Shown: positions 1 to 64,000, counted from the stretch's first letter. The stretch: DNA of 64,000 nucleotides from Alphaproteobacteria bacterium (GCA_965246875.1 CBDFFU010000006.1:353938-417937); one strand, 5' to 3'. Numbers and translations are program-made. Notes: a model not told the origin generated them from the sequence alone.

Positions 1-530
1 ATTTCACGTTTTAAGAATTGCCAGGTGCGTGCCGTTTTTGGCCGCATGCGGGCGTTCAATAACAGAGACGGGATATGCCGCGTTTTAATGGCCTGTAACC
101 AATTCGGCCAGAGTTCCGATTCCAGCCACAACACCGCATCCGGTTGCCAATGATTTAGAAACCGTTTGACCCATGCGGGATGATCCAGCGGAATAAATTG
201 ATGGATGACGCGACCGGCTGGCAGATTTTTAACCTGTTCTGCGAACAAGGCTGCACTGGTGACAGTGCCGGTCGTGATCAAAGCCTGCCAATCCGGTTTT
301 TGCTCCAAAAGTATATTCAGGAGGGGAATGACAGACAGCAGCTCACCAACACTGGCACAATGCACCCACAGCAATTTCCCCGTTGGTCGTGGCAGGCTGG
401 GTTGCCCTATCCGTTCTGACAAGCGAACGGCATCTTCCTTGCCATGCTGTAACCGGCGATGCAGAAGCGCTTTTAAAATGGGCGCGCTGAGAACAGTCAA
501 GGTCCGGTAGAGGGTGAGAAAATTATGCAT
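1..530 (-). CDS. waaA: 3-deoxy-D-manno-octulosonic acid (Kdo) transferase, N-terminal part (runs off window start)
   Basis: Not in the ORF track; reverse-strand translation from ATG 530 gives MHNFLTLYRTL...GKEDAVRLSERIG...GKLLWVHCASVGE, the WxHxxSVGE signature of WaaA/KdtA. Confidence 0.9.
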   Translation of the reverse strand, partial: MHNFLTLYRTLTVLSAPILKALLHRRLQHGKEDAVRLSERIGQPSLPRPTGKLLWVHCASVGELLSVIPLLNILLEQKPDWQALITTGTVTSAALFAEQVKNLPAGRVIHQFIPLDHPAWVKRFLNHWQPDAVLWLESELWPNWLQAIKTRHIPSLLLNARMRPKTARTWQFLKRE

Positions 531-667
531 ATGACAATAAAGTGGAATGAGTGTCATGTTAGGCGGAAGGCTGTCAAAGCGCAACTGGCTCCCCACAATG
601 CACAGGAGAAAAAGCTTGTCATTCCGGCCGTTTGCGCGTATAGATAAGACAAATTTGGAACGCCGTT

Positions 668-695
668 AAGGTGAGCTGGAAAGCTCGCCTTTTTT
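668..695 (+). terminator. Terminator-like hairpin in the rimP leader (candidate attenuator)
   Basis: Stem AAGGTGAGCT-GGAA-AGCTCGCCTT followed by a T run, about 40 nt upstream of the rimP start. Confidence 0.6.
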
Positions 696-733
696 AATGG
701 CCCCAATTCCTGCACAGATGACCTGAGTTTTGT

Positions 734-1285
734 ATGCTGATTGAAGAACGCGTTGCTGAATTGATTACCCCGTCTATCGTGGATCTGGGCTATGATCTGG
801 TGCGTGTGCAATATCGTGGCAATGTGCGTAAAACCCTGCAAATCATGGCGGAACGCGTCGATCAATGCCCGATGACCGTCGATGATTGTGAATTATTGTC
901 GAACACCATTTCAGCCTTGATGGATGTGGCCGACCCGATTCGGGATCGTTACGCCCTGGAAGTCAGTTCCCCAGGAATTGACCGCCCCCTGATGAAAGCC
1001 GCTGATTTTGCCCGCTTTATTGGGTTTCAGGCCAAGATTGACTTGGGGGACATTTATAATGGCCGCCGCCATCTAGAAGGCGTCCTTGCCAAAGTCGATG
1101 GCGATGACGTGACGATGCGTCTGGAAAAAGACGAAGAGTTTACCTTTCCCATTAACGTCATGCATCGCGGCAAATTGATGCTGACTGATGAACTGATCGA
1201 TTATTCCCATGCGCAACAGGACGCCGCCTTAGAGCGTGTCCGGTTGCAATCATCCCTCACCACAACAGACTCGACGGAGAGTTAA
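734..1285 (+). CDS. rimP: Ribosome maturation factor RimP
   Basis: DDC...S...D...Y.LEVSSPGIDRPL motif; directly upstream of nusA. Confidence 0.95.
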   Translation: MLIEERVAELITPSIVDLGYDLVRVQYRGNVRKTLQIMAERVDQCPMTVDDCELLSNTISALMDVADPIRDRYALEVSSPGIDRPLMKAADFARFIGFQAKIDLGDIYNGRRHLEGVLAKVDGDDVTMRLEKDEEFTFPINVMHRGKLMLTDELIDYSHAQQDAALERVRLQSSLTTTDSTES

Positions 1286-1290
1286 GCCCA

Positions 1291-2799
1291 ATGGAAATCT
1301 TGCAAGTTGCCGACACGGTTGCCCGTGAGAAAAGCATTAATCGCGATCAGGTCATTGACGCGATGGAAGAAGCGATTCAAAAAGCTGCCCGCACCAAATA
1401 CGGTTTGCAGAACGACATCCGTGCGAAAATCAGCCGCTCCAACGGTGTGATCAGTCTGTATCGCTATCGCGAAGTGGTGGAAAACGATGCCGAAATTGAA
1501 AATGAGTCCGCGTTGATCCATTTGCAGGATGCTATTGTCATCAAGACCGATGTCGCTGTTGGCGATTTCCTGATCGACGAATTGCCACCGATGGATTTTG
1601 GCCGCGTTGCCGCACAAACCGCGAAACAGGTGATCAACCAAAAAGTACGCGATGCCGAACGTGAGCGCCAGTATGAAGAATACCAAGACCGCAAAGGCGA
1701 TATCATCAACGGCGTCGTCAAGCGGATTGATTTCGGCAACATCACGGTCGATCTGGGCCGTGCCGAAGCTGTTATCCGCCGCGAAGAATCCATTCCACGC
1801 GAAAAAGTCAAAATGGGCGATCGCGTCCGTGCCTATGTCATGGATGTCCGTCGCGAATTGCGTGGCCCGCAGATTTTTCTGTCGCGTACCCATCCGGATT
1901 TCATGGCCAAGCTGTTCAAACAGGAAGTGCCGGAAATTTATGATGGCGTAATTCAAATTATGGCCGTTGCCCGTGACCCAGGGTCCCGCGCGAAAATTGG
2001 TGTTTACACCAAGGATTCGTCCGTGGACCCGGTTGGTGCGTGTGTCGGTATGCGCGGTGTGCGTGTCCAAGCTGTTGTGCAAGAATTACAAGGCGAAAAA
2101 GTGGACATCGTGCCATGGTCGCCAGATATCGCGACATTCCTCGTGAATGCTTTGGCTCCAGCACAAGTGACCAAGGTTGTGATGGATGAAGAAACCCAAC
2201 GCGCCGAAGTTGTCGTACCGGAAGATCAATTGTCATTGGCGATTGGCCGTCGCGGACAAAATGTCCGCTTAGCCTCACACTTGACCGGCTGGAACATTGA
2301 TATCCTGACGGAATCCGAAGAGATGGACAAACGCACACAGGAAACCCAGCGTCGTGTCGAACAATTCATGGCGGCACTCGATGTGGATGATGTCTTGGCA
2401 CATTTGCTGGTTGCCGAAGGCTTTATCACCCTGGATGACGTGGCGTATGTCGAGATCGACGAATTGGCCGGCATCGAAGGCTTTGACGAAGATGTTGCAC
2501 GTGAGTTGCAAAATCGTGCGTTGGTGTTCGTCACCAAACGCGATGAAGAATTGCAAGCGAAGATCAAGGATCTGGGCATCACCACCGAATTATTAGAGTT
2601 TGATGCATTGACACAGGATATGGCCGTTATGATGGGTGAAGCCGGTGTGAAAACACTGGATGATCTGGGCGATCTGTCTGGCGATGAACTGGTCGAAATC
2701 GTTGGCGAGAAAAATATGAAACTGGACCGTGCGAATGCCATCATCATGGCGATCCGCGATAGCTGGTTCACGGATGAAGAGGGAGAGACAGAGGCATAA
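1291..2799 (+). CDS. nusA: Transcription termination/antitermination factor NusA
   Basis: FGRVAAQTAKQVI, ARDPGSRAK, DPVGACVGMRG, SLAIGRRGQNVRLA motifs; C-terminal acidic repeats. Confidence 0.98.
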   Translation: MEILQVADTVAREKSINRDQVIDAMEEAIQKAARTKYGLQNDIRAKISRSNGVISLYRYREVVENDAEIENESALIHLQDAIVIKTDVAVGDFLIDELPPMDFGRVAAQTAKQVINQKVRDAERERQYEEYQDRKGDIINGVVKRIDFGNITVDLGRAEAVIRREESIPREKVKMGDRVRAYVMDVRRELRGPQIFLSRTHPDFMAKLFKQEVPEIYDGVIQIMAVARDPGSRAKIGVYTKDSSVDPVGACVGMRGVRVQAVVQELQGEKVDIVPWSPDIATFLVNALAPAQVTKVVMDEETQRAEVVVPEDQLSLAIGRRGQNVRLASHLTGWNIDILTESEEMDKRTQETQRRVEQFMAALDVDDVLAHLLVAEGFITLDDVAYVEIDELAGIEGFDEDVARELQNRALVFVTKRDEELQAKIKDLGITTELLEFDALTQDMAVMMGEAGVKTLDDLGDLSGDELVEIVGEKNMKLDRANAIIMAIRDSWFTDEEGETEA

Positions 2800-2823
2800 A
2801 TCTTTGTTTCGGCACTGAATTTG

Positions 2824-2896
2824 GTCAAAGCCTCCGGCAGGCACTGCTTGCGATAGGCTTTGACTCACGGTAATCTTCAAAGGCGGGGCCTTTGAA
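2824..2896. repeat. Two adjacent inverted repeats in the nusA-infB spacer
   Basis: GTCAAAGCCT(2824-2833)/AGGCTTTGAC(2855-2864) and TTCAAAGGC(2876-2884)/GCCTTTGAA(2888-2896). Confidence 0.7.
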
Positions 2897-2933
2897 AGCA
2901 AAACACACAGGGCGCAGTCCCTAAAGGCAGAAC

Positions 2934-5591
2934 ATGAGCGATACGAAAAACACCATTGACGGCAAAAAACTGACCCTGTCTGGCAATACATTGTCTGGCA
3001 ACACGTTGTCGGCCAAGCCTGCGGGCACCTTGTCAGTCAAACGGCCAGACAGTGCAGCACCGGCGCTAACAGGCGGCGGAGCGGCCTCGTCGAATGCCGG
3101 CCGCGTCAAGCAAAGCTTTTCTGGTGGTGTCACAAAATCAGTTGCTGTCGAAGTCAAACGCCGCCGCGTGTTGAAACCAGGTGAGATAGCCGGCACGCCG
3201 ACACCGGTTGCAGCCGCTCCCGTCACTGCATCGCCTGCGGCTATGCGCCAGACACCAACTGCTGGGGCCAATGTTGATAGCCGGGTCGATAATCGCCGTC
3301 TGGAAGCCTTAAAAAACATCAATAACGAACCGCCGAAATCACGCTTTGCGTTTACAGTGGCCGAAGGTCAGGCGCAAGCCAAAGCCGAACGGGAAGCCGC
3401 CAGCATTAAGCAAGCCGAAGCCGAATTGAAACGTCCATTGACGCCGGAAGAATTGCGCGCGCGCGAACTGGCGGAAATGGAAGCGATCGAAAACGATGAA
3501 AAAGATCGTAAAAATGCTGAGAATCAGCGTCTCGACGCCAACAACCGTCCGGCCACCACAGCGGGTGCGACACGTCCGACAGGCAGTGCGGCAGGCTTGG
3601 TTGGCCGTGCGCCATTGCCGGGCCGTCGTGAGGATGATGAAGCGGCTGCCCGTGCCAGCGGCAAGAGTACGCGTGGCCGCGGTGACGACCGTCGCCGTGA
3701 TGGTCGGATTACCTTAACACAAGCCTTGAGCGGCGAGCCGGAAATTGAACGCGGCCGTTCCGTTGCGTCATTCAAACGGGCGCGCGAAAAAGAAAAACGC
3801 CACATGATGATGGATGTGCGCGAAAAAATCGTACGCGAAGTTATCTTGCCAGAATTTATCACCGTTGGTGATTTAGCGAACCGGATGGCCGAACGCTCCG
3901 GCGACGTTATCAAGGCGCTCATGAAAATGGGCTTGATGGTCACCGTCACGCAATCGATCGATGCCGATACCGCTGAACTGGTGGCTAATGAACTGGGACA
4001 TATCGTCAAACGTGTGTCGGAGTCGTCTGTCGAAGAAAATCTGCAAGGCATCGCGGACGGCGTCGAGACATTGATCGCGCGTCCACCGGTTGTCACCATC
4101 ATGGGTCACGTCGATCACGGGAAAACCTCGTTGCTCGATGCTATTCGCCAAACCGATGTTGTCGCCGGTGAAGCGGGCGGTATTACGCAACATATTGGCG
4201 CGTACCAGATCACGACACCGTCGCATCAGAAAATCACATTCATCGATACACCGGGTCATGCCGCGTTTTCGGAAATGCGTGCCCGTGGCGCGAATACAAC
4301 CGACATCGTGGTGTTGGTGGTCGCTGCCAATGACGGCATCATGCCGCAAACGATTGAAGCGATCAGCCATGCCAAAGCCGCCAACGTGCCGATTATCGTG
4401 GCCATTAACAAGATGGACTTGCCGGACGCTAATCCGAAAAAGATCAAAGAGATGCTGTTGAGCTATGAAATCGTTGTCGAAGAGATGGGTGGCGAGGTTA
4501 TGGCTATCGAAGTCTCGGCGAAGAAACGCATGAATCTCGACAAACTCGAAGAAGCCATTTTATTACAAGCCGAAGTGCTGGAACTCAAAGCCAACCCGAA
4601 CCGTGATGCGGTGGGCGTGGTTCTGGAATCCCGCATGGAGCAAGGCCGCGGATCGGTGGCTACCGTTCTCGTACAAAAAGGAACGCTCAAAGTCGGCGAT
4701 ATTTTTGTTACCGGGATGGAGCAGGGCCGTGTTCGTGCCATGGCGAATGACAAAGATAAACGCATCAAGGAAGCGGGTCCGGGGATGCCGGTCGAAGTGG
4801 TCGGTTTGAACGGCACACCAAACGCTGGCGATGATTTTGTCGTCGTTGAAGATGATGCCAAAGCACGCGACATTGCCGAATACCGCATCCGCAAAAAACG
4901 CGAAGCGGAGAATGCCAAGTCCGGCAAATCGACCGTCGAAGAAATGCTGCAGCAGATCAAAGACGGCGAGAAACGCGAACTGGCCGTTATCATTAAAGCC
5001 GACGTGCATGGGTCGGTTGAGGCCATCAACGCGGCCTTACACAAACTGGTTGAAGACAACGCCGAAGTGGGCTTGCGCACCTTGCATATGGGCGTTGGTG
5101 CCATCAATGAATCCGACGTGTCCTTGGCTCGTGCAACCAAAGCCTTGATCATCGGCTTTAACGTGCGTGCCAATCCGCAAGCGCGCGAAGGCATTCGCCG
5201 TGAGAATATCGACACGCGTTATTACAGCGTCATCTATAACGCCATCGATGATGTCAAAGCGTTATTGACCGGCCTGTTGTCACCGACGCAAAAAGAAACC
5301 ATCAGCGGTTACGCAGAAATTCGCCAGGTCTTCGACCTCACGAAATTCGGCAAGATTGCCGGCTGTATGGTCACTGAAGGCAAAGTCAGACGTGGTTCCA
5401 AAGTCCGCTTGCTGCGCGACAGTGTTGTCGTTCACGACGGCACGCTTAAGTCGCTCAAACGCGGCAAAGACGATGCCCGAGACGTGGCATCAGGCTTCGA
5501 GTGCGGGATGGCCTTTGACAATTTCGACGACATGCGCGCTGGTGATATTGTTGAAGCGTTCGAGATCGAAGAGACAGCGGCGATTTTGTAA
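2934..5591 (+). CDS. infB: Translation initiation factor IF-2
   Basis: [25 protein letters not shown] GTPase motifs; operon position. Confidence 0.98.
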
Positions 5592-5648
5592 TATCAGCTT
5601 GCTGCAACATTGAAGCCTGCGTTGTTTAACAAGCTAGCATTTTGTATG

Positions 5649-5689
5649 TTGACATATTAATAGACGTGCGCTAATGTTTGTTTAAACAA
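5649..5689 (+). promoter_or_regulatory. Sigma70-type promoter with downstream palindrome
   Basis: TTGACA(5649-5654)-17 nt-TAATGT(5672-5677), then the perfect palindrome TTGTTTAAACAA (5678-5689) and a GAGG RBS. Confidence 0.55.
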
Positions 5690-5699
5690 GAGGTTAGTC

Positions 5700-6311
5700 A
5701 TGTATAGAACAGTCGATATTGCTTATAATGAAGCTGAACAGATTCGCGCAGGCCGAACTCTGGCAAGTCAGATTTTGTGGCCCAAACAAAGCACACGTGA
5801 CATTAAGAAAAAAAGGACACAGTTATTACAAGAGATAGCGAAACTGGACGAGCTTCTAGATGTTGTGAATGATCACAAGTTTGAAGACGTCACGCTAAAA
5901 TATCAAACACAAGCGCTCGACATTGGGGAAACAGCATCAGACCTAGAACCTTCTGCTGAAACTGTAGCGATTGCAGATCTGGTCACAGACTCATATTTGA
6001 AATATGTGACAGCCGAAAAAGACAAGACCGGTCATTTTAGAATCACGGCATTTAATCAATATGATGAAGCATTGCCTGCGCATTATTTTAACGCTGAAAC
6101 CAGCATGCCTATTGCCGAAAAGTCTGCCTTAGAGATTTTGCACACAGTCGAAAACGCTCGTTTGCTCGCAATATCTGGAATGAGGCCTGAAAGCAAAGTG
6201 GGCTTGCCCGGTTACGAAGCCGACAAGCACTTTGACAGACGTCGTTATGAATTGGGAATTTATGAAACACAATCTCTCGTTCAACTGCCAAATGGAACGT
6301 TAAGACTATAA
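5700..6311 (+). CDS. Hypothetical protein (orphan, 203 aa)
   Basis: Long ORF with RBS and own promoter; no recognisable motif; more AT-rich than infB. Confidence 0.75.
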   Translation: MYRTVDIAYNEAEQIRAGRTLASQILWPKQSTRDIKKKRTQLLQEIAKLDELLDVVNDHKFEDVTLKYQTQALDIGETASDLEPSAETVAIADLVTDSYLKYVTAEKDKTGHFRITAFNQYDEALPAHYFNAETSMPIAEKSALEILHTVENARLLAISGMRPESKVGLPGYEADKHFDRRRYELGIYETQSLVQLPNGTLRL

Positions 6312-6570
6312 GTGTGCCGAAGAAGTTCTCTTAATATAATGTATTATATAATGTATAAGTTGGCTGCTAATTCCCGTAATAGTTAAGAAGGCGATCGTCT
6401 GGCATCGTGAAACCAATGCTGCTTCAAAACCCACCAATCAGAAATTCGGCTTTGTGCAAACGCATAAAGAGATTAACGTCACATGGCTGGATAGGTCTGT
6501 GGAAAACAGACTCTACTATGCATTAACGTTGTAAACGCGTAAACTTTGCCTGTTCACAGCCCGATCAATA

Positions 6571-7461
6571 ATGATCTACGTTTATTTGGATTATGTAAAA
6601 TTGAATAAGATTATCATTTTTGCGTTGATAAGTTTTGGCCTTTCTTTGACAGCATGCCATCAGGACAAGGCTGGTCAAACGCAACGCGCTGACACGTATG
6701 ACCATGTGATGGCAAGCGGTAAAATCCGGTGCGGCTATCTGGAATGGCCGCCCGTCTTGCAAAAAGACATCAATACAAAACAATTCTCAGGCGTTGGTGT
6801 CGATATCATGAAGGAAATTGCAAACCGTCTGAAACTGAGCTTATCATGGGATGAAGAGGTTGGGCCGGCAACGGCGGCGGAAAGCGTGAAATCAGGACGC
6901 GTCGATATGATGTGTATGCCGCTTATCATTACGATGGCCCGTGTGCGTGTCGTCGATTTTTCGGAACCTGTCATGTTCAGCCGTTTTTCACCATGGGTCA
7001 AAACGAATTCAGCTGTTACAGATACGACGAACATGAATGATGAACGCTATCGGTTTGTCTACATTGATGGCACAGGTGCCGCCAGCTTAACCGAGAGGTT
7101 CTTGCCAAAAACGCAACATATCACATTGGTTGAAAACACGCCGACGTCTGATTTGTTTTTAAGCGTCATGACGGGGAAGGCGGACGCGGTCTACACCGAT
7201 ACCAGCACGATCTTCCCGTTTGAGCAAAATCAGCCAGGTCAGATGCGGCCTGTGTTAAATTCTGATATGACAATGAGAATGCCTTGGGCGTTCATGGTGG
7301 CACAAGATAACTACCGCTTTGTACATATGATCAACCTTGTGTTGCAGGATATGCACTATGATGGAACGCTTGAACGTATCCTGCAAAAGAATAAAGCCGA
7401 GAGTTATTTTACCATGACGGTGCAACAACCGCCGCAACACAAAAATTGGCAAGAACAGTGA
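6571..7461 (+). CDS. Amino-acid-type (family 3) solute-binding lipoprotein
   Basis: Lipobox LTAC; IRCGYLEWPP, SGVGVDI..EIA..L, GRVD, GKADA, DGTL..I..K pattern; no permease or ATPase nearby; start could be TTG 6601. Confidence 0.85.
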   Translation: MIYVYLDYVKLNKIIIFALISFGLSLTACHQDKAGQTQRADTYDHVMASGKIRCGYLEWPPVLQKDINTKQFSGVGVDIMKEIANRLKLSLSWDEEVGPATAAESVKSGRVDMMCMPLIITMARVRVVDFSEPVMFSRFSPWVKTNSAVTDTTNMNDERYRFVYIDGTGAASLTERFLPKTQHITLVENTPTSDLFLSVMTGKADAVYTDTSTIFPFEQNQPGQMRPVLNSDMTMRMPWAFMVAQDNYRFVHMINLVLQDMHYDGTLERILQKNKAESYFTMTVQQPPQHKNWQEQ

Positions 7462-8075
7462 CCAATATTCATCTCGTCACCGGCAATCAAAAGAAATTTG
7501 CCTATATCACCAGCAACATTGTGTTGCCAGCTGATACACAATTTATCATGACGCCGATCGATACGGTTGAAATTCAGGCACCCAATCTGGCCGATGTCAG
7601 CCGGCACAAAGCAGTGACAGCATGGGAGCAATTGCAGCAGCCATTGTTGGCGCATGACAGTGGCATGGCGATTCCGGAATTGAATGGTTATCCAGGGCCT
7701 TACACAAAAGATTTGATGAAAACGGTTGGCGTTGACCGGCTATTTAATTTGTTTGCAGCATTTGCCGACCGTTCGGTCGTGTTACAGGATTGCCTGACTT
7801 ATATTGACCAAACAGGCATTCATCAATTTTCCGGTAATACAGCGGACATCTATTGTTTTGCTAAGCGCAAGGGCCAAAGTGTGCATAGCGATATGCCGCT
7901 TAATTCACTTATTGCTTTTTGTAACCAGCCAGATGTGCCGTTGTCCGAGATCGAAAACTGGATGGATGTTTATCAACAGCATGTCAGGCAAAAACAATTA
8001 TTGACGTGCTGGCAGAAATTTTCGGATTTTATCGCTGGGCAACAGTATGCAGAAAACCAACGAGGTGCCGCATGA
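7458..8075 (+). CDS. Ham1/ITPase-fold (non-canonical NTP pyrophosphatase-like) protein, paralog 1
   Basis: LVTGNQKK, EIQ, HDSG, LNGYPGPYTK motifs; GTG start overlaps upstream TGA; no FGYDP or SHR motif. Confidence 0.85.
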   Translation: MTNIHLVTGNQKKFAYITSNIVLPADTQFIMTPIDTVEIQAPNLADVSRHKAVTAWEQLQQPLLAHDSGMAIPELNGYPGPYTKDLMKTVGVDRLFNLFAAFADRSVVLQDCLTYIDQTGIHQFSGNTADIYCFAKRKGQSVHSDMPLNSLIAFCNQPDVPLSEIENWMDVYQQHVRQKQLLTCWQKFSDFIAGQQYAENQRGAA

Positions 8076-8695
8076 CAAAACTGATTTTCGCGACGTCGAA
8101 TACGGGACGCTTTATGGCGATGCAGCATGAACTGGAATTGGCTGGTTTAACACACATCAAACTTGAACAGAAAAAATTGGATTTGATCGAAATTCAATCG
8201 ATGGATTTAGCTGCCATTTCGTTACACAAGGCGCATCAAGCGTATGAGATATTGCAAGCGCCAGTGCTTGTGATGGACGGCGGATTTTACATGGACGGTT
8301 TGAATGGTTTTCCGGGTAGTTACACCCACGATATGCTGGATACGGTTGGTGTTGAGACCATGGGAAAAATCGCCAGTGTTCTGGAGAATAAAAATTGCAG
8401 TTTTCGCAGTGTCGCGACCTTTATCGCTGGACCCGATGACTATGCGCAGTTTTACGACACAACGGGCGATGTGTTTATCTTGTCTGATACGGTGTGGCCA
8501 CACGATCATCCGAAACAATGGTCGCCTTTATGGCGCATGATCGTGCCGGCGAAGTATGGTTATATCAAACCACTGGCCGCACTTAATGATAATGAGATGG
8601 ATGTATTTTTGCAGCAGCGCCGCATTTTTGTCGGTACGCCAGCAATGAAGCAAGTTGTTGAATACCTGCAAACCAATCAAAGATTGGCAGCTTGA
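8072..8695 (+). CDS. Ham1/ITPase-fold protein, paralog 2
   Basis: FATSNTGR, EIQ, MDGGF, LNGFPGSYT; ATGA overlap with paralog 1; 207 aa. Confidence 0.85.
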   Translation: MTKLIFATSNTGRFMAMQHELELAGLTHIKLEQKKLDLIEIQSMDLAAISLHKAHQAYEILQAPVLVMDGGFYMDGLNGFPGSYTHDMLDTVGVETMGKIASVLENKNCSFRSVATFIAGPDDYAQFYDTTGDVFILSDTVWPHDHPKQWSPLWRMIVPAKYGYIKPLAALNDNEMDVFLQQRRIFVGTPAMKQVVEYLQTNQRLAA

Positions 8696-8696
8696 T

Positions 8697-9320
8697 ATGA
8701 CCAAACTGATTTTTGCGACATCGAATAACGGCAAGTTTTTGTGGCTGCAGCGCGAGTTGCAGATGGCGGGGCTGGATCATATCCAGGCCGAACAAAAACC
8801 GATGGAGTTGACCGAAATTCAGTCGATCGATATTGCTGCCATTTCCTTGTTCAAAGCGCAGCAAGCCTATGCCCAATTGCAATCTCCAGTCATCGTGCAT
8901 GATGGCGGGTTTTATATTGATGGCCTCAATGGTTTTCCGGCCGCCTATACGCGCGATATGATTGATACCATAGGTGTTGAAACGATTGGCCGGATCATTT
9001 CGGTGCTGGACAATAAAAACTGCCAGTTCCGCAATGTTGTCACCTTGATGATGGGTCCTGACGGTTACCAGCAGTTTTTTGATACGACCGGCGATATTTT
9101 CACACTGACAGACAATGTATGGCCACATGATCATCCAAAACAATGGTCAGCTTTGTGGCGCGTCCTGGTTCCAAGCAAGTTCGGCTATATCAAAACATTG
9201 GCCGAATTTTCAGACAGTGAACTTGACGACTATGTCGAAAAACGTCGTGCCATTGATAGTGCATCTGCATTACAGGATTGCGTCGCTTATATGAAACAAC
9301 AGAATAAACTGGCAGCTTAA
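8697..9320 (+). CDS. Ham1/ITPase-fold protein, paralog 3
   Basis: FATSNNGK, EIQ, HDGGF, LNGFPAAYT; 207 aa, colinear with paralog 2. Confidence 0.85.
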   Translation: MTKLIFATSNNGKFLWLQRELQMAGLDHIQAEQKPMELTEIQSIDIAAISLFKAQQAYAQLQSPVIVHDGGFYIDGLNGFPAAYTRDMIDTIGVETIGRIISVLDNKNCQFRNVVTLMMGPDGYQQFFDTTGDIFTLTDNVWPHDHPKQWSALWRVLVPSKFGYIKTLAEFSDSELDDYVEKRRAIDSASALQDCVAYMKQQNKLAA

Positions 9321-9322
9321 TC

Positions 9323-9802
9323 ATGACGGATGTTTACCGGCTTGACCCTGATGACATTGCGAAACAATTTGTGCTGGGCTTTGCCTTTAGTTCCGATGGC
9401 CGCCAGATCGTTTTGATCGAAAAAGATCATCCTGCCTCACAAGCTGGTAAACTCAACGGCTTGGGTGGCAAAGTCAAAACAGGTGACGCGGCACCCATTG
9501 ATGCGGTGTGCCGGGAATGCGACGAGGAGGCGGGGGTCAGCAGCACTGCGGCGGACTGGCATCAATACACAATCTTGAATGGTGATTTTGGCCAGGTGAT
9601 TGTGTTTTATGCGTTCGATGACAAATTTCTGGCCGCCAGCCGGAAAACCGGTCAAGAAATTAAAGTGATGGCTGTCACTGATCCAGCCATCAAAGACCGA
9701 TCGGTTTTGAATGTTTACGATCTGATTCAACAGGCCTTGGCGGAAAAATACGGTGATACAGAGCATTTGCCTTTAAAATCGCCGCAGCCGGCACTAGGAT
9801 AA
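9323..9802 (+). CDS. Nudix hydrolase
   Basis: Variant Nudix box GGKVKTGDAAPIDAVCRECDEEAGV; starts 2 nt after paralog 3. Confidence 0.85.
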   Translation: MTDVYRLDPDDIAKQFVLGFAFSSDGRQIVLIEKDHPASQAGKLNGLGGKVKTGDAAPIDAVCRECDEEAGVSSTAADWHQYTILNGDFGQVIVFYAFDDKFLAASRKTGQEIKVMAVTDPAIKDRSVLNVYDLIQQALAEKYGDTEHLPLKSPQPALG

Positions 9803-9817
9803 CGGCGGAGATACAGT

Positions 9818-10189
9818 ATGGCCCAAACGAAAAAACCACCGACCCAGCGGCAATTGCGCGTGGGCGAAGCGATCCGTCACATTCTGGCGCGTTGCATGAT
9901 CCGTGATGAGACCGGGCATCCAACCTTATCCGGCCAGTCGATCACCGTGACCGAGGTTGAGGTTGGTGCCGATATGCGTCACGCCACCGCCTATGTGACC
10001 CCCCTTGGTGGTGGTGAGATCAAAAACGATGTGCTGGCAGCGTTGAATGAAGTCGCGCCACATTTCAGCCACCTGGTGGCACAAGGCCTGACCATGAAAT
10101 ATTCACCGCGCGTGCGTTTCACGTATGACGAACGTTTCGATTATGCCGATAAAATCAACAAACTGTTGATCAACGCTGATAAGAAATAA
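9818..10189 (+). CDS. rbfA: Ribosome-binding factor A
   Basis: QRQLRVGEAIRH, ITVTEV...DMRHATAYV, KYSPRVRF..D. Confidence 0.95.
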   Translation: MAQTKKPPTQRQLRVGEAIRHILARCMIRDETGHPTLSGQSITVTEVEVGADMRHATAYVTPLGGGEIKNDVLAALNEVAPHFSHLVAQGLTMKYSPRVRFTYDERFDYADKINKLLINADKK

Positions 10190-10194
10190 CGAGC

Positions 10195-10620
10195 GTGCAT
10201 TATTACATTGAACCCGAGATTGCAGGGGAATTGGGTGAACACACCGTGCTTGATACGTCTGTGCATCCGCCGCGTGTCAGTCATCTGCACTACCAGCTGG
10301 ATGGTTTATCGGGCGACGACATCCTGGAAACCTTTCCATGTTTTATTGTCACGAAACGGCTGAAACGCTTTATCGAAGGCGGCGCCTATTCGGGTGCCAC
10401 GTTTTCCGGCGTTGAAGTCAGTAAGTCTCTAGACTTCGCCGAGCGACATCCCAAGATGATTTTGCCTGAATTTTACTGGCTTCAACCGCATGGCCGAGCT
10501 GGCGTGGATGACTTTGGCCTTGCAGATGATGCGCGTTTGGTGATTTCTGCGCAAATGGTTCACGCACTGCGCAACCAGTTTCAAATTAAAGGAGCGGATC
10601 TGCACAAATATGAGGATTGA
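10195..10620 (+). CDS. Conserved hypothetical protein (EPE.AG.LG...HPP...GDD.LE.FPCFIVT type)
   Basis: 141 aa ORF 5 nt after rbfA; motif-rich but function not recognised. Confidence 0.7.
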   Translation: MHYYIEPEIAGELGEHTVLDTSVHPPRVSHLHYQLDGLSGDDILETFPCFIVTKRLKRFIEGGAYSGATFSGVEVSKSLDFAERHPKMILPEFYWLQPHGRAGVDDFGLADDARLVISAQMVHALRNQFQIKGADLHKYED

Positions 10621-10645
10621 GTGATAAACTCTTCTGTTGGTAAAT

Positions 10646-11413
10646 CTATTCCCCAACCAATTCCTGATACGCTTCTGTATCGCTGACCTGGGCCAGAATT
10701 TGGTCGAACGTTTCACCGGACGGCACGGCGGCGATCATGTTGGCTTTGAGCAGGGCAAATTTTTTCATGATGTCTTGATCGATCTGAGCGTAAAGCGGGC
10801 TTTGTGGGTCGGTCATCATGGCCAGGGTTTGCGCCGGGGTTAGTTGTTCATTTTTAGACCGGTACTGCCGCTCTGCGCTGATCGCGTCGTAAATATCGCA
10901 CACTTGCATCAACCGGAAGTGCATCGGCAGATCACCGCCGCCCAGGCCGTGATAGCCTTTGCCATCGGGACGTTCATGATGGTAATAGGCGACTTGTTCC
11001 GCCAGTTCGATCAAAGGGTGTGTGATGCCCGATTTGTCGATACGCGCGGCGCCGTAATCGGTGTGTTTTTTGATTTCGGCAAATTCGTGCGGTTCCAAAC
11101 GGCCCGGTTTTTCCAAAATGTCCAACGGCACGTCCAGCTTGCCGATATCATGCAATTCGGCCGCGAATTTCAGGTTGCGCGCGATGTTATCGCTCAGGCC
11201 CACAAAGCGGGAAAATTCATAGACGTCGTTCGCCACGCGCATGGCGTGAAAATAGGTCGGGCTGCCGACACCTGGCGGCCGAGGCGGGATGGATGGCATG
11301 GCATAGAGGCGTTCCATCTCACGCTGATAGAACCGCATCACCACCGTGTAATGCAGATCATCAGGGCCAAAGGTAAAGTCCAGCAGAGCGTGATCAAAAA
11401 GCGTTTTTATCAT
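10646..11413 (-). CDS. HD-GYP domain protein (putative cyclic dinucleotide phosphodiesterase)
   Basis: H..RVA, LHDIGK, HHERPDGKGYH, DIYDA...R.Y motifs. Confidence 0.9.
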   Translation of the reverse strand: MIKTLFDHALLDFTFGPDDLHYTVVMRFYQREMERLYAMPSIPPRPPGVGSPTYFHAMRVANDVYEFSRFVGLSDNIARNLKFAAELHDIGKLDVPLDILEKPGRLEPHEFAEIKKHTDYGAARIDKSGITHPLIELAEQVAYYHHERPDGKGYHGLGGGDLPMHFRLMQVCDIYDAISAERQYRSKNEQLTPAQTLAMMTDPQSPLYAQIDQDIMKKFALLKANMIAAVPSGETFDQILAQVSDTEAYQELVGE

Positions 11414-11563
11414 GGGATGGCCACAGGCTAAGGAAACTTAATTGTAAATGGGTTTTTGGGCTTGCATAGAGGGGGGTTGCGGCATCTGTGACGGGAAAAT
11501 ACTTGTGAGGCTGCCGTTTCCCGTTTACAGTAACCTTAAGCTTTCCCTGTATAGATGACCCTT

Positions 11564-12907
11564 ATGTCCGTAATCACCCGTTTCGCCCCCAGCCCCACCG
11601 GCAATTTGCAATTGGGCAATATCCGTACTGCGTTGATGGCCTATTTGTTCTGCCGCCACGCCAACGGCAAATATATCTTGCGCATTGACGATACCGACAC
11701 GGAGCGGTCGCGTGATGAATATACAGCGTCGATCAAGCGTGACCTCAGCTGGCTCGGCATCAACTGGGATGATTACCGTCATCAAAAAGGCCGTGAAGGT
11801 GTTTATGACGCGGCGCGCGATAAACTGATTGCATCGGGCCGTTTGTATCCATGCTATGAAACCGAAGACGAATTGGCCTTGCGCCGTAAGGCCGCTTTGG
11901 GTCGTGGCTTGCCGCCGATTTATGACCGCAGCGCGTTGAAACTGACCGACGAGCAGAAAAAAACGTATGACGCAGAGGGTCGCCGTCCGCATTACCGGTT
12001 TTTGCTGCAACATCAGCCGATTATCTGGCACGATATGGTGCGTGGTAAGGTCGAGTTTCACGGCAAAGACATGTCAGACCCGGTGTTGATCCGTGAAGAC
12101 GGGACGGCGTTGTATCATCTGGGTTCGGTCGTTGACGATATCGATTACAACATCACGCACATTGTGCGCGGTGAAGATCATGTATCGAACACCGCCTGTC
12201 ATGTGCAGATGTTTGAAGCACTGGGTGCCACACCACCGACGTTTGCGCATTTGCCATTGGTGTTTGATGCGGATGGCAAGAAATTGTCGAAACGGATTGG
12301 CAGTCTCTCGATTGAAACCTTGCGCACTGAAGAAGGTCTGGAGCCGATTACGATTGCCGCGTTTCTGGCACGTCTGGGAACGTCTGATCCGATCGAGCCG
12401 TTTAAAACGATTGATGGCTTGATCCGGCAATTTGACTTCTCCCGCTTCTCACGGTCTAACCCGCGTTTCCTGGATGAAGAATTATTCCGCTTGAATACGA
12501 AAATTTTGCATCAGATGGAATACGCTGAGGCGCAACCGCGTTTAATGGGTATGGGTTTAAGCGATCTGGACGCAGACTTCTGGACTGTTGCCCGCGCTAA
12601 TATCAATCGCTTTAAAGACATCGAACAATGGTGGCAGGTCGCCAAAGGCCCGGTAACGCCGGTGATCGAAGATGCTGATTTCGCGAAGCAAGCGTTGGCC
12701 TTATTACCCGCCGCGCCGTGGAACGACACGACCTGGACGACATGGGTCGACGCCATCAAAAATAAAACCGGCCGCACCGGTAAAAACCTGTTCATGCCGT
12801 TGCGCCAGGCTTTGACTGGCATGTCTCATGGCCCCGATATGCCGCATTTATTGTTGTTGCTGGGATATGATACCGCAAAGGCGCGATTGATGGGGCAGGC
12901 TGGCTAG
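11564..12907 (+). CDS. gltX: Glutamate--tRNA ligase (second alphaproteobacterial type likely)
   Basis: TRFAPSPTG, LRIDDTD, RGEDH, KLSKR, LFMPLR.ALTG..HGP; HIGH motif reads QLGN. Confidence 0.93.
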   Translation: MSVITRFAPSPTGNLQLGNIRTALMAYLFCRHANGKYILRIDDTDTERSRDEYTASIKRDLSWLGINWDDYRHQKGREGVYDAARDKLIASGRLYPCYETEDELALRRKAALGRGLPPIYDRSALKLTDEQKKTYDAEGRRPHYRFLLQHQPIIWHDMVRGKVEFHGKDMSDPVLIREDGTALYHLGSVVDDIDYNITHIVRGEDHVSNTACHVQMFEALGATPPTFAHLPLVFDADGKKLSKRIGSLSIETLRTEEGLEPITIAAFLARLGTSDPIEPFKTIDGLIRQFDFSRFSRSNPRFLDEELFRLNTKILHQMEYAEAQPRLMGMGLSDLDADFWTVARANINRFKDIEQWWQVAKGPVTPVIEDADFAKQALALLPAAPWNDTTWTTWVDAIKNKTGRTGKNLFMPLRQALTGMSHGPDMPHLLLLLGYDTAKARLMGQAG

Positions 12908-12976
12908 TTTAAGTATTGACTAGACATATTGACATTTCTCGCTATGGCCTTTAGATGGGAAGCAGGGAGAAAAGCT

Positions 12977-13600
12977 ATGGAAACTGAATGTAATATTGAG
13001 ATATTATCCGAGCCTGACAAGCAGCTTGATTGCATTGTTGGCCTGATCTTTCATGAATGCATGCGTGATATTGGTTTGCAGCGCATTCAAATCGATGAAG
13101 TGCATTCTCTTTTTTCGCCATACCGCTGCCGGACTGATGCCGATTGGCAACGGCTGGAAGACCTTGAAGGGCGTTTGTTGATGCCCAGTTACGAAGCTGT
13201 TTATGCAGGGGATTATTCCGTTTCTCAAGCGCAGTCTTATGCGCATACAATGGTGCAAACGACGTTTCAGGCTGTGCGTGACAAAACAGTTCAGCCTGAT
13301 CTGGTGTTAAATCCTCAAAAAGATCCCATCACATTGGATTGCGTCAGGCATTCCTATTATCTGTATCCCTGGCTGGATCTCGAAACGAGACAGTTTTTTC
13401 GTTACAACGCAGAGGGCCATATCGAACAGGCACCATCGCTTGCGTCACAGACACAAATAGGGATTATAGACAGATTAGAGGAGGTCTATGATCAGTTTAA
13501 AGAAGAGCAATCTTTCTTAAACCTCTTCGGGCGTTTTTCGCCCAAGCAAAAATCATTGCAACAGGATATGAAGACCCATCTGCAGGGTTTGAATATCTAA
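12977..13600 (+). CDS. Hypothetical protein (orphan, 207 aa)
   Basis: GGGAG RBS before ATG 12977; TTGACA at 12929; no motif recognised. Confidence 0.7.
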   Translation: METECNIEILSEPDKQLDCIVGLIFHECMRDIGLQRIQIDEVHSLFSPYRCRTDADWQRLEDLEGRLLMPSYEAVYAGDYSVSQAQSYAHTMVQTTFQAVRDKTVQPDLVLNPQKDPITLDCVRHSYYLYPWLDLETRQFFRYNAEGHIEQAPSLASQTQIGIIDRLEEVYDQFKEEQSFLNLFGRFSPKQKSLQQDMKTHLQGLNI

Positions 13601-13602
13601 GT

Positions 13603-14145
13603 ATGAAAATTTATCTGGTCCGGCATGGCGAAACAACGGGCGATATCGAGGATCGCGTGGGCGGATCGTATGATGATCATCTGACGGAAAAAGGCCGCGC
13701 ACAACTGGGTGAGACGGCTATCAAGCTAGCCGGTAAAAACATTGATATTATTTTTTCCAGTCCACTTATTCGGGCCAAAGAGTCAGCTGAAATCATCAAG
13801 CAATCGCTTAATTGTTCCATAGAGATTGTGCAAGCTCTGGCAGAGCGCCATTATGGCGTAATCAGTGGTTTGACGATGACAGACGCACGGGAGAAATACC
13901 CGGACGCCATCGCGCGTCATACTGATCCAACGTATACCCATCCTGATGGTGAAAGCTACCCGGATTTTGATCAGCGCGTGACAGCCGCATTTCAGTCTCT
14001 TTGTACAACAGACTATGCAACCGTTGCGATCGTTGCTCATGGTGGTTCGATCAAATGCGTTTTAAAGTATTTAAAAATGTCTTTGCCTGATAAAATTGGG
14101 GATGGTGAGATTATAGAAGTAAAAATATTACATAATACAAACTAA
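13603..14145 (+). CDS. Histidine phosphatase (phosphoglycerate mutase family)
   Basis: LVRHGET, SSPLIRA, GES, VAHGG motifs. Confidence 0.92.
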   Translation: MKIYLVRHGETTGDIEDRVGGSYDDHLTEKGRAQLGETAIKLAGKNIDIIFSSPLIRAKESAEIIKQSLNCSIEIVQALAERHYGVISGLTMTDAREKYPDAIARHTDPTYTHPDGESYPDFDQRVTAAFQSLCTTDYATVAIVAHGGSIKCVLKYLKMSLPDKIGDGEIIEVKILHNTN

Positions 14146-14236
14146 TAACATTACTATTAATATAAAGACATATTGACAAAAACCCGTTTTATTATTAAAC
14201 ATGCTATACAATAAAAAATAACAGCGGGAGAATGTC

Positions 14237-14830
14237 ATGAATCAAAAATGGGTGGGTATGGGACCTTTGGGAGCGTGTATGCATCCTTTGATGACAGGTG
14301 CGATCAACCTGGATGACGTTAGATTTATTGTTACTACGACGCCTCTGCGTTCTGAAAAAGAACGCCAAATGCTGTTAAAAGGTTATCAGGAAACGATGGC
14401 AAGCATCGCCTAAAAAAAAGAAACCACAAATCCGACAGAGGCAAATTTAAAACAGTTTACCGGCCCACAACGTGCCGAGACAATATTCAATTATTTGTAT
14501 CATTTTAATAAAATTATTGAGCCGAATTTACTGTCGTCACCAAAACAACAGATACATTATTCCGGCTATAGCAAAGCAGATAAAAACGAAGGGGTCTGGA
14601 TAAATCTAAAAAATTCCAAGCGCTATAAATTTGATGAGAATAGACATTTGTACGCTTTTGTTGACAAGCCTTTAGATTCACAAGCGATTCATAATCTCTA
14701 CAATGTGTTTGAAAGCTATCAAGACTTTCAAGACGACAAAAGTTTTCTTGCGACTATGGTTTATCATCAAACAGCAAGACAAAAGCGAGCCGCTGCTAAG
14801 ATGCAGTATAGTCTATTAAATATAGGTTAG
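14237..14830 (+). pseudogene. Orphan ORF of about 197 codons interrupted by one in-frame TAA (14411-14413)
   Basis: GGGAG RBS + ATG 14237 gives a 58 aa ORF; the frame stays open after the TAA and is the same frame as ORF 14495..14830. Confidence 0.6.
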
Positions 14831-14885
14831 TTTTAGCAACCGTTAATTCAGTTTACATTGCGAGAAGTCCTTATAAAATGAGAGC

Positions 14886-16265
14886 ATGACCCAAATCTCC
14901 TTTTACAACACCCGCACCCGCCAAAAAGAAACTTTTACACCGTATGATCCCAAGCGTGTGACGCTTTATGCCTGTGGGCCGACGGTGTATAATTATATTC
15001 ATGTCGGCAATGCGCGGACGAATACCGTGTTTGATACCCTGTATCGTCTGTTGCGGCATGTTTATGGCGCTAATCATGTTGTCTATGCGCGCAATATTAC
15101 CGATGTTGAAGACAAGATCATGGACGCAGCATTGGCGTTGAACGTGCCGATCGACACAATCACGGCACACTACACCACAGCGTTTCAGGACGACACGCGG
15201 CGCATCAATTCATTGGACCCTGATCATCAGCCAAAGGCGACGGAATACCTGCCGCAGATGATTGCGATGGTCGAAGAATTGATCGTCAACGGCCATGCTT
15301 ACACCGCCGAAGGGCATGTCTTGTTTGCTGTGCAATCCTATGCTGACTACGGCAAATTGTCGCGCCACAGCCGCGACGAATTGATCGAAGGCGCGCGCGT
15401 CGAAATTGCACCCTATAAAAAAGACCCCGCCGATTTCGTATTGTGGAAACCGTCAACGGAGACACAGCCGGGCTGGGACAGCCCGTGGGGCCGTGGGCGT
15501 CCCGGCTGGCACATTGAATGCTCGGCGATGGCAACAGATATTCTGGGTGACAATTTTGACATTCATGGGGGTGGACAGGATTTGACCTTTCCGCATCATG
15601 AAAATGAAATCGCGCAAAGCTGCTGCGCCAAGCCGGGATCTGATTTTGCGCGGGTGTGGATGCATACCGGCATGCTGACCGTCAATGCCAAAAAAATGTC
15701 AAAATCGCTGGGTAATTTTCATTTTTTGCGGGATGTGCTGGATGACTATCCCAGCGAGGCTGTGCGCTACGTTTTATTGGCCGCACACTATCGCCAGCCA
15801 TCAGAATTTAGTTTCAATTTGCTGCATGAAGCAAAAGTCATTTTGGATCGCTGGTACCGCGCCATTGACAAAGCGTTGGAGGCACCGGCAACCGCGCCGC
15901 ATCCGGACGTGATCGCCGCGCTTTGCGATGATTTGAATACACCAAAAGCCTATGCCGTGTTGCATGAACTGGTACAGACGATTTACAAAACGGACGACGC
16001 AAGTGAACTGCAAAATCTGGTCGGAACATTGAAAGCCAGTGGCGACATGCTGGGCTTGCTGCAGCAAACACCGCAACAGTGGTTTCAGGGCGTGTCGCAA
16101 GGCGCGAGCGATGACACAGCGAAAATCGAACAGCTTATCGCGGAACGCGTCGCGGCCCGTGTGGCTAAAGATTTTGTCACATCCGACCGCATCCGCGCCG
16201 AACTGGATGCTTTGAAAATTATCGTCGATGATGGTGCAACGGGTACGACTTGGCGTCGTGCGTAA
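14886..16265 (+). CDS. cysS: Cysteine--tRNA ligase
   Basis: [32 protein letters not shown]. Confidence 0.98.
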
Positions 16266-16267
16266 AG

Positions 16268-17062
16268 ATGCGTGACACCGCGACCCAGTATCACGGCCTG
16301 ACGATCCCAAAGAACAAGCCGGTGATTGTATTGCACCAGCCGCAAATGCCGGAGAATATCGGCATGGTCGCGCGGGCAATGGCGAATTGCGGGTTGCATG
16401 AATTGCGGCTGGTCAAGCCGCGCGACGGCTGGCCGCATGCCAATGCCATTCCTGCTGCATCGGGTGCCCAACAGATTTTGCATGACGCGGTTGTCTATGA
16501 CGATCTGGCCAGTGCGGTGGCGGATCGCAATTTGGTGTTTGGCACCTGTGCGTTTGAACGCGAATTGGTAAAGCCAGTCCTGACGGCGGAAGCCGCTGCC
16601 ACGGCAATCGTCACGGCGGCCCATGCCAAAACCGCTTATGTGTTCGGCCCGGAACGCACCGGCCTGTCAAAAGACGATCTGGCGTTGTGTGATGGCATGA
16701 TCACCATTCCGTTAGACCCGAATTTTGCGTCGCTCAACATTGCGCAATCGGTGTTGCTCGTCAGCTATTGCTGGTGGCAGCAGGCCGTTTTGCAACAACC
16801 GCACCATGTGCCGGATGTATTGAATGTGTTGGCGTTGAATGAATCGGATAGTGCATCACAGGACGAGATCGACAACCTGTACCAACATGCCATCTGGACG
16901 CTGGAGCAAAAAAACTATTTCACTAATCCGCAAAACGAATCCGCCCAACGCCGCAATGCCCGCGCGTTTCTGCAACGGATGCGCTTGACCGTGCAGGAAG
17001 CCCGCAGCGCGCATGGGATGTTGAAAGCGATGCTAGATGGGAAGATGTGGACGAAGGATTAA
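16268..17062 (+). CDS. trmJ: tRNA (C32/U32 2'-O)-methyltransferase TrmJ/LasT family
   Basis: PQMPENIG..ARAMAN, FGPERTGL, SLNIAQSV SPOUT motifs. Confidence 0.85.
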   Translation: MRDTATQYHGLTIPKNKPVIVLHQPQMPENIGMVARAMANCGLHELRLVKPRDGWPHANAIPAASGAQQILHDAVVYDDLASAVADRNLVFGTCAFERELVKPVLTAEAAATAIVTAAHAKTAYVFGPERTGLSKDDLALCDGMITIPLDPNFASLNIAQSVLLVSYCWWQQAVLQQPHHVPDVLNVLALNESDSASQDEIDNLYQHAIWTLEQKNYFTNPQNESAQRRNARAFLQRMRLTVQEARSAHGMLKAMLDGKMWTKD

Positions 17063-17466
17063 CAGTCGTATGTTGGAATAGTATAGCCATCGTCAACGGG
17101 CTGACTGTATGCTGCTGTTACAGCGTGCGATAAATTTTTAAATGATGTTTTCAAATCATTCGGATTAATTTCAACAGCACCTTTAAATTCATGTGTCAGA
17201 TCGACTTTGGTAAAATGATCTTTTGCGTCACCGAAAAAAAACACTGTTTTATGATCGTCTTGACGTACCCACAAGGCAATACGTTTATCGAGTTGGTCTG
17301 TCAGTTGCACAGATGCAACGTCATCTATGGGCTGGCCGGCATGTTTACACTTTTTGACGATCTCACACGCAGGTAGACAAAGCTCGTAGTTGTTTTTCGC
17401 CAGCGCTAGTGCGGCCTGTTGTGCTAATGTGCAACCATTCGGATTAATTTTTTTGAACATGTACAT
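17059..17466 (-). CDS. Hypothetical protein (orphan, 135 aa)
   Basis: GAGGAG RBS before ATG 17466; TTGACA (17512-17507) overlapping the trmFO 3' end. Confidence 0.7.
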   Translation of the reverse strand: MYMFKKINPNGCTLAQQAALALAKNNYELCLPACEIVKKCKHAGQPIDDVASVQLTDQLDKRIALWVRQDDHKTVFFFGDAKDHFTKVDLTHEFKGAVEINPNDLKTSFKNLSHAVTAAYSQPVDDGYTIPTYDC

Positions 17467-17501
17467 TCTCCTCAAGTGAGGATGACATAGCAAACATTAA
17501 A

Positions 17502-18887
17502 CTATATGTCAATATAAATCGCCGCCAGCCAACCTGTCAGATCCGCCTTCGCCCGTTCAGAATAAACCTTTTTCCGATCACGCCCGTGATGCTTTTTCAA
17601 GATTTCAACAGGGGGTAACGGGAACAACCCAAAATTGACATTCATGGGTTGAAATGTTTCGGCATTGGCACCACCGGTGATGTGATGGAGCAGGGCGCCC
17701 ATGGCCGTGGTCAGCGGTGGTGGTATTAGTTCCTCGCCGCGCAATTCGCTAGCGATAAAGCGTCCGGCCAGCAACCCAATGGCTGCCGATTCGACGTAGC
17801 CTTCACAACCCGTGATCTGTCCGGCAAAGCGTACATGCGGCATCACCTTTAGGCGCAATTGTTGATCCAGCAATTTGGGGCTGTTGATAAAGGTGTTGCG
17901 ATGCAACCCACCCAAACGCGCAAACTCGGCATTCTCAAGACCGGGGATCATACGAAACACGCGCGGCTGTTCGCCCCATTTCATTTTCGTTTGAAAGCCG
18001 ACGATATTATACAGTGTGCCCAGCGCATTATCCTGCCGCAATTGCACGATGGCATGCGCACGCTCACCCGTGTGCGGATTGGTCAAACCAACCGGTTTCA
18101 TCGGACCATAGCGCAAGGTTTCCACCCCGCGCGAGGCCATCACTTCAATCGGCATACAGCCTTCGAAATACGGTGTGTTCACTTCCCATTCTTTGAAGTC
18201 GGAATATTCCGAATGCGTCAATTCATGGATCAGCGCCAGATATTGTTCCTTGTTCAGCGGACAGTTGATGTAATCCTTGCCGGTACCCGCCGGGCCTTCC
18301 TTATCATAGCGCGACTGGAACCACGCGACATCCATATTGATGCTGTCGGTATGGACGATCGGTGCAATCGCATCAAAAAACGCCAGTGAATCTTCACCGG
18401 TATGTTTACGGATATCCTCGGCCAGGCCGGATCCTGTCAACGGCCCGGTGGCAATCAGCCACAACGCGCCATCACCGGCGGGCAAGGCTGTGATCTCACC
18501 CGGTTCAAACGTGATCAGCGGGTGATTGTGTAACCGCTGGGTCACCTCTAGTGCAAACGCATCACGGTCAACGGCTAAGGCACCACCGGCGGGAACCTTG
18601 TGAATATCGCCAGCGGTCAGAATAAGTGACCCCATTTGACGCATTTCCCAATGCAGCAGGCCGACGGCATTATATTCGTCATCATCAGAGCGAAAAGAAT
18701 TGGAACAGACCATCTCGGCGCAATGGCCGGTCTGGTGCGCATCGGTTTGCACATGCGGACGCATTTCGTGGATGACAACGGGAATACCCTGTTCCGCCAA
18801 CTGCCAGGCGGCTTCTGATCCGGCCAATCCAGCCCCAACGATATGGACAGGTTTTTGGGTGGTGGTTGCATCAGGTTTTGCTTGCAT
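17502..18887 (-). CDS. trmFO: Methylenetetrahydrofolate--tRNA-(uracil-5)-methyltransferase TrmFO
   Basis: [51 protein letters not shown]. Confidence 0.97.
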
Positions 18888-19023
18888 CGTGTGTGACTTC
18901 TCTTAGAATGCGTGATATTAACGTTTTGTTATCTTTTAAGCGAGTGGGGATGTCATGCCAAGTGCCAAAGGCGACGGGAACGGGATTTATTCAACGACGT
19001 TGCGTCAGGCCCGCACACAGCCC

Positions 19024-22000
19024 ATGTCCAATTCGCCCACACCCGACTTGCAGGATAATGCCGACATCTTTGAATCAAGTATGCCTGATTTGACCGCCAC
19101 GGCCAAAAATCCACCGTTGAAACTGCCGCAGTTGCGCGCGAATGACACGGTCGACACCACGACACCAGCGGCGAACGAGAACAACACATTGATGCTGTTG
19201 CAAAGCTGGCAGCGCGGCAAAAATGCGCTGGCTCATAGTTCAAAATCACATCTGCCAGCCATTATCATGTTTTGCGGCACGACCTTGTCAGCCATGTGGC
19301 TGGCAGCGGCGGCTGTCTATGTGCACAATGCTGTGGGCTGGCAGAATATCAAGACCTTGATGCCACATGAAATCGGCGGCTTTCTGGCGGGGTTGTTAGC
19401 ACCGGTAGCGTTGTTCTGGATGGTGCTGACTTTCTGGATGCGTTCTGTCGATGTCAAACTCTATGCCGAAGCCTTGCGCGACGAAATCCAGCGCATGATT
19501 TTTCCATCCGAAGAAGCCGAGCGTCGCGTGAATAACGATATCGATCGTTTGGTGAAACAGACAGCCGAAATGTCACGCGCCACACGCATCGCGTTGGGAA
19601 CCTTGCAACAGGCACGTCAGGCCGTGCAAGGTGAGACGATGGCTTTGGAAAAAAATGTCAGCGACGCGGCGACACGTTTGGAGCATCTGGAAGAACGTCT
19701 GGGCCATCGCAATCAATCGCTACAGGATCTGCATGGGCAAATGGATGCTAAATCGCAATCCTTTGCCACAACCGGCGAACAGTTGCTGAAAGACGCGACG
19801 GCGCTCGATGCCATCATCACGCAGACACACAGCAAAACCGCACAGATCGGTGAAACATTACAAGCGCCGATCGCGCAATTGCAACACTGGCAGAATGATA
19901 TTGTCGATGCCTTAAATGCAGGGCTGGCGCATTTGTCTGACAAGCAAAATCTGCTGCGCGCTGATGCTAATGATATTGAAGCAAAAGCACTACTGTTGGC
20001 CGACACGCTGCACACCAGCACCGGCAAATTATACGATTTTACTGATGATGCGCTGGACAAAGCCAAGTTGATTGAAACGCGCCTGCAAGGACAGGGCATC
20101 AGTCTGCAGGATACGCTGGAACAAATCGCAGCACAAACTGAAAGCCTCACAGCGCAACGCGATGCGTTATTAGTGACACTGCAACGCAGCACAGAACAAG
20201 GCCATGCCGATTTGACGGCGCATGTCGCCTTGCTGGATGAAACCGTGGCACAATTGCATGACACACGGAATACCGTTGCCGATAGCATGCAGAAAATGCT
20301 GCATGAAGCAGGCGATAGCTGGACGATCCAAGCTGACCGCTTTAACGCGACGATCCAGGCAGGGACAGCAAAAACGACCGAGCAACTGACAAGCAGCCAA
20401 ACGGAGTTGCAAGCTGGTTATACGATGTTGCAGCGTGATGTCGATTATCTGACACAAGCAGTTCAGAACCTGTTGGAAAAAGCCGGCGAAACCTGGCAAT
20501 CCCAAGCCGTCGATTTCAATGCCACGGTCCACAAAGACATCCAGCGCAATGTCGACACGCTGACGAAAACACAAATGGATTTGCAGCAAAGCTATACGCT
20601 GTTCCAATTCGATGTCGAAAATGCGACGCAAAAAACCGGCGATTTGTTGACAGGCATTCAGGAAAATTTACAAGCGGTTGCCGAGACCATTACGTCAAGC
20701 GTCACCCAACAACATGCGCAGACAGCTGAATTTGTCGATACATTGCTGGCGAAACACCAAAGCCAGACACGCACAGCAACAGCCGATTTATCGCGCTTGC
20801 AGCAAGACCTCAACGCCATGGCGGCGCAATTATCGGAGCGTGGCCAGATTTTAGGCCTGACCGGTGAGCAGACGGCGTCTGTTATGCAGTCGTTGTACGT
20901 TGCGTTAGAAGAGGGTATGGACAAAATCGCCCACACGACGATTTTGTTGCAACAAGGTTTGTCAGACGCACAAAATGCGTTTACACAACCGGTGCAAAAA
21001 CTGGAAGACGCTACACAACATGCACATGACAAAGCGCAGATGATCGGCAATATGCTGGATCAGCGTGTGGCTAATCTGTATGAACTGGGTGGTGCCTTGA
21101 CACATCAAGCAACGATGCTGGGCTCCGATCTGGTTACCAAATCGCAAATCCTGGAAAATGTTCTGGTGCGTTTGCAGGGCGATGCCAAAACATTGAATGC
21201 CGATATTCTGGTGCAAACCGAAAAACTGGATGATCAGGTGCGTGTCACGTTTGATCAGGTCAACAGCCTGTTGCCGCAAATTCAGGACATTCAGCAAAAC
21301 TTTGCCCAGACCAGCATGCATGCTGAAAAAGCACAAGTGACACTGACGCAATTGAATGACGCCGCCATTACGGGTGGGCAAAATATGCTGGCTTTGTCAG
21401 ATGATGTTGTCTCACGCGTTGCACAAAGTCTGACCAGCTATCAGGAACTGCCAAAGCAAATACCACACGCTGCACAATGCGGCTTTGCAACAGCATGACC
21501 ATGTGCAGACACGTTATCAAAACGATTTGCAAACTTTGCAAGATGGTTCTGCCGTTATGCAACAACACGCCGATCAAGCCGGCATCCGTTACAATGATTT
21601 GCTTACTGTTTTGCAGAGCCTTCAAGTCGAAGCCGAGCAAAGCCAAACCAAAGCGATAACGGCAACGGAGAAATTGCAGCAGACGCAAAATCTTTTTGCA
21701 TTGGCCCGGTGATCAAGTGCAGCAACAGACCGAAGCTGCGGCGCAACAAATGCGGATCGTCCAGCAAATTTTGGATGGTTCGGCGCAATCAACACTAAAA
21801 CCGTATTGATAACCTTAGCGCGGTTATGCAGCTGGCAGAACAACAATCGACGGCGTTGCAGAATAAAACGGAAACAGCTGACTACATTGACACAACAACA
21901 TGTCACGACTGTCGAGCAAGCGGCACAAACGTCTGGAACAAGAGACACACACAACGGAGCAAAGCTACACCGCCATTGCCGATGTCGATGCTTAAATTGC

Positions 22001-22551
22001 AGGGTTTGAACGCAATCATGGCGCAACAAACCGACCAGCTGCAACAGCAACATGAGACGATTGATGTAACGATTGCCACCGCCTTGCTGGGTTTGCAACA
22101 GCAAACCGATAAACTGGCAGCCACGGCCCAAGATGCCGGCAACCAGGCTGACGTTATTCAGCAGCAGGACAAAAAACTGCAGCGCGATTATTTTTTCAAT
22201 GCGACAAAATTCATCGTCGAAAGCTTGCATTCCTTGGCACTAGACTTTACGCGCATGCTGGACGGTGAATTGCCGGAGAAAACCTGGAAAGCGTATCAGC
22301 GCGGTGATACGTCCGTCTTTACCAAACGTCTGGTCTCGTTGCGCGATACGTTGAGCCATGATAAGATCCGCCAGAAATTTGCCGACGATGTGGAATTTCG
22401 CACCTATGTGCAGCGTTATCTGCGCCAGTTCGATGAGATTCACACCCATGCGAAACAACAGGATTACGGCGATTTGTTATCGGGTGTCTTCACCAGTTCG
22501 GATATCGGCCGCCTGTTTCAAATGCTGACCAGCATTCTGGACCGCAATTAA
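19024..22551 (+). pseudogene. TipN-like polar landmark protein (2 TM + long coiled coil), reading frame broken several times between about 21450 and 21995
   Basis: N-terminal TM pair (HEIGGFLAGLLAPVALFW), Q/T/L-rich coiled coil, C-terminal ESLHSLALD...W.AY..GD..VF..RL...FR.YV.RY...F...SSDIGR block; pieces lie in different frames; may be intact in vivo. Confidence 0.7.
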
Positions 22552-23570
22552 TCAGCAACCTTTTGGAACAGGTATAACGGTCGTTCCGCCAGCTGCACGA
22601 TCTTGCTTTCGCCGATCAGATAGTTCAAATGGGAATGCGTTTCGCCCATGGCGAACACATAGTCACGTGGCGACAAGTCCCGCGGGAACAGCACTTTCAA
22701 CAATTGCTGTAACGTCTTTGCTTCACCATCAAAACCGTTGAATAATTTATCCAGTCGGCCTTGATGATGGGTTCGATAAGTCGCCACCCGGTCATGAAAG
22801 CCATCAAACATCCGTCCATGACCCGGCAATAATGTGACATCGTTTGGCACATTGTCGGCAAACCATGCAATGCTGTCCAGATAATCCTTGAGCGGGTTGG
22901 TTTTGGTATCATACGGCCAGATGCTGATATTCGGTGTAATACGGGCTACGATATGATCGGCAGAGAGCAACAATTTATTTTTCGCATCATACAGCGTCAT
23001 CATTTCCGGTGCATGGCCGCGGCCGATCAACACGTCCCACTGCCGGTTGCCGATCTGAATAATGTCGTGTTCCTGTAAATGCACGAACGACGGCGGCACT
23101 TCGTCGCTGGTGCGCAAGAAACTGTTGCCGCGTTCAGTCAAAGTGGCAAACAAATCAGCCGGCGTATCGGCCGCGCGATAATACTCAGCAATCGTTTGGG
23201 TATAAGATGTCGTTTTATCCGTACTCAGCCAACGCCCCAGCAGCCATTCGGTTTGCGTCATATACAACGGACATTTGTAACGTTCACAAATATAACCCGC
23301 CTGACCGATGTGGTCGGGATGATAATGTGTCACGATCACACGGGTAATCGGTTTGCCGTCCAGATATTCGTTCAAGGCTTCGATCAGCACGGCGCGGCTG
23401 TCGGGCGTGTTATAGCCCGTATCCACCATGGCCCAGCCGTCGGTATCGCGCAGGAAATAGATATTGACCCACTCCAACGGCGGCGGCATTGGCAAACGCA
23501 GGCCGAGAATATCGTCTGCCACCTGAAACAGGCGGTCGCGTGTCGTTAACATGGGGGTTATTTCGGGCAT
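22548..23570 (-). CDS. Metallo-beta-lactamase fold hydrolase
   Basis: VDTG, THYHPDH, GHAPE, DH, LPGHG motifs. Confidence 0.92.
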   Translation of the reverse strand: MPEITPMLTTRDRLFQVADDILGLRLPMPPPLEWVNIYFLRDTDGWAMVDTGYNTPDSRAVLIEALNEYLDGKPITRVIVTHYHPDHIGQAGYICERYKCPLYMTQTEWLLGRWLSTDKTTSYTQTIAEYYRAADTPADLFATLTERGNSFLRTSDEVPPSFVHLQEHDIIQIGNRQWDVLIGRGHAPEMMTLYDAKNKLLLSADHIVARITPNISIWPYDTKTNPLKDYLDSIAWFADNVPNDVTLLPGHGRMFDGFHDRVATYRTHHQGRLDKLFNGFDGEAKTLQQLLKVLFPRDLSPRDYVFAMGETHSHLNYLIGESKIVQLAERPLYLFQKVAD

Positions 23571-23653
23571 GGTCTCAACCTTCACATCATTCTATATTAG
23601 ACTTTATCTTGTACCTTATAAGGTGACGCCCAAAGGTGAAAAAGGGATAAACG

Positions 23654-26600
23654 ATGAACGCTGATTTAAACGCCTTGCGCCAAGACATAAACCGGTTTTA
23701 CCGTCTGGATGAAACGGTCAAGGTCGATGCCCTGTTGACCCAGTTATCGCTGACAGACGCGGAACACGCAGCGATTGCCAAAGAAACTGTCACGTTGATT
23801 GACACGGTGCGGCGTCACCCGGGTGAACGCACGTTGCTGGAAGATTTCATGCAACGCTATGCCTTATCGACCGATGAAGGCATTGCCTTGATGGGGTTGG
23901 CAGAATCGCTCATGCGTATTCCCGATCATGCCACAGCCGATGCCTTGATTATCGACAAAATTACGCACGGCCATTGGGACGCCGCGCAACCTGTCGACAA
24001 TAAAATTCTGACGACATTATCCGGCTGGGGCCTGGCGGTGTCTGATTATGTTTTGCAGGCGTCTGATAACCATGTCTTTGGCTGCTTGGTCAAACGCATG
24101 GGAACACCATTGATCCGTCAGGCCGTGATGCAGGCGGTCAAATTATTGGGCGGGCAATTTGTGGCGGGACGTGACCTGCCGGAAGCGTTAGTCAACAGCA
24201 ATAAAGGCGATGCGAAAGACTATCTATTTTCGTTTGACATGCTGGGCGAAGGCGCCCGGACGGATTTAAAAGCCAAGGACTATTACAATCATTACATTCA
24301 TGCGATCGAGACATTGGGGACGGCGCAGGCAAACGACACACGCCCGCTGTTTGCCAAAGACGGCATTTCTGTCAAGTTATCCGCTTTGCATCCGCGGTAT
24401 GAAGAGGCGCAAAAAGATAATTGTCTGCCGGCCATGATCAAACGTGTCCGCGAACTGGCGAAACTGGCGAAGCAATATAATGTGTTATTGACGCTGGATG
24501 CCGAAGAAGCTGACCGGCTGGAACTGTCGCTGGATATTTTTGCCGCAGTCTTTACCCATGCAGATTTGCAGGATTTCAACGGGTTTGGCTTGGCGGTGCA
24601 GGCCTATCAAAAACGCTGCCAGCCGGCGCTGGATTGGCTCATCGCCTTGGCACATCAGCAACAGAAAATCATTCCGATCCGTTTGGTCAAAGGGGCTTAT
24701 TGGGACAGTGAGATCAAACGCGCACAGGAACGTGGGTTATCCGGTTATCCGGTTTACACGCGCAAAGTGAATACAGATGTGTCGTACTTGGTAGCCGCCG
24801 ACAAAATGCTGGCAGCAAACGATGCGATCTATGCCCAGTTTGCCACACACAATGCGCTGACAATTGCGCAAATCAAACATCTGGCGAACAAACATCACAA
24901 TACACACTATGAATTCCAACGGCTGCACGGCATGGGTGATCCATTGTATCACGCCCTATCCGCCAAAAATTTTCAGCAGGAGTTTGGCGCAGCACCACCC
25001 TGCCGCGTCTATGCACCGGTCGGGCATTATCAGGATTTATTGCCTTACTTAGTCAGACGTCTGCTGGAAAATGGCGCGAACAGTTCATTTGTCAATCACA
25101 TTTATGATCAACGTATCGCACCAGAAAGTTTGATACAAAATCCATTGACCATTGCGGCGCGGACGGCAGACAAATCCCATATGTCCATTCCGTTGCCGCA
25201 ATATCTGTTTCATGATCGTCTGAACAGCGTGTCATATGATTTGTCTGATCGTGATGATCAAAATCATTTGATCCAGATACTGGAATACTATAAGACACAC
25301 AACTGGATAGCTGGCGGTCAAACAGACAGCAAACAGATGCGCGCCATACACAACCCAGCTGACCCGGTGCATATCGTGGGCCATGTTAAAGATATCCTGC
25401 CGGATGAGATTGACGGCATGATGCACACATTGGCAACGGCGTTCCCGGCGTGGAATCATCGCCCGCTGGCAGAACGTGCTGTCATCCTAAATAAAATCGC
25501 TGATGCACTGGCAAAACATTGTGACGAACTGATTGCGATCTGTACTTATGAAGCCGGGAAAACCATTCCTGACGCCGTTGCAGAAGTTCGCGAGGCAATT
25601 GATTTCTGTCGTTATTACGCGGTGCAAGCAAGACAGACATTAAACCCGATCACATTACCCGGCCCGGCCGGCGAAACAAATATTTTGCGTCACGAAGGAC
25701 GCGGCGTTTGGATGTGTATCAGCCCCTGGAATTTTCCGCTGGCCATCTTCGTTGGGCAGGTTGTTGCAGCACTCGTTGCCGGCAATTGCGTTGCCGCTAA
25801 ACCGGCCCCGCAAACGTGTTTGATCGCGGCGCGCGCTGTCGCATTGATGCATGAGGCAGGTGTGCCACATAATGTGCTTCAAGTGATGACGGGTGGCAAC
25901 GATACAGGAGCTGCAATCACGGCACATCCGTCTGTTGCGGGCATTGCCTTTACCGGGTCGACGCAAACAGCCTGGCGCATTCAAAAAACACTGGCCGATA
26001 AACAAGGCCCGTTGATTCCATTTATCGCTGAAACCGGTGGTCAGAACGTCATGATTGTCGACAGCAGTGCCTTGCCCGAACAAGTGGTCGACGATATCAT
26101 CCGCAGTGGTTTTCAGTCTACCGGGCAACGTTGCTCGGCCTTGCGTGTTCTGTATATACAAGAAGAGATTGCACCTGCGGTTTTAAACATGCTGCGTGGT
26201 GCCATGGCGGAATTGCGCTTAGGCAACCCGGCGCATTTTTCGACCGATGTTGGGCCGGTGATCGATGAAGCTGCGAAACAACGATTGAATGCTCATTTGC
26301 ATGGCAGCGATATGCCAATGATGCAAGCCCACGCCGCTCCGGCCAATGGGTATTTTGTCACGCCAACAGTTCTCAATATAAAATCGATTGCTGATTTAGC
26401 AGCGGAACATTTCGGGCCGATCGTGCATGTCGTGCAATTCGCGAGTGACAAGAAAGACAAAATCATCCATGAGATCAATGCCTATGGCTATGGTTTGACG
26501 CTGGGTATTCACAGCCGCATTGAATCATTTATTGATCAGGTGGTACAACAAGCGCGTGTTGGTAATATTTACGTGAATCGTGGCATGACGGGTGCCGTAG

Positions 26601-26761
26601 TTGGCGTCCAGCCGTTTGGTGGCATGGGGTTATCGGGAACCGGACCAAAAGCCGGCGGCCCGCACTATTTGCAGCGTTTTACAACGGAAAAAACGGTGAC
26701 GATCAATACAACAGCCGTTGGCGGCAATACGGTGCTAGCGAATTTGGCAGATCTTTCATGA
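23654..26761 (+). CDS. putA: Bifunctional proline dehydrogenase / P5C dehydrogenase
   Basis: SFDMLGEGA, SVKLSALHPRY, RLVKGAYWD, YLVRRLLENGANSSF, FTGST, AETGG, GQRCSALR. Confidence 0.97.
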   Translation: MNADLNALRQDINRFYRLDETVKVDALLTQLSLTDAEHAAIAKETVTLIDTVRRHPGERTLLEDFMQRYALSTDEGIALMGLAESLMRIPDHATADALIIDKITHGHWDAAQPVDNKILTTLSGWGLAVSDYVLQASDNHVFGCLVKRMGTPLIRQAVMQAVKLLGGQFVAGRDLPEALVNSNKGDAKDYLFSFDMLGEGARTDLKAKDYYNHYIHAIETLGTAQANDTRPLFAKDGISVKLSALHPRYEEAQKDNCLPAMIKRVRELAKLAKQYNVLLTLDAEEADRLELSLDIFAAVFTHADLQDFNGFGLAVQAYQKRCQPALDWLIALAHQQQKIIPIRLVKGAYWDSEIKRAQERGLSGYPVYTRKVNTDVSYLVAADKMLAANDAIYAQFATHNALTIAQIKHLANKHHNTHYEFQRLHGMGDPLYHALSAKNFQQEFGAAPPCRVYAPVGHYQDLLPYLVRRLLENGANSSFVNHIYDQRIAPESLIQNPLTIAARTADKSHMSIPLPQYLFHDRLNSVSYDLSDRDDQNHLIQILEYYKTHNWIAGGQTDSKQMRAIHNPADPVHIVGHVKDILPDEIDGMMHTLATAFPAWNHRPLAERAVILNKIADALAKHCDELIAICTYEAGKTIPDAVAEVREAIDFCRYYAVQARQTLNPITLPGPAGETNILRHEGRGVWMCISPWNFPLAIFVGQVVAALVAGNCVAAKPAPQTCLIAARAVALMHEAGVPHNVLQVMTGGNDTGAAITAHPSVAGIAFTGSTQTAWRIQKTLADKQGPLIPFIAETGGQNVMIVDSSALPEQVVDDIIRSGFQSTGQRCSALRVLYIQEEIAPAVLNMLRGAMAELRLGNPAHFSTDVGPVIDEAAKQRLNAHLHGSDMPMMQAHAAPANGYFVTPTVLNIKSIADLAAEHFGPIVHVVQFASDKKDKIIHEINAYGYGLTLGIHSRIESFIDQVVQQARVGNIYVNRGMTGAVVGVQPFGGMGLSGTGPKAGGPHYLQRFTTEKTVTINTTAVGGNTVLANLADLS

Positions 26762-27696
26762 TAAAGTCTGCGTCACGAAAGATCCTGTCACTGATAACCG
26801 CCGGCTGCATTGTACTCCTCTTGACGGGTATTGCTTTATATTTATTAGCGCAGTCATTACTGGCACAAATTGTGACGACACAATTGCATCAAGCCGGTTT
26901 TTCAAACGCAAAAATTGATGATGTCCGCCTGTATGCTGATGGCATCGTGATCAAATCAATCCAGCTCAATGATCAAACACATCTGACGGGTATCTTCACG
27001 CCGCAATCAGCACCTGATATTGCCAAGCATGGTTTGAAAAATATTATTATCAAGCTATGGGATCAAACCCTATTGTCGCTTGATGATTTACCGACACACT
27101 GGCCGTTTGCACAACTTGAAACTCTGACTATTGAAACCATGAAGCTAAACATTGCTTTGCCCGTGCAAAATGTTGTCTTAACCGGTACTGTCAAATCATT
27201 GCGACCGGCACCAGCAAATATTGTGCTGGTCATGCCGTTCGATACGCAAGACGATGCGTATAATCTGCAAGGCAAGCTTGAACTGGTATTGGATCACGGC
27301 CAATTGATGTCACTGGATGTCAATTTGGACGAAGGTGGTTTTGCGTCATCAGACTTATCTTTAAAACGTATGACAGGCTGGCTGAACACACAATTTTCAG
27401 CCACGGCTGGGCCAGCGATGCAGGCACAATTTATGGCAGGTGCGGTCAATTATAACGGTGAAAGCTTCGCTGATGGCATGGTGCAATATAGCCGTGACAA
27501 CACAGATGCTGCGTTGTGGACAGTCAATTTAAATCGCGCTGCCGAGAACTATTTTAATACCTGGTCGATCAAGCCAACACGCGACAACCGTTTTGCAGTT
27601 CAAGTTGCAGCGCAACGCGGCGCGCAAAGCAAGTCGGCTGTCTTGATCAGCGCGGCACCACTGCGTCTGGAGCCACTACTGCCGGCGGTGCATTAA
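26758..27696 (+). CDS. Membrane-anchored beta-rich hypothetical protein (AsmA/YdbH N-terminal-like)
   Basis: ATGA overlap with putA; N-terminal TM then alternating beta-strand pattern; family assignment tentative. Confidence 0.6.
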   Translation: MIKSASRKILSLITAGCIVLLLTGIALYLLAQSLLAQIVTTQLHQAGFSNAKIDDVRLYADGIVIKSIQLNDQTHLTGIFTPQSAPDIAKHGLKNIIIKLWDQTLLSLDDLPTHWPFAQLETLTIETMKLNIALPVQNVVLTGTVKSLRPAPANIVLVMPFDTQDDAYNLQGKLELVLDHGQLMSLDVNLDEGGFASSDLSLKRMTGWLNTQFSATAGPAMQAQFMAGAVNYNGESFADGMVQYSRDNTDAALWTVNLNRAAENYFNTWSIKPTRDNRFAVQVAAQRGAQSKSAVLISAAPLRLEPLLPAVH

Positions 27697-28528
27697 CTGC
27701 TGGTGCCGCGGCCGGCACATTCATGTCAGGTGCCACATTGCCAGTAGGCATGACGGTCGTTGTCGTTGCTTTGACGGATGGCTGGTAATGGCCACGGTCG
27801 GCTTCCAGGTAATCACAGCTGTCGCTGGTCACCACAACAAAGGAACGCGGCCCTTCCGAGACTGAAAAACGATATTCTTTATCGTTACGAATAATCGTGT
27901 GATGAATCGGCAAAATGCCTTCTTTAATTTCCTGAATGCCGCCGGTCTGGGTAAAGGTCACTTTGACTTTTTTGCCGGCATCAAACCAAGCTTCTTTGGA
28001 TCCGGTTGAATTGATGCTGGCCTCACCATTGCCACTGACAGTGATGGCGCCTTCAGCAAACGTAATCTTACTCTCCGGTCCTTCATAAGCCGGCGTCGAC
28101 AAAATAAAACGTTTGCTTAAGGGTGCGCTGCAATTTTGTGGCGGGCGGGAGGCACGGATTAGCTGTGTGATCCGCTCAACGGTCATGCCTTTATCCAACT
28201 GCTCTTGCAGCAGATTGGTCAGCGTCAGCAAGTCGCCTTGCGGGATTTTACTTTGATAATTGGTATTCAATTGCTGCAGTTCGATCGCCAGGGTTTCATT
28301 GCGGCTGCGCAGTTCCGTCATGGCACTCTCGCTTTGCTCGGCACGCTGTTTGGTATCCTGCAATACGATTTTCATCTGCTGAATGGCCAATTTCTGCCGC
28401 TGCTGGCCTATCAGATACCCACATGCCAGCATGCCGGTTAACAATGCACAGATCATTAAAGTGCGCGTAAAGGATTCACGCGCGCGCTGACGGTAACGAT
28501 CTTGATGGCTGCGTAACGTAAATGACAT
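27647..28528 (-). CDS. Hypothetical protein, single TM + coiled coil + beta-rich domain
   Basis: 293 aa ORF 16 nt downstream of lptD; hydrophobic segment at residues 22-41 then heptads. Confidence 0.75.
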   Translation of the reverse strand: MSFTLRSHQDRYRQRARESFTRTLMICALLTGMLACGYLIGQQRQKLAIQQMKIVLQDTKQRAEQSESAMTELRSRNETLAIELQQLNTNYQSKIPQGDLLTLTNLLQEQLDKGMTVERITQLIRASRPPQNCSAPLSKRFILSTPAYEGPESKITFAEGAITVSGNGEASINSTGSKEAWFDAGKKVKVTFTQTGGIQEIKEGILPIHHTIIRNDKEYRFSVSEGPRSFVVVTSDSCDYLEADRGHYQPSVKATTTTVMPTGNVAPDMNVPAAAPAVNAPPAVVAPDAVVPR

Positions 28529-28544
28529 ACCTGTAATCTGATCC

Positions 28545-30782
28545 TTATAATTTTGGTCGTGTGCCGAATGGCCTGAACAAGGTATCGTCCTTGATCAATG
28601 GCGCATCATAGCCGCCCAGATTGCGCAGACCAATACTAAACGTTACTCTGCTGTCACCACCGCCAAGTGCCCGGTCTGTCAAATCACGCTCCCCGCGCAA
28701 GGTCAAACGTAAGCATTCATTGCGGTATTGCAATGCCAAGCCAGCATTCAACAAACCGGCATCACCGCTGAGATCATGGCGGGTATTGATGGCAGTCGAC
28801 CATTTTTCCGTCAACCGTTTCGCTAGGTTCAAGCCAACCTGTTCACGACTTTCATCTAAACCGGTTCCTTCAATGGCAGAAGCTGATAAATAGCTGATAC
28901 CGGCTTCATACGTCGGGCGTAAAACGGCCAGTTGCGCTTCCTGCCGTTCACTGGCGAAATTCGCATTATTCAACTGGAAACGGTAATCCAGATAAAATTT
29001 TTCCTGAAAGGTTGCCTCGATCTGTCCCACATAATCGGATCGGTTATCCTGCAGCCCCGATCCTTCAGGAAAAATAGAATTGTTGGTGAGACGATAACTT
29101 TGTCCCAAGGTGATAAATGCGCTGTTGTTGTCGCTGTAGCCACCAATTTTGACTCCGTAGGCGGCATGGTTGCCGCTTTCGACACGGTCCACACCAGGAA
29201 AACGCGAGTCGTCAAACAAATTGCTGGTGTCAATTTGAATGTCGCGGGAGTCTTCATTCGGAATCGTGCCGTTTTGGGAAATATTTGGCGATAAAGTCAA
29301 TGCGACTTTGGGCTCAATTAATGCCGTCACATTGCGCGATGGACGGACCATAGGATAAGATGAGGTTATCGTTGTGCTGGGGAACAGACGGGATACTGTT
29401 TGGTTAGGATCAGAACTTGCTGGATTGACCGGATCGTACGGTGAATTTTGCTGCACCCAATAAGTGTCGCTGCGCACCTTCGCTTCAACTGATGTTTTTA
29501 AGCCAATCGGGTTGATAATGTCATCGCGTTTCCAAGACGGGCTGAGTGACAAACGTGCCAAAGATGGTTCGGAATCGCGCAGCAAATTGACCAATTGCGA
29601 ATTGAAGCCCCAGCGTCCGCCTAGCAGAGCATTTGGATCGCCGTAACGCACATCTTCGACCCATGGCAGAATATCCGGCTGCTGCGTCGTGATGTTTGGG
29701 CGCAAATCTTGAAAATAATTCGCGCTGATCCGGCTGAAATTCCGGTTATCGTAGCGTTCGGCGAACACTTCGTTATTCAGCACATCTTCCTGGCTGTAAT
29801 CAAAATCTTTCAAATAGAAACGGTCGGATGCCCGACGGATATTGAAACCGGTCCGCCAGGTGTCAGTTAAACCGAAATCTCCCTCAGCAAATAAATGACC
29901 ACGAAACGCGTCTTCTTTGACAATGTCATTGTCGCTATTGCGTACCGGGCTGTCATTGGCACTGCCGCTAATCTTTAAACGGCCACGATCAAACCGCTGA
30001 CGCCATTGACCGCCGAGGATCGCGCCGTTTTTCTGGGTTGATGATACTTCAAGTGTCGCATCGCGATTAGGGTCAAGCGTGTAATAATAAGACCCGCGCA
30101 CCATCGTGCCGATTTTGCTGTCAGCGGAAAATGTTGGTTCCAGAAAACCGGAACGGGCAACAACTTGCGGTTCAGGATGCGAGAAATACGGCAGATAAAC
30201 AACAGGTACGCCATACGCTTCAAAGCGCGCATTGTGATAATAAATATCCTGCGCGACGCGTTCATCGACAACCTTGCTGGCGCGGATTTGCCACATCGGA
30301 GCTTTGCGCGGATCCTCCTTGCACAAATTACACGGGGAATACACAGCATTGCGCAACACGACGGTATTTGATGTCGGCTGTTCGACACTGCGTGCGGCAA
30401 AGCGGGATCCGTCGCTGAACATCAGCCCAATGTCATTCGCAAAACCCTGTTTTAAGGTGTTTTGCAATTCCATGTGTTTGGCGAAATACACCTGGCCTGT
30501 CTTGTCAACTAAACGAATATGACCGTTCGCTGTGACTTTGTCTTTGACCCGATCATAGGTGACTTGATCAGCTAAAACGATTTGTCCGTCTTGGTAAATC
30601 TCGACATGGCCATCAGCGGCAAAAATATCAGCTTGTTGATCGTAGGTCACGGTGTCCGACTTGAAACTGATAGGATTGTCGTTTGATGTGACGGTGGGCG
30701 CGGCGTGTGCAACAAGGGGTGCTAACGCCATCAGCACAGCCAGATAAAACGTAATTTTTGTTTGAGGGTAAAATCCGGCCAT
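28545..30782 (-). CDS. lptD: LPS-assembly outer membrane protein LptD
   Basis: Signal peptide, OstA-like domain, YSPCNLC...P.WQI.A, R.SGFL.P, IPNEDS, RF.G.DRVE.G, Y.NEC. Confidence 0.93.
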   Translation of the reverse strand: MAGFYPQTKITFYLAVLMALAPLVAHAAPTVTSNDNPISFKSDTVTYDQQADIFAADGHVEIYQDGQIVLADQVTYDRVKDKVTANGHIRLVDKTGQVYFAKHMELQNTLKQGFANDIGLMFSDGSRFAARSVEQPTSNTVVLRNAVYSPCNLCKEDPRKAPMWQIRASKVVDERVAQDIYYHNARFEAYGVPVVYLPYFSHPEPQVVARSGFLEPTFSADSKIGTMVRGSYYYTLDPNRDATLEVSSTQKNGAILGGQWRQRFDRGRLKISGSANDSPVRNSDNDIVKEDAFRGHLFAEGDFGLTDTWRTGFNIRRASDRFYLKDFDYSQEDVLNNEVFAERYDNRNFSRISANYFQDLRPNITTQQPDILPWVEDVRYGDPNALLGGRWGFNSQLVNLLRDSEPSLARLSLSPSWKRDDIINPIGLKTSVEAKVRSDTYWVQQNSPYDPVNPASSDPNQTVSRLFPSTTITSSYPMVRPSRNVTALIEPKVALTLSPNISQNGTIPNEDSRDIQIDTSNLFDDSRFPGVDRVESGNHAAYGVKIGGYSDNNSAFITLGQSYRLTNNSIFPEGSGLQDNRSDYVGQIEATFQEKFYLDYRFQLNNANFASERQEAQLAVLRPTYEAGISYLSASAIEGTGLDESREQVGLNLAKRLTEKWSTAINTRHDLSGDAGLLNAGLALQYRNECLRLTLRGERDLTDRALGGGDSRVTFSIGLRNLGGYDAPLIKDDTLFRPFGTRPKL

Positions 30783-30794
30783 GCAGTTTATTGC

Positions 30795-32255
30795 TTATGA
30801 TCCCATGAAACCTGGCAAGTCAGACCCAAACCCACGTACGGAACTGTCATCCTCATCATTCAGATCGCGCGGTGCCGGACGTGATGGCTGTGTTTTGGCG
30901 TATTGCGGCAATTGCTGCGGCGGACGGTCTTGTGGTGGTCTATCTTGTGGCGGTCGTTCTTGTGATCGCCGTGGACCACGATCCTGTTTTGGTTCAGGAC
31001 GCGGGTGCTGTGGCTGCGCTGGTTTGCGATCAAATTGTTGTGGTGGACGCGGTACCGGAGCAGGCCGTGCCGCTGCGGGCATTTGTTGTTGTTGCGTATT
31101 CCGGCTGTGCAATTCCATCACCGGCAACACTTTCTCAATCAGTTTTTGAATCGCATCCAGATGCTTGTCCTGTTCCGGTGTCACCAGTGCAATTGTCTCA
31201 CCGGTTTTGCCAGCACGTCCGGTACGCCCAATGCGATGCACGTAATCTTCGGAACTGAAGGGCAGATCGTAATTGATAACGCAGGCGACATCGTCAATGT
31301 CCAAGCCACGCGCGGCCACATCACTGCATACCACAATTTTCGCGGTGCCCGCTTTGAAGGCGTTCAAATTCTCATAGCGTTTGCTCTGTGGCATATCACC
31401 ATGAATGGCAACACAGGCGTATTTTTGGGTATGCAGCACGCGATAGACTTTATCGACATCCTGTTTGCGGTTACAGAAAATCAACGTGCTTTGTTCAGGT
31501 TTCAATTGCAGCAAGGCAATCAAATCGTGGTTCTTATCCTTGACGCTCGTGCGCACAATATGTTGTGTCACGGTAGTCGCGGTTGACGACGGGCGGCTGA
31601 CCGTGATTTGTTTTGGGTTGCTCAAAAACTTGTCGGCAATCGTTTTGATTGATGGTGGCATGGTGGCCGTAAACATCATCGTCTGACGCATCGTTGGCAA
31701 CAATGTCCCGATTTTTTCGATATCGGGAATAAAGCCCATATCCAGCATGCGGTCCGCTTCGTCGATGACGAAAATTTTGACAGCGGTCAACAACACGCGC
31801 CCACGACTAATATGATCCAGCAAACGCCCGGGCGTCGCGATCAAGACATCGACGCCACGATCCAATAACGAAATCTGTTCACCCATCGCATCGCCACCGA
31901 CCAAAAGCGCCGAGGTCAGGCCCGTATATTTGCCGTAGAGCGTAAAGTTTTCCTGAATCTGCGCCGCCAATTCGCGGGTCGGAGATAACACCAAGGCGCG
32001 GGGCATGCGGGCCTTGCTGCGCCCAGCCTGTAAAATTTCTAACAAGGGTAACGTAAACGATGCCGTTTTGCCGGTTCCGGTTTGCGCAATACCAATAATA
32101 TCGCGCGTCATTAACGCTGGTGGAATAGCCTGCGCCTGAATTGGCGTGGGTGTCGTGTAGCCCACTTCGATAATCGCCTTGAGCAACGTATCACTCAGGC
32201 CCAGATCAGCAAAGCTAATGGTTGGTGCAGTATCGGCTGTGTTGGTCGTTGTCAT
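30795..32255 (-). CDS. DEAD-box RNA helicase (RhlE-like)
   Basis: Q motif PTPIQ, AQTGTGKT, PTRELA, DEAD, ARGLD, HRIGRTGRAG; RPPQ repeats in the tail. Confidence 0.96.
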   Translation of the reverse strand: MTTTNTADTAPTISFADLGLSDTLLKAIIEVGYTTPTPIQAQAIPPALMTRDIIGIAQTGTGKTASFTLPLLEILQAGRSKARMPRALVLSPTRELAAQIQENFTLYGKYTGLTSALLVGGDAMGEQISLLDRGVDVLIATPGRLLDHISRGRVLLTAVKIFVIDEADRMLDMGFIPDIEKIGTLLPTMRQTMMFTATMPPSIKTIADKFLSNPKQITVSRPSSTATTVTQHIVRTSVKDKNHDLIALLQLKPEQSTLIFCNRKQDVDKVYRVLHTQKYACVAIHGDMPQSKRYENLNAFKAGTAKIVVCSDVAARGLDIDDVACVINYDLPFSSEDYVHRIGRTGRAGKTGETIALVTPEQDKHLDAIQKLIEKVLPVMELHSRNTQQQQMPAAARPAPVPRPPQQFDRKPAQPQHPRPEPKQDRGPRRSQERPPQDRPPQDRPPQQLPQYAKTQPSRPAPRDLNDEDDSSVRGFGSDLPGFMGS

Positions 32256-34222
32256 CAAATATCCAAATCTTTTGCAAACACGGCGTTGTCTTGAATGAAA
32301 CGGAACCGTGTTTCCGCTTTTTTACCCATGAGATTTTGCACGAGTTCACGTGCATCGCTGTTACTAGCCACATCGACAATCACGCGCATCAATTGGCGCT
32401 TGCGGTGGTCCATTGTTGTTTCTTTGAGTTGCGCGGCTGGCATTTCGCCAAGACCCTTGAATCGGCTGATGTCGATCTTGCGTTTCGCGTCAAAATCCTT
32501 GGCAATCATTTTATCTTTGTCAGCATCGTTCATCGCGTAAGCGGATTTTTTACCCTGCACCAAGCGATACAATGGCGGCTGCGCCATGAAGACACGGCCT
32601 GATTCAATCAGGCCTGGCATCTTGGTAAAAAAGAAGGTCAGCAACAATGATGCAATGTGCGCACCGTCAACATCCGCATCGGTCATGATAATGATACGTT
32701 CGTAACGCAGATCATCCAGTTTGAAATGCTTATCGAGCTGGCAACCCAGTGCCACAGTCAAATCCGAAATTTCCTGATTGGCCATCATCTTATCGTTTGA
32801 GGCACTTTCGACATTCAGGATTTTCCCTCGCAGTGGCAAAATAGCCTGCGTATTCCGGTCACGTGCGGTTTTGGCGGAACCGCCCGCTGACTCACCCTCA
32901 ACGATAAAGATTTCTGTACCAATGGTGGAATTGCTGCTGCAATCCGCCAGTTTGCCGGGCAGCCGCAGTTTTTTCGTCGCCGTTTTGCGCGGCATGTTCT
33001 TCGCGTCTTTTTTCGCCAGACGCTCTTCCATTTTGAGCAAGATGCCATCAAGCAAGGCGCGTGATGCAGCAGGATTATTGACCAGCCACAGATCCATCGG
33101 ATCTTTCAAGGCATTCTCAACCCAGCGCGTCACTTCGCGTGACACCAACTTCTCTTTTGTCTGACCCTGAAAATGCGGTTCACGAATAAACACCGACACA
33201 ATGATGGCTGCACCCTGCAAGACATCTTCACCTGTCACTTTGGCGGCGGCCTTATCGCTGATCCGGTCACCATAGGTGCGAATGCCCGTCAATAATGCCT
33301 GACGCAACCCCGCTTCATGCGTACCACCTTGCGGCGTAACAATGGTGTTGCAATAGGAATGGATAAAACCTTCGGCATCCTCTGGCCAGCACACAGCCCA
33401 TTCCATCCGGCCATTCTTATCGGGGAAATTTGTTTCACCCTTAAAGATAGGACCAGGTTCGATATTGTTATCGGCCAGTTCTTCCAACAAGAATTGCGAC
33501 AGGCCATGCGGAAAATGCAAAACAGCATTTTGTGGCGTATTGTCTTTAATCAGTTCTTTAGCACAGCTCCAGTGAATGCTAACGCCGCTGTAGAGAAACG
33601 CTTTTGAGCGAACCAAGTGATACAACCGTTTCGGATGAAACACCGCACCTTTTTCAAAAATGCTGAAGTCAGGATAAAAGGTGAGGGATGTGCCGCGTTT
33701 TGTTGTTGGGCCGACGGTCAATAATTTTGATGTCGGTGTGCCACAGCTGTAGGTTTGGCGATACAAAGTTTTATCGCGTGCGACTTCGACGATTAATTGA
33801 TCGGATAACGCATTCACAACGGACACGCCAACCCCGTGTAGACCGCCAGACGTTTCATAGGCTTTGTTGGAAAACTTACCGCCGGAATGGAGTGTGGTTA
33901 AAATAACTTCCAGTGCGGATTGCTTGGGAAATTTTGGATGCGGGTCAATGGGGATGCCACGGCCGTTATCGGTAATCGTCATTGACCCATTGGCATTCAT
34001 GATGACTTCAATTTTGCTGGCATGGCCGGCCACGGCTTCATCCATCGCATTGTCCAGCACTTCCACAACCAGATGCTGCAAAGCGCGGTCGTCGGTGCCA
34101 CCCACATACATGCCGGGGCGGCGGCGGACGGGCTCAAGCCCTTCCAACACCTCGATGTCGGCAGCCGAATAGGAGTTCAAAGCAGAGTCTTTGGATTTTT
34201 TTGCAGAGAGAAGATCAGACAT
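32255..34222 (-). CDS. parE: DNA topoisomerase IV subunit B
   Basis: EVLEGLEPVRRRPGMY, GGLHGVG, EGESAGGSAK, PLRGKILN, MTDADVDGAHI, RFKGLGEM; no GyrB insert. Confidence 0.95.
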   Translation of the reverse strand: MSDLLSAKKSKDSALNSYSAADIEVLEGLEPVRRRPGMYVGGTDDRALQHLVVEVLDNAMDEAVAGHASKIEVIMNANGSMTITDNGRGIPIDPHPKFPKQSALEVILTTLHSGGKFSNKAYETSGGLHGVGVSVVNALSDQLIVEVARDKTLYRQTYSCGTPTSKLLTVGPTTKRGTSLTFYPDFSIFEKGAVFHPKRLYHLVRSKAFLYSGVSIHWSCAKELIKDNTPQNAVLHFPHGLSQFLLEELADNNIEPGPIFKGETNFPDKNGRMEWAVCWPEDAEGFIHSYCNTIVTPQGGTHEAGLRQALLTGIRTYGDRISDKAAAKVTGEDVLQGAAIIVSVFIREPHFQGQTKEKLVSREVTRWVENALKDPMDLWLVNNPAASRALLDGILLKMEERLAKKDAKNMPRKTATKKLRLPGKLADCSSNSTIGTEIFIVEGESAGGSAKTARDRNTQAILPLRGKILNVESASNDKMMANQEISDLTVALGCQLDKHFKLDDLRYERIIIMTDADVDGAHIASLLLTFFFTKMPGLIESGRVFMAQPPLYRLVQGKKSAYAMNDADKDKMIAKDFDAKRKIDISRFKGLGEMPAAQLKETTMDHRKRQLMRVIVDVASNSDARELVQNLMGKKAETRFRFIQDNAVFAKDLDI

Positions 34223-34282
34223 GGTGCGGATTATGCCAGTTTAACGCTTGCAAACAAGAGGGCAGACGGGCAATCTGGCCCT

Positions 34283-35746
34283 ATGTTCAAAGATCTATTG
34301 CGCATAGTCCAGTCCCAAAAATCGGCCGCTTCACCATCAGAGGCAGCCCGAAAAACCATATCCGGGAAGACGAATACGACAAGCGCAAAAAAATCGTCTC
34401 CCGATGCCGAGGCAGTTAAGCGTTCCCGACGTGATAAACTGGTGTTTATAGGGCTGACAATTGCGGTCATTGTGCCTTATACGATTATCCAAAACCTCAG
34501 TAATACCTCACATGACGGAGCAAATCAGACGGAGTCAGTGATCCCGCTGGCGCAATTGACCGGCAAGATTGGTGCCCAGCCGCGCACACTGACACCGGAA
34601 CAACAATTCCGTCGTGACAACAACAAAAATGTGTTGTTGAGTGACGGCAAGACGATTCCGGCCAACGTGGTGCAAGAGCGGACCAATCTGTTCCGTCAGG
34701 TGCCGTTCGGAGATACGGAGCTGGCATACGAAATGCGCCTGCCGACCAGCTGGGGGCAAAGCCGCTTCACGCAATATGGGTCACCAACGGCTGAAAAATA
34801 TAAGGTTTTGACGAATATCGACCGGTTTTTCGGGCCAAGCCTGGAAGACAAGCGACCGTTCGTTTGGATGGAGGTTGAAGCACTCGACCGCTTGGTCACC
34901 GCCGAACAATACATGAACCAGTATCTAATCAAGCGCGGCATCACGCCTGAAGCTGTCAAGGTGTACGACGGTACACGTGCCGAGACGTTATTTATCCAGT
35001 CGCGTGATTACAGTTCATTCGTTGTGCGGGCTTTATTTGTCATGAATGGCGACCGGCTCATGCTGATTACATTTGGGGTGCCGATTGAAGAGTATAAGAA
35101 TTACAAGGATATTATGGGGCTGACTTTGTCCTCCTATCGCATGTTACAAACAATCGAGCGGCAGCCAGAGCCAGTTGCCAGTTATAAGCTGCTGAACGTG
35201 TTGACCTTTGATTACCCATCACGCTGGCAAACCCGCAATCAGAACCGCACCAGCAGTTTGAACCCGTCTGTCGAATTGGTATTGCCAACCGAATTGCAAG
35301 TTGCCGTCGATAATGTCAACCATATCCAGCAGATTGAAGGATTGATTCTGGTTAATGCCTGGCGTAACAGCCCGCTGTTCAACCGGGCTGTTTTGGAAGA
35401 AACGATTGTTAAACGCCTTCAGCAAAACCGCTTGAAATTGGAGGCTGTGTTGCAGCCGGATCAAGCGTTGCCAACACATGATGGTATGCTCCGTATGAGC
35501 CAGGCTATTTATATTGGACGGATCGACATCGCGGCTCCGACGACTGAAGAGTTTGGCATTATTCAAGATACCACCGGTAATCCGCGTCAGGAAATTTGGG
35601 TGACGACATTGGATAATGGCGATTATACGGCAGCGATTACCCTGCTGACTTGGCCGCAAACCAAAAACTATGTGAATTGGTCGTATAACGTGGCGGCCTA
35701 CCAGAAAATCATTGATACGCTGAAATTACGGCAATCCATATACTAA
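34283..35746 (+). CDS. Hypothetical membrane-anchored protein (487 aa)
   Basis: Divergent from parE; basic N-terminus, one TM, two periplasmic halves each starting with a (L/Y)PxxW motif (PsbP/DcrB-like pattern, tentative). Confidence 0.75.
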   Translation: MFKDLLRIVQSQKSAASPSEAARKTISGKTNTTSAKKSSPDAEAVKRSRRDKLVFIGLTIAVIVPYTIIQNLSNTSHDGANQTESVIPLAQLTGKIGAQPRTLTPEQQFRRDNNKNVLLSDGKTIPANVVQERTNLFRQVPFGDTELAYEMRLPTSWGQSRFTQYGSPTAEKYKVLTNIDRFFGPSLEDKRPFVWMEVEALDRLVTAEQYMNQYLIKRGITPEAVKVYDGTRAETLFIQSRDYSSFVVRALFVMNGDRLMLITFGVPIEEYKNYKDIMGLTLSSYRMLQTIERQPEPVASYKLLNVLTFDYPSRWQTRNQNRTSSLNPSVELVLPTELQVAVDNVNHIQQIEGLILVNAWRNSPLFNRAVLEETIVKRLQQNRLKLEAVLQPDQALPTHDGMLRMSQAIYIGRIDIAAPTTEEFGIIQDTTGNPRQEIWVTTLDNGDYTAAITLLTWPQTKNYVNWSYNVAAYQKIIDTLKLRQSIY

Positions 35747-35817
35747 ACACGCATTATTAGGTTTTTGGCAATATCACGGCAGCATACTAAAATTCCAACC
35801 GCAAACCAGGCGACCGA

Positions 35818-36594
35818 ATGTCCGTGCCAACTGCCCCTGCCATAGCCCTGATTGCCGGTGACAATGATACTGCGCGTCAGGCCTTCGCCGACGTCATGCG
35901 CGTGGTTGATACTGTGCCGATTGATCAGGCTGACGTGATCGTGGTGCTTGGCGGCGATGGCACGATGCTGCAAACCATGCACGATAATTTGCACCGCAAT
36001 TTGCCGATTTACGGCATGAATTGTGGGTCGATCGGGTTTTTGCTCAATCTGTATTCACCGGATTTTCTGACCAAACGCATTCTCAAGGCGCGTACGGTGA
36101 CACTCAATCCGCTGATGATGACCGCTCACCGCAAAAATGGCGAAGTTGTGCAAGCCGCTGCCATCAACGAAATTTCCCTGTGGCGGAATTCCCGTCAGGC
36201 CGCAAAATTATGCATCGATGTCGATGGTGTTAATCGCCTGGCTGAACTCATTTGCGACGGTGTGATGGTGGCAACACCAGCCGGCAGCACGGCGTATAAT
36301 TTATCCGCCCATGGCCCGATTTTGCCGCTGCAATCACAAGCCTTGGCCCTGACGCCGATCTGCCCGTTTCGGCCACGCCGCTGGCGTGGGGCGATATTGA
36401 ATCATGATGCTAAAATTACCCTGCGTGTGCTGGAACAGGATAAACGCCCGGTCCACGCCGCGGCAGACTCGCTTGAAGTAACGGACATTGAACGCGTGGA
36501 AATTTCCCGCAATCCCGACATGCATATCAATCTGTTATTTGATCCCGATCACTCGCTGGAAGAACGTATTCTCAACGAACAATTCCTGGGTTGA
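35818..36594 (+). CDS. nadK: NAD kinase
   Basis: LGGDGTML, GSIGFL, NE, DG..ATPAGSTAYNLSAHGP. Confidence 0.95.
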   Translation: MSVPTAPAIALIAGDNDTARQAFADVMRVVDTVPIDQADVIVVLGGDGTMLQTMHDNLHRNLPIYGMNCGSIGFLLNLYSPDFLTKRILKARTVTLNPLMMTAHRKNGEVVQAAAINEISLWRNSRQAAKLCIDVDGVNRLAELICDGVMVATPAGSTAYNLSAHGPILPLQSQALALTPICPFRPRRWRGAILNHDAKITLRVLEQDKRPVHAAADSLEVTDIERVEISRNPDMHINLLFDPDHSLEERILNEQFLG

Positions 36595-36599
36595 ATGAC

Positions 36600-37364
36600 T
36601 TAGCGTTTTGGCGCTAAACCTGGATCCGCTGCGGGTAATGTATCGTCTTTCAAATCATCATCCATCAAATTTTCCAGCGTACTGCTGGTGCTGGCAAACG
36701 CTTTTTCATCGCGCTTGTCCAGCAACAGGTGTGTTGCATCCAGTGGATCATACAGTTTGATTTCGATTAAATCGGCCATGATCGGTTTGACGATCTGGTC
36801 GCGATAAGTTGTAAAATTTGCGCTGTCGGCACCCAATGGTTTCAACGTCAATTCGATCATCGGCTGCTTTTTATCCAGTGCCATCTTTTGCAGGGCTGCC
36901 CAGTCACCGCCCCGGTAAAACGGAGCTTGTAGCGGTAAAACCATGCTGGCGGCATTGCGAATAAAGACGCCATATGTCACGTTTGCCACCTCGAAATTGA
37001 TCGGGCTATCCGCATCCAAGTCTTTGAACTGAATGGTCTGAAGACTGGGGGCAATACTGTTGATGGCAAAATTCTGCCGTACCGTAATCAAGCTGTTACG
37101 CTTTGTGGCTTGAAACACACCTTCTAATGCGTTGCGTTCTTGCGTAATGAGCGCATCACGGCCAAATTCGGGCGTGTTTTCTATTTTCGGGCTGGCTTTA
37201 GCCAGCGCGTTAAAGTCAGGTGGTACATTCAATAATTTGGCATAGAGCATCGCCACTTCCAGAGGAATGGTTGCTGGGCGAGCCGCTTCAACGGGATCCA
37301 TCTGTGCCCACGCTGGTAGGCTGGTCAAAAAAAGACATAAAAATAATGCTGTCAGACGCGGCAT
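36600..37364 (-). CDS. Exported hypothetical protein
   Basis: GGAG RBS, signal peptide ending AWA-Q; no family recognised. Confidence 0.75.
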   Translation of the reverse strand: MPRLTALFLCLFLTSLPAWAQMDPVEAARPATIPLEVAMLYAKLLNVPPDFNALAKASPKIENTPEFGRDALITQERNALEGVFQATKRNSLITVRQNFAINSIAPSLQTIQFKDLDADSPINFEVANVTYGVFIRNAASMVLPLQAPFYRGGDWAALQKMALDKKQPMIELTLKPLGADSANFTTYRDQIVKPIMADLIEIKLYDPLDATHLLLDKRDEKAFASTSSTLENLMDDDLKDDTLPAADPGLAPKR

Positions 37365-37527
37365 AGCTGTTCTCCATAGAAGGCTTCATCCTATCAACGG
37401 ATAAGTTAATTTTTTCCAGCATTCAGGGCAAGTCACGCCTGGAACTGGCAACGGCAACCCCTTGCGCTTGGGCTGGAAAGTCTTATCGTGACGAACCTGT
37501 ATCTCATAACCATTGTGTGTCATCCTT

Positions 37528-38973
37528 ATGTCCGCCTCCCAATCGCCTTCGATCCCTATGCTCCGCCGCCAACGCCACACCAAGATTGTGTCAACCATCG
37601 GACCGGCTTCCAGCTCGATCGAGATGATCCGGGCATTGTTTGTCGCGGGCGTTGACACGTTCCGTTTGAATTTTTCGCATGGTAGTCACGAAGATCACGG
37701 CCAGCGCTATCACAACATCCGTCAAATCGAAAAAGAATTTGGCCGTCCAATCGGCATTTTTGCCGATCTGCAAGGGCCTAAATTGCGCTTGGGTAAATTT
37801 GCTGACGGCTTTGTTGATGTCGGTCCAGGCAGCCGGATTGTGCTGGACAGTGACCCGACACCGGGCAATGCCGAGCGTGTGCATTTGCCACATCCGGAAA
37901 TTATCGCGGCTTTCCAGGTCGGCGATCCACTATTGATCGACGACGGCAAAGTCAGCCTGAAAATCATTGAAAAACGCACCGATGCCGTTGTTGCCGAAGT
38001 GGTAACCGGCACGAAACTGATGGACCGCAAAGGCGTCAATTTGCCTGGCACGATCATTAATGTATCGGTTTTGACACCAAAAGATTTGAAAGACATGGAG
38101 TTCGCTCTGGGCTTGGGTGTTGACTGGGTGGCCTTGTCATTTGTGCAACATGCGCAAGATGTTATCGACGCGAAAAAAATCATTGCCGGCCGCGCACAGA
38201 TTATCGCCAAAATCGAAAAGCCATCCGCTGTCGCACATATCGACGCAATTATCGCAGAAACCGATGCCATTATGCTGGCCCGTGGCGATCTGGGTGTTGA
38301 ATGTCCGCCGGAACAAGTGCCGGTTATTCAAAAAGCCGTCATCAGTGCCGTGCGTAATGCCGGTAAACCGTTGATCATTGCCACGCAAATGCTGGAATCG
38401 ATGATCAGCGCGCCAACACCAACCCGTGCTGAAGCATCCGATGTGGCGACAGCCGTGTTTGATGGCGCTGATGCTGTCATGACCTCCGCCGAAACCGCGT
38501 CCGGTGATTTCCCGATTGAAACTGTGACGATCATGGATAAAATCGCGCGCACGGTCGAAACATCCGAAATCTACGCGGATTTGATGCGCCACCGCCATAT
38601 TCCAAGCGAAGCGAATGTGGCTGGCGCGATTACGGCGGCAGCTCATCATGTCGCGCAAACAGTGGATGCAACCGCAATTGCCTGTTTCTCAACATCAGGC
38701 CAAACCGCTTTGCGCATGGTGCGTGAGCGTCCAAACATGCCAGTTGTCTGCCTGTCCCCGGATGAAAAAGTCGTGCGTCGTTTGTCCCTGTCATTCGCAG
38801 CCAGTCCGGTGCTGGTTAAAACGATGGATCGTTTCGACGATCTGATTGCCCTGGCCAAGCAAACGCTGATCACCCATGAGTTTGCTAAACCTGGTGATAC
38901 GATCGTCATCACGGCAGGCGAATTGCATGGTGAGCCCGGCAAGACAAACACACTGCGTGTCGTCACGCTGTAA
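37528..38973 (+). CDS. pyk: Pyruvate kinase
   Basis: TKIVSTIGP, FRLNFSHG, DLQGPK, AKIEK, ARGDLG, ATQMLESM; start 37528 or 37558. Confidence 0.97.
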   Translation: MSASQSPSIPMLRRQRHTKIVSTIGPASSSIEMIRALFVAGVDTFRLNFSHGSHEDHGQRYHNIRQIEKEFGRPIGIFADLQGPKLRLGKFADGFVDVGPGSRIVLDSDPTPGNAERVHLPHPEIIAAFQVGDPLLIDDGKVSLKIIEKRTDAVVAEVVTGTKLMDRKGVNLPGTIINVSVLTPKDLKDMEFALGLGVDWVALSFVQHAQDVIDAKKIIAGRAQIIAKIEKPSAVAHIDAIIAETDAIMLARGDLGVECPPEQVPVIQKAVISAVRNAGKPLIIATQMLESMISAPTPTRAEASDVATAVFDGADAVMTSAETASGDFPIETVTIMDKIARTVETSEIYADLMRHRHIPSEANVAGAITAAAHHVAQTVDATAIACFSTSGQTALRMVRERPNMPVVCLSPDEKVVRRLSLSFAASPVLVKTMDRFDDLIALAKQTLITHEFAKPGDTIVITAGELHGEPGKTNTLRVVTL

Positions 38974-39104
38974 AAGCGGACTAAAAGACATTCTTTGCAG
39001 CGTTATGGCTCGCTTGGTGCGTGTAAAAGTAAAACTTTGTTAACAGCTTTCCCCTTTAATGGGCAAGCTTGAAAACCAGTTAAAACGCCCGGCGTCCATA
39101 TATT

Positions 39105-39479
39105 ATGTCTATAAAAATTCCGAAAAAAATCCTTGTAGTTGAAGATAATGATTTCGTACGGCTGCAAATCGGGACATTTTTAAAATCCGCAAACTATGAT
39201 ATCATCGAGGCAATCGACGGTGAGAGTGCCGAAGACCAGATCCGTTTTAATCCTGATGTCATCATTGCCGACGTCATGATGGAGCCGGTGGGGGGCTTTG
39301 CATTTATCCGTTCCATTCGCAACAAAGGCGTTGATGTGCCCGTCATCTTGGTAACAGCCGACCAAAATCATGATTTATTGGAACAATCCAATAAACTGGG
39401 TGTTGCCACTGTATTGATCAAGCCCGTTAAAAAAGAACGTTTGATTGCCATGGTCCAACGCTGCATTGAACGTGGGTGA
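39105..39479 (+). CDS. Single-domain response regulator (CheY-like receiver)
   Basis: ILVVED, DVMM, LVTA, KP; overlaps the secretin start. Confidence 0.9.
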   Translation: MSIKIPKKILVVEDNDFVRLQIGTFLKSANYDIIEAIDGESAEDQIRFNPDVIIADVMMEPVGGFAFIRSIRNKGVDVPVILVTADQNHDLLEQSNKLGVATVLIKPVKKERLIAMVQRCIERG

Positions 39480-41353
39480 TAGAGATGATCACAGTTGCCA
39501 TCAAATCTGTCAAAAAGCCAAAACGATTTTACAAGGCAATGGCGATCCTGACTTTGATAGCTCAATTGGCTGGCTGTAACAGTGATGCCAACGTTGCAGG
39601 AACGCGGCATATCGACATTCCTGAAGCCGATGCACCTGGCGCAAAATTCAGCAAAACTGCGGTCAACCGCTTAAAAGAAGCACCTGTCGTTTACGTCAAG
39701 CTTGGCGACGATGTCCTGAAACCCATGCGTAAAAATAACGCAACAACATTGCCAAGTAAAAAAGTTGGTCCATTTGAATTGCGCGAGGAAACATTAGCCG
39801 CTGCCTTGCAACTTGTTATGGCAGACGCTGACATCCCGCTAGCGTTTCAGACTAGTGAAGCCTTGGCACGAACCGTAACGGTTTCGCAATTGTCAGGACC
39901 CATGGGTGAAGTTGTCGATCGCTTGTGCAGTTTAGCAGATCTGTATTGTTCCTATGATAAAGGCGTTCTGGTGATCAAAGATGTTGAGACCTTCAGCGTT
40001 TCATTGCCACCTCTGGCTGCCGATAATTATGATGACTTCCTCAACGGCATTCGCACGGTCACCGGTCGTGATGCCTATATTGACGCAACCACCCGCACGC
40101 TGATTTATTCATCATCACACCGCAACAGTGACCAGGCGGAAGAATATTTTGAACGGTTACGTGCGAATACGGCTTTAATTGTTTTTGAAACGCAGATCTG
40201 GGAAGTCACATTAAACAATGGCAATAATACCGGCATTCGCTGGGAAACACTGGATACAACATCGGCGACTAGCGGAGCGCCTGCAGGGTCTAGTTCAAAT
40301 TCTGTTTCAAATGGTAACCTCGGTTTCAATGGGGCCATTCCGGGTGCCACAATTGCGGGCGCTATTAGTGGTGGTGTGCGTTATTTAAGTGGTGATTTAA
40401 ACGCGAACATTGTATTCCAATTCCTTTCGACCCAAGGTGCTGTTAAAACAATTTCCCAGCCGCAAATCACAGTGTTGTCTGGGTCAACAGCTAAATTGCG
40501 GGTTGGGAACAGCCAGAAATACGTCTCACAAATCACCCGGACTGCCGGCCTCAGCACGAGCGGCGACAGTTTGTCCTTGACCACTGACACGTTGAATACG
40601 GGTCTGAACATGGAAATCAACAGTGCCTGGGATCAATCCACTGTTTATGGTAATCTCAAACTGGATCTGCAGGATCTGGTCAATATCGACAAAGTTACGG
40701 TGGGTGGCGTCAATGGTACGAGTATCCAGTTGCCAGAGACAGCGGAGCGGTCTTTGGAAACACGTATTCGTATTCGTCCAGGTGACGCTTTGATCATTGG
40801 CGGGATCGTGCAGGAACGCGATCAATATCGCCGTGATGGCCTCGGTGGCATGAAACCCATTATACCAACTAACCGTGCTGACAGCGCGCGTAATTCGGAG
40901 CTGGTCATCATGATGCGTCCGCATGTGGTGGTCTATACGGATAAACCGCCAGCAGACGCCGTTCTATTAAATGATGGGTTATATTTGGATAATCCACAGA
41001 AAGAGGTGCCGGCTGTCAACATAATGTCTCCAGCCTCAATCGTCGCGGCACCGCCACAGATGGTTGCAATTCCAGCCAATGCGCCTGCTGCAGTAGGGGC
41101 AGCAGTGCCTGTCGTTCAGCAAAGCACCCGGCAGATTACTGTTACAGATGCAGAGGTAGTCACGCCGGGGAATTCTGGTGGGTCAGCAACGAGACCGGCG
41201 CCTTTGCGGCCAAAACCGCTATCGCCAGCGGAGGTCCAGCGTTTTAACCAGCAAGTGGCTAAACCGCCTGTTTCCACTACGTTGCCACCAGCACCCAGCA
41301 TGTCACAATATCTCAATGATTTGGCACCTATGCAAATCGCACCAAGCAACTAG
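39476..41353 (+). CDS. Secretin (lipoprotein, PilN/BfpB/MshL-like) with Pro-rich tail
   Basis: Lipobox LAGC; FETQIWEVTL....GIRW, LSTQG.VK.ISQP.ITVLSG, GD.LIIGG, SELVIMMRP secretin-domain motifs. Confidence 0.88.
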   Translation: MIEMITVAIKSVKKPKRFYKAMAILTLIAQLAGCNSDANVAGTRHIDIPEADAPGAKFSKTAVNRLKEAPVVYVKLGDDVLKPMRKNNATTLPSKKVGPFELREETLAAALQLVMADADIPLAFQTSEALARTVTVSQLSGPMGEVVDRLCSLADLYCSYDKGVLVIKDVETFSVSLPPLAADNYDDFLNGIRTVTGRDAYIDATTRTLIYSSSHRNSDQAEEYFERLRANTALIVFETQIWEVTLNNGNNTGIRWETLDTTSATSGAPAGSSSNSVSNGNLGFNGAIPGATIAGAISGGVRYLSGDLNANIVFQFLSTQGAVKTISQPQITVLSGSTAKLRVGNSQKYVSQITRTAGLSTSGDSLSLTTDTLNTGLNMEINSAWDQSTVYGNLKLDLQDLVNIDKVTVGGVNGTSIQLPETAERSLETRIRIRPGDALIIGGIVQERDQYRRDGLGGMKPIIPTNRADSARNSELVIMMRPHVVVYTDKPPADAVLLNDGLYLDNPQKEVPAVNIMSPASIVAAPPQMVAIPANAPAAVGAAVPVVQQSTRQITVTDAEVVTPGNSGGSATRPAPLRPKPLSPAEVQRFNQQVAKPPVSTTLPPAPSMSQYLNDLAPMQIAPSN

Positions 41354-41464
41354 ACGACATATAATCGTCTTTGCGCTGGGCAAGATTTTCTTTTTCTTAA
41401 ATCTTTCTGCGTTAAATCTTATAGGAGCACCTCATTTTAAACGAGGATGGCTTAAAGGATAGCA

Positions 41465-43270
41465 ATGCGTTATGGCCAACCCTGTGATTTAGTTGTAAAA
41501 ACCCGCCATTGGCTGGGCGGGTGTCTATGTGTCACACTATTATTAGCTGTACTCACTGGCTCTGCTTATGCCCAAGTGAGTGCGTTTGAGGATCCCATTG
41601 GCACAGGGGGTGTTGGCGGTAACGAACTTACCCCGAAAAAAGATGAATTCGACGGCGGCGATATCGGCCAGGGTCAAACGGCGCAAATCGTTACGTTGTT
41701 TCGCAATAGCGGCGGGACGCCACTGACGATTGGTAAAATTGATCTGGTCCCATCAGCCAATGTATCAGCCGTGCTTGGCAACAATCAATGTTCTGTTGAG
41801 TCATTAAAGCCCGGCGTCGAGTGCGCCGTGACCGTTAATGTGACCGGCCAAGGCACAGGTAAATTCCGCATTGGTATGCTGATCAAACATAATGGGAAAT
41901 CACGTCTGACCAACGCGGCGATCACCGGCATTATTGGTGGCGGCGATGGCGGTAAAAGTATGAGCAGTGAGATTGAAGCCTTTCCGTCCGATTTGGATTT
42001 CGGCAGTGTGACCAGCACAGCGCCATTAGTGCGCTCCTTAGGCTTACGCAATAATACTGGCAGCCTTATCACCATTCAAAATATTGATCTGGCGGCCTCA
42101 CCGACCAGCGGCTTTCAAATGTCAGCACCCGGTTGCCGTGAATTACGTCCCGGCCAGGCCTGTGTTGCAACAGTGACTTGGACCCCAACCAGTACTGGTC
42201 AGGTCGAAGGCGTTATCCTGTTGCGCCATGACGGTCCCAGCGGTGCCGCACGCATCGGCCTGAAAGGGGATTACCAGCCGAAGAAAGTTGAGACGGCCAG
42301 TCGCTTTGCGAATGCCGTACCCGGTGAAGGCCTGCTGGTGCCGGATCTTGATAAAATCGATTTTGGTTCCGAAGTGGATGGAGCCGCATCCATTTCTGTC
42401 AGCCTGGTCAATCAAGGTGATGAAGCGTTGACGTTGAATAACGTCAAGCTTGCTGGTTCAGACAATGGATTATCTATATCAACGGTTGACTGTAAGAAAG
42501 GCGACATCCTGAAGCCTGGTGATGCATGCGTATTGACGGTCAATTGGCAGCCGCGCCGAACGGGGCCTGTTATTGACGACATTCAAATTTTGCATACGGG
42601 AACGCGTCGTGTCCTCGTTTTGCCTGTGCGGGGCACGGCGAAACAACCGGTGAGCAACAGTTCAGGGCCGCTCGTGTCTTATGGTGACCAAATCCCGGAC
42701 ATGCCCAAAATCGGCACCGGTAAACTGGATGAGAAATTGCTGAAAACACCGGCTAAATCATCAGCTTTGGATGATACGCTTAACACGGCCGCAACAGCCG
42801 CCAGTCCATCGAGCAAAAAACGCAATACGGCATTAACTGCTGGTGATAATGGCACACCCGCTCTGGACGGTTATCGTATCAGCTCCATCAGCACCGACCA
42901 TGCGATTGTAGCCGGGCCAAAGGGACGTTTAATCATTAAAAATGGTGTCCCGCAAGTTATTTCAGGTTTGCTGTGGACACCGCATATTGTGCCGGAAGGT
43001 GTCGAGTTGGCCAGTGGTAAAAATGTTGTGCTGCTAATTTTTGATCCGTCATTGACAGTCATGCAATCGGTCGCGCCGACCAGTGGTTCAATCGGTACAT
43101 ACGGTTCCGATACCGGCACGTTGACCAATGTGAATACACTAAGCGGAACATCTGTAACCGCCACACCGGGGATGGCGAATGTTTCGGGGAGTGGCAGCAG
43201 CAACACAAGCAACAGCAGCAGCAATCGTTCAAGCAGCAATAACCGCTCGTCTTCAGCAACACGTTATTAA
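41465..43270 (+). CDS. Exported protein with three Ig-like (choice-of-anchor D/ASH-type) repeats and a C-terminal PilP/GspC-like segment
   Basis: Signal peptide AYA-Q; three repeats of N.G...L.I..I.L...C..L.PG..C...V.W.P; LDGYRISSISTDHAIV; Ser/Asn-rich tail. Confidence 0.75.
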   Translation: MRYGQPCDLVVKTRHWLGGCLCVTLLLAVLTGSAYAQVSAFEDPIGTGGVGGNELTPKKDEFDGGDIGQGQTAQIVTLFRNSGGTPLTIGKIDLVPSANVSAVLGNNQCSVESLKPGVECAVTVNVTGQGTGKFRIGMLIKHNGKSRLTNAAITGIIGGGDGGKSMSSEIEAFPSDLDFGSVTSTAPLVRSLGLRNNTGSLITIQNIDLAASPTSGFQMSAPGCRELRPGQACVATVTWTPTSTGQVEGVILLRHDGPSGAARIGLKGDYQPKKVETASRFANAVPGEGLLVPDLDKIDFGSEVDGAASISVSLVNQGDEALTLNNVKLAGSDNGLSISTVDCKKGDILKPGDACVLTVNWQPRRTGPVIDDIQILHTGTRRVLVLPVRGTAKQPVSNSSGPLVSYGDQIPDMPKIGTGKLDEKLLKTPAKSSALDDTLNTAATAASPSSKKRNTALTAGDNGTPALDGYRISSISTDHAIVAGPKGRLIIKNGVPQVISGLLWTPHIVPEGVELASGKNVVLLIFDPSLTVMQSVAPTSGSIGTYGSDTGTLTNVNTLSGTSVTATPGMANVSGSGSSNTSNSSSNRSSSNNRSSSATRY

Positions 43271-43288
43271 TTGGATCAACATACTAAC

Positions 43289-45016
43289 ATGACAGAGACG
43301 CGCTCCCGGGATAACGGCAAAGAAGGTCGCGAACGTTACTTGGATATGGTCCAACGTGAACGGCAGCTGTTCAGCGAGAAGGGGATCAATCGCTCTGTCG
43401 AGCAATTATTGATTGCTGCCGGCGGATATGAATCAAGTGATAATTCCAAGGAAAAAATTGTACGCGACAATGCAACTGGTGATCAATTGCGCAGTATCGT
43501 CCCTGTGCAAGCATGGCTGCCGCTTAATGTTCATCTGGTCGGTCTGCGGCAAAGTATTTTGGAACTGGCCCCTGTCTATGATTTGTCAGACCGGCAAAAA
43601 GAAAATCTGGTCGCCACGGTACGCCGTTGCGGTTTCCAGGTCGAAGATGTGGAAATTCAATTATGGGACCGGGGTGAATTGCTGGAGCAAATGCGGCGTG
43701 TGCATGATAATTCATCGGACCGCTGCGAAACCACCTTATCAACTTGGATCAAGGATCTGGATAATGGTTTGTTGTTGCAAAGTTTTGTTCGCGATTTGAT
43801 TTCCGAAGCCTTGCAGCTGCGTGCCTCCGATATTCATATTTTGCAAGATAATGGACAAGATGCGCCAAACTGGCTGAAATACCGGATCGATGGTGATCTG
43901 GTCCCCATGCATTTGTTGCCGGCCGATGCTATGGCGCGTTTGACAACCGTATTGAAACGTGATGCCGGCATGAACTTTGGTGATCGCCGGACGCCACAAG
44001 ACGGACGTATGACATTTATGTGGCAAGGCCGTAATATCGATATTCGTGTTGCCTCAGGTCCGCAAGGTCAGGATGGCGAAAAATTGACGATGCGATTGTT
44101 GGACCGCGCCGCTTTGAAAAACTTCGACGATTTGTTTAACCGGCATGCCGATGTCCTTGTATCATTGAAGAAAATCCTCAATCCGCAGGTCAAAGGGGAT
44201 GGCGGTTTGGTGTTGCTGTCCGGTCCAACAGGATCCGGAAAAAGCACTACCTTGTATGCGGCTGTGCAACAGATCGACCGCCGCCGCAAACATGTGCTGA
44301 CGATAGAAGACCCGATTGAATATGAGCTGCGCTATGCCACACAATGGCAGGTGGCTGCCGGTCATAAGGGCAGCGAATTTGCCGACCTCATCCGGGCCAG
44401 CATGCGTCATGATCCGGATTACATTGTCATTGGGGAATTGCGTGATGGTGAAACAGTCGAAACCGCATTGAAGGCTTCTGAGTCCGGCCACACCGTAATG
44501 TCGACGATCCATGCCGACAGTGCGGTGCAAACACTGGAGCGGTTGCGTTCATTCATGCCATCGGAAAAAGACCGTGCGTCGACCTATACACTGGCGCAGC
44601 AAATTCGGTGTGTGCTTAATCAGCGTCTTATTAAAATCCTGTGCCAGGGCTGCTCGATCCCGGTTCGTTCCGGCGATATCGCTAATGCAGAAGAGCTTCT
44701 GGATCTGGATATTCAAGCGGATGATTTCGTGCGTCGTCACAATCCCAATGGCTGTGATATTTGTAACCGAACCGGCTATTACGGTCGGACATTGCTGCTC
44801 GAAGCCTTGATCGTTGAAGGTAACGACTCCATGCGGAACGATCTCTATAAAACATTGATGACGAATACGGCAGAAATTATTCACCTTCCGGGTATCAAAC
44901 TCTACTCACGTGGTGACAATATCCGCAAATTGGTTTTAGAAGGTTATATCGATGTCCGGGCGGGTTTGCTACAGCTGGAATCATTGCAAGAAGACAGTCG
45001 GCGGGTGATCCCGTAA
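43289..45016 (+). CDS. Type II/IV filament assembly ATPase (GspE/PilB family)
   Basis: ASDIH, PQDGR, GPTGSGKST, TIEDPIEY, GELRD, STIH, CQGC...CDIC zinc motif. Confidence 0.95.
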   Translation: MTETRSRDNGKEGRERYLDMVQRERQLFSEKGINRSVEQLLIAAGGYESSDNSKEKIVRDNATGDQLRSIVPVQAWLPLNVHLVGLRQSILELAPVYDLSDRQKENLVATVRRCGFQVEDVEIQLWDRGELLEQMRRVHDNSSDRCETTLSTWIKDLDNGLLLQSFVRDLISEALQLRASDIHILQDNGQDAPNWLKYRIDGDLVPMHLLPADAMARLTTVLKRDAGMNFGDRRTPQDGRMTFMWQGRNIDIRVASGPQGQDGEKLTMRLLDRAALKNFDDLFNRHADVLVSLKKILNPQVKGDGGLVLLSGPTGSGKSTTLYAAVQQIDRRRKHVLTIEDPIEYELRYATQWQVAAGHKGSEFADLIRASMRHDPDYIVIGELRDGETVETALKASESGHTVMSTIHADSAVQTLERLRSFMPSEKDRASTYTLAQQIRCVLNQRLIKILCQGCSIPVRSGDIANAEELLDLDIQADDFVRRHNPNGCDICNRTGYYGRTLLLEALIVEGNDSMRNDLYKTLMTNTAEIIHLPGIKLYSRGDNIRKLVLEGYIDVRAGLLQLESLQEDSRRVIP

Positions 45017-46239
45017 TGCAGCAATGGCTTGCCATTTATGCAGTCGATACACGCAATGGCGCGAAAAAACTGACGCGCACATTTTATCTGCCAACCATCG
45101 ACGATGTTCGCCGTGCGATTTTGAAAGATGGCGGCTATGTGCTGAGCATTCGTGCTCATGAACGTTCAGTATGGGAACGTCTCCTGGCCCGTTCGACGTG
45201 GTGGCAGATTCAATTGTTGCGCGGCATTCAATTTCGCTCAAACACAACGTCACCTTCAGTTGCCATGTGGCGCTTGATAGAAGCTGAAACCAATCCGCGG
45301 ACGCAAAATATCCTGGCACCCGCCCGTGAAGCATTGGCCCGTGGCATGGGTGTCATTGATGCTCTCAAGGCCTTACAGATGTTTGATCATTCAACGCTCG
45401 CCATTCTTGGCGCATCAGAGCAGAGCAACAAGCTGCATGACGGTATTCCACAAGCTATCCGTAACATTACACAAAAACGCAAGAACGTCGCTAAAATCGC
45501 CGGAACGCTCGGCTGGATTGGCTTTGATTTGCTATCCATTGTCCAAGGCCTGCAAACCGGACGTGGGATGATTCTGGGCTGGTTTCGGAAAAACCCGCCT
45601 AAAGATCCAGAAGCCGGTCTGAAATTTAATCACACCGTCGATAACCTTGAAACTTTATGGACGGTCTTGTTATGGGTGGCTTATTTAGCCGCTGCATTTA
45701 TGGGTTGGGCTATTGCGTCATTTTGGATCAACCGCGGCAAACGTGATTTTCTGGCAGCCAAAATGGTGCGTAAAATTCCATTGGTCGGGGCGTACTTGCG
45801 CGATCTGGCGTTTGCTGATTCCATGATGGCTGCTGCCCGTATGATCCGTGGCAGCGTGTCTGTGACGCAAGCGTTGCAACAGTCAGCAGAGGCCAGCAAC
45901 GTTCCCGATGTGGCTCAATTCTGGCAAGATGCTTATCAGGATCTATCACGCGGGGTGTCATTGGGTGCCGCCATGGATCGTGCACCGTTATCGCGCAATG
46001 AACGTACCGAAATTATGGCTGTCAGTGATTTAACTCAGATTGCGACAGTCTTGGAAGCCATTGCTGACATGCGCGCGCAAGCGGCACAAACCAAAAACAG
46101 TCTCATTGTCTGGGGTGCTTTTGTTTTTACGGGCCTATATCTGTTGATCGCTTTTGGCAGTGCCATTTATGCTTTACAGTTGATGAATTTCAGCATGGAC
46201 AGCATGATGGATAGCATGATGCAGCCACAAGGTGAATAA
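45016..46239 (+). CDS. Inner membrane platform protein (GspF/PilC family), divergent
   Basis: TAATG coupling to the ATPase; two helical domains, TM segments, KIPLVG and L.RGVSL..AM motifs. Confidence 0.8.
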   Translation: MQQWLAIYAVDTRNGAKKLTRTFYLPTIDDVRRAILKDGGYVLSIRAHERSVWERLLARSTWWQIQLLRGIQFRSNTTSPSVAMWRLIEAETNPRTQNILAPAREALARGMGVIDALKALQMFDHSTLAILGASEQSNKLHDGIPQAIRNITQKRKNVAKIAGTLGWIGFDLLSIVQGLQTGRGMILGWFRKNPPKDPEAGLKFNHTVDNLETLWTVLLWVAYLAAAFMGWAIASFWINRGKRDFLAAKMVRKIPLVGAYLRDLAFADSMMAAARMIRGSVSVTQALQQSAEASNVPDVAQFWQDAYQDLSRGVSLGAAMDRAPLSRNERTEIMAVSDLTQIATVLEAIADMRAQAAQTKNSLIVWGAFVFTGLYLLIAFGSAIYALQLMNFSMDSMMDSMMQPQGE

Positions 46240-46262
46240 CGGGATGGGAATAGAGGACTGAC

Positions 46263-47210
46263 ATGGAACTGCGCCGCCGCAACACAAGCCTGGAATCACA
46301 ACGCCACACGCCTGTTGGCCAAACGGTGCTGCGAACGGATAGCACTGTTTTTCTGGATGATGATTTGGTGCCTTATCTGCCAATCGATATTGTTGGCGGA
46401 TCGGTGCCGGCTATCCCTGGTATGGAAGAAGAAGCGGTCTGGAACGCGGCGTCGCAAGCCTGTGCGTCGGATCGTGTGCACTTTGTCTACACCGTGGCCG
46501 ATGACCGTTGCTGGTATCTGGCGATCCCATCCAGTGCCCTGGCGTCGCATCCCAACTCATGGTGTCCGCTTGCCGCTGCATTGCCTGGTAACAGTGAATT
46601 TTGGGACAAGGAAAGCGTTTATGTGTTTGAGCAAGATGGCGTGGCTGCTGGTTTGCGTTGGGATCAGGACAATGGCCGCATGCAGGTCTATGCCGGCCCC
46701 GCCCGGATGATTTTGCCACGCCTGCAAAGCCTGGATGCGAATTTTTTAACGCTCAACGTTGAACGGGCCACGCCCGTGCCGTGGCGCAGCCGGTCGATTC
46801 ACAGCGAACGTCTGTCACGCCAATTGGTCAAATGGTTATTCTGGGCTGGCACGTTAATGGCTTGCTCTTGTGTAACCTTATGGATTCTCAGTCACATGGC
46901 GGTGGCCTTTTTGCGGCCAAACGTTGATGTCTTGCAGCGGGAGACATCTCAGGCAACAGAAAAACTGATGTTGGAAGCGGCCCGCTTGACACGTAGCGAT
47001 GCTGAACAACATCTGATGCGTGTGCAGGAATTACTAGGCCAACTGGATGTGCTGGGTGGAACTTTGAATAAATACCAGGTGGATAAGGACGAGGTTTTGT
47101 GGGAAGCGGTCATTCCAGCTGCAGCTGGCGGTGCCAACCTTGCAGGCCTCAAAGCTCAAACCACAGGAACCGAGCCTGATGGCCGGATCATTATTCAAGG
47201 GAAAAAATAA
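46263..47210 (+). CDS. Putative alignment subunit (PilM/PilN- or GspL-like): cytoplasmic domain, TM, periplasmic domain
   Basis: Position in the locus and topology; no specific motif recognised. Confidence 0.55.
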   Translation: MELRRRNTSLESQRHTPVGQTVLRTDSTVFLDDDLVPYLPIDIVGGSVPAIPGMEEEAVWNAASQACASDRVHFVYTVADDRCWYLAIPSSALASHPNSWCPLAAALPGNSEFWDKESVYVFEQDGVAAGLRWDQDNGRMQVYAGPARMILPRLQSLDANFLTLNVERATPVPWRSRSIHSERLSRQLVKWLFWAGTLMACSCVTLWILSHMAVAFLRPNVDVLQRETSQATEKLMLEAARLTRSDAEQHLMRVQELLGQLDVLGGTLNKYQVDKDEVLWEAVIPAAAGGANLAGLKAQTTGTEPDGRIIIQGKK

Positions 47211-47226
47211 TATAACACCTTTTTAC

Positions 47227-47257
47227 TCATTAATAGGAAACTATTTCCTATTAATGA
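47227..47257. repeat. Perfect 14 bp inverted repeat with 3 nt spacer
   Basis: TCATTAATAGGAAA-CTA-TTTCCTATTAATGA. Confidence 0.9.
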
Positions 47258-47308
47258 ATTTCTAAGAACACCGGGTCATAGTAAAAGGATGCACCAGATT
47301 TTTATCAC

Positions 47309-47938
47309 ATGAAATCGTCTTTACCCGGATCGGCTACTGGTGGCTTGTCATCTTTGACAGGCATCAAGAATTTTGACTGGCGGCATCTGCAGCGCTTAAC
47401 GAATGCGCAATCGATGAAAGATTTTGATCATTTTCTGGATAATTTGCCACAACGTGCCGGTAAAAACGCCTTGATCATTGCTGTATCGATGTGGCTGGTG
47501 GCCGCGGTCGCGCTGTTTCTGCTGTTTCACAACACATTATCGTTGCAGGATATTCAAAAACAGCTGGCGATGGCAGAAGGCACACGGATTACCGTACCTC
47601 AAATCTCTTATTTGCCAGTCGATCCGCAAATTTTGAAACCCGTTGTCGATAGGCTGCGAAAAATTTACCCGTCGCTAACCATTGATCTACAAACTGAAGG
47701 CAAGGTCTCTATCAAGGGATTGACGACACGTGACTTTCCAATTTGGCGGGCAGCGATTGGCGACTTGGCTCATGCGTCTCCGGGTTGGAAACTAACCGTA
47801 ACAAAATTTTGTACAGGAAGTCGATGTTCAGATGCTCCGTTGGTGGCTATCATTACGGTTCAAAATGTCGATATTCAGCTTCCCGCACCCCCTTCTGAAG
47901 ATGTGACTGAAAATGAAAAAACATCCTCTAAGCCATAA
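47309..47938 (+). CDS. Putative alignment subunit (PilO/GspM-like bitopic protein)
   Basis: One TM, short coiled coil, small C-terminal domain with C...C; position before the pilins. Confidence 0.55.
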   Translation: MKSSLPGSATGGLSSLTGIKNFDWRHLQRLTNAQSMKDFDHFLDNLPQRAGKNALIIAVSMWLVAAVALFLLFHNTLSLQDIQKQLAMAEGTRITVPQISYLPVDPQILKPVVDRLRKIYPSLTIDLQTEGKVSIKGLTTRDFPIWRAAIGDLAHASPGWKLTVTKFCTGSRCSDAPLVAIITVQNVDIQLPAPPSEDVTENEKTSSKP

Positions 47939-47963
47939 CTTTATTCCAAGGAGAAATTACATC

Positions 47964-48626
47964 ATGTTAACATCTCAATTTATGAATTGCACCCGTCGGA
48001 CGGAGCGTGGTAACGCGCTGTTTCTGATCTTGATTGCAGTGGTGCTGTTTGCTGCATTGTCGTTTGCGATCACGCAATCAAACCGGTCGACCGGGTCGTC
48101 AGCCGGTGAAGAGACAAACACAGTTTCCGGCTCGAATATCACGCAATATGCGTCAGCCATCCGCACGGGCTTGACCCGGATGTTGGTCAAAGGCGTAACG
48201 TTGGATGACGTGAAGTTCGATACACCGTCTGATGCCGGTTATACGACAACACCAACGATGCAAGTGTTTCACCCGCAAGGGGGCGCGGTGGTGTTTTCCT
48301 CACCTGACGCCAATCTGGTCAACACGGGTGGCAAGTGGGTGTATTTTATGGCACCGGTTAAAGATATGGGAACCAGCACGACTGATGCCGTAGCGGTGCT
48401 GACGGATGTCAAAAAGGGGATTTGTCAGCAGATCAACCGTCAAGTTGGCTTGCCAGCCCCGGCTGTTTTGGCCACCACGATATCAGCCAGTGCGCTTGCA
48501 GCCTTGGTCTATGCAACACCGTCAGCCAACACGTTTGACCTGGGGACGACACCGAACAAACCGTATGGCTGTTTCCTGGATAGCAATGGCAAATCGAATT
48601 ACATGCACGTTATGGCGGAACAGTAA
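47964..48626 (+). CDS. Pilin-like protein, copy A
   Basis: AAGGAG RBS; basic leader RRTERG then hydrophobic NALFLILIAVVLFAALSFAI; two Cys in the C-terminal half. Confidence 0.85.
   Translation: MLTSQFMNCTRRTERGNALFLILIAVVLFAALSFAITQSNRSTGSSAGEETNTVSGSNITQYASAIRTGLTRMLVKGVTLDDVKFDTPSDAGYTTTPTMQVFHPQGGAVVFSSPDANLVNTGGKWVYFMAPVKDMGTSTTDAVAVLTDVKKGICQQINRQVGLPAPAVLATTISASALAALVYATPSANTFDLGTTPNKPYGCFLDSNGKSNYMHVMAEQ
47990..48626 (+). repeat. Direct repeat copy 1 (637 bp; first 595 bp identical to copy 2)
   Basis: Base-by-base reading against 49464..50100, offset 1474; 5 substitutions, all in the last 42 nt. Confidence 0.92.
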
Positions 48627-48653
48627 GCGCAACAAGCATATTTAAAGCTCAGG

Positions 48654-48684
48654 ATGGCTGTGTTGTTATGACGCAGCCATTTTT
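48654..48684 (+). terminator. Intrinsic terminator after pilin copy A
   Basis: ATGGCTGTGT...ACGCAGCCAT stem followed by TTTT. Confidence 0.65.
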
Positions 48685-48704
48685 GAATTAAATGGAGAGT
48701 TATC

Positions 48705-49316
48705 ATGTTACAACAATGCCCAACTAAAATGAAATATAATGAACATGGTAATGTGCTATTCTACATTTTCCTGTGTGTCATTTTACTTGGTGCGTTGACC
48801 ATGATGTTGTCTAACAGAGGCGGCGATGAACAAGCCTCAGGCAGCGCCGCTTTTCGCAACAGTGAAGAGATGAAATCACAGGCCCAAGGTGCGCGCTCAG
48901 CAGTCATGGAGTGTTTGCTGCTCTATAATTCCGGCTATCCCGTTCAGCCTGGAAGTGGCTTGTTGAACGATGTCATGTGTGACTTGCAAACGGGTCCGCA
49001 AAGCATTTTTACTGCACAAAGTGCCCGTGCCGTGCCCGTGCCGCCTGCGCCATTTGACCCTTGGACGTATACCAACACAAGCAGCACCTTTATTAAAATC
49101 TCAACTACATCAGCAAAACCGGCCAGTCAAACCGTGCAAATTACCTTGAAAAATCTGGCTACCAGCTTCCATGCGCCAGAAACGTCAACGGGTATTTTTC
49201 AAAACCAGGATGTATGCATTATTGCTAATGGGACAAAAGCCGAATTTCATGCTTGTATCAAAAGTGATACGGGAATTTGCGGCAAAGTCAGTACGACCGA
49301 TCCATGCACCCCATAA
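48705..49316 (+). CDS. Pilin-like protein (divergent, Cys-rich)
   Basis: GGAG RBS; leader ending NEHG then NVLFYIFLCVILLGALTMMLS; several Cys. Confidence 0.8.
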   Translation: MLQQCPTKMKYNEHGNVLFYIFLCVILLGALTMMLSNRGGDEQASGSAAFRNSEEMKSQAQGARSAVMECLLLYNSGYPVQPGSGLLNDVMCDLQTGPQSIFTAQSARAVPVPPAPFDPWTYTNTSSTFIKISTTSAKPASQTVQITLKNLATSFHAPETSTGIFQNQDVCIIANGTKAEFHACIKSDTGICGKVSTTDPCTP

Positions 49317-49434
49317 TGTGCAAGTTTTTCAATCTATTTAAACAAAAATTGCAAAAATTTACATGTTAATAAGGTTTTTATCGCCACAATTGAAGAATTG
49401 GATATCAAGGATGAATTACAAAAGGATTTGTATC

Positions 49435-50100
49435 ATGTCATCAACAGATTTTGTCAATAACGTCACCCGTCGGACGGAGCGTGGTAACGCGCTGTTTCTG
49501 ATCTTGATTGCAGTGGTGCTGTTTGCTGCATTGTCGTTTGCGATCACGCAATCAAACCGGTCGACCGGGTCGTCAGCCGGTGAAGAGACAAACACAGTTT
49601 CCGGCTCGAATATCACGCAATATGCGTCAGCCATCCGCACGGGCTTGACCCGGATGTTGGTCAAAGGCGTAACGTTGGATGACGTGAAGTTCGATACACC
49701 GTCTGATGCCGGTTATACGACAACACCAACGATGCAAGTGTTTCACCCGCAAGGGGGCGCGGTGGTGTTTTCCTCACCTGACGCCAATCTGGTCAACACG
49801 GGTGGCAAGTGGGTGTATTTTATGGCACCGGTTAAAGATATGGGAACCAGCACGACTGATGCCGTAGCGGTGCTGACGGATGTCAAAAAGGGGATTTGTC
49901 AGCAGATCAACCGTCAAGTTGGCTTGCCAGCCCCGGCTGTTTTGGCCACCACGATATCAGCCAGTGCGCTTGCAGCCTTGGTCTATGCAACACCGTCAGC
50001 CAACACGTTTGACCTGGGGACGACACCGAACAAACCGTATGGCTGTTTCCTGGATAGCGACGGCAAATCGAATTACATGCATGTCATGGCGGAACAATAA
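49435..50100 (+). CDS. Pilin-like protein, copy B
   Basis: AAGGA RBS; leader MSSTDFVNNVTRRTERG; mature part differs from copy A by one residue (N to D). Confidence 0.85.
   Translation: MSSTDFVNNVTRRTERGNALFLILIAVVLFAALSFAITQSNRSTGSSAGEETNTVSGSNITQYASAIRTGLTRMLVKGVTLDDVKFDTPSDAGYTTTPTMQVFHPQGGAVVFSSPDANLVNTGGKWVYFMAPVKDMGTSTTDAVAVLTDVKKGICQQINRQVGLPAPAVLATTISASALAALVYATPSANTFDLGTTPNKPYGCFLDSDGKSNYMHVMAEQ
49464..50100 (+). repeat. Direct repeat copy 2
   Basis: See copy 1. Confidence 0.92.
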
Positions 50101-50132
50101 GGATATTGCGTATAAGCACTAATCGTCTTGGT

Positions 50133-50163
50133 AAAACCTCTGCTACAAAATGGCAGAGGTTTT
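50133..50163. terminator. Bidirectional terminator between pilin B and atpF
   Basis: AAAACCTCTGC...GCAGAGGTTTT between convergent genes. Confidence 0.75.
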
Positions 50164-50204
50164 CGTTATCAAATGACTGTATTCGGTTTGTTTGATAACA
50201 TAGC

Positions 50205-50696
50205 TTAATGAAAGCTCTTGCTGACTGCTGATAGCGACTTGTCCAGCGTCTCGCTGGTATTATCGCCTTTGGCCTCCAACTGCACCTGTACGCGGTTCAG
50301 GGCGGCTTTCACCATGGCTTCGCGGATGGCTTCGATGATGTCTTGTTCGGCGCGCTGGATACGCATGCGCGCTGATGATTCCTGATGCGCAATCGCGCGT
50401 TGCATATCAATCTCGGCTTGCTTGACGATCGTGTCGGCGCGGCGTTGTGCGGCCAGTAAAATGTCATCCGCTTCAGCCATAGCCGATTGTTGTTTGGCCT
50501 GGTAATCGGCCAGCAATTTTTCAGCGGCGTGATACAGATCTTCCGCTTCGTCCAGACGGCTGCGGATAACATCTGTCCGGTTGTCCAGACTGTTGATGAT
50601 CGGGGTCCAGGCTTTTTTAATAATGAAGCCAAACGTCAAAACGCTGGACACAGCGACCCAAAATTCCGGATCATGCAAAAAGTGTTCGAACATCAT
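50205..50696 (-). CDS. atpF: ATP synthase F0 subunit b
   Basis: PEFWVAVS TM, LD.R...I...L.EA coiled coil; operon position. Confidence 0.9.
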   Translation of the reverse strand: MMFEHFLHDPEFWVAVSSVLTFGFIIKKAWTPIINSLDNRTDVIRSRLDEAEDLYHAAEKLLADYQAKQQSAMAEADDILLAAQRRADTIVKQAEIDMQRAIAHQESSARMRIQRAEQDIIEAIREAMVKAALNRVQVQLEAKGDNTSETLDKSLSAVSKSFH

Positions 50697-50702
50697 ACGC
50701 TC

Positions 50703-51293
50703 CTAGACCGAACTTGCTTTGGCATCAAACACCGTCAGCATGATATCATTGGCCAGACGCGTGGCGTGATGATCAAGCGTTGCCATGATCTTATCTTTTT
50801 CAGCCTGGACATGCTGCTCGGCCGCTTGTGTGCGGGCCGCAATATTTTTCATTACGTCCTGCGTTGCCAGATCCTGCTTTTGCTTCATCTGCGCCACGGT
50901 ATTGGCTAGAAATTCCTTGGCATTTGCTTCAGCTTGACGGATGGTCAGATCGTAGCTCACCTTGGCATCTTCGGTTTTGAGACGCAGGGCTGCCGCTTTG
51001 CGCAGATTGTCATGCACAAACTCATCACGAGCCACCATCAAACGTTGAATGCGCGGCAAGGCGATCTTTGCCATCAGCAGATAGAGAATAACACCTGTCA
51101 GAGCCAGCCAGAACAACTGGTTCGGATAGGTTGCCACGTCTAATTGTGGCAACCCGCCTTGTTCAGCATGCTCTGCCACCGGTTCTGCTGTGTCCGCCAT
51201 GACCTCTAGTGCCTGTGCAGCAAATGCCAGCACAGACAGACAACAGGTTGCAAGGAAAACAGGCAACAACCGGAAAGCAAAGTGTGTCATCAA
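50703..51293 (-). CDS. ATP synthase F0 subunit b'
   Basis: GLPQLD..TYPNQLFWL...LPRI signature of alphaproteobacterial b'. Confidence 0.9.
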   Translation of the reverse strand: MMTHFAFRLLPVFLATCCLSVLAFAAQALEVMADTAEPVAEHAEQGGLPQLDVATYPNQLFWLALTGVILYLLMAKIALPRIQRLMVARDEFVHDNLRKAAALRLKTEDAKVSYDLTIRQAEANAKEFLANTVAQMKQKQDLATQDVMKNIAARTQAAEQHVQAEKDKIMATLDHHATRLANDIMLTVFDAKASSV

Positions 51294-51300
51294 AATGTTC

Positions 51301-51534
51301 TTATGGCTTAATGACGAACAGGATGATGAGGGCTACACCCAACGCGAAAATCGCGATGGCTTCGGTAAAGGCAGCACCCAGCAAACCGAATTTGAAGATA
51401 TCTTTTTGTGCGCTCGGGTTACGGCCAACCGCTTCAACAAAAGCGGCAAACAATTTTCCCAGACCCAGACCAACGCCGACCAATGGCAACAAGGCCAAGG
51501 CTCCGGCAAACATTTTAGCGACAGTAAAATCCAT
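51301..51534 (-). CDS. atpE: ATP synthase F0 subunit c
   Basis: G.G.G.G, RNP loop, conserved Glu in FTEA. Confidence 0.95.
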   Translation of the reverse strand: MDFTVAKMFAGALALLPLVGVGLGLGKLFAAFVEAVGRNPSAQKDIFKFGLLGAAFTEAIAIFALGVALIILFVIKP

Positions 51535-51577
51535 GATGTGTTCCTTTATACAAATGGATGGTGGTTAATTTCAAAAA

Positions 51578-52309
51578 TCAATGAAGCTCGACGGCATCTT
51601 TGATGTAGATACAGGTCAGCACGGCGAAGATATAAGCCTGCAGCACGGCGACCAGAATTTCCAATGACATGATCAATGTGTTGAACAGCGCCGGGAAAAT
51701 CCCCAGCATGCCGCCCACCAAAACGCTGAACATACCGAATACTTTCAACACCGTATGACCGGCCAGCATGTTGGCGCATAAACGCACAGCAAGCGTAATC
51801 GGACGGGAGAGAAACGAAATGATCTCAATCGGGATCAGGATGATATACATCGGCAAAGGCAGGCCCGATGGTGCAAACAGCCCCAGGAAATGCCAGCCGT
51901 GATTGACGAAACCCATAATGGTTACAATAGAGATAACCAGCAACGCCATGGCGCCGGTCACGATGATGTGGCTGGTAAAGGTAAAGCCATACGGCAGCAG
52001 CCCCAGCAGATTGCCGATCAGGACGCTGATGAACAGTGTAAAGACCAACGGCAGGTATTTCACGCCATCAGACCCGATGACATCCTGAATGACGCCAGCA
52101 ATAAAGCTGTACAGCATTTCCGAAATGTTCTGCGTGCGGCCAGGCACCAGTTGCGCGCGGCGCATCGGCACCAGCATGATCAAGGTGGCCAGCAACACGG
52201 TCAGCACCATAAACAGCGACGAATTGGTGAATGTCGTATCAATGCCGGCAATGCGCGGCAAGTGAATCAAGGGCTCAATGGTAAATTGGGCAAGCGGGTT
52301 GTCAGACAT
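51578..52309 (-). CDS. atpB: ATP synthase F0 subunit a
   Basis: PL.QF, FTNSS, RP.TLAVRL.ANM.AGH, LQAYIF. Confidence 0.97.
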   Translation of the reverse strand: MSDNPLAQFTIEPLIHLPRIAGIDTTFTNSSLFMVLTVLLATLIMLVPMRRAQLVPGRTQNISEMLYSFIAGVIQDVIGSDGVKYLPLVFTLFISVLIGNLLGLLPYGFTFTSHIIVTGAMALLVISIVTIMGFVNHGWHFLGLFAPSGLPLPMYIILIPIEIISFLSRPITLAVRLCANMLAGHTVLKVFGMFSVLVGGMLGIFPALFNTLIMSLEILVAVLQAYIFAVLTCIYIKDAVELH

Positions 52310-52381
52310 ACGGCGCCGCCTCCATGCAAGCGATAAAGCGTCTTCATCGGGTTATCGAATGGATTGTCGCCCACGTCAGTT

Positions 52382-52774
52382 TTATGGGTCTGATGTACCG
52401 GTTTGGGGCGGTTTTGTCAAGTCAGCAGCCGGTTTTAATGGTGGCACGACAGCGGCGCGGTTGGTACCGATGGTGTCATCCATCTGATTGACCAATCGGT
52501 ACATATTCAACGTGCCGGCACCAAACCCCAACAAGGTGAAAATCGCCATGCCCCATGGCATGCTGTCGAAATACCGGTCAATGCCGTAACCGATCCCCAT
52601 GCCGACCAACGTGCCACCCAAAAACTCCATGGCCAGACGCATGCCATAGCCCAGGCCGCTGAGGTCGGTTGTGTCTTCACGCGGTTTGGAGCGGTCAGGG
52701 CCGGTCAAATGCTCACGTAACAGGGCTTTGTCCAGCCGGGCATCAATATCGTCGGGCGAAGGTTGATGGCTCAT
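52382..52774 (-). CDS. atpI: AtpZ/AtpI family ATP synthase accessory protein
   Basis: G.RLA.E...G...G..IGY.ID..F...PW......LLGF.AG.LN pattern upstream of atpB. Confidence 0.85.
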   Translation of the reverse strand: MSHQPSPDDIDARLDKALLREHLTGPDRSKPREDTTDLSGLGYGMRLAMEFLGGTLVGMGIGYGIDRYFDSMPWGMAIFTLLGFGAGTLNMYRLVNQMDDTIGTNRAAVVPPLKPAADLTKPPQTGTSDP

Positions 52775-52777
52775 CCC

Positions 52778-55700
52778 TTACTCCGCGGCAACGGCCATAT
52801 CCTGCGGGAACAAATCGTTCGCCACCGTCGTCTGCGCCAGATCCACCGATACCAGTTTCGACACGCCTTTTTCCGCCATCGTCACGCCGTACAACCGGTC
52901 CATGTAACTCATGGTGATCGAATTATGGGTAATGACGATAAAGCGCGTCGGATGTGTCGCGGCAAATTCACGCAACAAATCACAAATCCGTTCAACGTTG
53001 GCATCATCCAAAGCGGCATCAATCTCATCAAGGATACAGATCGGCGACGGCTGGGTCAGGAACATGGCAAAGATAAGGGCCGTTGCCGTCATGGTTTGCT
53101 CGCCACCGGATAGCAAAGACAGCTGTTGCAGTTTCTTACCCGGCGGGCAGGCGAAAATTTCCAGGCCGGCCTCCAATGGATCTTCGGCATCGACCAGCTG
53201 CAGATACGCTTCGCCGCCACTGAACAGCCGCGAAAACACATCACGGAAACGCGTATTCACCTGTTCAAACGCCACCAGCATTTTCTTACGGGCATCACGA
53301 TTGAGCGTAGAAATACCGGTACGCAATTTATCGATCGCATCCTGCACATCAACCTTTTCGATGGTTAGCGTGTCAATGGCGTCTTTCAACTCGGTGGCTT
53401 CTTCGTCGGCGCGCAAATTAATAGCGCCCAAACGATCTCGTTCGCCACGCGCCCGTTCATGCTTGCCACGCAATTGCTGCAGATCAGCAATATTTAATTC
53501 GTCATTGTCACCCATTTGCGCCAACACGTTTTCAATCGTATCGTCCAGTTGCTGAATGCAACGTTCCTGCAATTGGGTGCGGTTTTCCTGAGCATTGTGG
53601 TGTTGCGTTTCGGCACGGGCGAATTGCTCACGTACCTGCATGAAGGCTTCCTGTGTTGCTTCCAGCTGCTGCTCAATTACACGGTCTTGCTGTTGAAATG
53701 CATTGCGCTCGGTTTGCAAATTTGCGATATCGCCTTGCAAGGCCTTGCCGGTCGTTTCGGCCAACAGCATTTGCTCCTGCCAATGGTCGGGTGACGGTAA
53801 ATCATTCAAGGCTGTCGCAATTTTTTCAGCACGTTCCTGCAAGACGCTTAAACGCTGCTGGCTTTGCTCATAGGTGCGCTGCCAATCCTGTTGCTGTTGT
53901 GTCAATTCGCGTTGACGCTGTTGCGATTGCTGCTGTTGATTACTTAAGGCCAGATAGTGCTGTTCAGCCTGGCGATAATCATGCTCGGCGGTCTGCTGCG
54001 CACGCTGCAAATCAGCCAGCACCGCTTGCAAGGCCGAGACATCTGGCAGTGCATCGCGTTCCGCTTGCAAGCCGGATAAACGGCTTTCTTGTTGCGCCAG
54101 GCGCTGCGCCAGATCCTGTTGTTTTTCGGTCAACGCATTGATACGCGTGTGGGTTTCAATCACACGCTGTTGCAACTGATTGACGGATTGCGTCGAGGCT
54201 TGCACAGTGCGTTGCGCGTCGCTTAACACACTACGGCAATCCTGAATCGACTGGCGCACGTCTTGTTGCTGTTGTGTCATCGTCTGGTAATGCGCGTCGG
54301 CGGTCGTTACTTGCGCTTCGGCCGGCACACGTTCCGCTTGCAATTCTTTCAGGCGGTTCCGTTGTTGCAACAACTGACGCGTGTCGCGTTCCTGTGTAAA
54401 CTGTTCGGCCTGTGGCGTAACGGTGTAACCGTCCCAACGCCAGCCGAACCCGTCCAGGCTAACCAGCAATTGGCCCGGCAACAATTGCGCCTGCAGTTGT
54501 GACCCGTGTGTTTCGTTCTCAACAACGCCAACCATTTGCAAAGCAGCGTGCAACGCATCGGGTGCATCCACGACGTCAACCAAAGCCGTTACACCCGCTG
54601 GCAATGGCGGCAGGCTGTTTGTGCTGCGTGTCTGCCAATAGAATGGGTTATTGATATCCAAACCGGCATGCAATTCACGGCCCAACGCCATCGTCAGAGC
54701 GCGCTCGTAACCGGCATTCACTTGCGTTTGATCCAGTGCCGTTTTGAATGAGGCATGATTGTCACGCGACGCGGTGAGGGCGGTGAGGGCTTTGATCTCG
54801 GTATCTACTTGACGCAGCGCACCATTGGCAGTTTGCAACACATCATAGGCCTGCTTGACGGCATCATTCGCGCCTTCAGCCTGTTTCTCCAACGACACCA
54901 AACGCTCTTGTTGCGTTTGCACGGTCTGCGTTGCGGCCTGTTGTTGCGTTTGTGCGGCTTCCAGTTGCGCATTCAAATCGCCATGCTGTTGCAATTCGGC
55001 CAAAGCCTCTTGTGTGCGTGTCAGATCATTTTGCAAGCGCTGCTGTTCGCCGGCAATGTTATTGATATTCTGTTGCAGGAACTGGCTTTGCGTCTGCACG
55101 GTCGTCAATTGCTGGCGGTGTGTTTGCGTTTGTTCGGCAGCCGTGTCAAATGTGCCGCGTGCCGTGTCGCGTGTTTCGACGCTTGCCTGGTAATCGTCAG
55201 TAAAGCGCGACAATTGTGTTTCCAATTGTGCTTGTTCCTGCGTCAATTGCGCCAGCTTGTTTTCGGCGTTGCTGATCATCTGCGCTTCATGCGCATTATC
55301 ATGCGTCAGGCTGGACTGCTGTTGCTCCAGATCACGCTTGCTTTGGGCATGACGGGTCAGCTCTTCTTCGGCCCGTTCTTTGTCACGCCAGATTTTGTTG
55401 GCCTGTTGCTGTAACTCTTCATAACGCACGGTCAAGACGGCGTGCTGCTGTTGCAACATGTTGCGCTCTTGCTGTGTTTCATGCAGTTTCAGCTTGATCT
55501 CATTTTGCTGCTCGTTGGCGGCAATCATCGCGTTTTCCGCTGTCTCGGCATCCTGATCAATCTTGCGCCATTCCAGCGCGATCATCTGCACATCCAGGCG
55601 GCGAATAGTGTCGCTCAAAGATCGGTAACGCTGTGCCTGTTTGGCCTGTTTGACCAGCTGCTCATAGGTCGCGGTTTTTTGTGTCAGCAAATCATCAACA

Positions 55701-56281
55701 CGCAGCAAATTCTTTTCCGCCGCGCGCAGTTTTTGCTCGGCCTCCTTGCGGCGGTTGTGCAAACCGGAGATTGCGGCGGCATCTTCCAGTACGCGGCGAC
55801 GTTCAATCGGCTTGGCATTCACCAGATGGGTGATGCGGCCTTGTGACACGATCGACGGCGAATGGGCACCGGTTGAACTGTCAGCGAACAATAATTGAAT
55901 GTCCGATGCGCGCATTACCTTGCCATTGATGCGGTAATCCGATCCCATGCCACGATCAATGCGGCGGGAAATTTCCAGCGTTTCGGTGTTGGTAAACGGC
56001 TCTGGTGCATTGTGCAGATCGTTTTGTACGGTCAACACCACTTCGGCAAAGTTACGTGCTGTGCGGTTGTTTGTCCCCGCAAAAATCACGTCATCCATAC
56101 CGCCGCCGCGCATGGATTTGGCGGAGTTTTCGCCCATGACCCAGCGCAGGGATTCGGTAACGTTCGATTTGCCACAGCCATTTGGCCCGATGATGCCGGT
56201 CAGTCCCGGTAAAATGTCCAGCTCGGTATTATCGGCAAACGATTTGAAACCGGTAATCCGTAGTTTATTGAACTGCACCAT
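52778..56281 (-). CDS. smc: Chromosome segregation protein SMC
   Basis: GFKSF, GPNGCGKSN, coiled coils with hinge, LSGGEQ, LDEIDAALD, ITH. Confidence 0.96.
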   Translation of the reverse strand: MVQFNKLRITGFKSFADNTELDILPGLTGIIGPNGCGKSNVTESLRWVMGENSAKSMRGGGMDDVIFAGTNNRTARNFAEVVLTVQNDLHNAPEPFTNTETLEISRRIDRGMGSDYRINGKVMRASDIQLLFADSSTGAHSPSIVSQGRITHLVNAKPIERRRVLEDAAAISGLHNRRKEAEQKLRAAEKNLLRVDDLLTQKTATYEQLVKQAKQAQRYRSLSDTIRRLDVQMIALEWRKIDQDAETAENAMIAANEQQNEIKLKLHETQQERNMLQQQHAVLTVRYEELQQQANKIWRDKERAEEELTRHAQSKRDLEQQQSSLTHDNAHEAQMISNAENKLAQLTQEQAQLETQLSRFTDDYQASVETRDTARGTFDTAAEQTQTHRQQLTTVQTQSQFLQQNINNIAGEQQRLQNDLTRTQEALAELQQHGDLNAQLEAAQTQQQAATQTVQTQQERLVSLEKQAEGANDAVKQAYDVLQTANGALRQVDTEIKALTALTASRDNHASFKTALDQTQVNAGYERALTMALGRELHAGLDINNPFYWQTRSTNSLPPLPAGVTALVDVVDAPDALHAALQMVGVVENETHGSQLQAQLLPGQLLVSLDGFGWRWDGYTVTPQAEQFTQERDTRQLLQQRNRLKELQAERVPAEAQVTTADAHYQTMTQQQQDVRQSIQDCRSVLSDAQRTVQASTQSVNQLQQRVIETHTRINALTEKQQDLAQRLAQQESRLSGLQAERDALPDVSALQAVLADLQRAQQTAEHDYRQAEQHYLALSNQQQQSQQRQRELTQQQQDWQRTYEQSQQRLSVLQERAEKIATALNDLPSPDHWQEQMLLAETTGKALQGDIANLQTERNAFQQQDRVIEQQLEATQEAFMQVREQFARAETQHHNAQENRTQLQERCIQQLDDTIENVLAQMGDNDELNIADLQQLRGKHERARGERDRLGAINLRADEEATELKDAIDTLTIEKVDVQDAIDKLRTGISTLNRDARKKMLVAFEQVNTRFRDVFSRLFSGGEAYLQLVDAEDPLEAGLEIFACPPGKKLQQLSLLSGGEQTMTATALIFAMFLTQPSPICILDEIDAALDDANVERICDLLREFAATHPTRFIVITHNSITMSYMDRLYGVTMAEKGVSKLVSVDLAQTTVANDLFPQDMAVAAE

Positions 56282-56344
56282 CAGGCTTGGCCTTTATTTT
56301 AAAGTGTTGCGCGGGGGTTGCGCGATTTTGTTTTTATAAATGTA

Positions 56345-57238
56345 CTAATGTGCAGCCGGTGTCGGTGTGCTGGCGGCAGCTTGACCTGTAGCCACAGATG
56401 CCGGATCACGGCCACTCAGCAACGCATCCAGTTTTTGCGAAAACGTCTCATAGCTGATCTCACCGGCGACGGTATCGGCATTTGGCATGTCTGACCCAAA
56501 GATAAAGGTCGGTGTGCCCTTGAGATTGTGACGCGCAACACCATCAGACGCGATCTGCATGATGCCTTTTTCCAATTCGCTGTTGGCCATACAATCATCG
56601 AACATCTTGTCGGTAATGCCAGCGACTTTGACCATCTGGCGCAACGCGCTTTTCACGTCTGGTGCAAACACCCACTGATCCTGTTTGCTGAACAGCAAAT
56701 CCAGAATTTGGAAATATTGTTCTGGCGGGGCGCAACGGGCGATTTTTTCGCCTTGCAAGGCTGGCTCATTTAACGGGAACGGGCGGAACACCATTTTCAC
56801 TTTGCCATCATCGATATAATGCTGTTTGATTTGGATCAATGTCGTCGTGTGGAACTGGGCGCAGTGCGGGCAAGACAGTGAGCTGTAATCATAAAAGGTC
56901 ACCGGCGCATCGGGATTACCTAAAACGCGGTCGGCCAATGCGGCTTTGACATCAAGCGTTGAGCCAGTTGTTGAAACAGCCGTAACGGGGGCCGCTGTTG
57001 GTGTTGCGGGTGTGGCAACAGGCGGTGCGGTCTCAGTTGCTTTTTCAGCAACAGGAGTGGCGGCTGGTGTTGCAGCTGTTGTAACTGCAGGCGCTGCTGG
57101 GGTGGCTCTGGTAACAGGTGCCGTGACAGCAACAGGTGCTGGTGCCAGATGTTGGCGAATAGCTGGGACGCCCATCACGATGGCACCGATAACGGCACCG
57201 ATACCGATTGATAAAGCGATAGCTGACGATCCGCGCAT
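56345..57238 (-). CDS. DsbA family thiol-disulfide oxidoreductase with Ala/Pro/Thr-rich linker
   Basis: GGAG RBS; TM anchor; LG.PDAPVT, CPHC, GTPTF. Confidence 0.9.
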   Translation of the reverse strand: MRGSSAIALSIGIGAVIGAIVMGVPAIRQHLAPAPVAVTAPVTRATPAAPAVTTAATPAATPVAEKATETAPPVATPATPTAAPVTAVSTTGSTLDVKAALADRVLGNPDAPVTFYDYSSLSCPHCAQFHTTTLIQIKQHYIDDGKVKMVFRPFPLNEPALQGEKIARCAPPEQYFQILDLLFSKQDQWVFAPDVKSALRQMVKVAGITDKMFDDCMANSELEKGIMQIASDGVARHNLKGTPTFIFGSDMPNADTVAGEISYETFSQKLDALLSGRDPASVATGQAAASTPTPAAH

Positions 57239-57363
57239 AAGAAAGGCTCCTGAAAATGGGATAAAAGATGTGCCAGATTCTCTGGCAGACATGGCCGTAA
57301 TTGAGCAGATTTGTTAACGTTTTGTCAAGAAATTCCGCATATCAAGTGACAGAAATCTCGGTG

Positions 57364-57741
57364 TTAACGTTTGCCGGTCTGTGTTGATATCACTTTGATA
57401 TCATTGATTAAGCTATAACCAAAGGCTTGATTGATACGGGTTTTCAATTGCGTTTTATCATGGGAAATGATAAGCGCCTGACCACTGTCCCGCGCGCGCA
57501 AGTGAAGTGTCGCACCCTGCTGCTCACCCTTGGGAAAGGACAGCCGGTGCAAAAAACTGCCGCTGGCATGGGTGTTCAGCGTCAGGTCCGGCCACAGGGT
57601 CAGCAATTGCAGGTAATGCCCGGTCACACCTTTGGGCGCGGCCTGCTTGATGACCGGCTGCAACGCAAAGCGCAACGGCTGAAAACTGCCGGAGCGCTTG
57701 TCCGGTTGCTTTTCTGCATATTTTGTTTGGGAATCGTTCAT
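57364..57741 (-). CDS. DUF721 / DciA-like protein
   Basis: L...W...., GATL.L......A....H.......RIN..FGY pattern; position between mutY and dsbA. Confidence 0.75.
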   Translation of the reverse strand: MNDSQTKYAEKQPDKRSGSFQPLRFALQPVIKQAAPKGVTGHYLQLLTLWPDLTLNTHASGSFLHRLSFPKGEQQGATLHLRARDSGQALIISHDKTQLKTRINQAFGYSLINDIKVISTQTGKR

Positions 57742-57789
57742 TGTGCCTCAACTGTAGTCAACCGCACCGAACAAGTCTATTTTTATCAT

Positions 57790-58884
57790 ATGCCCATAAC
57801 ATCCCCATTACCCGCCAAGCTGTTAAACTGGTACGACGCCCATGGTCGCAGTGACTTGCCATGGCGGTCCCATGCCGGGCGGGCGGAAACGGCCTATCAC
57901 ACCTGGATCTCCGAGATCATGCTGCAGCAGACAACCGTTGCGGCCGTTATTCCCTACTACCACAAATTCCTGACTCGCTGGCCGACCGTCGAAGCCTTGG
58001 CACAAGCACCGCTTGATGACGTGCTGCATGCCTGGGCTGGCCTTGGGTATTACGCCCGCGCGCGCAATCTGCATAAATGCGCGCAAGTGGTAACAGACAA
58101 GTATCACGGCCTTTTTCCCGCTATGGTTGCCACCCTCAAAGATTTGCCAGGGATCGGTGATTACACAGCCAATGCCATAGCAGCCATTGCCTTCGATAAA
58201 CGCGCTGTCGTGGTGGATGGCAATATCGAACGCGTCATGAGCCGTGTGTTTTGCATCGACACCCCGGTGAATCAACCGGCAGGCAAAAAGATTGTCGCAG
58301 CGCGGGCGGATACAATTTGGCCACAGAAACGTAGCGGTGATTTCGCTCAGGCTCTAATGGATCTGGGGGCCATGGTCTGCACGCCCAAAAATCCGCATTG
58401 CCTGATATGCCCCTGGCAAAAGCATTGCGGTGCCTTTCAAACCGTACGCACGGCAGAACTGCCGGTCAAAATCAAAAGCAAAGTAAATAAAACCCGTTAC
58501 GGCATCACATTCGTGTTGCGCGACACAGACAACCGGATTTTACTGCAACAACGCCCCGCCAGCGGTTTGCTCGGTGGCCTGTGGGAAACACCGTCAACGC
58601 CGTGGACTGAAACCAAATGGACAGCAAAAGAGAAAATACAATCTTACGCCCCCGCTTTGCCACCAGACCTGCAATGGCAGAAACTGAAAGGCAGCGTCCG
58701 CTATGTCTTCAGCCATTTCCCGCTGGAATTGACGGTCTATACCGTGCAGACGACAAAAAGAACGCTTGACGCCTGTGGACAATTTCCCGATGCTCGAACA
58801 AAGTGGTTCAAAGCCGACACATTGCCGGCTTTGTCGAATTTAATGAATAAGGTTTTGCAACATGCGGCTGTGGATGTCTTTTAA
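57790..58884 (+). CDS. mutY: A/G-specific adenine glycosylase
   Basis: LPWR, SEIMLQQT, WAGLGYYARARN, LPGIG.YT, VDGN, C-x6-C-x2-C-x5-C. Confidence 0.96.
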   Translation: MPITSPLPAKLLNWYDAHGRSDLPWRSHAGRAETAYHTWISEIMLQQTTVAAVIPYYHKFLTRWPTVEALAQAPLDDVLHAWAGLGYYARARNLHKCAQVVTDKYHGLFPAMVATLKDLPGIGDYTANAIAAIAFDKRAVVVDGNIERVMSRVFCIDTPVNQPAGKKIVAARADTIWPQKRSGDFAQALMDLGAMVCTPKNPHCLICPWQKHCGAFQTVRTAELPVKIKSKVNKTRYGITFVLRDTDNRILLQQRPASGLLGGLWETPSTPWTETKWTAKEKIQSYAPALPPDLQWQKLKGSVRYVFSHFPLELTVYTVQTTKRTLDACGQFPDARTKWFKADTLPALSNLMNKVLQHAAVDVF

Positions 58885-59629
58885 AATCATGCTGATCGCC
58901 GTGTGTGTCGTCATGTTTGGCATCGCATCGCATGCCCAAGCAACACCGCCCGTGTATACTGAGCCGACGATGAATGCCATGCTCGATATTCTGTTTGCCA
59001 ATGGCTATATTGACCCCAATGACCCACAACAATTGCTTGACTATGTGCGCGGTAAAGATTGTACATTGTATCAACGTTACTACACCAACGATTTCGCCTG
59101 GAACAAAATCAAGTTGCGTATCGCTGGCGAAACAAAAGTTTTGCAAAAAGACATTGCTACACATTTTATTTTGCACGAAGAAGTTTATCTGAGTCGTTAC
59201 AATTTTAAGACTAAATCATTCGACATCGTGTCTGATAGCCAGATCAAAAACATTAACCAGATCACATTGTTTAACAACGGAACATTTACCTGCAATAATC
59301 AGCCTGTTGCCTATCCTGATACTGTCATACCTATTTCTTATGATCTGCGCCTGGATGTGCCGCTATCGCTTTACCGACTGCCGATGGCCGAAGCCATGGC
59401 GCGGCGGATTTTACCTGATATTATCAATGCCGGTAGCATCAGCACAGTCATAACGGGCAGTACGGCCCAGAAACGGATTGTTTACGCCACAATTTATCTG
59501 ACGGTTGATGGGGTGATGGGGATTACCAACCGTGGCGGCGTCCTTGGGGGCCATCTCGACAAAATCGAATTTTTCCTTGATCCCGACCGCACGCAGCGCA
59601 TCAAGCGTTTTCTCTACAGCGCAACCTAG
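58874..59629 (+). CDS. Exported hypothetical protein (DUF4852-like, tentative)
   Basis: Signal peptide SHA-Q; C.LY..YY.NDF.W and L.RYNF....F motifs. Confidence 0.65.
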   Translation: MSFKIMLIAVCVVMFGIASHAQATPPVYTEPTMNAMLDILFANGYIDPNDPQQLLDYVRGKDCTLYQRYYTNDFAWNKIKLRIAGETKVLQKDIATHFILHEEVYLSRYNFKTKSFDIVSDSQIKNINQITLFNNGTFTCNNQPVAYPDTVIPISYDLRLDVPLSLYRLPMAEAMARRILPDIINAGSISTVITGSTAQKRIVYATIYLTVDGVMGITNRGGVLGGHLDKIEFFLDPDRTQRIKRFLYSAT

Positions 59630-60262
59630 ATGATGATCGGGTCTATTTTTACAACCGGCTTTATGCTGGGTGCCAGTTTTATCGTCGCCATCGGTTCACA
59701 AAATGCGTTTGTCTTGCAACAGGGGTTGCGGCGTCAATATGTGGGTGCCGTTGTAGCTCTGTGCATTGCGGGTGACGTGACGCTGATTTTGTGTGGCGCG
59801 TTTGGTGTTGGCGCACTGATCCAACAATGGCCGTTTCTGACATGTCTCATGAGTGTCGGTGGCGCCATCTTTCTAACCCTCTATGGTTTGCGTGCAGCGA
59901 AACGTGCAGCACGGCCCTATCATGCCGCTTTGATACCACAAGCCACACAAACCAGATCCTGCCGCTCTGTGTTGCTGACAGCCGCTGCCTTCACATTTCT
60001 CAATCCACACGTCTATCTGGACACCGTGATTTTGTTGGGAACCTTGGCCAGCACCTATCATGATATGGCACGGGTTATTTTTGTCAGTGGCGCCATGACA
60101 GCGTCAACAGTCTGGTTTTTAGCTTTGGGTTATGGGGCGCGCTGGCTCGGGCCTCTGTTTGCCAAGCCGATTGCCTGGCGCATTCTCGATGGCCTGATTG
60201 CTGTCAGCATGTTGCTGATCGCCGGGCAATTGTGGTTTACAGCGTATGCGTCAATGCACTGA
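59630..60262 (+). CDS. LysE/ArgO family amino acid exporter
   Basis: IVAIGSQNAFVL.QGL, TFLNPHVYLDT, AWRILD. Confidence 0.92.
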   Translation: MMIGSIFTTGFMLGASFIVAIGSQNAFVLQQGLRRQYVGAVVALCIAGDVTLILCGAFGVGALIQQWPFLTCLMSVGGAIFLTLYGLRAAKRAARPYHAALIPQATQTRSCRSVLLTAAAFTFLNPHVYLDTVILLGTLASTYHDMARVIFVSGAMTASTVWFLALGYGARWLGPLFAKPIAWRILDGLIAVSMLLIAGQLWFTAYASMH

Positions 60263-60275
60263 TGAGATAAGTTGG

Positions 60276-60908
60276 TTAAAGCGTATGTTGAAATCCGACA
60301 ACGCCGTCGGCAATGAATTGCAAAGCCAGCGCCGCTAATAAAATCCCCATGAGCCGGGCCAACAAGCTACACCCACCAGCACCCAACATGCGCACCATGC
60401 GACCAGCTGTCAGCATGCATAACAACGCCAGAATTTCGACGCAGGTAATGGTCGCCAAAATAACCAGCTTCTGGCCCCAGCCGATCGTCTCGCTCATGTG
60501 CAACAGGGCGGCTGTCATACAGCCCGGCCCAGCCAGCAACGGGATGGCCAGCGGGAAAATCGCGATATCACTGACATCTTTATAAGTCGTTCGTCCATCC
60601 CCATCGCCGCGCGTTAACGGCGCGCTGTCATGGGACCCATTGATCATGCGAAACGCCGTGACAAACAATAAAATCCCGCCAGCAATACGAAAAGCGGACA
60701 GGGAAATCCCCATATTTTGCAGCAGATATTGCCCGATCAATGAAAAGCCGATCAGCACACAAATGGCAATGATGACAGCCTTATAAGCCACGCGGCGGCT
60801 GGCCCGTTCATCCCGATTGCCGGTCAGGGCCGCAAACAACGCTGCCGTGCCAATGGGATCGACGATGACAAACATGGCGATAAAAATCGAGATAAAGAGA
60901 TTGATCAT
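60276..60908 (-). CDS. MarC family membrane protein
   Basis: F.IVDPIG, FRIAGGILLF, PLAIPLLAGPG, RLMGILLAALA.QF. Confidence 0.93.
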   Translation of the reverse strand: MINLFISIFIAMFVIVDPIGTAALFAALTGNRDERASRRVAYKAVIIAICVLIGFSLIGQYLLQNMGISLSAFRIAGGILLFVTAFRMINGSHDSAPLTRGDGDGRTTYKDVSDIAIFPLAIPLLAGPGCMTAALLHMSETIGWGQKLVILATITCVEILALLCMLTAGRMVRMLGAGGCSLLARLMGILLAALALQFIADGVVGFQHTL

Positions 60909-60981
60909 ATCTGGCCTGTCTGGTTATGGCTGTGAACCTGTCGCCTATCGTTTATAACGCGTGGCGCGAATTTTGACCATG

Positions 60982-61015
60982 AAAAAAGGCCGCTTGTCTG
61001 AACAAACGGCCTTTT
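60982..61015 (-). terminator. Intrinsic terminator after ccrM
   Basis: Minus strand AAAAGGCCG...CGGCCTTTTTT. Confidence 0.75.
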
Positions 61016-61032
61016 GTTACAATAGGCAATAT

Positions 61033-62297
<1,265 letters not shown>

Positions 62298-62387
62298 AAT
62301 TTCTTTGACTGGTTTCTTCAAGCTGTCTCTCAAAAGACACATTTTTGGCAAGACCGTTTTAAGACTTACCGTTTTAACGAAAACTGC

Positions 62388-62621
62388 TTAATTAAAGTTG
62401 AAAGAAGTGTGCTGTGTTTTGGCCCATTCTTGCAATTGCACATTGTGTGCTGGAACGATGGAAGCCTTGGCAAACACCGGCTCGCGGCGCATCAGGAAAA
62501 TCATGGTGGCCAGATACAGACCCAACATGGCCAAGAACATCAAAATGCCATGCTTATGCACAGCATCGAAAAAGGATGAAATGGATACGAGCAGGCTGAT
62601 AAAGACATATTTGAAAATCAT
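62388..62621 (-). CDS. Small hypothetical membrane protein
   Basis: 77 aa from ATG 62621 with two hydrophobic segments; fills an otherwise empty gap. Confidence 0.4.
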   Translation of the reverse strand: MIFKYVFISLLVSISSFFDAVHKHGILMFLAMLGLYLATMIFLMRREPVFAKASIVPAHNVQLQEWAKTQHTSFNFN

Positions 62622-62726
62622 GATGGTCTCGCAAGTAAAAGTTAAATCAAGCAGTTCTTCGCTTGTAACCTCTACTAGCAAGATGTGTGCCAATTGCTAT
62701 GTTAAATAATATAAGGGGATATGGTT

Positions 62727-63383
62727 TTAGATGTACTCATCATATTGAGCGGATAGAACAATATCCGCCATGGGCATCCGTTTTTCCTTGAAGTGATCAA
62801 TGACGGCTTGCTCCCCGGCTGCCAATTCAATGTCGGTTGCAATTGAACCCGGGTATAAACATGTCACGGCAATACCCTCGGCTCGCAAGGAGTAACGCAA
62901 ACTGTGCGACAGGCCACGGAGGCCGGATTTGGACGCAGCATAGGCAACGGAATCAGACGGATAATGATCAAGCCCCGAGACTGAGCTGATAAAAATGATT
63001 TTTTTGGCACGGCCTGTACGAATATTGGGCAGCATCGCTTTGCTAATCAGCATGGCATTCGTCAGATTGACATTGATAATATCCACTTGCCTCTGGTCAG
63101 GCATGTCTTCAAACGACGCATCCTCCCATATCCCCGCATTGTAAATCAAAACATCAATTGGCGTTTCGGCTACAGCATCTTTGATGATGTGATGTGCGTC
63201 TAGTGAACGCAGATCAGCTTGAATATTGTTGACCTCAACATTTGCAGTAACAGATGACTCAACCGCCGTCCGCGCAACAGCAAAAACGTGGTCGCCAGAC
63301 ACTGGCAAGCCGTCAACAAATGCTTTACCAAGACCCCGACTGGCACCGATAATGAGATAGTTGTTAGATTGCTTCTCTAGCAT
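62727..63383 (-). CDS. Short-chain dehydrogenase/reductase (possibly C-terminally clipped)
   Basis: GASRGLG, YNAG, SS, YAASK, PG.I.T. Confidence 0.9.
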   Translation of the reverse strand: MLEKQSNNYLIIGASRGLGKAFVDGLPVSGDHVFAVARTAVESSVTANVEVNNIQADLRSLDAHHIIKDAVAETPIDVLIYNAGIWEDASFEDMPDQRQVDIINVNLTNAMLISKAMLPNIRTGRAKKIIFISSVSGLDHYPSDSVAYAASKSGLRGLSHSLRYSLRAEGIAVTCLYPGSIATDIELAAGEQAVIDHFKEKRMPMADIVLSAQYDEYI

Positions 63384-63387
63384 GGAA

Positions 63388-64000
63388 TTATATCAACTTG
63401 ATGTAATTATCTTGTATAACTAGCGCCTGATCATCTTTCAACCCAATTAATGACCCAATTGAATTTTGCGCGGCTGCAACCAGCTTTTGGATTTTCTCAG
63501 CATATTTAGGATTGTCGATATGCGGCATGACGTGAAAATCGACCAGACCCAAGCCGGTGTCATGCGTCAAGTCTGCAGCGGTTGCATTATCCAGATCCCC
63601 GATAAACGAAATCGACGGCCCCGTGACAATCGCACCCGCGCTGCTGCCGATATACCATACGCCGCGTTCCACACAGTCTTTTATGATATGCTCAAAACGG
63701 CAGGCCTGCATCTCTTGCAACAAATAATAGGTGTTTCCACCCGTCACATAAATGATGTCGGCATCCTGTAACGCATCGGCAACCCGGCTCTCGCTCTGCT
63801 CTGCCAAATCATAAACAGTGAGGTTAAAACCAAAATCGGTAAAAGCCTGCATCTCGTCATGCAGCCAGCCCTTTTTATCCGCTGGATACGGATTGGCGGC
63901 GGTCGTAATGCAAACAATGTTGCATTCAGCAGCCGGTTTTTCAAATAAGAAAGCGGCTTTGGCTAAAATCTTATCGGCGGAGGAACACAGTAAAAGCTTT
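63388..64000 (-). CDS. Peptidase E / type 1 glutamine amidotransferase-like (S51) protein, start beyond window end
   Basis: Frame open to the window edge (KLLLCSS...ITTAANP); IYVTGGNTYYL, GSSAGA, GLGLV...PH. Confidence 0.88.
   Translation of the reverse strand, partial: KLLLCSSADKILAKAAFLFEKPAAECNIVCITTAANPYPADKKGWLHDEMQAFTDFGFNLTVYDLAEQSESRVADALQDADIIYVTGGNTYYLLQEMQACRFEHIIKDCVERGVWYIGSSAGAIVTGPSISFIGDLDNATAADLTHDTGLGLVDFHVMPHIDNPKYAEKIQKLVAAAQNSIGSLIGLKDDQALVIQDNYIKLI

Follow-up and report, generated by a model that had tools for sequence, protein, structure and literature searches.

The ITPase/RdgB protein is usually regarded as a single-copy enzyme and is defined by its pocket for ITP and XTP. 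The SHR motif has been connected with substrate binding and specificity (PMC6640186). A different use of the Ham1 fold is seen in the Kongming system, in which KomB is a dITP sensor with a SIR2 protein (KomC) and a deaminase (KomA) as partners. According to a preprint on this system, the catalytic Asp of defensive HAM1 proteins is invariably replaced by His, the purine-binding residues are kept, and the linkage to the SIR2 protein KomC is tight (10.1101/2024.12.20.629578). The Maf proteins (YhdE, YceF) have a distantly related fold and are reported to prefer m5UTP, pseudo-UTP, m5CTP and m7GTP (PMC3899018).

The window considered here is a 64,000-nucleotide stretch of DNA from an uncultured alphaproteobacterium with a small genome (about 2.2 Mb; G000 in our genome comparison). 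An earlier note had pointed to five closely packed genes in it, encoding a solute-binding lipoprotein (SBP), three divergent Ham1-like proteins (HamA, HamB and HamC) and a Nudix protein. This packing was confirmed, as the ORFs are present at the coordinates listed in Table 1, all on the + strand, and their junctions were read directly. The SBP and HamA genes overlap by GTGA at 7458-7461, provided that GTG 7458 is the HamA start, and the HamA and HamB genes by ATGA at 8072-8075. Gaps of 1 nt between HamB and HamC and of 2 nt between HamC and Nudix follow, and 15 nt containing GGAGA separate the Nudix gene from rbfA. Together with an orphan ORF, the five genes occupy the space that separates infB from rbfA, where GC is mildly low. 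By their sequence the overlaps, including that of SBP and HamA, look like translational coupling, which would point towards a joint function and against independent enzymes. No riboswitch or known RNA element was found by Rfam (E <= 1, no matches) over 5400-10400, and the spacer 6312-6600 is predicted to fold no better than its shuffled versions (z = 0.04). A gene of the phrog_32682 family (PHROGs, E 1.9e-41) lies directly 3' of rbfA.

Table 1. Features of the infB-rbfA region, with coordinates counted from the first letter of the window.
Feature	Coordinates	Strand	Remarks
infB (IF2)	2934..5591	+	885-aa ORF; GC 0.55; upstream border of the variable slot
Orphan ORF, 203 aa	5700..6311	+	no family matched; gene status uncertain
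SBP_bac_3 solute-binding protein, probable lipoprotein	6571..7461	+	PF00497 E 4.8e-19
HamA, ITPase-fold	7458..8075 (alternative start TTG 7446)	+	PF01725 E 3.8e-13
HamB, ITPase-fold	8072..8695	+	PF01725 E 5.8e-13
HamC, ITPase-fold	8697..9320	+	PF01725 E 1.3e-13
MutT-like Nudix hydrolase	9323..9802	+	PF00293 E 3.6e-6, 27.5 bits (cut-off 21.1)
rbfA	9818..10189	+	123-aa ORF; PF02033 confirmed in relatives; downstream border of the slot

The families proposed for these proteins were recovered in profile searches, with PF01725 (Ham1p_like) matched by HamA, HamB and HamC, PF00293 by the Nudix protein and PF00497 by the SBP. Judged by their profile scores, three neighboring PF01725 matches at E of about 1e-13 are far beyond chance. 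Each of the three matches starts at position 1 of the 186-position profile and ends at about 130-137. The sequence similarity to RdgB/ITPA is limited to the N-terminal ~130 residues, and unlike in RdgB/ITPA, the C-terminal half is too divergent for Pfam or PDB sequence matches. The alignment upheld the motifs described in the note. HamA, HamB and HamC each contain TxN, EIQ, LNG(F/Y)P..Y and the Asp, which is D69 when numbered by HamC; FGYDP and SHR, characteristic of RdgB/ITPA, occur in none of them. The phosphate, metal and catalytic set of T8, N10, K13, E40, K53 and D69 is kept in HamA, HamB and HamC, where the context of the Asp is HDGG, MDGG and HDSG, respectively; the same six residues are 93-100% conserved among 164 aligned members of the subfamily. 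The motif VWPHDHPKQWS(P/A)LW occurs, as the note had it, in HamB and HamC only: HamB carries WPHDHPKQWSPLW and HamC carries WPHDHPKQWSALW, and HamA has MPLNxxxAF at the expected position of FGYDP. The scores with the RdgB equivalog TIGR00042 (NCBIfam), 55.7, 62.1 and 60.4 bits, are far below its cut-off of 145.35.

AF2 models were made for HamA (pLDDT 95.2) and HamC (pLDDT 92.8), the latter being 61% identical to HamB. Both models align full-length with MJ0226, ITPA and PH1917 (1b78, 2i5d and 1v7r; TM 0.7-0.85), with Foldseek TM values against 1b78 of 0.85 for HamA and 0.78 for HamC. The models confidently predict that HamA and HamC are complete ITPase folds, with MJ0226 (1b78/2mjp) as the nearest structure, and the whole fold and the N-terminal phosphate, Mg and catalytic residues are shared with RdgB/ITPA/Ham1. 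Matches to Maf structures are weaker (TM about 0.4); Maf is a separate family, to which no sequence relationship of the Ham1-like proteins was detected.

In the phylogenetic tree HamA, HamB and HamC fall outside ordinary RdgB, from which they are split by a branch with support 99. HamB, HamC and a protein of the relative G001 form one clade (support 99). HamB and HamC are recent duplicates inside a narrow clade. HamA is sister to P0042 (47-48% identity, support 100), and no relative closer than P0042 was found for it in the 150 other genomes of the order; HamA comes from another branch than HamB and HamC. Two collection scans, one of genome contigs with a single protein and one with HamA and P0042, returned no relatives. 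All three proteins belong to a large and apparently uncharacterized subfamily of Ham1 proteins, most of which have WSxLW in place of FGYDP; of the 181 proteins collected, 1 has an FG(F/Y)DP-type motif and 3 have SHR. Some members of this subfamily are fusion proteins that include a Nudix, methyltransferase or QueA domain. Among 10 long proteins scanned for domains, 2 are Nudix+Ham1 fusions, which suggests a tighter functional tie than that of two independent enzymes. The locus Nudix is not closely related to the Nudix domains of these two (P0111, E 0.03; P0135, E 1.6), and the fusions therefore back a generic Ham1-Nudix association only. A literature search, supplements aside, turned up no paper that treats a Ham1 subfamily without FGYDP/SHR, the fusion of Ham1 with QueA, or the occurrence of Ham1 in the infB-rbfA operon. 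The tree of 154,151 HAM1 proteins in the Kongming preprint (10.1101/2024.12.20.629578) may already delimit the WS-type clade.

The separate canonical rdgB that the note proposed to look for elsewhere in the genome is present (169.2 bits, profile positions 1-184), but it does not lie beside rph/hemW; its neighbors are a histidine-phosphatase gene and an M20 peptidase gene. Full-length canonical RdgB was found in all 10 genomes of the family (148-197 bits), six of which have an extra non-canonical Ham1 besides. Coexistence of RdgB with WS-type proteins was also observed in 3 of 5 distant genomes having such proteins, as well as in G151 and G153. The extra Ham1-like proteins are not replacements of RdgB. 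For a genome of 2.2 Mb, keeping three paralogs exceeds what simple redundancy would lead one to expect, which speaks against the house-cleaning reading given below.

Orthologs of rbfA were found in 8 of the 10 family genomes, and the slot between infB (located by phmmer) and rbfA was read in those eight. The full set of SBP, three Ham1-like genes and Nudix is present in G000. The slot holds Ham and Nudix genes in G001 and G008, Ham only in G002, Nudix only in G005, an alpha/beta hydrolase in G004 and nothing in G003 and G006. The Ham1-like clade is within the infB-rbfA(-truB) operon in four family genomes (G000, G001, G002 and G008), and it is also found beside infB on a metagenome contig. Ham1 and Nudix genes are linked again in G001, in G008 and on the metagenome contig L052, and the SBP is absent from all seven related slots examined. 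The infB-rbfA gap is variable across the family and the five-gene set is not conserved. The position of the genes in this slot may reflect tolerance of insertions and not function.

The Nudix protein keeps REx2EE and GV of the Nudix box; compared with the canonical box of its relatives, it has Asp in place of the first Glu and one extra residue in the spacer. A profile of the family had its best PDB matches in MutT (4v14, E 3.9e-9), NUDT1/MTH1-type enzymes, E. coli MutT and the CTP pyrophosphohydrolase 2rrk, and its closest solved relatives are NTP pyrophosphohydrolases of the MutT/MTH1/NudG type. It has REx2EE in common with these, but its score with the MutT equivalog TIGR00586 is far under the cut-off (22.8 versus 97.9 bits), and the family has a motif of its own, LIxKxRPxWQAGKLNGxGGK. 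This small family evolves fast, and a search of 5.8 billion proteins gave only 4 relatives. Nudix genes in general are expanded in these 1.3-2.2 Mb family genomes, with 9-23 matches per genome (23 in G000) versus 2-4 in families f4-f6.

The SBP has an SBP_bac_3 domain (68.9 bits in Pfam), and a putative signal peptide and lipobox (LTAC) were read off its translation, with TTG 6601 as a plausible true start. Its NCBIfam matches are to amino-acid-binding proteins only, all of them sub-threshold. The genome has at least 15 matches to it, the best non-self match being 41% identical; several relatives are similarly endowed, partly in tandem arrays. With at least 15 paralogs in the genome and no copy in any related slot examined, the SBP is probably a passenger. 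The orphan ORF (GC 0.425, GC3 0.373) had no match in Pfam, NCBIfam, PADLOC or PHROGs and no usable match in the Atlas, and was found in this genome only among 151 genomes of the order.

We hold with moderate confidence that HamA, HamB, HamC and the Nudix protein are independent additional house-cleaning (d)NTP pyrophosphatases with specificity other than ITP. The infB-rbfA junction would then be a variable slot gathering accessory genes for nucleotide house-cleaning. The three Ham1-like proteins are putatively active (d)NTP pyrophosphatases (NTP -> NMP + PPi), whose rebuilt base pocket would accept a substrate other than ITP/XTP, these being already covered by the canonical RdgB, and the Nudix protein would act as a MutT-type NTP pyrophosphohydrolase in a parallel, independent clean-up. 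HamB and HamC would be products of a tandem duplication at about the genus level, HamA would derive from another branch of the large subfamily, and the SBP and orphan ORF would be passengers that came to lie in the slot as well. The genes are probably read through together with rbfA from upstream promoters; co-transcription is itself unsupported, because both scans were at chance level, with 12 promoter-like sites (8.2 +/- 2.8 expected) and 6 terminator-like sites (5.2 +/- 2.1 expected). In this picture the predicted folds, the conserved residues, the phylogeny, the order of genes in relatives and the numbers of paralogs are observed, and catalysis, a changed specificity, co-transcription and separate action of the enzymes are inferred. 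The rebuilt pocket could alternatively mean that nucleotide binding was lost or that the ligand is not a nucleotide. The earlier note had seen here a module acting on some other non-canonical or modified nucleotide. A role beyond ITP/XTP appears reasonable, since the proteins do not group with RdgB, their catalytic residues are intact, the base motifs are replaced and the Ham1-Nudix linkage recurs. The coupled five-gene system in that proposal is not supported, because the SBP has many paralogs and is absent elsewhere, Ham and Nudix genes each occur alone in the slot, and HamA has a separate origin.

Several other explanations deserve consideration. The presence of the clade in the infB-rbfA(-truB) operon of four genomes and beside infB on a metagenome contig, together with the fusions to QueA and methyltransferase domains, could mean that WS-type Ham1 proteins hydrolyze modified-purine or 7-deazapurine triphosphates released by RNA turnover, blocking their re-use in RNA or by translation GTPases. 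This would be a translation-tied clean-up like that of Maf, whose several paralogs with differing modified-nucleotide specificities offer a possible functional analogy (PMC3899018). We consider it unlikely, as at 15 loci where the broad subfamily occurs the 76 neighboring ORFs include no recurrent partner and no recurring translation or RNA-modification gene, the slot is elsewhere empty or taken by an unrelated alpha/beta hydrolase, and no Tgt match was found in the QueA-fusion genomes G151 and G153, so that the fusion does not evidently belong to the tRNA-queuosine pathway. A broader version is similarly doubtful. It takes WSxLW-type Ham1 as a widespread class of nucleotide pyrophosphatases whose hypoxanthine/xanthine pocket has given way to one that is lined by Trp and accepts nucleotides of modified purines or 7-deazapurines. 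Such proteins would have been recruited repeatedly to translation and tRNA-modification machinery, as neighbors or by fusion, and the three paralogs would serve three modified nucleotides, possibly as heterodimers. The GTGA overlap and the tight packing of all five genes, and the restriction of both HamA and the SBP to the slot of G000, where they could have arrived jointly, would suit a system in which an external ligand is captured or sensed by the SBP, and this ligand or a nucleotide derived from it is processed in one pathway by the Ham1-like and Nudix proteins. This seems quite unlikely in view of the distribution of the SBP described above and of its nearest named families, which bind amino acids (at sub-threshold scores); moreover, no permease or ATPase gene is present among the ORFs of 5592-9817, and no substrate is evident that Ham and Nudix proteins in the cytoplasm would share with a lipoprotein in the periplasm.

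Some Nudix enzymes hydrolyze (p)ppGpp, and the genes adjoin that of the GTPase IF2 in small genomes with many Nudix genes. They might accordingly serve nucleotide economy or regulation, by trimming NTP pools or signaling nucleotides (alarmone-like, or GTP analogues acting on IF2) or by feeding NMPs into salvage in a reduced genome. Given the variable slot and the empty Rfam search, we think this very unlikely. An anti-phage module, Kongming-like or other, with a Ham1-fold protein sensing a nucleotide signal, is extremely unlikely. KomB, likewise a non-housekeeping Ham1 paralog, shares the fold (8zsg is among the structural matches, TM 0.74-0.85), the cassette GC is mildly low, and there is the phrog_32682 gene just after rbfA. 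However, KomB loses the Asp and keeps the purine pocket, and HamA, HamB and HamC do the reverse. Neither SIR2 nor a deaminase has a counterpart at the locus (no SIR2 domain in the eight ORFs scanned over 5700-11413), and the analogy drawn in the note therefore fails on all three defining features, namely the Asp, the purine pocket and SIR2. None of the Ham proteins had a match in PADLOC, nor did the SBP or the orphan ORF, and the clade resides inside a housekeeping operon in several genera.

A large Ham1-fold set that keeps the catalytic machinery, has a different conserved pocket motif and occurs along with RdgB points to at least one as yet unassigned class of substrates in the sanitation of the nucleotide pool. 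The current automatic annotation of such proteins as XTP/dITP diphosphatases is probably wrong. The locus offers a compact panel, three paralogs and a partner Nudix, for assigning specificity, and it documents an insertion-tolerant slot within a core translation operon. An apparent joint of 5548 to 9835 was rejected: its shorter side has just 24 letters, there are many mismatches, and it was taken as the infB-rbfA junction of another organism. One contig of X1, probably the source, is identical to the stretch throughout, and X2, from the same study, has identical fragments.

The 4.2 kb separating infB from rbfA are filled by six plus-strand ORFs, listed in the table below, and the tight packing of five of these genes described in the earlier note was borne out, as gene positions, junctions and Pfam domains are all as claimed. 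The junctions from the solute-binding lipoprotein (SBP) through the three Ham1/ITPase-fold proteins (HamA, HamB, HamC) to the Nudix gene are GTGA, ATGA, a 1-nt gap and a 2-nt gap, and the 15-nt spacer between Nudix and rbfA includes GGAGA. The cassette is slightly GC-poor (0.456-0.463 for the SBP and Ham genes, 0.50 for Nudix) relative to the window mean of 0.505 (sd 0.032, 1-kb windows). For the orphan ORF, four libraries gave no family, a search of the order's 150 other genomes gave no relative, and the Atlas gave no lead. In the window the gene directly 3' of rbfA is not truB; it encodes a 141-aa protein, followed by an HD-domain gene on the opposite strand and then by a putative glutamyl-tRNA-synthetase-like gene, named from its translation alone.

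Features at and around the infB-rbfA junction (window coordinates)
Feature	Position	Strand	Remarks
infB	2934-5591	+	upstream border; GC 0.55
orphan ORF	5700-6311	+	family-less; GC 0.425
SBP_bac_3 protein	6571-7461	+	Pfam domain
HamA	7458-8075 (alternative start TTG 7446)	+	Pfam Ham1-like
HamB	8072-8695	+	Pfam Ham1-like
HamC	8697-9320	+	Pfam Ham1-like
Nudix	9323-9802	+	Pfam domain
rbfA	9818-10189		downstream border; GC 0.535
141-aa protein	10195-10620	+	matches phrog_32682 (E 1.9e-41), a family with no assigned function, and weakly Imm11
HD_5/HD-domain protein	10646-11413	-	

HamA, HamB and HamC match only the first 129-137 of the 186 positions of the Pfam Ham1 profile, and their NCBIfam scores (55.7-79.7 bits) lie far under the curated RdgB/XTPase equivalog cut-offs (145-203 bits). 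In the alignment all three keep T8, N10, K13, E40, K53, D69 and the LNG(F/Y)P..Y loop, and all three lack FGYDP and SHR. By sequence, MJ0226 is the closest protein of solved structure, the match (E 6.3e-27) being confined to the N-terminal half. The predicted models are confident (pLDDT 92.8 for HamC, 95.2 for HamA) and superpose full length on MJ0226 (TM 0.78 and 0.85, respectively) as well as on human ITPA, PH1917 and KomB; HamA and HamC thus have the whole ITPase fold, in which the C-terminal half, the part that binds the base, has been rebuilt.

The Kongming antiphage system, in which a Ham1-fold protein acts as a dITP sensor, was also considered. According to the Kongming preprint (10.1101/2024.12.20.629578), defensive HAM1 proteins invariably have the catalytic Asp changed to His, retain the purine-binding residues and associate tightly with the SIR2 protein KomC. 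In KomB-type HAM1 the Asp is thus replaced and the pocket kept, whereas in HamA, HamB and HamC the Asp is kept and the pocket replaced. No SIR2 or deaminase gene was found at the locus, and PADLOC gave no match for the Ham proteins. On these grounds we reject a Kongming-type module.

The genome carries a canonical rdgB as well (169.2 bits over profile positions 1-184), roughly 32 kb upstream of the window and next to genes for a histidine phosphatase and an M20 peptidase. Full-length RdgB occurs in all ten genomes of the family, six of which additionally carry a non-canonical Ham1. Among five distant genomes with a WS-type protein (WSxLW in place of FGYDP), three also have a clearly higher-scoring full-length match of canonical type; WS-type proteins coexist with canonical Ham1. 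The Clostridia MAG G154, the genome of locus L019, has six Ham1 matches, two of them adjacent and with in-frame stops, which may represent a broken copy, and a YjjX/NTPase_I-T gene just upstream of its WS-type Ham1. A further non-canonical Ham1-like gene lies in family member G005 (L039:859-2958), between thymidylate-kinase-like (PF02223) and FkbM-type methyltransferase (PF05050) genes.

The three paralogs do not share one history. A quick maximum-likelihood tree of 71 rows was built under LG+G4, with SH-aLRT as the sole support measure and the RdgB of this genome as root; it takes in representatives of 175-235 aa up to P0079, with a handful of further selected rows and of trimmed fusion domains. 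In this tree HamB, HamC and a protein of G001, a genome of the same genus, form one clade (99) of unresolved internal order, nested in a 10-row "infB-rbfA" clade (98). The sister of HamA is a relative elsewhere in the subfamily, P0042 (47% identity, 100), and the two have MPLNxxxAF in common where HamB and HamC have WSxLW. No HamA-type protein was found in the 150 other genomes of the order or in genome_contigs. On this evidence HamB and HamC are recent duplicates, and HamA arose separately.

Close HamC relatives occur in three other genomes of the family. The order infB-Ham-Nudix-rbfA is found in G001 (62% identity to HamC) and G008 (51%), and G002 has infB-Ham-rbfA-truB without Nudix (36%). 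The slot holds Nudix alone in G005 and an alpha/beta hydrolase with neither Ham nor Nudix in G004 (L061:1835-2674, minus strand); in G003 and G006 it is empty, infB directly adjoining rbfA. Two short metagenome contigs carry infB then Ham (55%) and Ham then Nudix (53%). The slot was read in the eight of ten family genomes in which rbfA was found (not found in G007, 85% complete, and G009, 62% complete), and since its contents differ among these eight, the infB-rbfA junction is a variable, insertion-tolerant slot in the family. The observation in the earlier note is confirmed and its interpretation partly supported: the association of non-canonical Ham1 with Nudix is real, but the five-gene system is not supported, as Ham and Nudix each occur alone in the slot and SBP in none of the seven related slots.

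We read SBP as a passenger, although the GTGA that it shares with HamA would allow the two to be co-expressed in the window's genome. It has a putative signal peptide and LTAC lipobox, read from the translation, and its named NCBIfam relatives are amino-acid-binding proteins only, at sub-threshold scores. The genome has at least 15 SBP matches, the best non-self one 41% identical. Comparable expansions of the family, sometimes in tandem arrays, occur in 26 of the order's 151 genomes, with at least 15 copies in several small genomes (loci include G000:C3:1204381-1206914 and G145:C1:2034382-2040303).

The Nudix protein belongs to a small, fast-evolving family, with only four relatives at 38-50% identity in a search of 5.8 billion proteins and a conserved region LIxKxRPxWQAGKLNGxGGK...REFxEEAGV. 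The best solved-structure matches of its profile, MutT, MTH1/NUDT1 and NudG, suggest an NTP-pyrophosphohydrolase type. The lineage is Nudix-rich, with 23 PF00293 matches in the window's genome (2.18 Mb), 21 in G001 and 9-13 in other family members, in contrast to 2-4 in sister families f4-f6.

Run against 1.84 billion representatives, a profile of the Ham clade drew 4723 matches with E <= 1e-3, of which 2108 reached 1e-10 and 78 reached 1e-30, while only 5 fell below 1e-57, the looser counts surely including canonical Ham1 because the N-terminal half is shared. FG(F/Y)DP was seen in one and SHR in three of 181 surveyed proteins (the best 150 representatives plus 31 collected). Over 164 near-full-length aligned rows, W150 (80%), S151 (75%), L153 (71%), W154 (62%) and P159 (85%) are conserved, percentages somewhat inflated by picking rows with a motif-containing profile. 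Ten proteins drawn from the long profile matches comprised Nudix+Ham1 (two), canonical Ham1 + methyltransferase + WS-type Ham1 (two), DUF5662+Ham1, Ham1 with weak ankyrin repeats, and Ham1 alone (four). The triple fusions P0103 and P0171 (~590 aa; class I methyltransferase) carry two dissimilar Ham1 domains in one chain, a hint of heterodimer-like pairing.

The best-supported reading is that HamA, HamB and HamC would act as additional, catalytically competent (d)NTP pyrophosphatases of a specificity other than ITP/XTP, with the neighboring MutT-like Nudix working independently, these genes being lodged in the insertion-tolerant slot of a translation operon and probably transcribed together with rbfA. 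The analysis shows folds, residues, phylogeny and gene orders, and leaves activity, specificity and co-transcription as inference. A bolder version would have the enzymes act on modified or 7-deazapurine nucleotides, with a tie to translation and tRNA modification. The place of the genes in the operon beside translation genes, the fusions with QueA and with methyltransferases, and the analogy with Maf suggest this version. It is weakened by the variability of the slot and by the lack of a recurrent partner among the 76 neighboring ORFs at 15 loci of the broad subfamily. Those ORFs also included nothing defence-like.

The literature searched held no paper on this Ham1 subfamily, on the Ham1-QueA fusion or on the infB-rbfA position of Ham1. 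The Ham1+QueA fusions (~560 aa) come from Actinomycetota MAGs; at L015:5989-7671 (+) and L018, in genomes G151 and G153, a 560-aa protein joins WS-type Ham1 to QueA (PF02547, E 7e-85). It is the sole QueA match in both genomes, which have a canonical RdgB elsewhere, and no Tgt match was found in these two MAGs, whose completeness was not reported. The QueA and Ham1 findings were repeated in a third genome, G152, which is not drawn on for any claim here. Neighbors of the fusion encode ASCH, BpsA_C-like methyltransferase and AAA_17 P-loop kinase-type proteins. The fusion without Tgt may reflect a non-tRNA use of QueA chemistry, and a QueA domain in such company may merit a study of its own.
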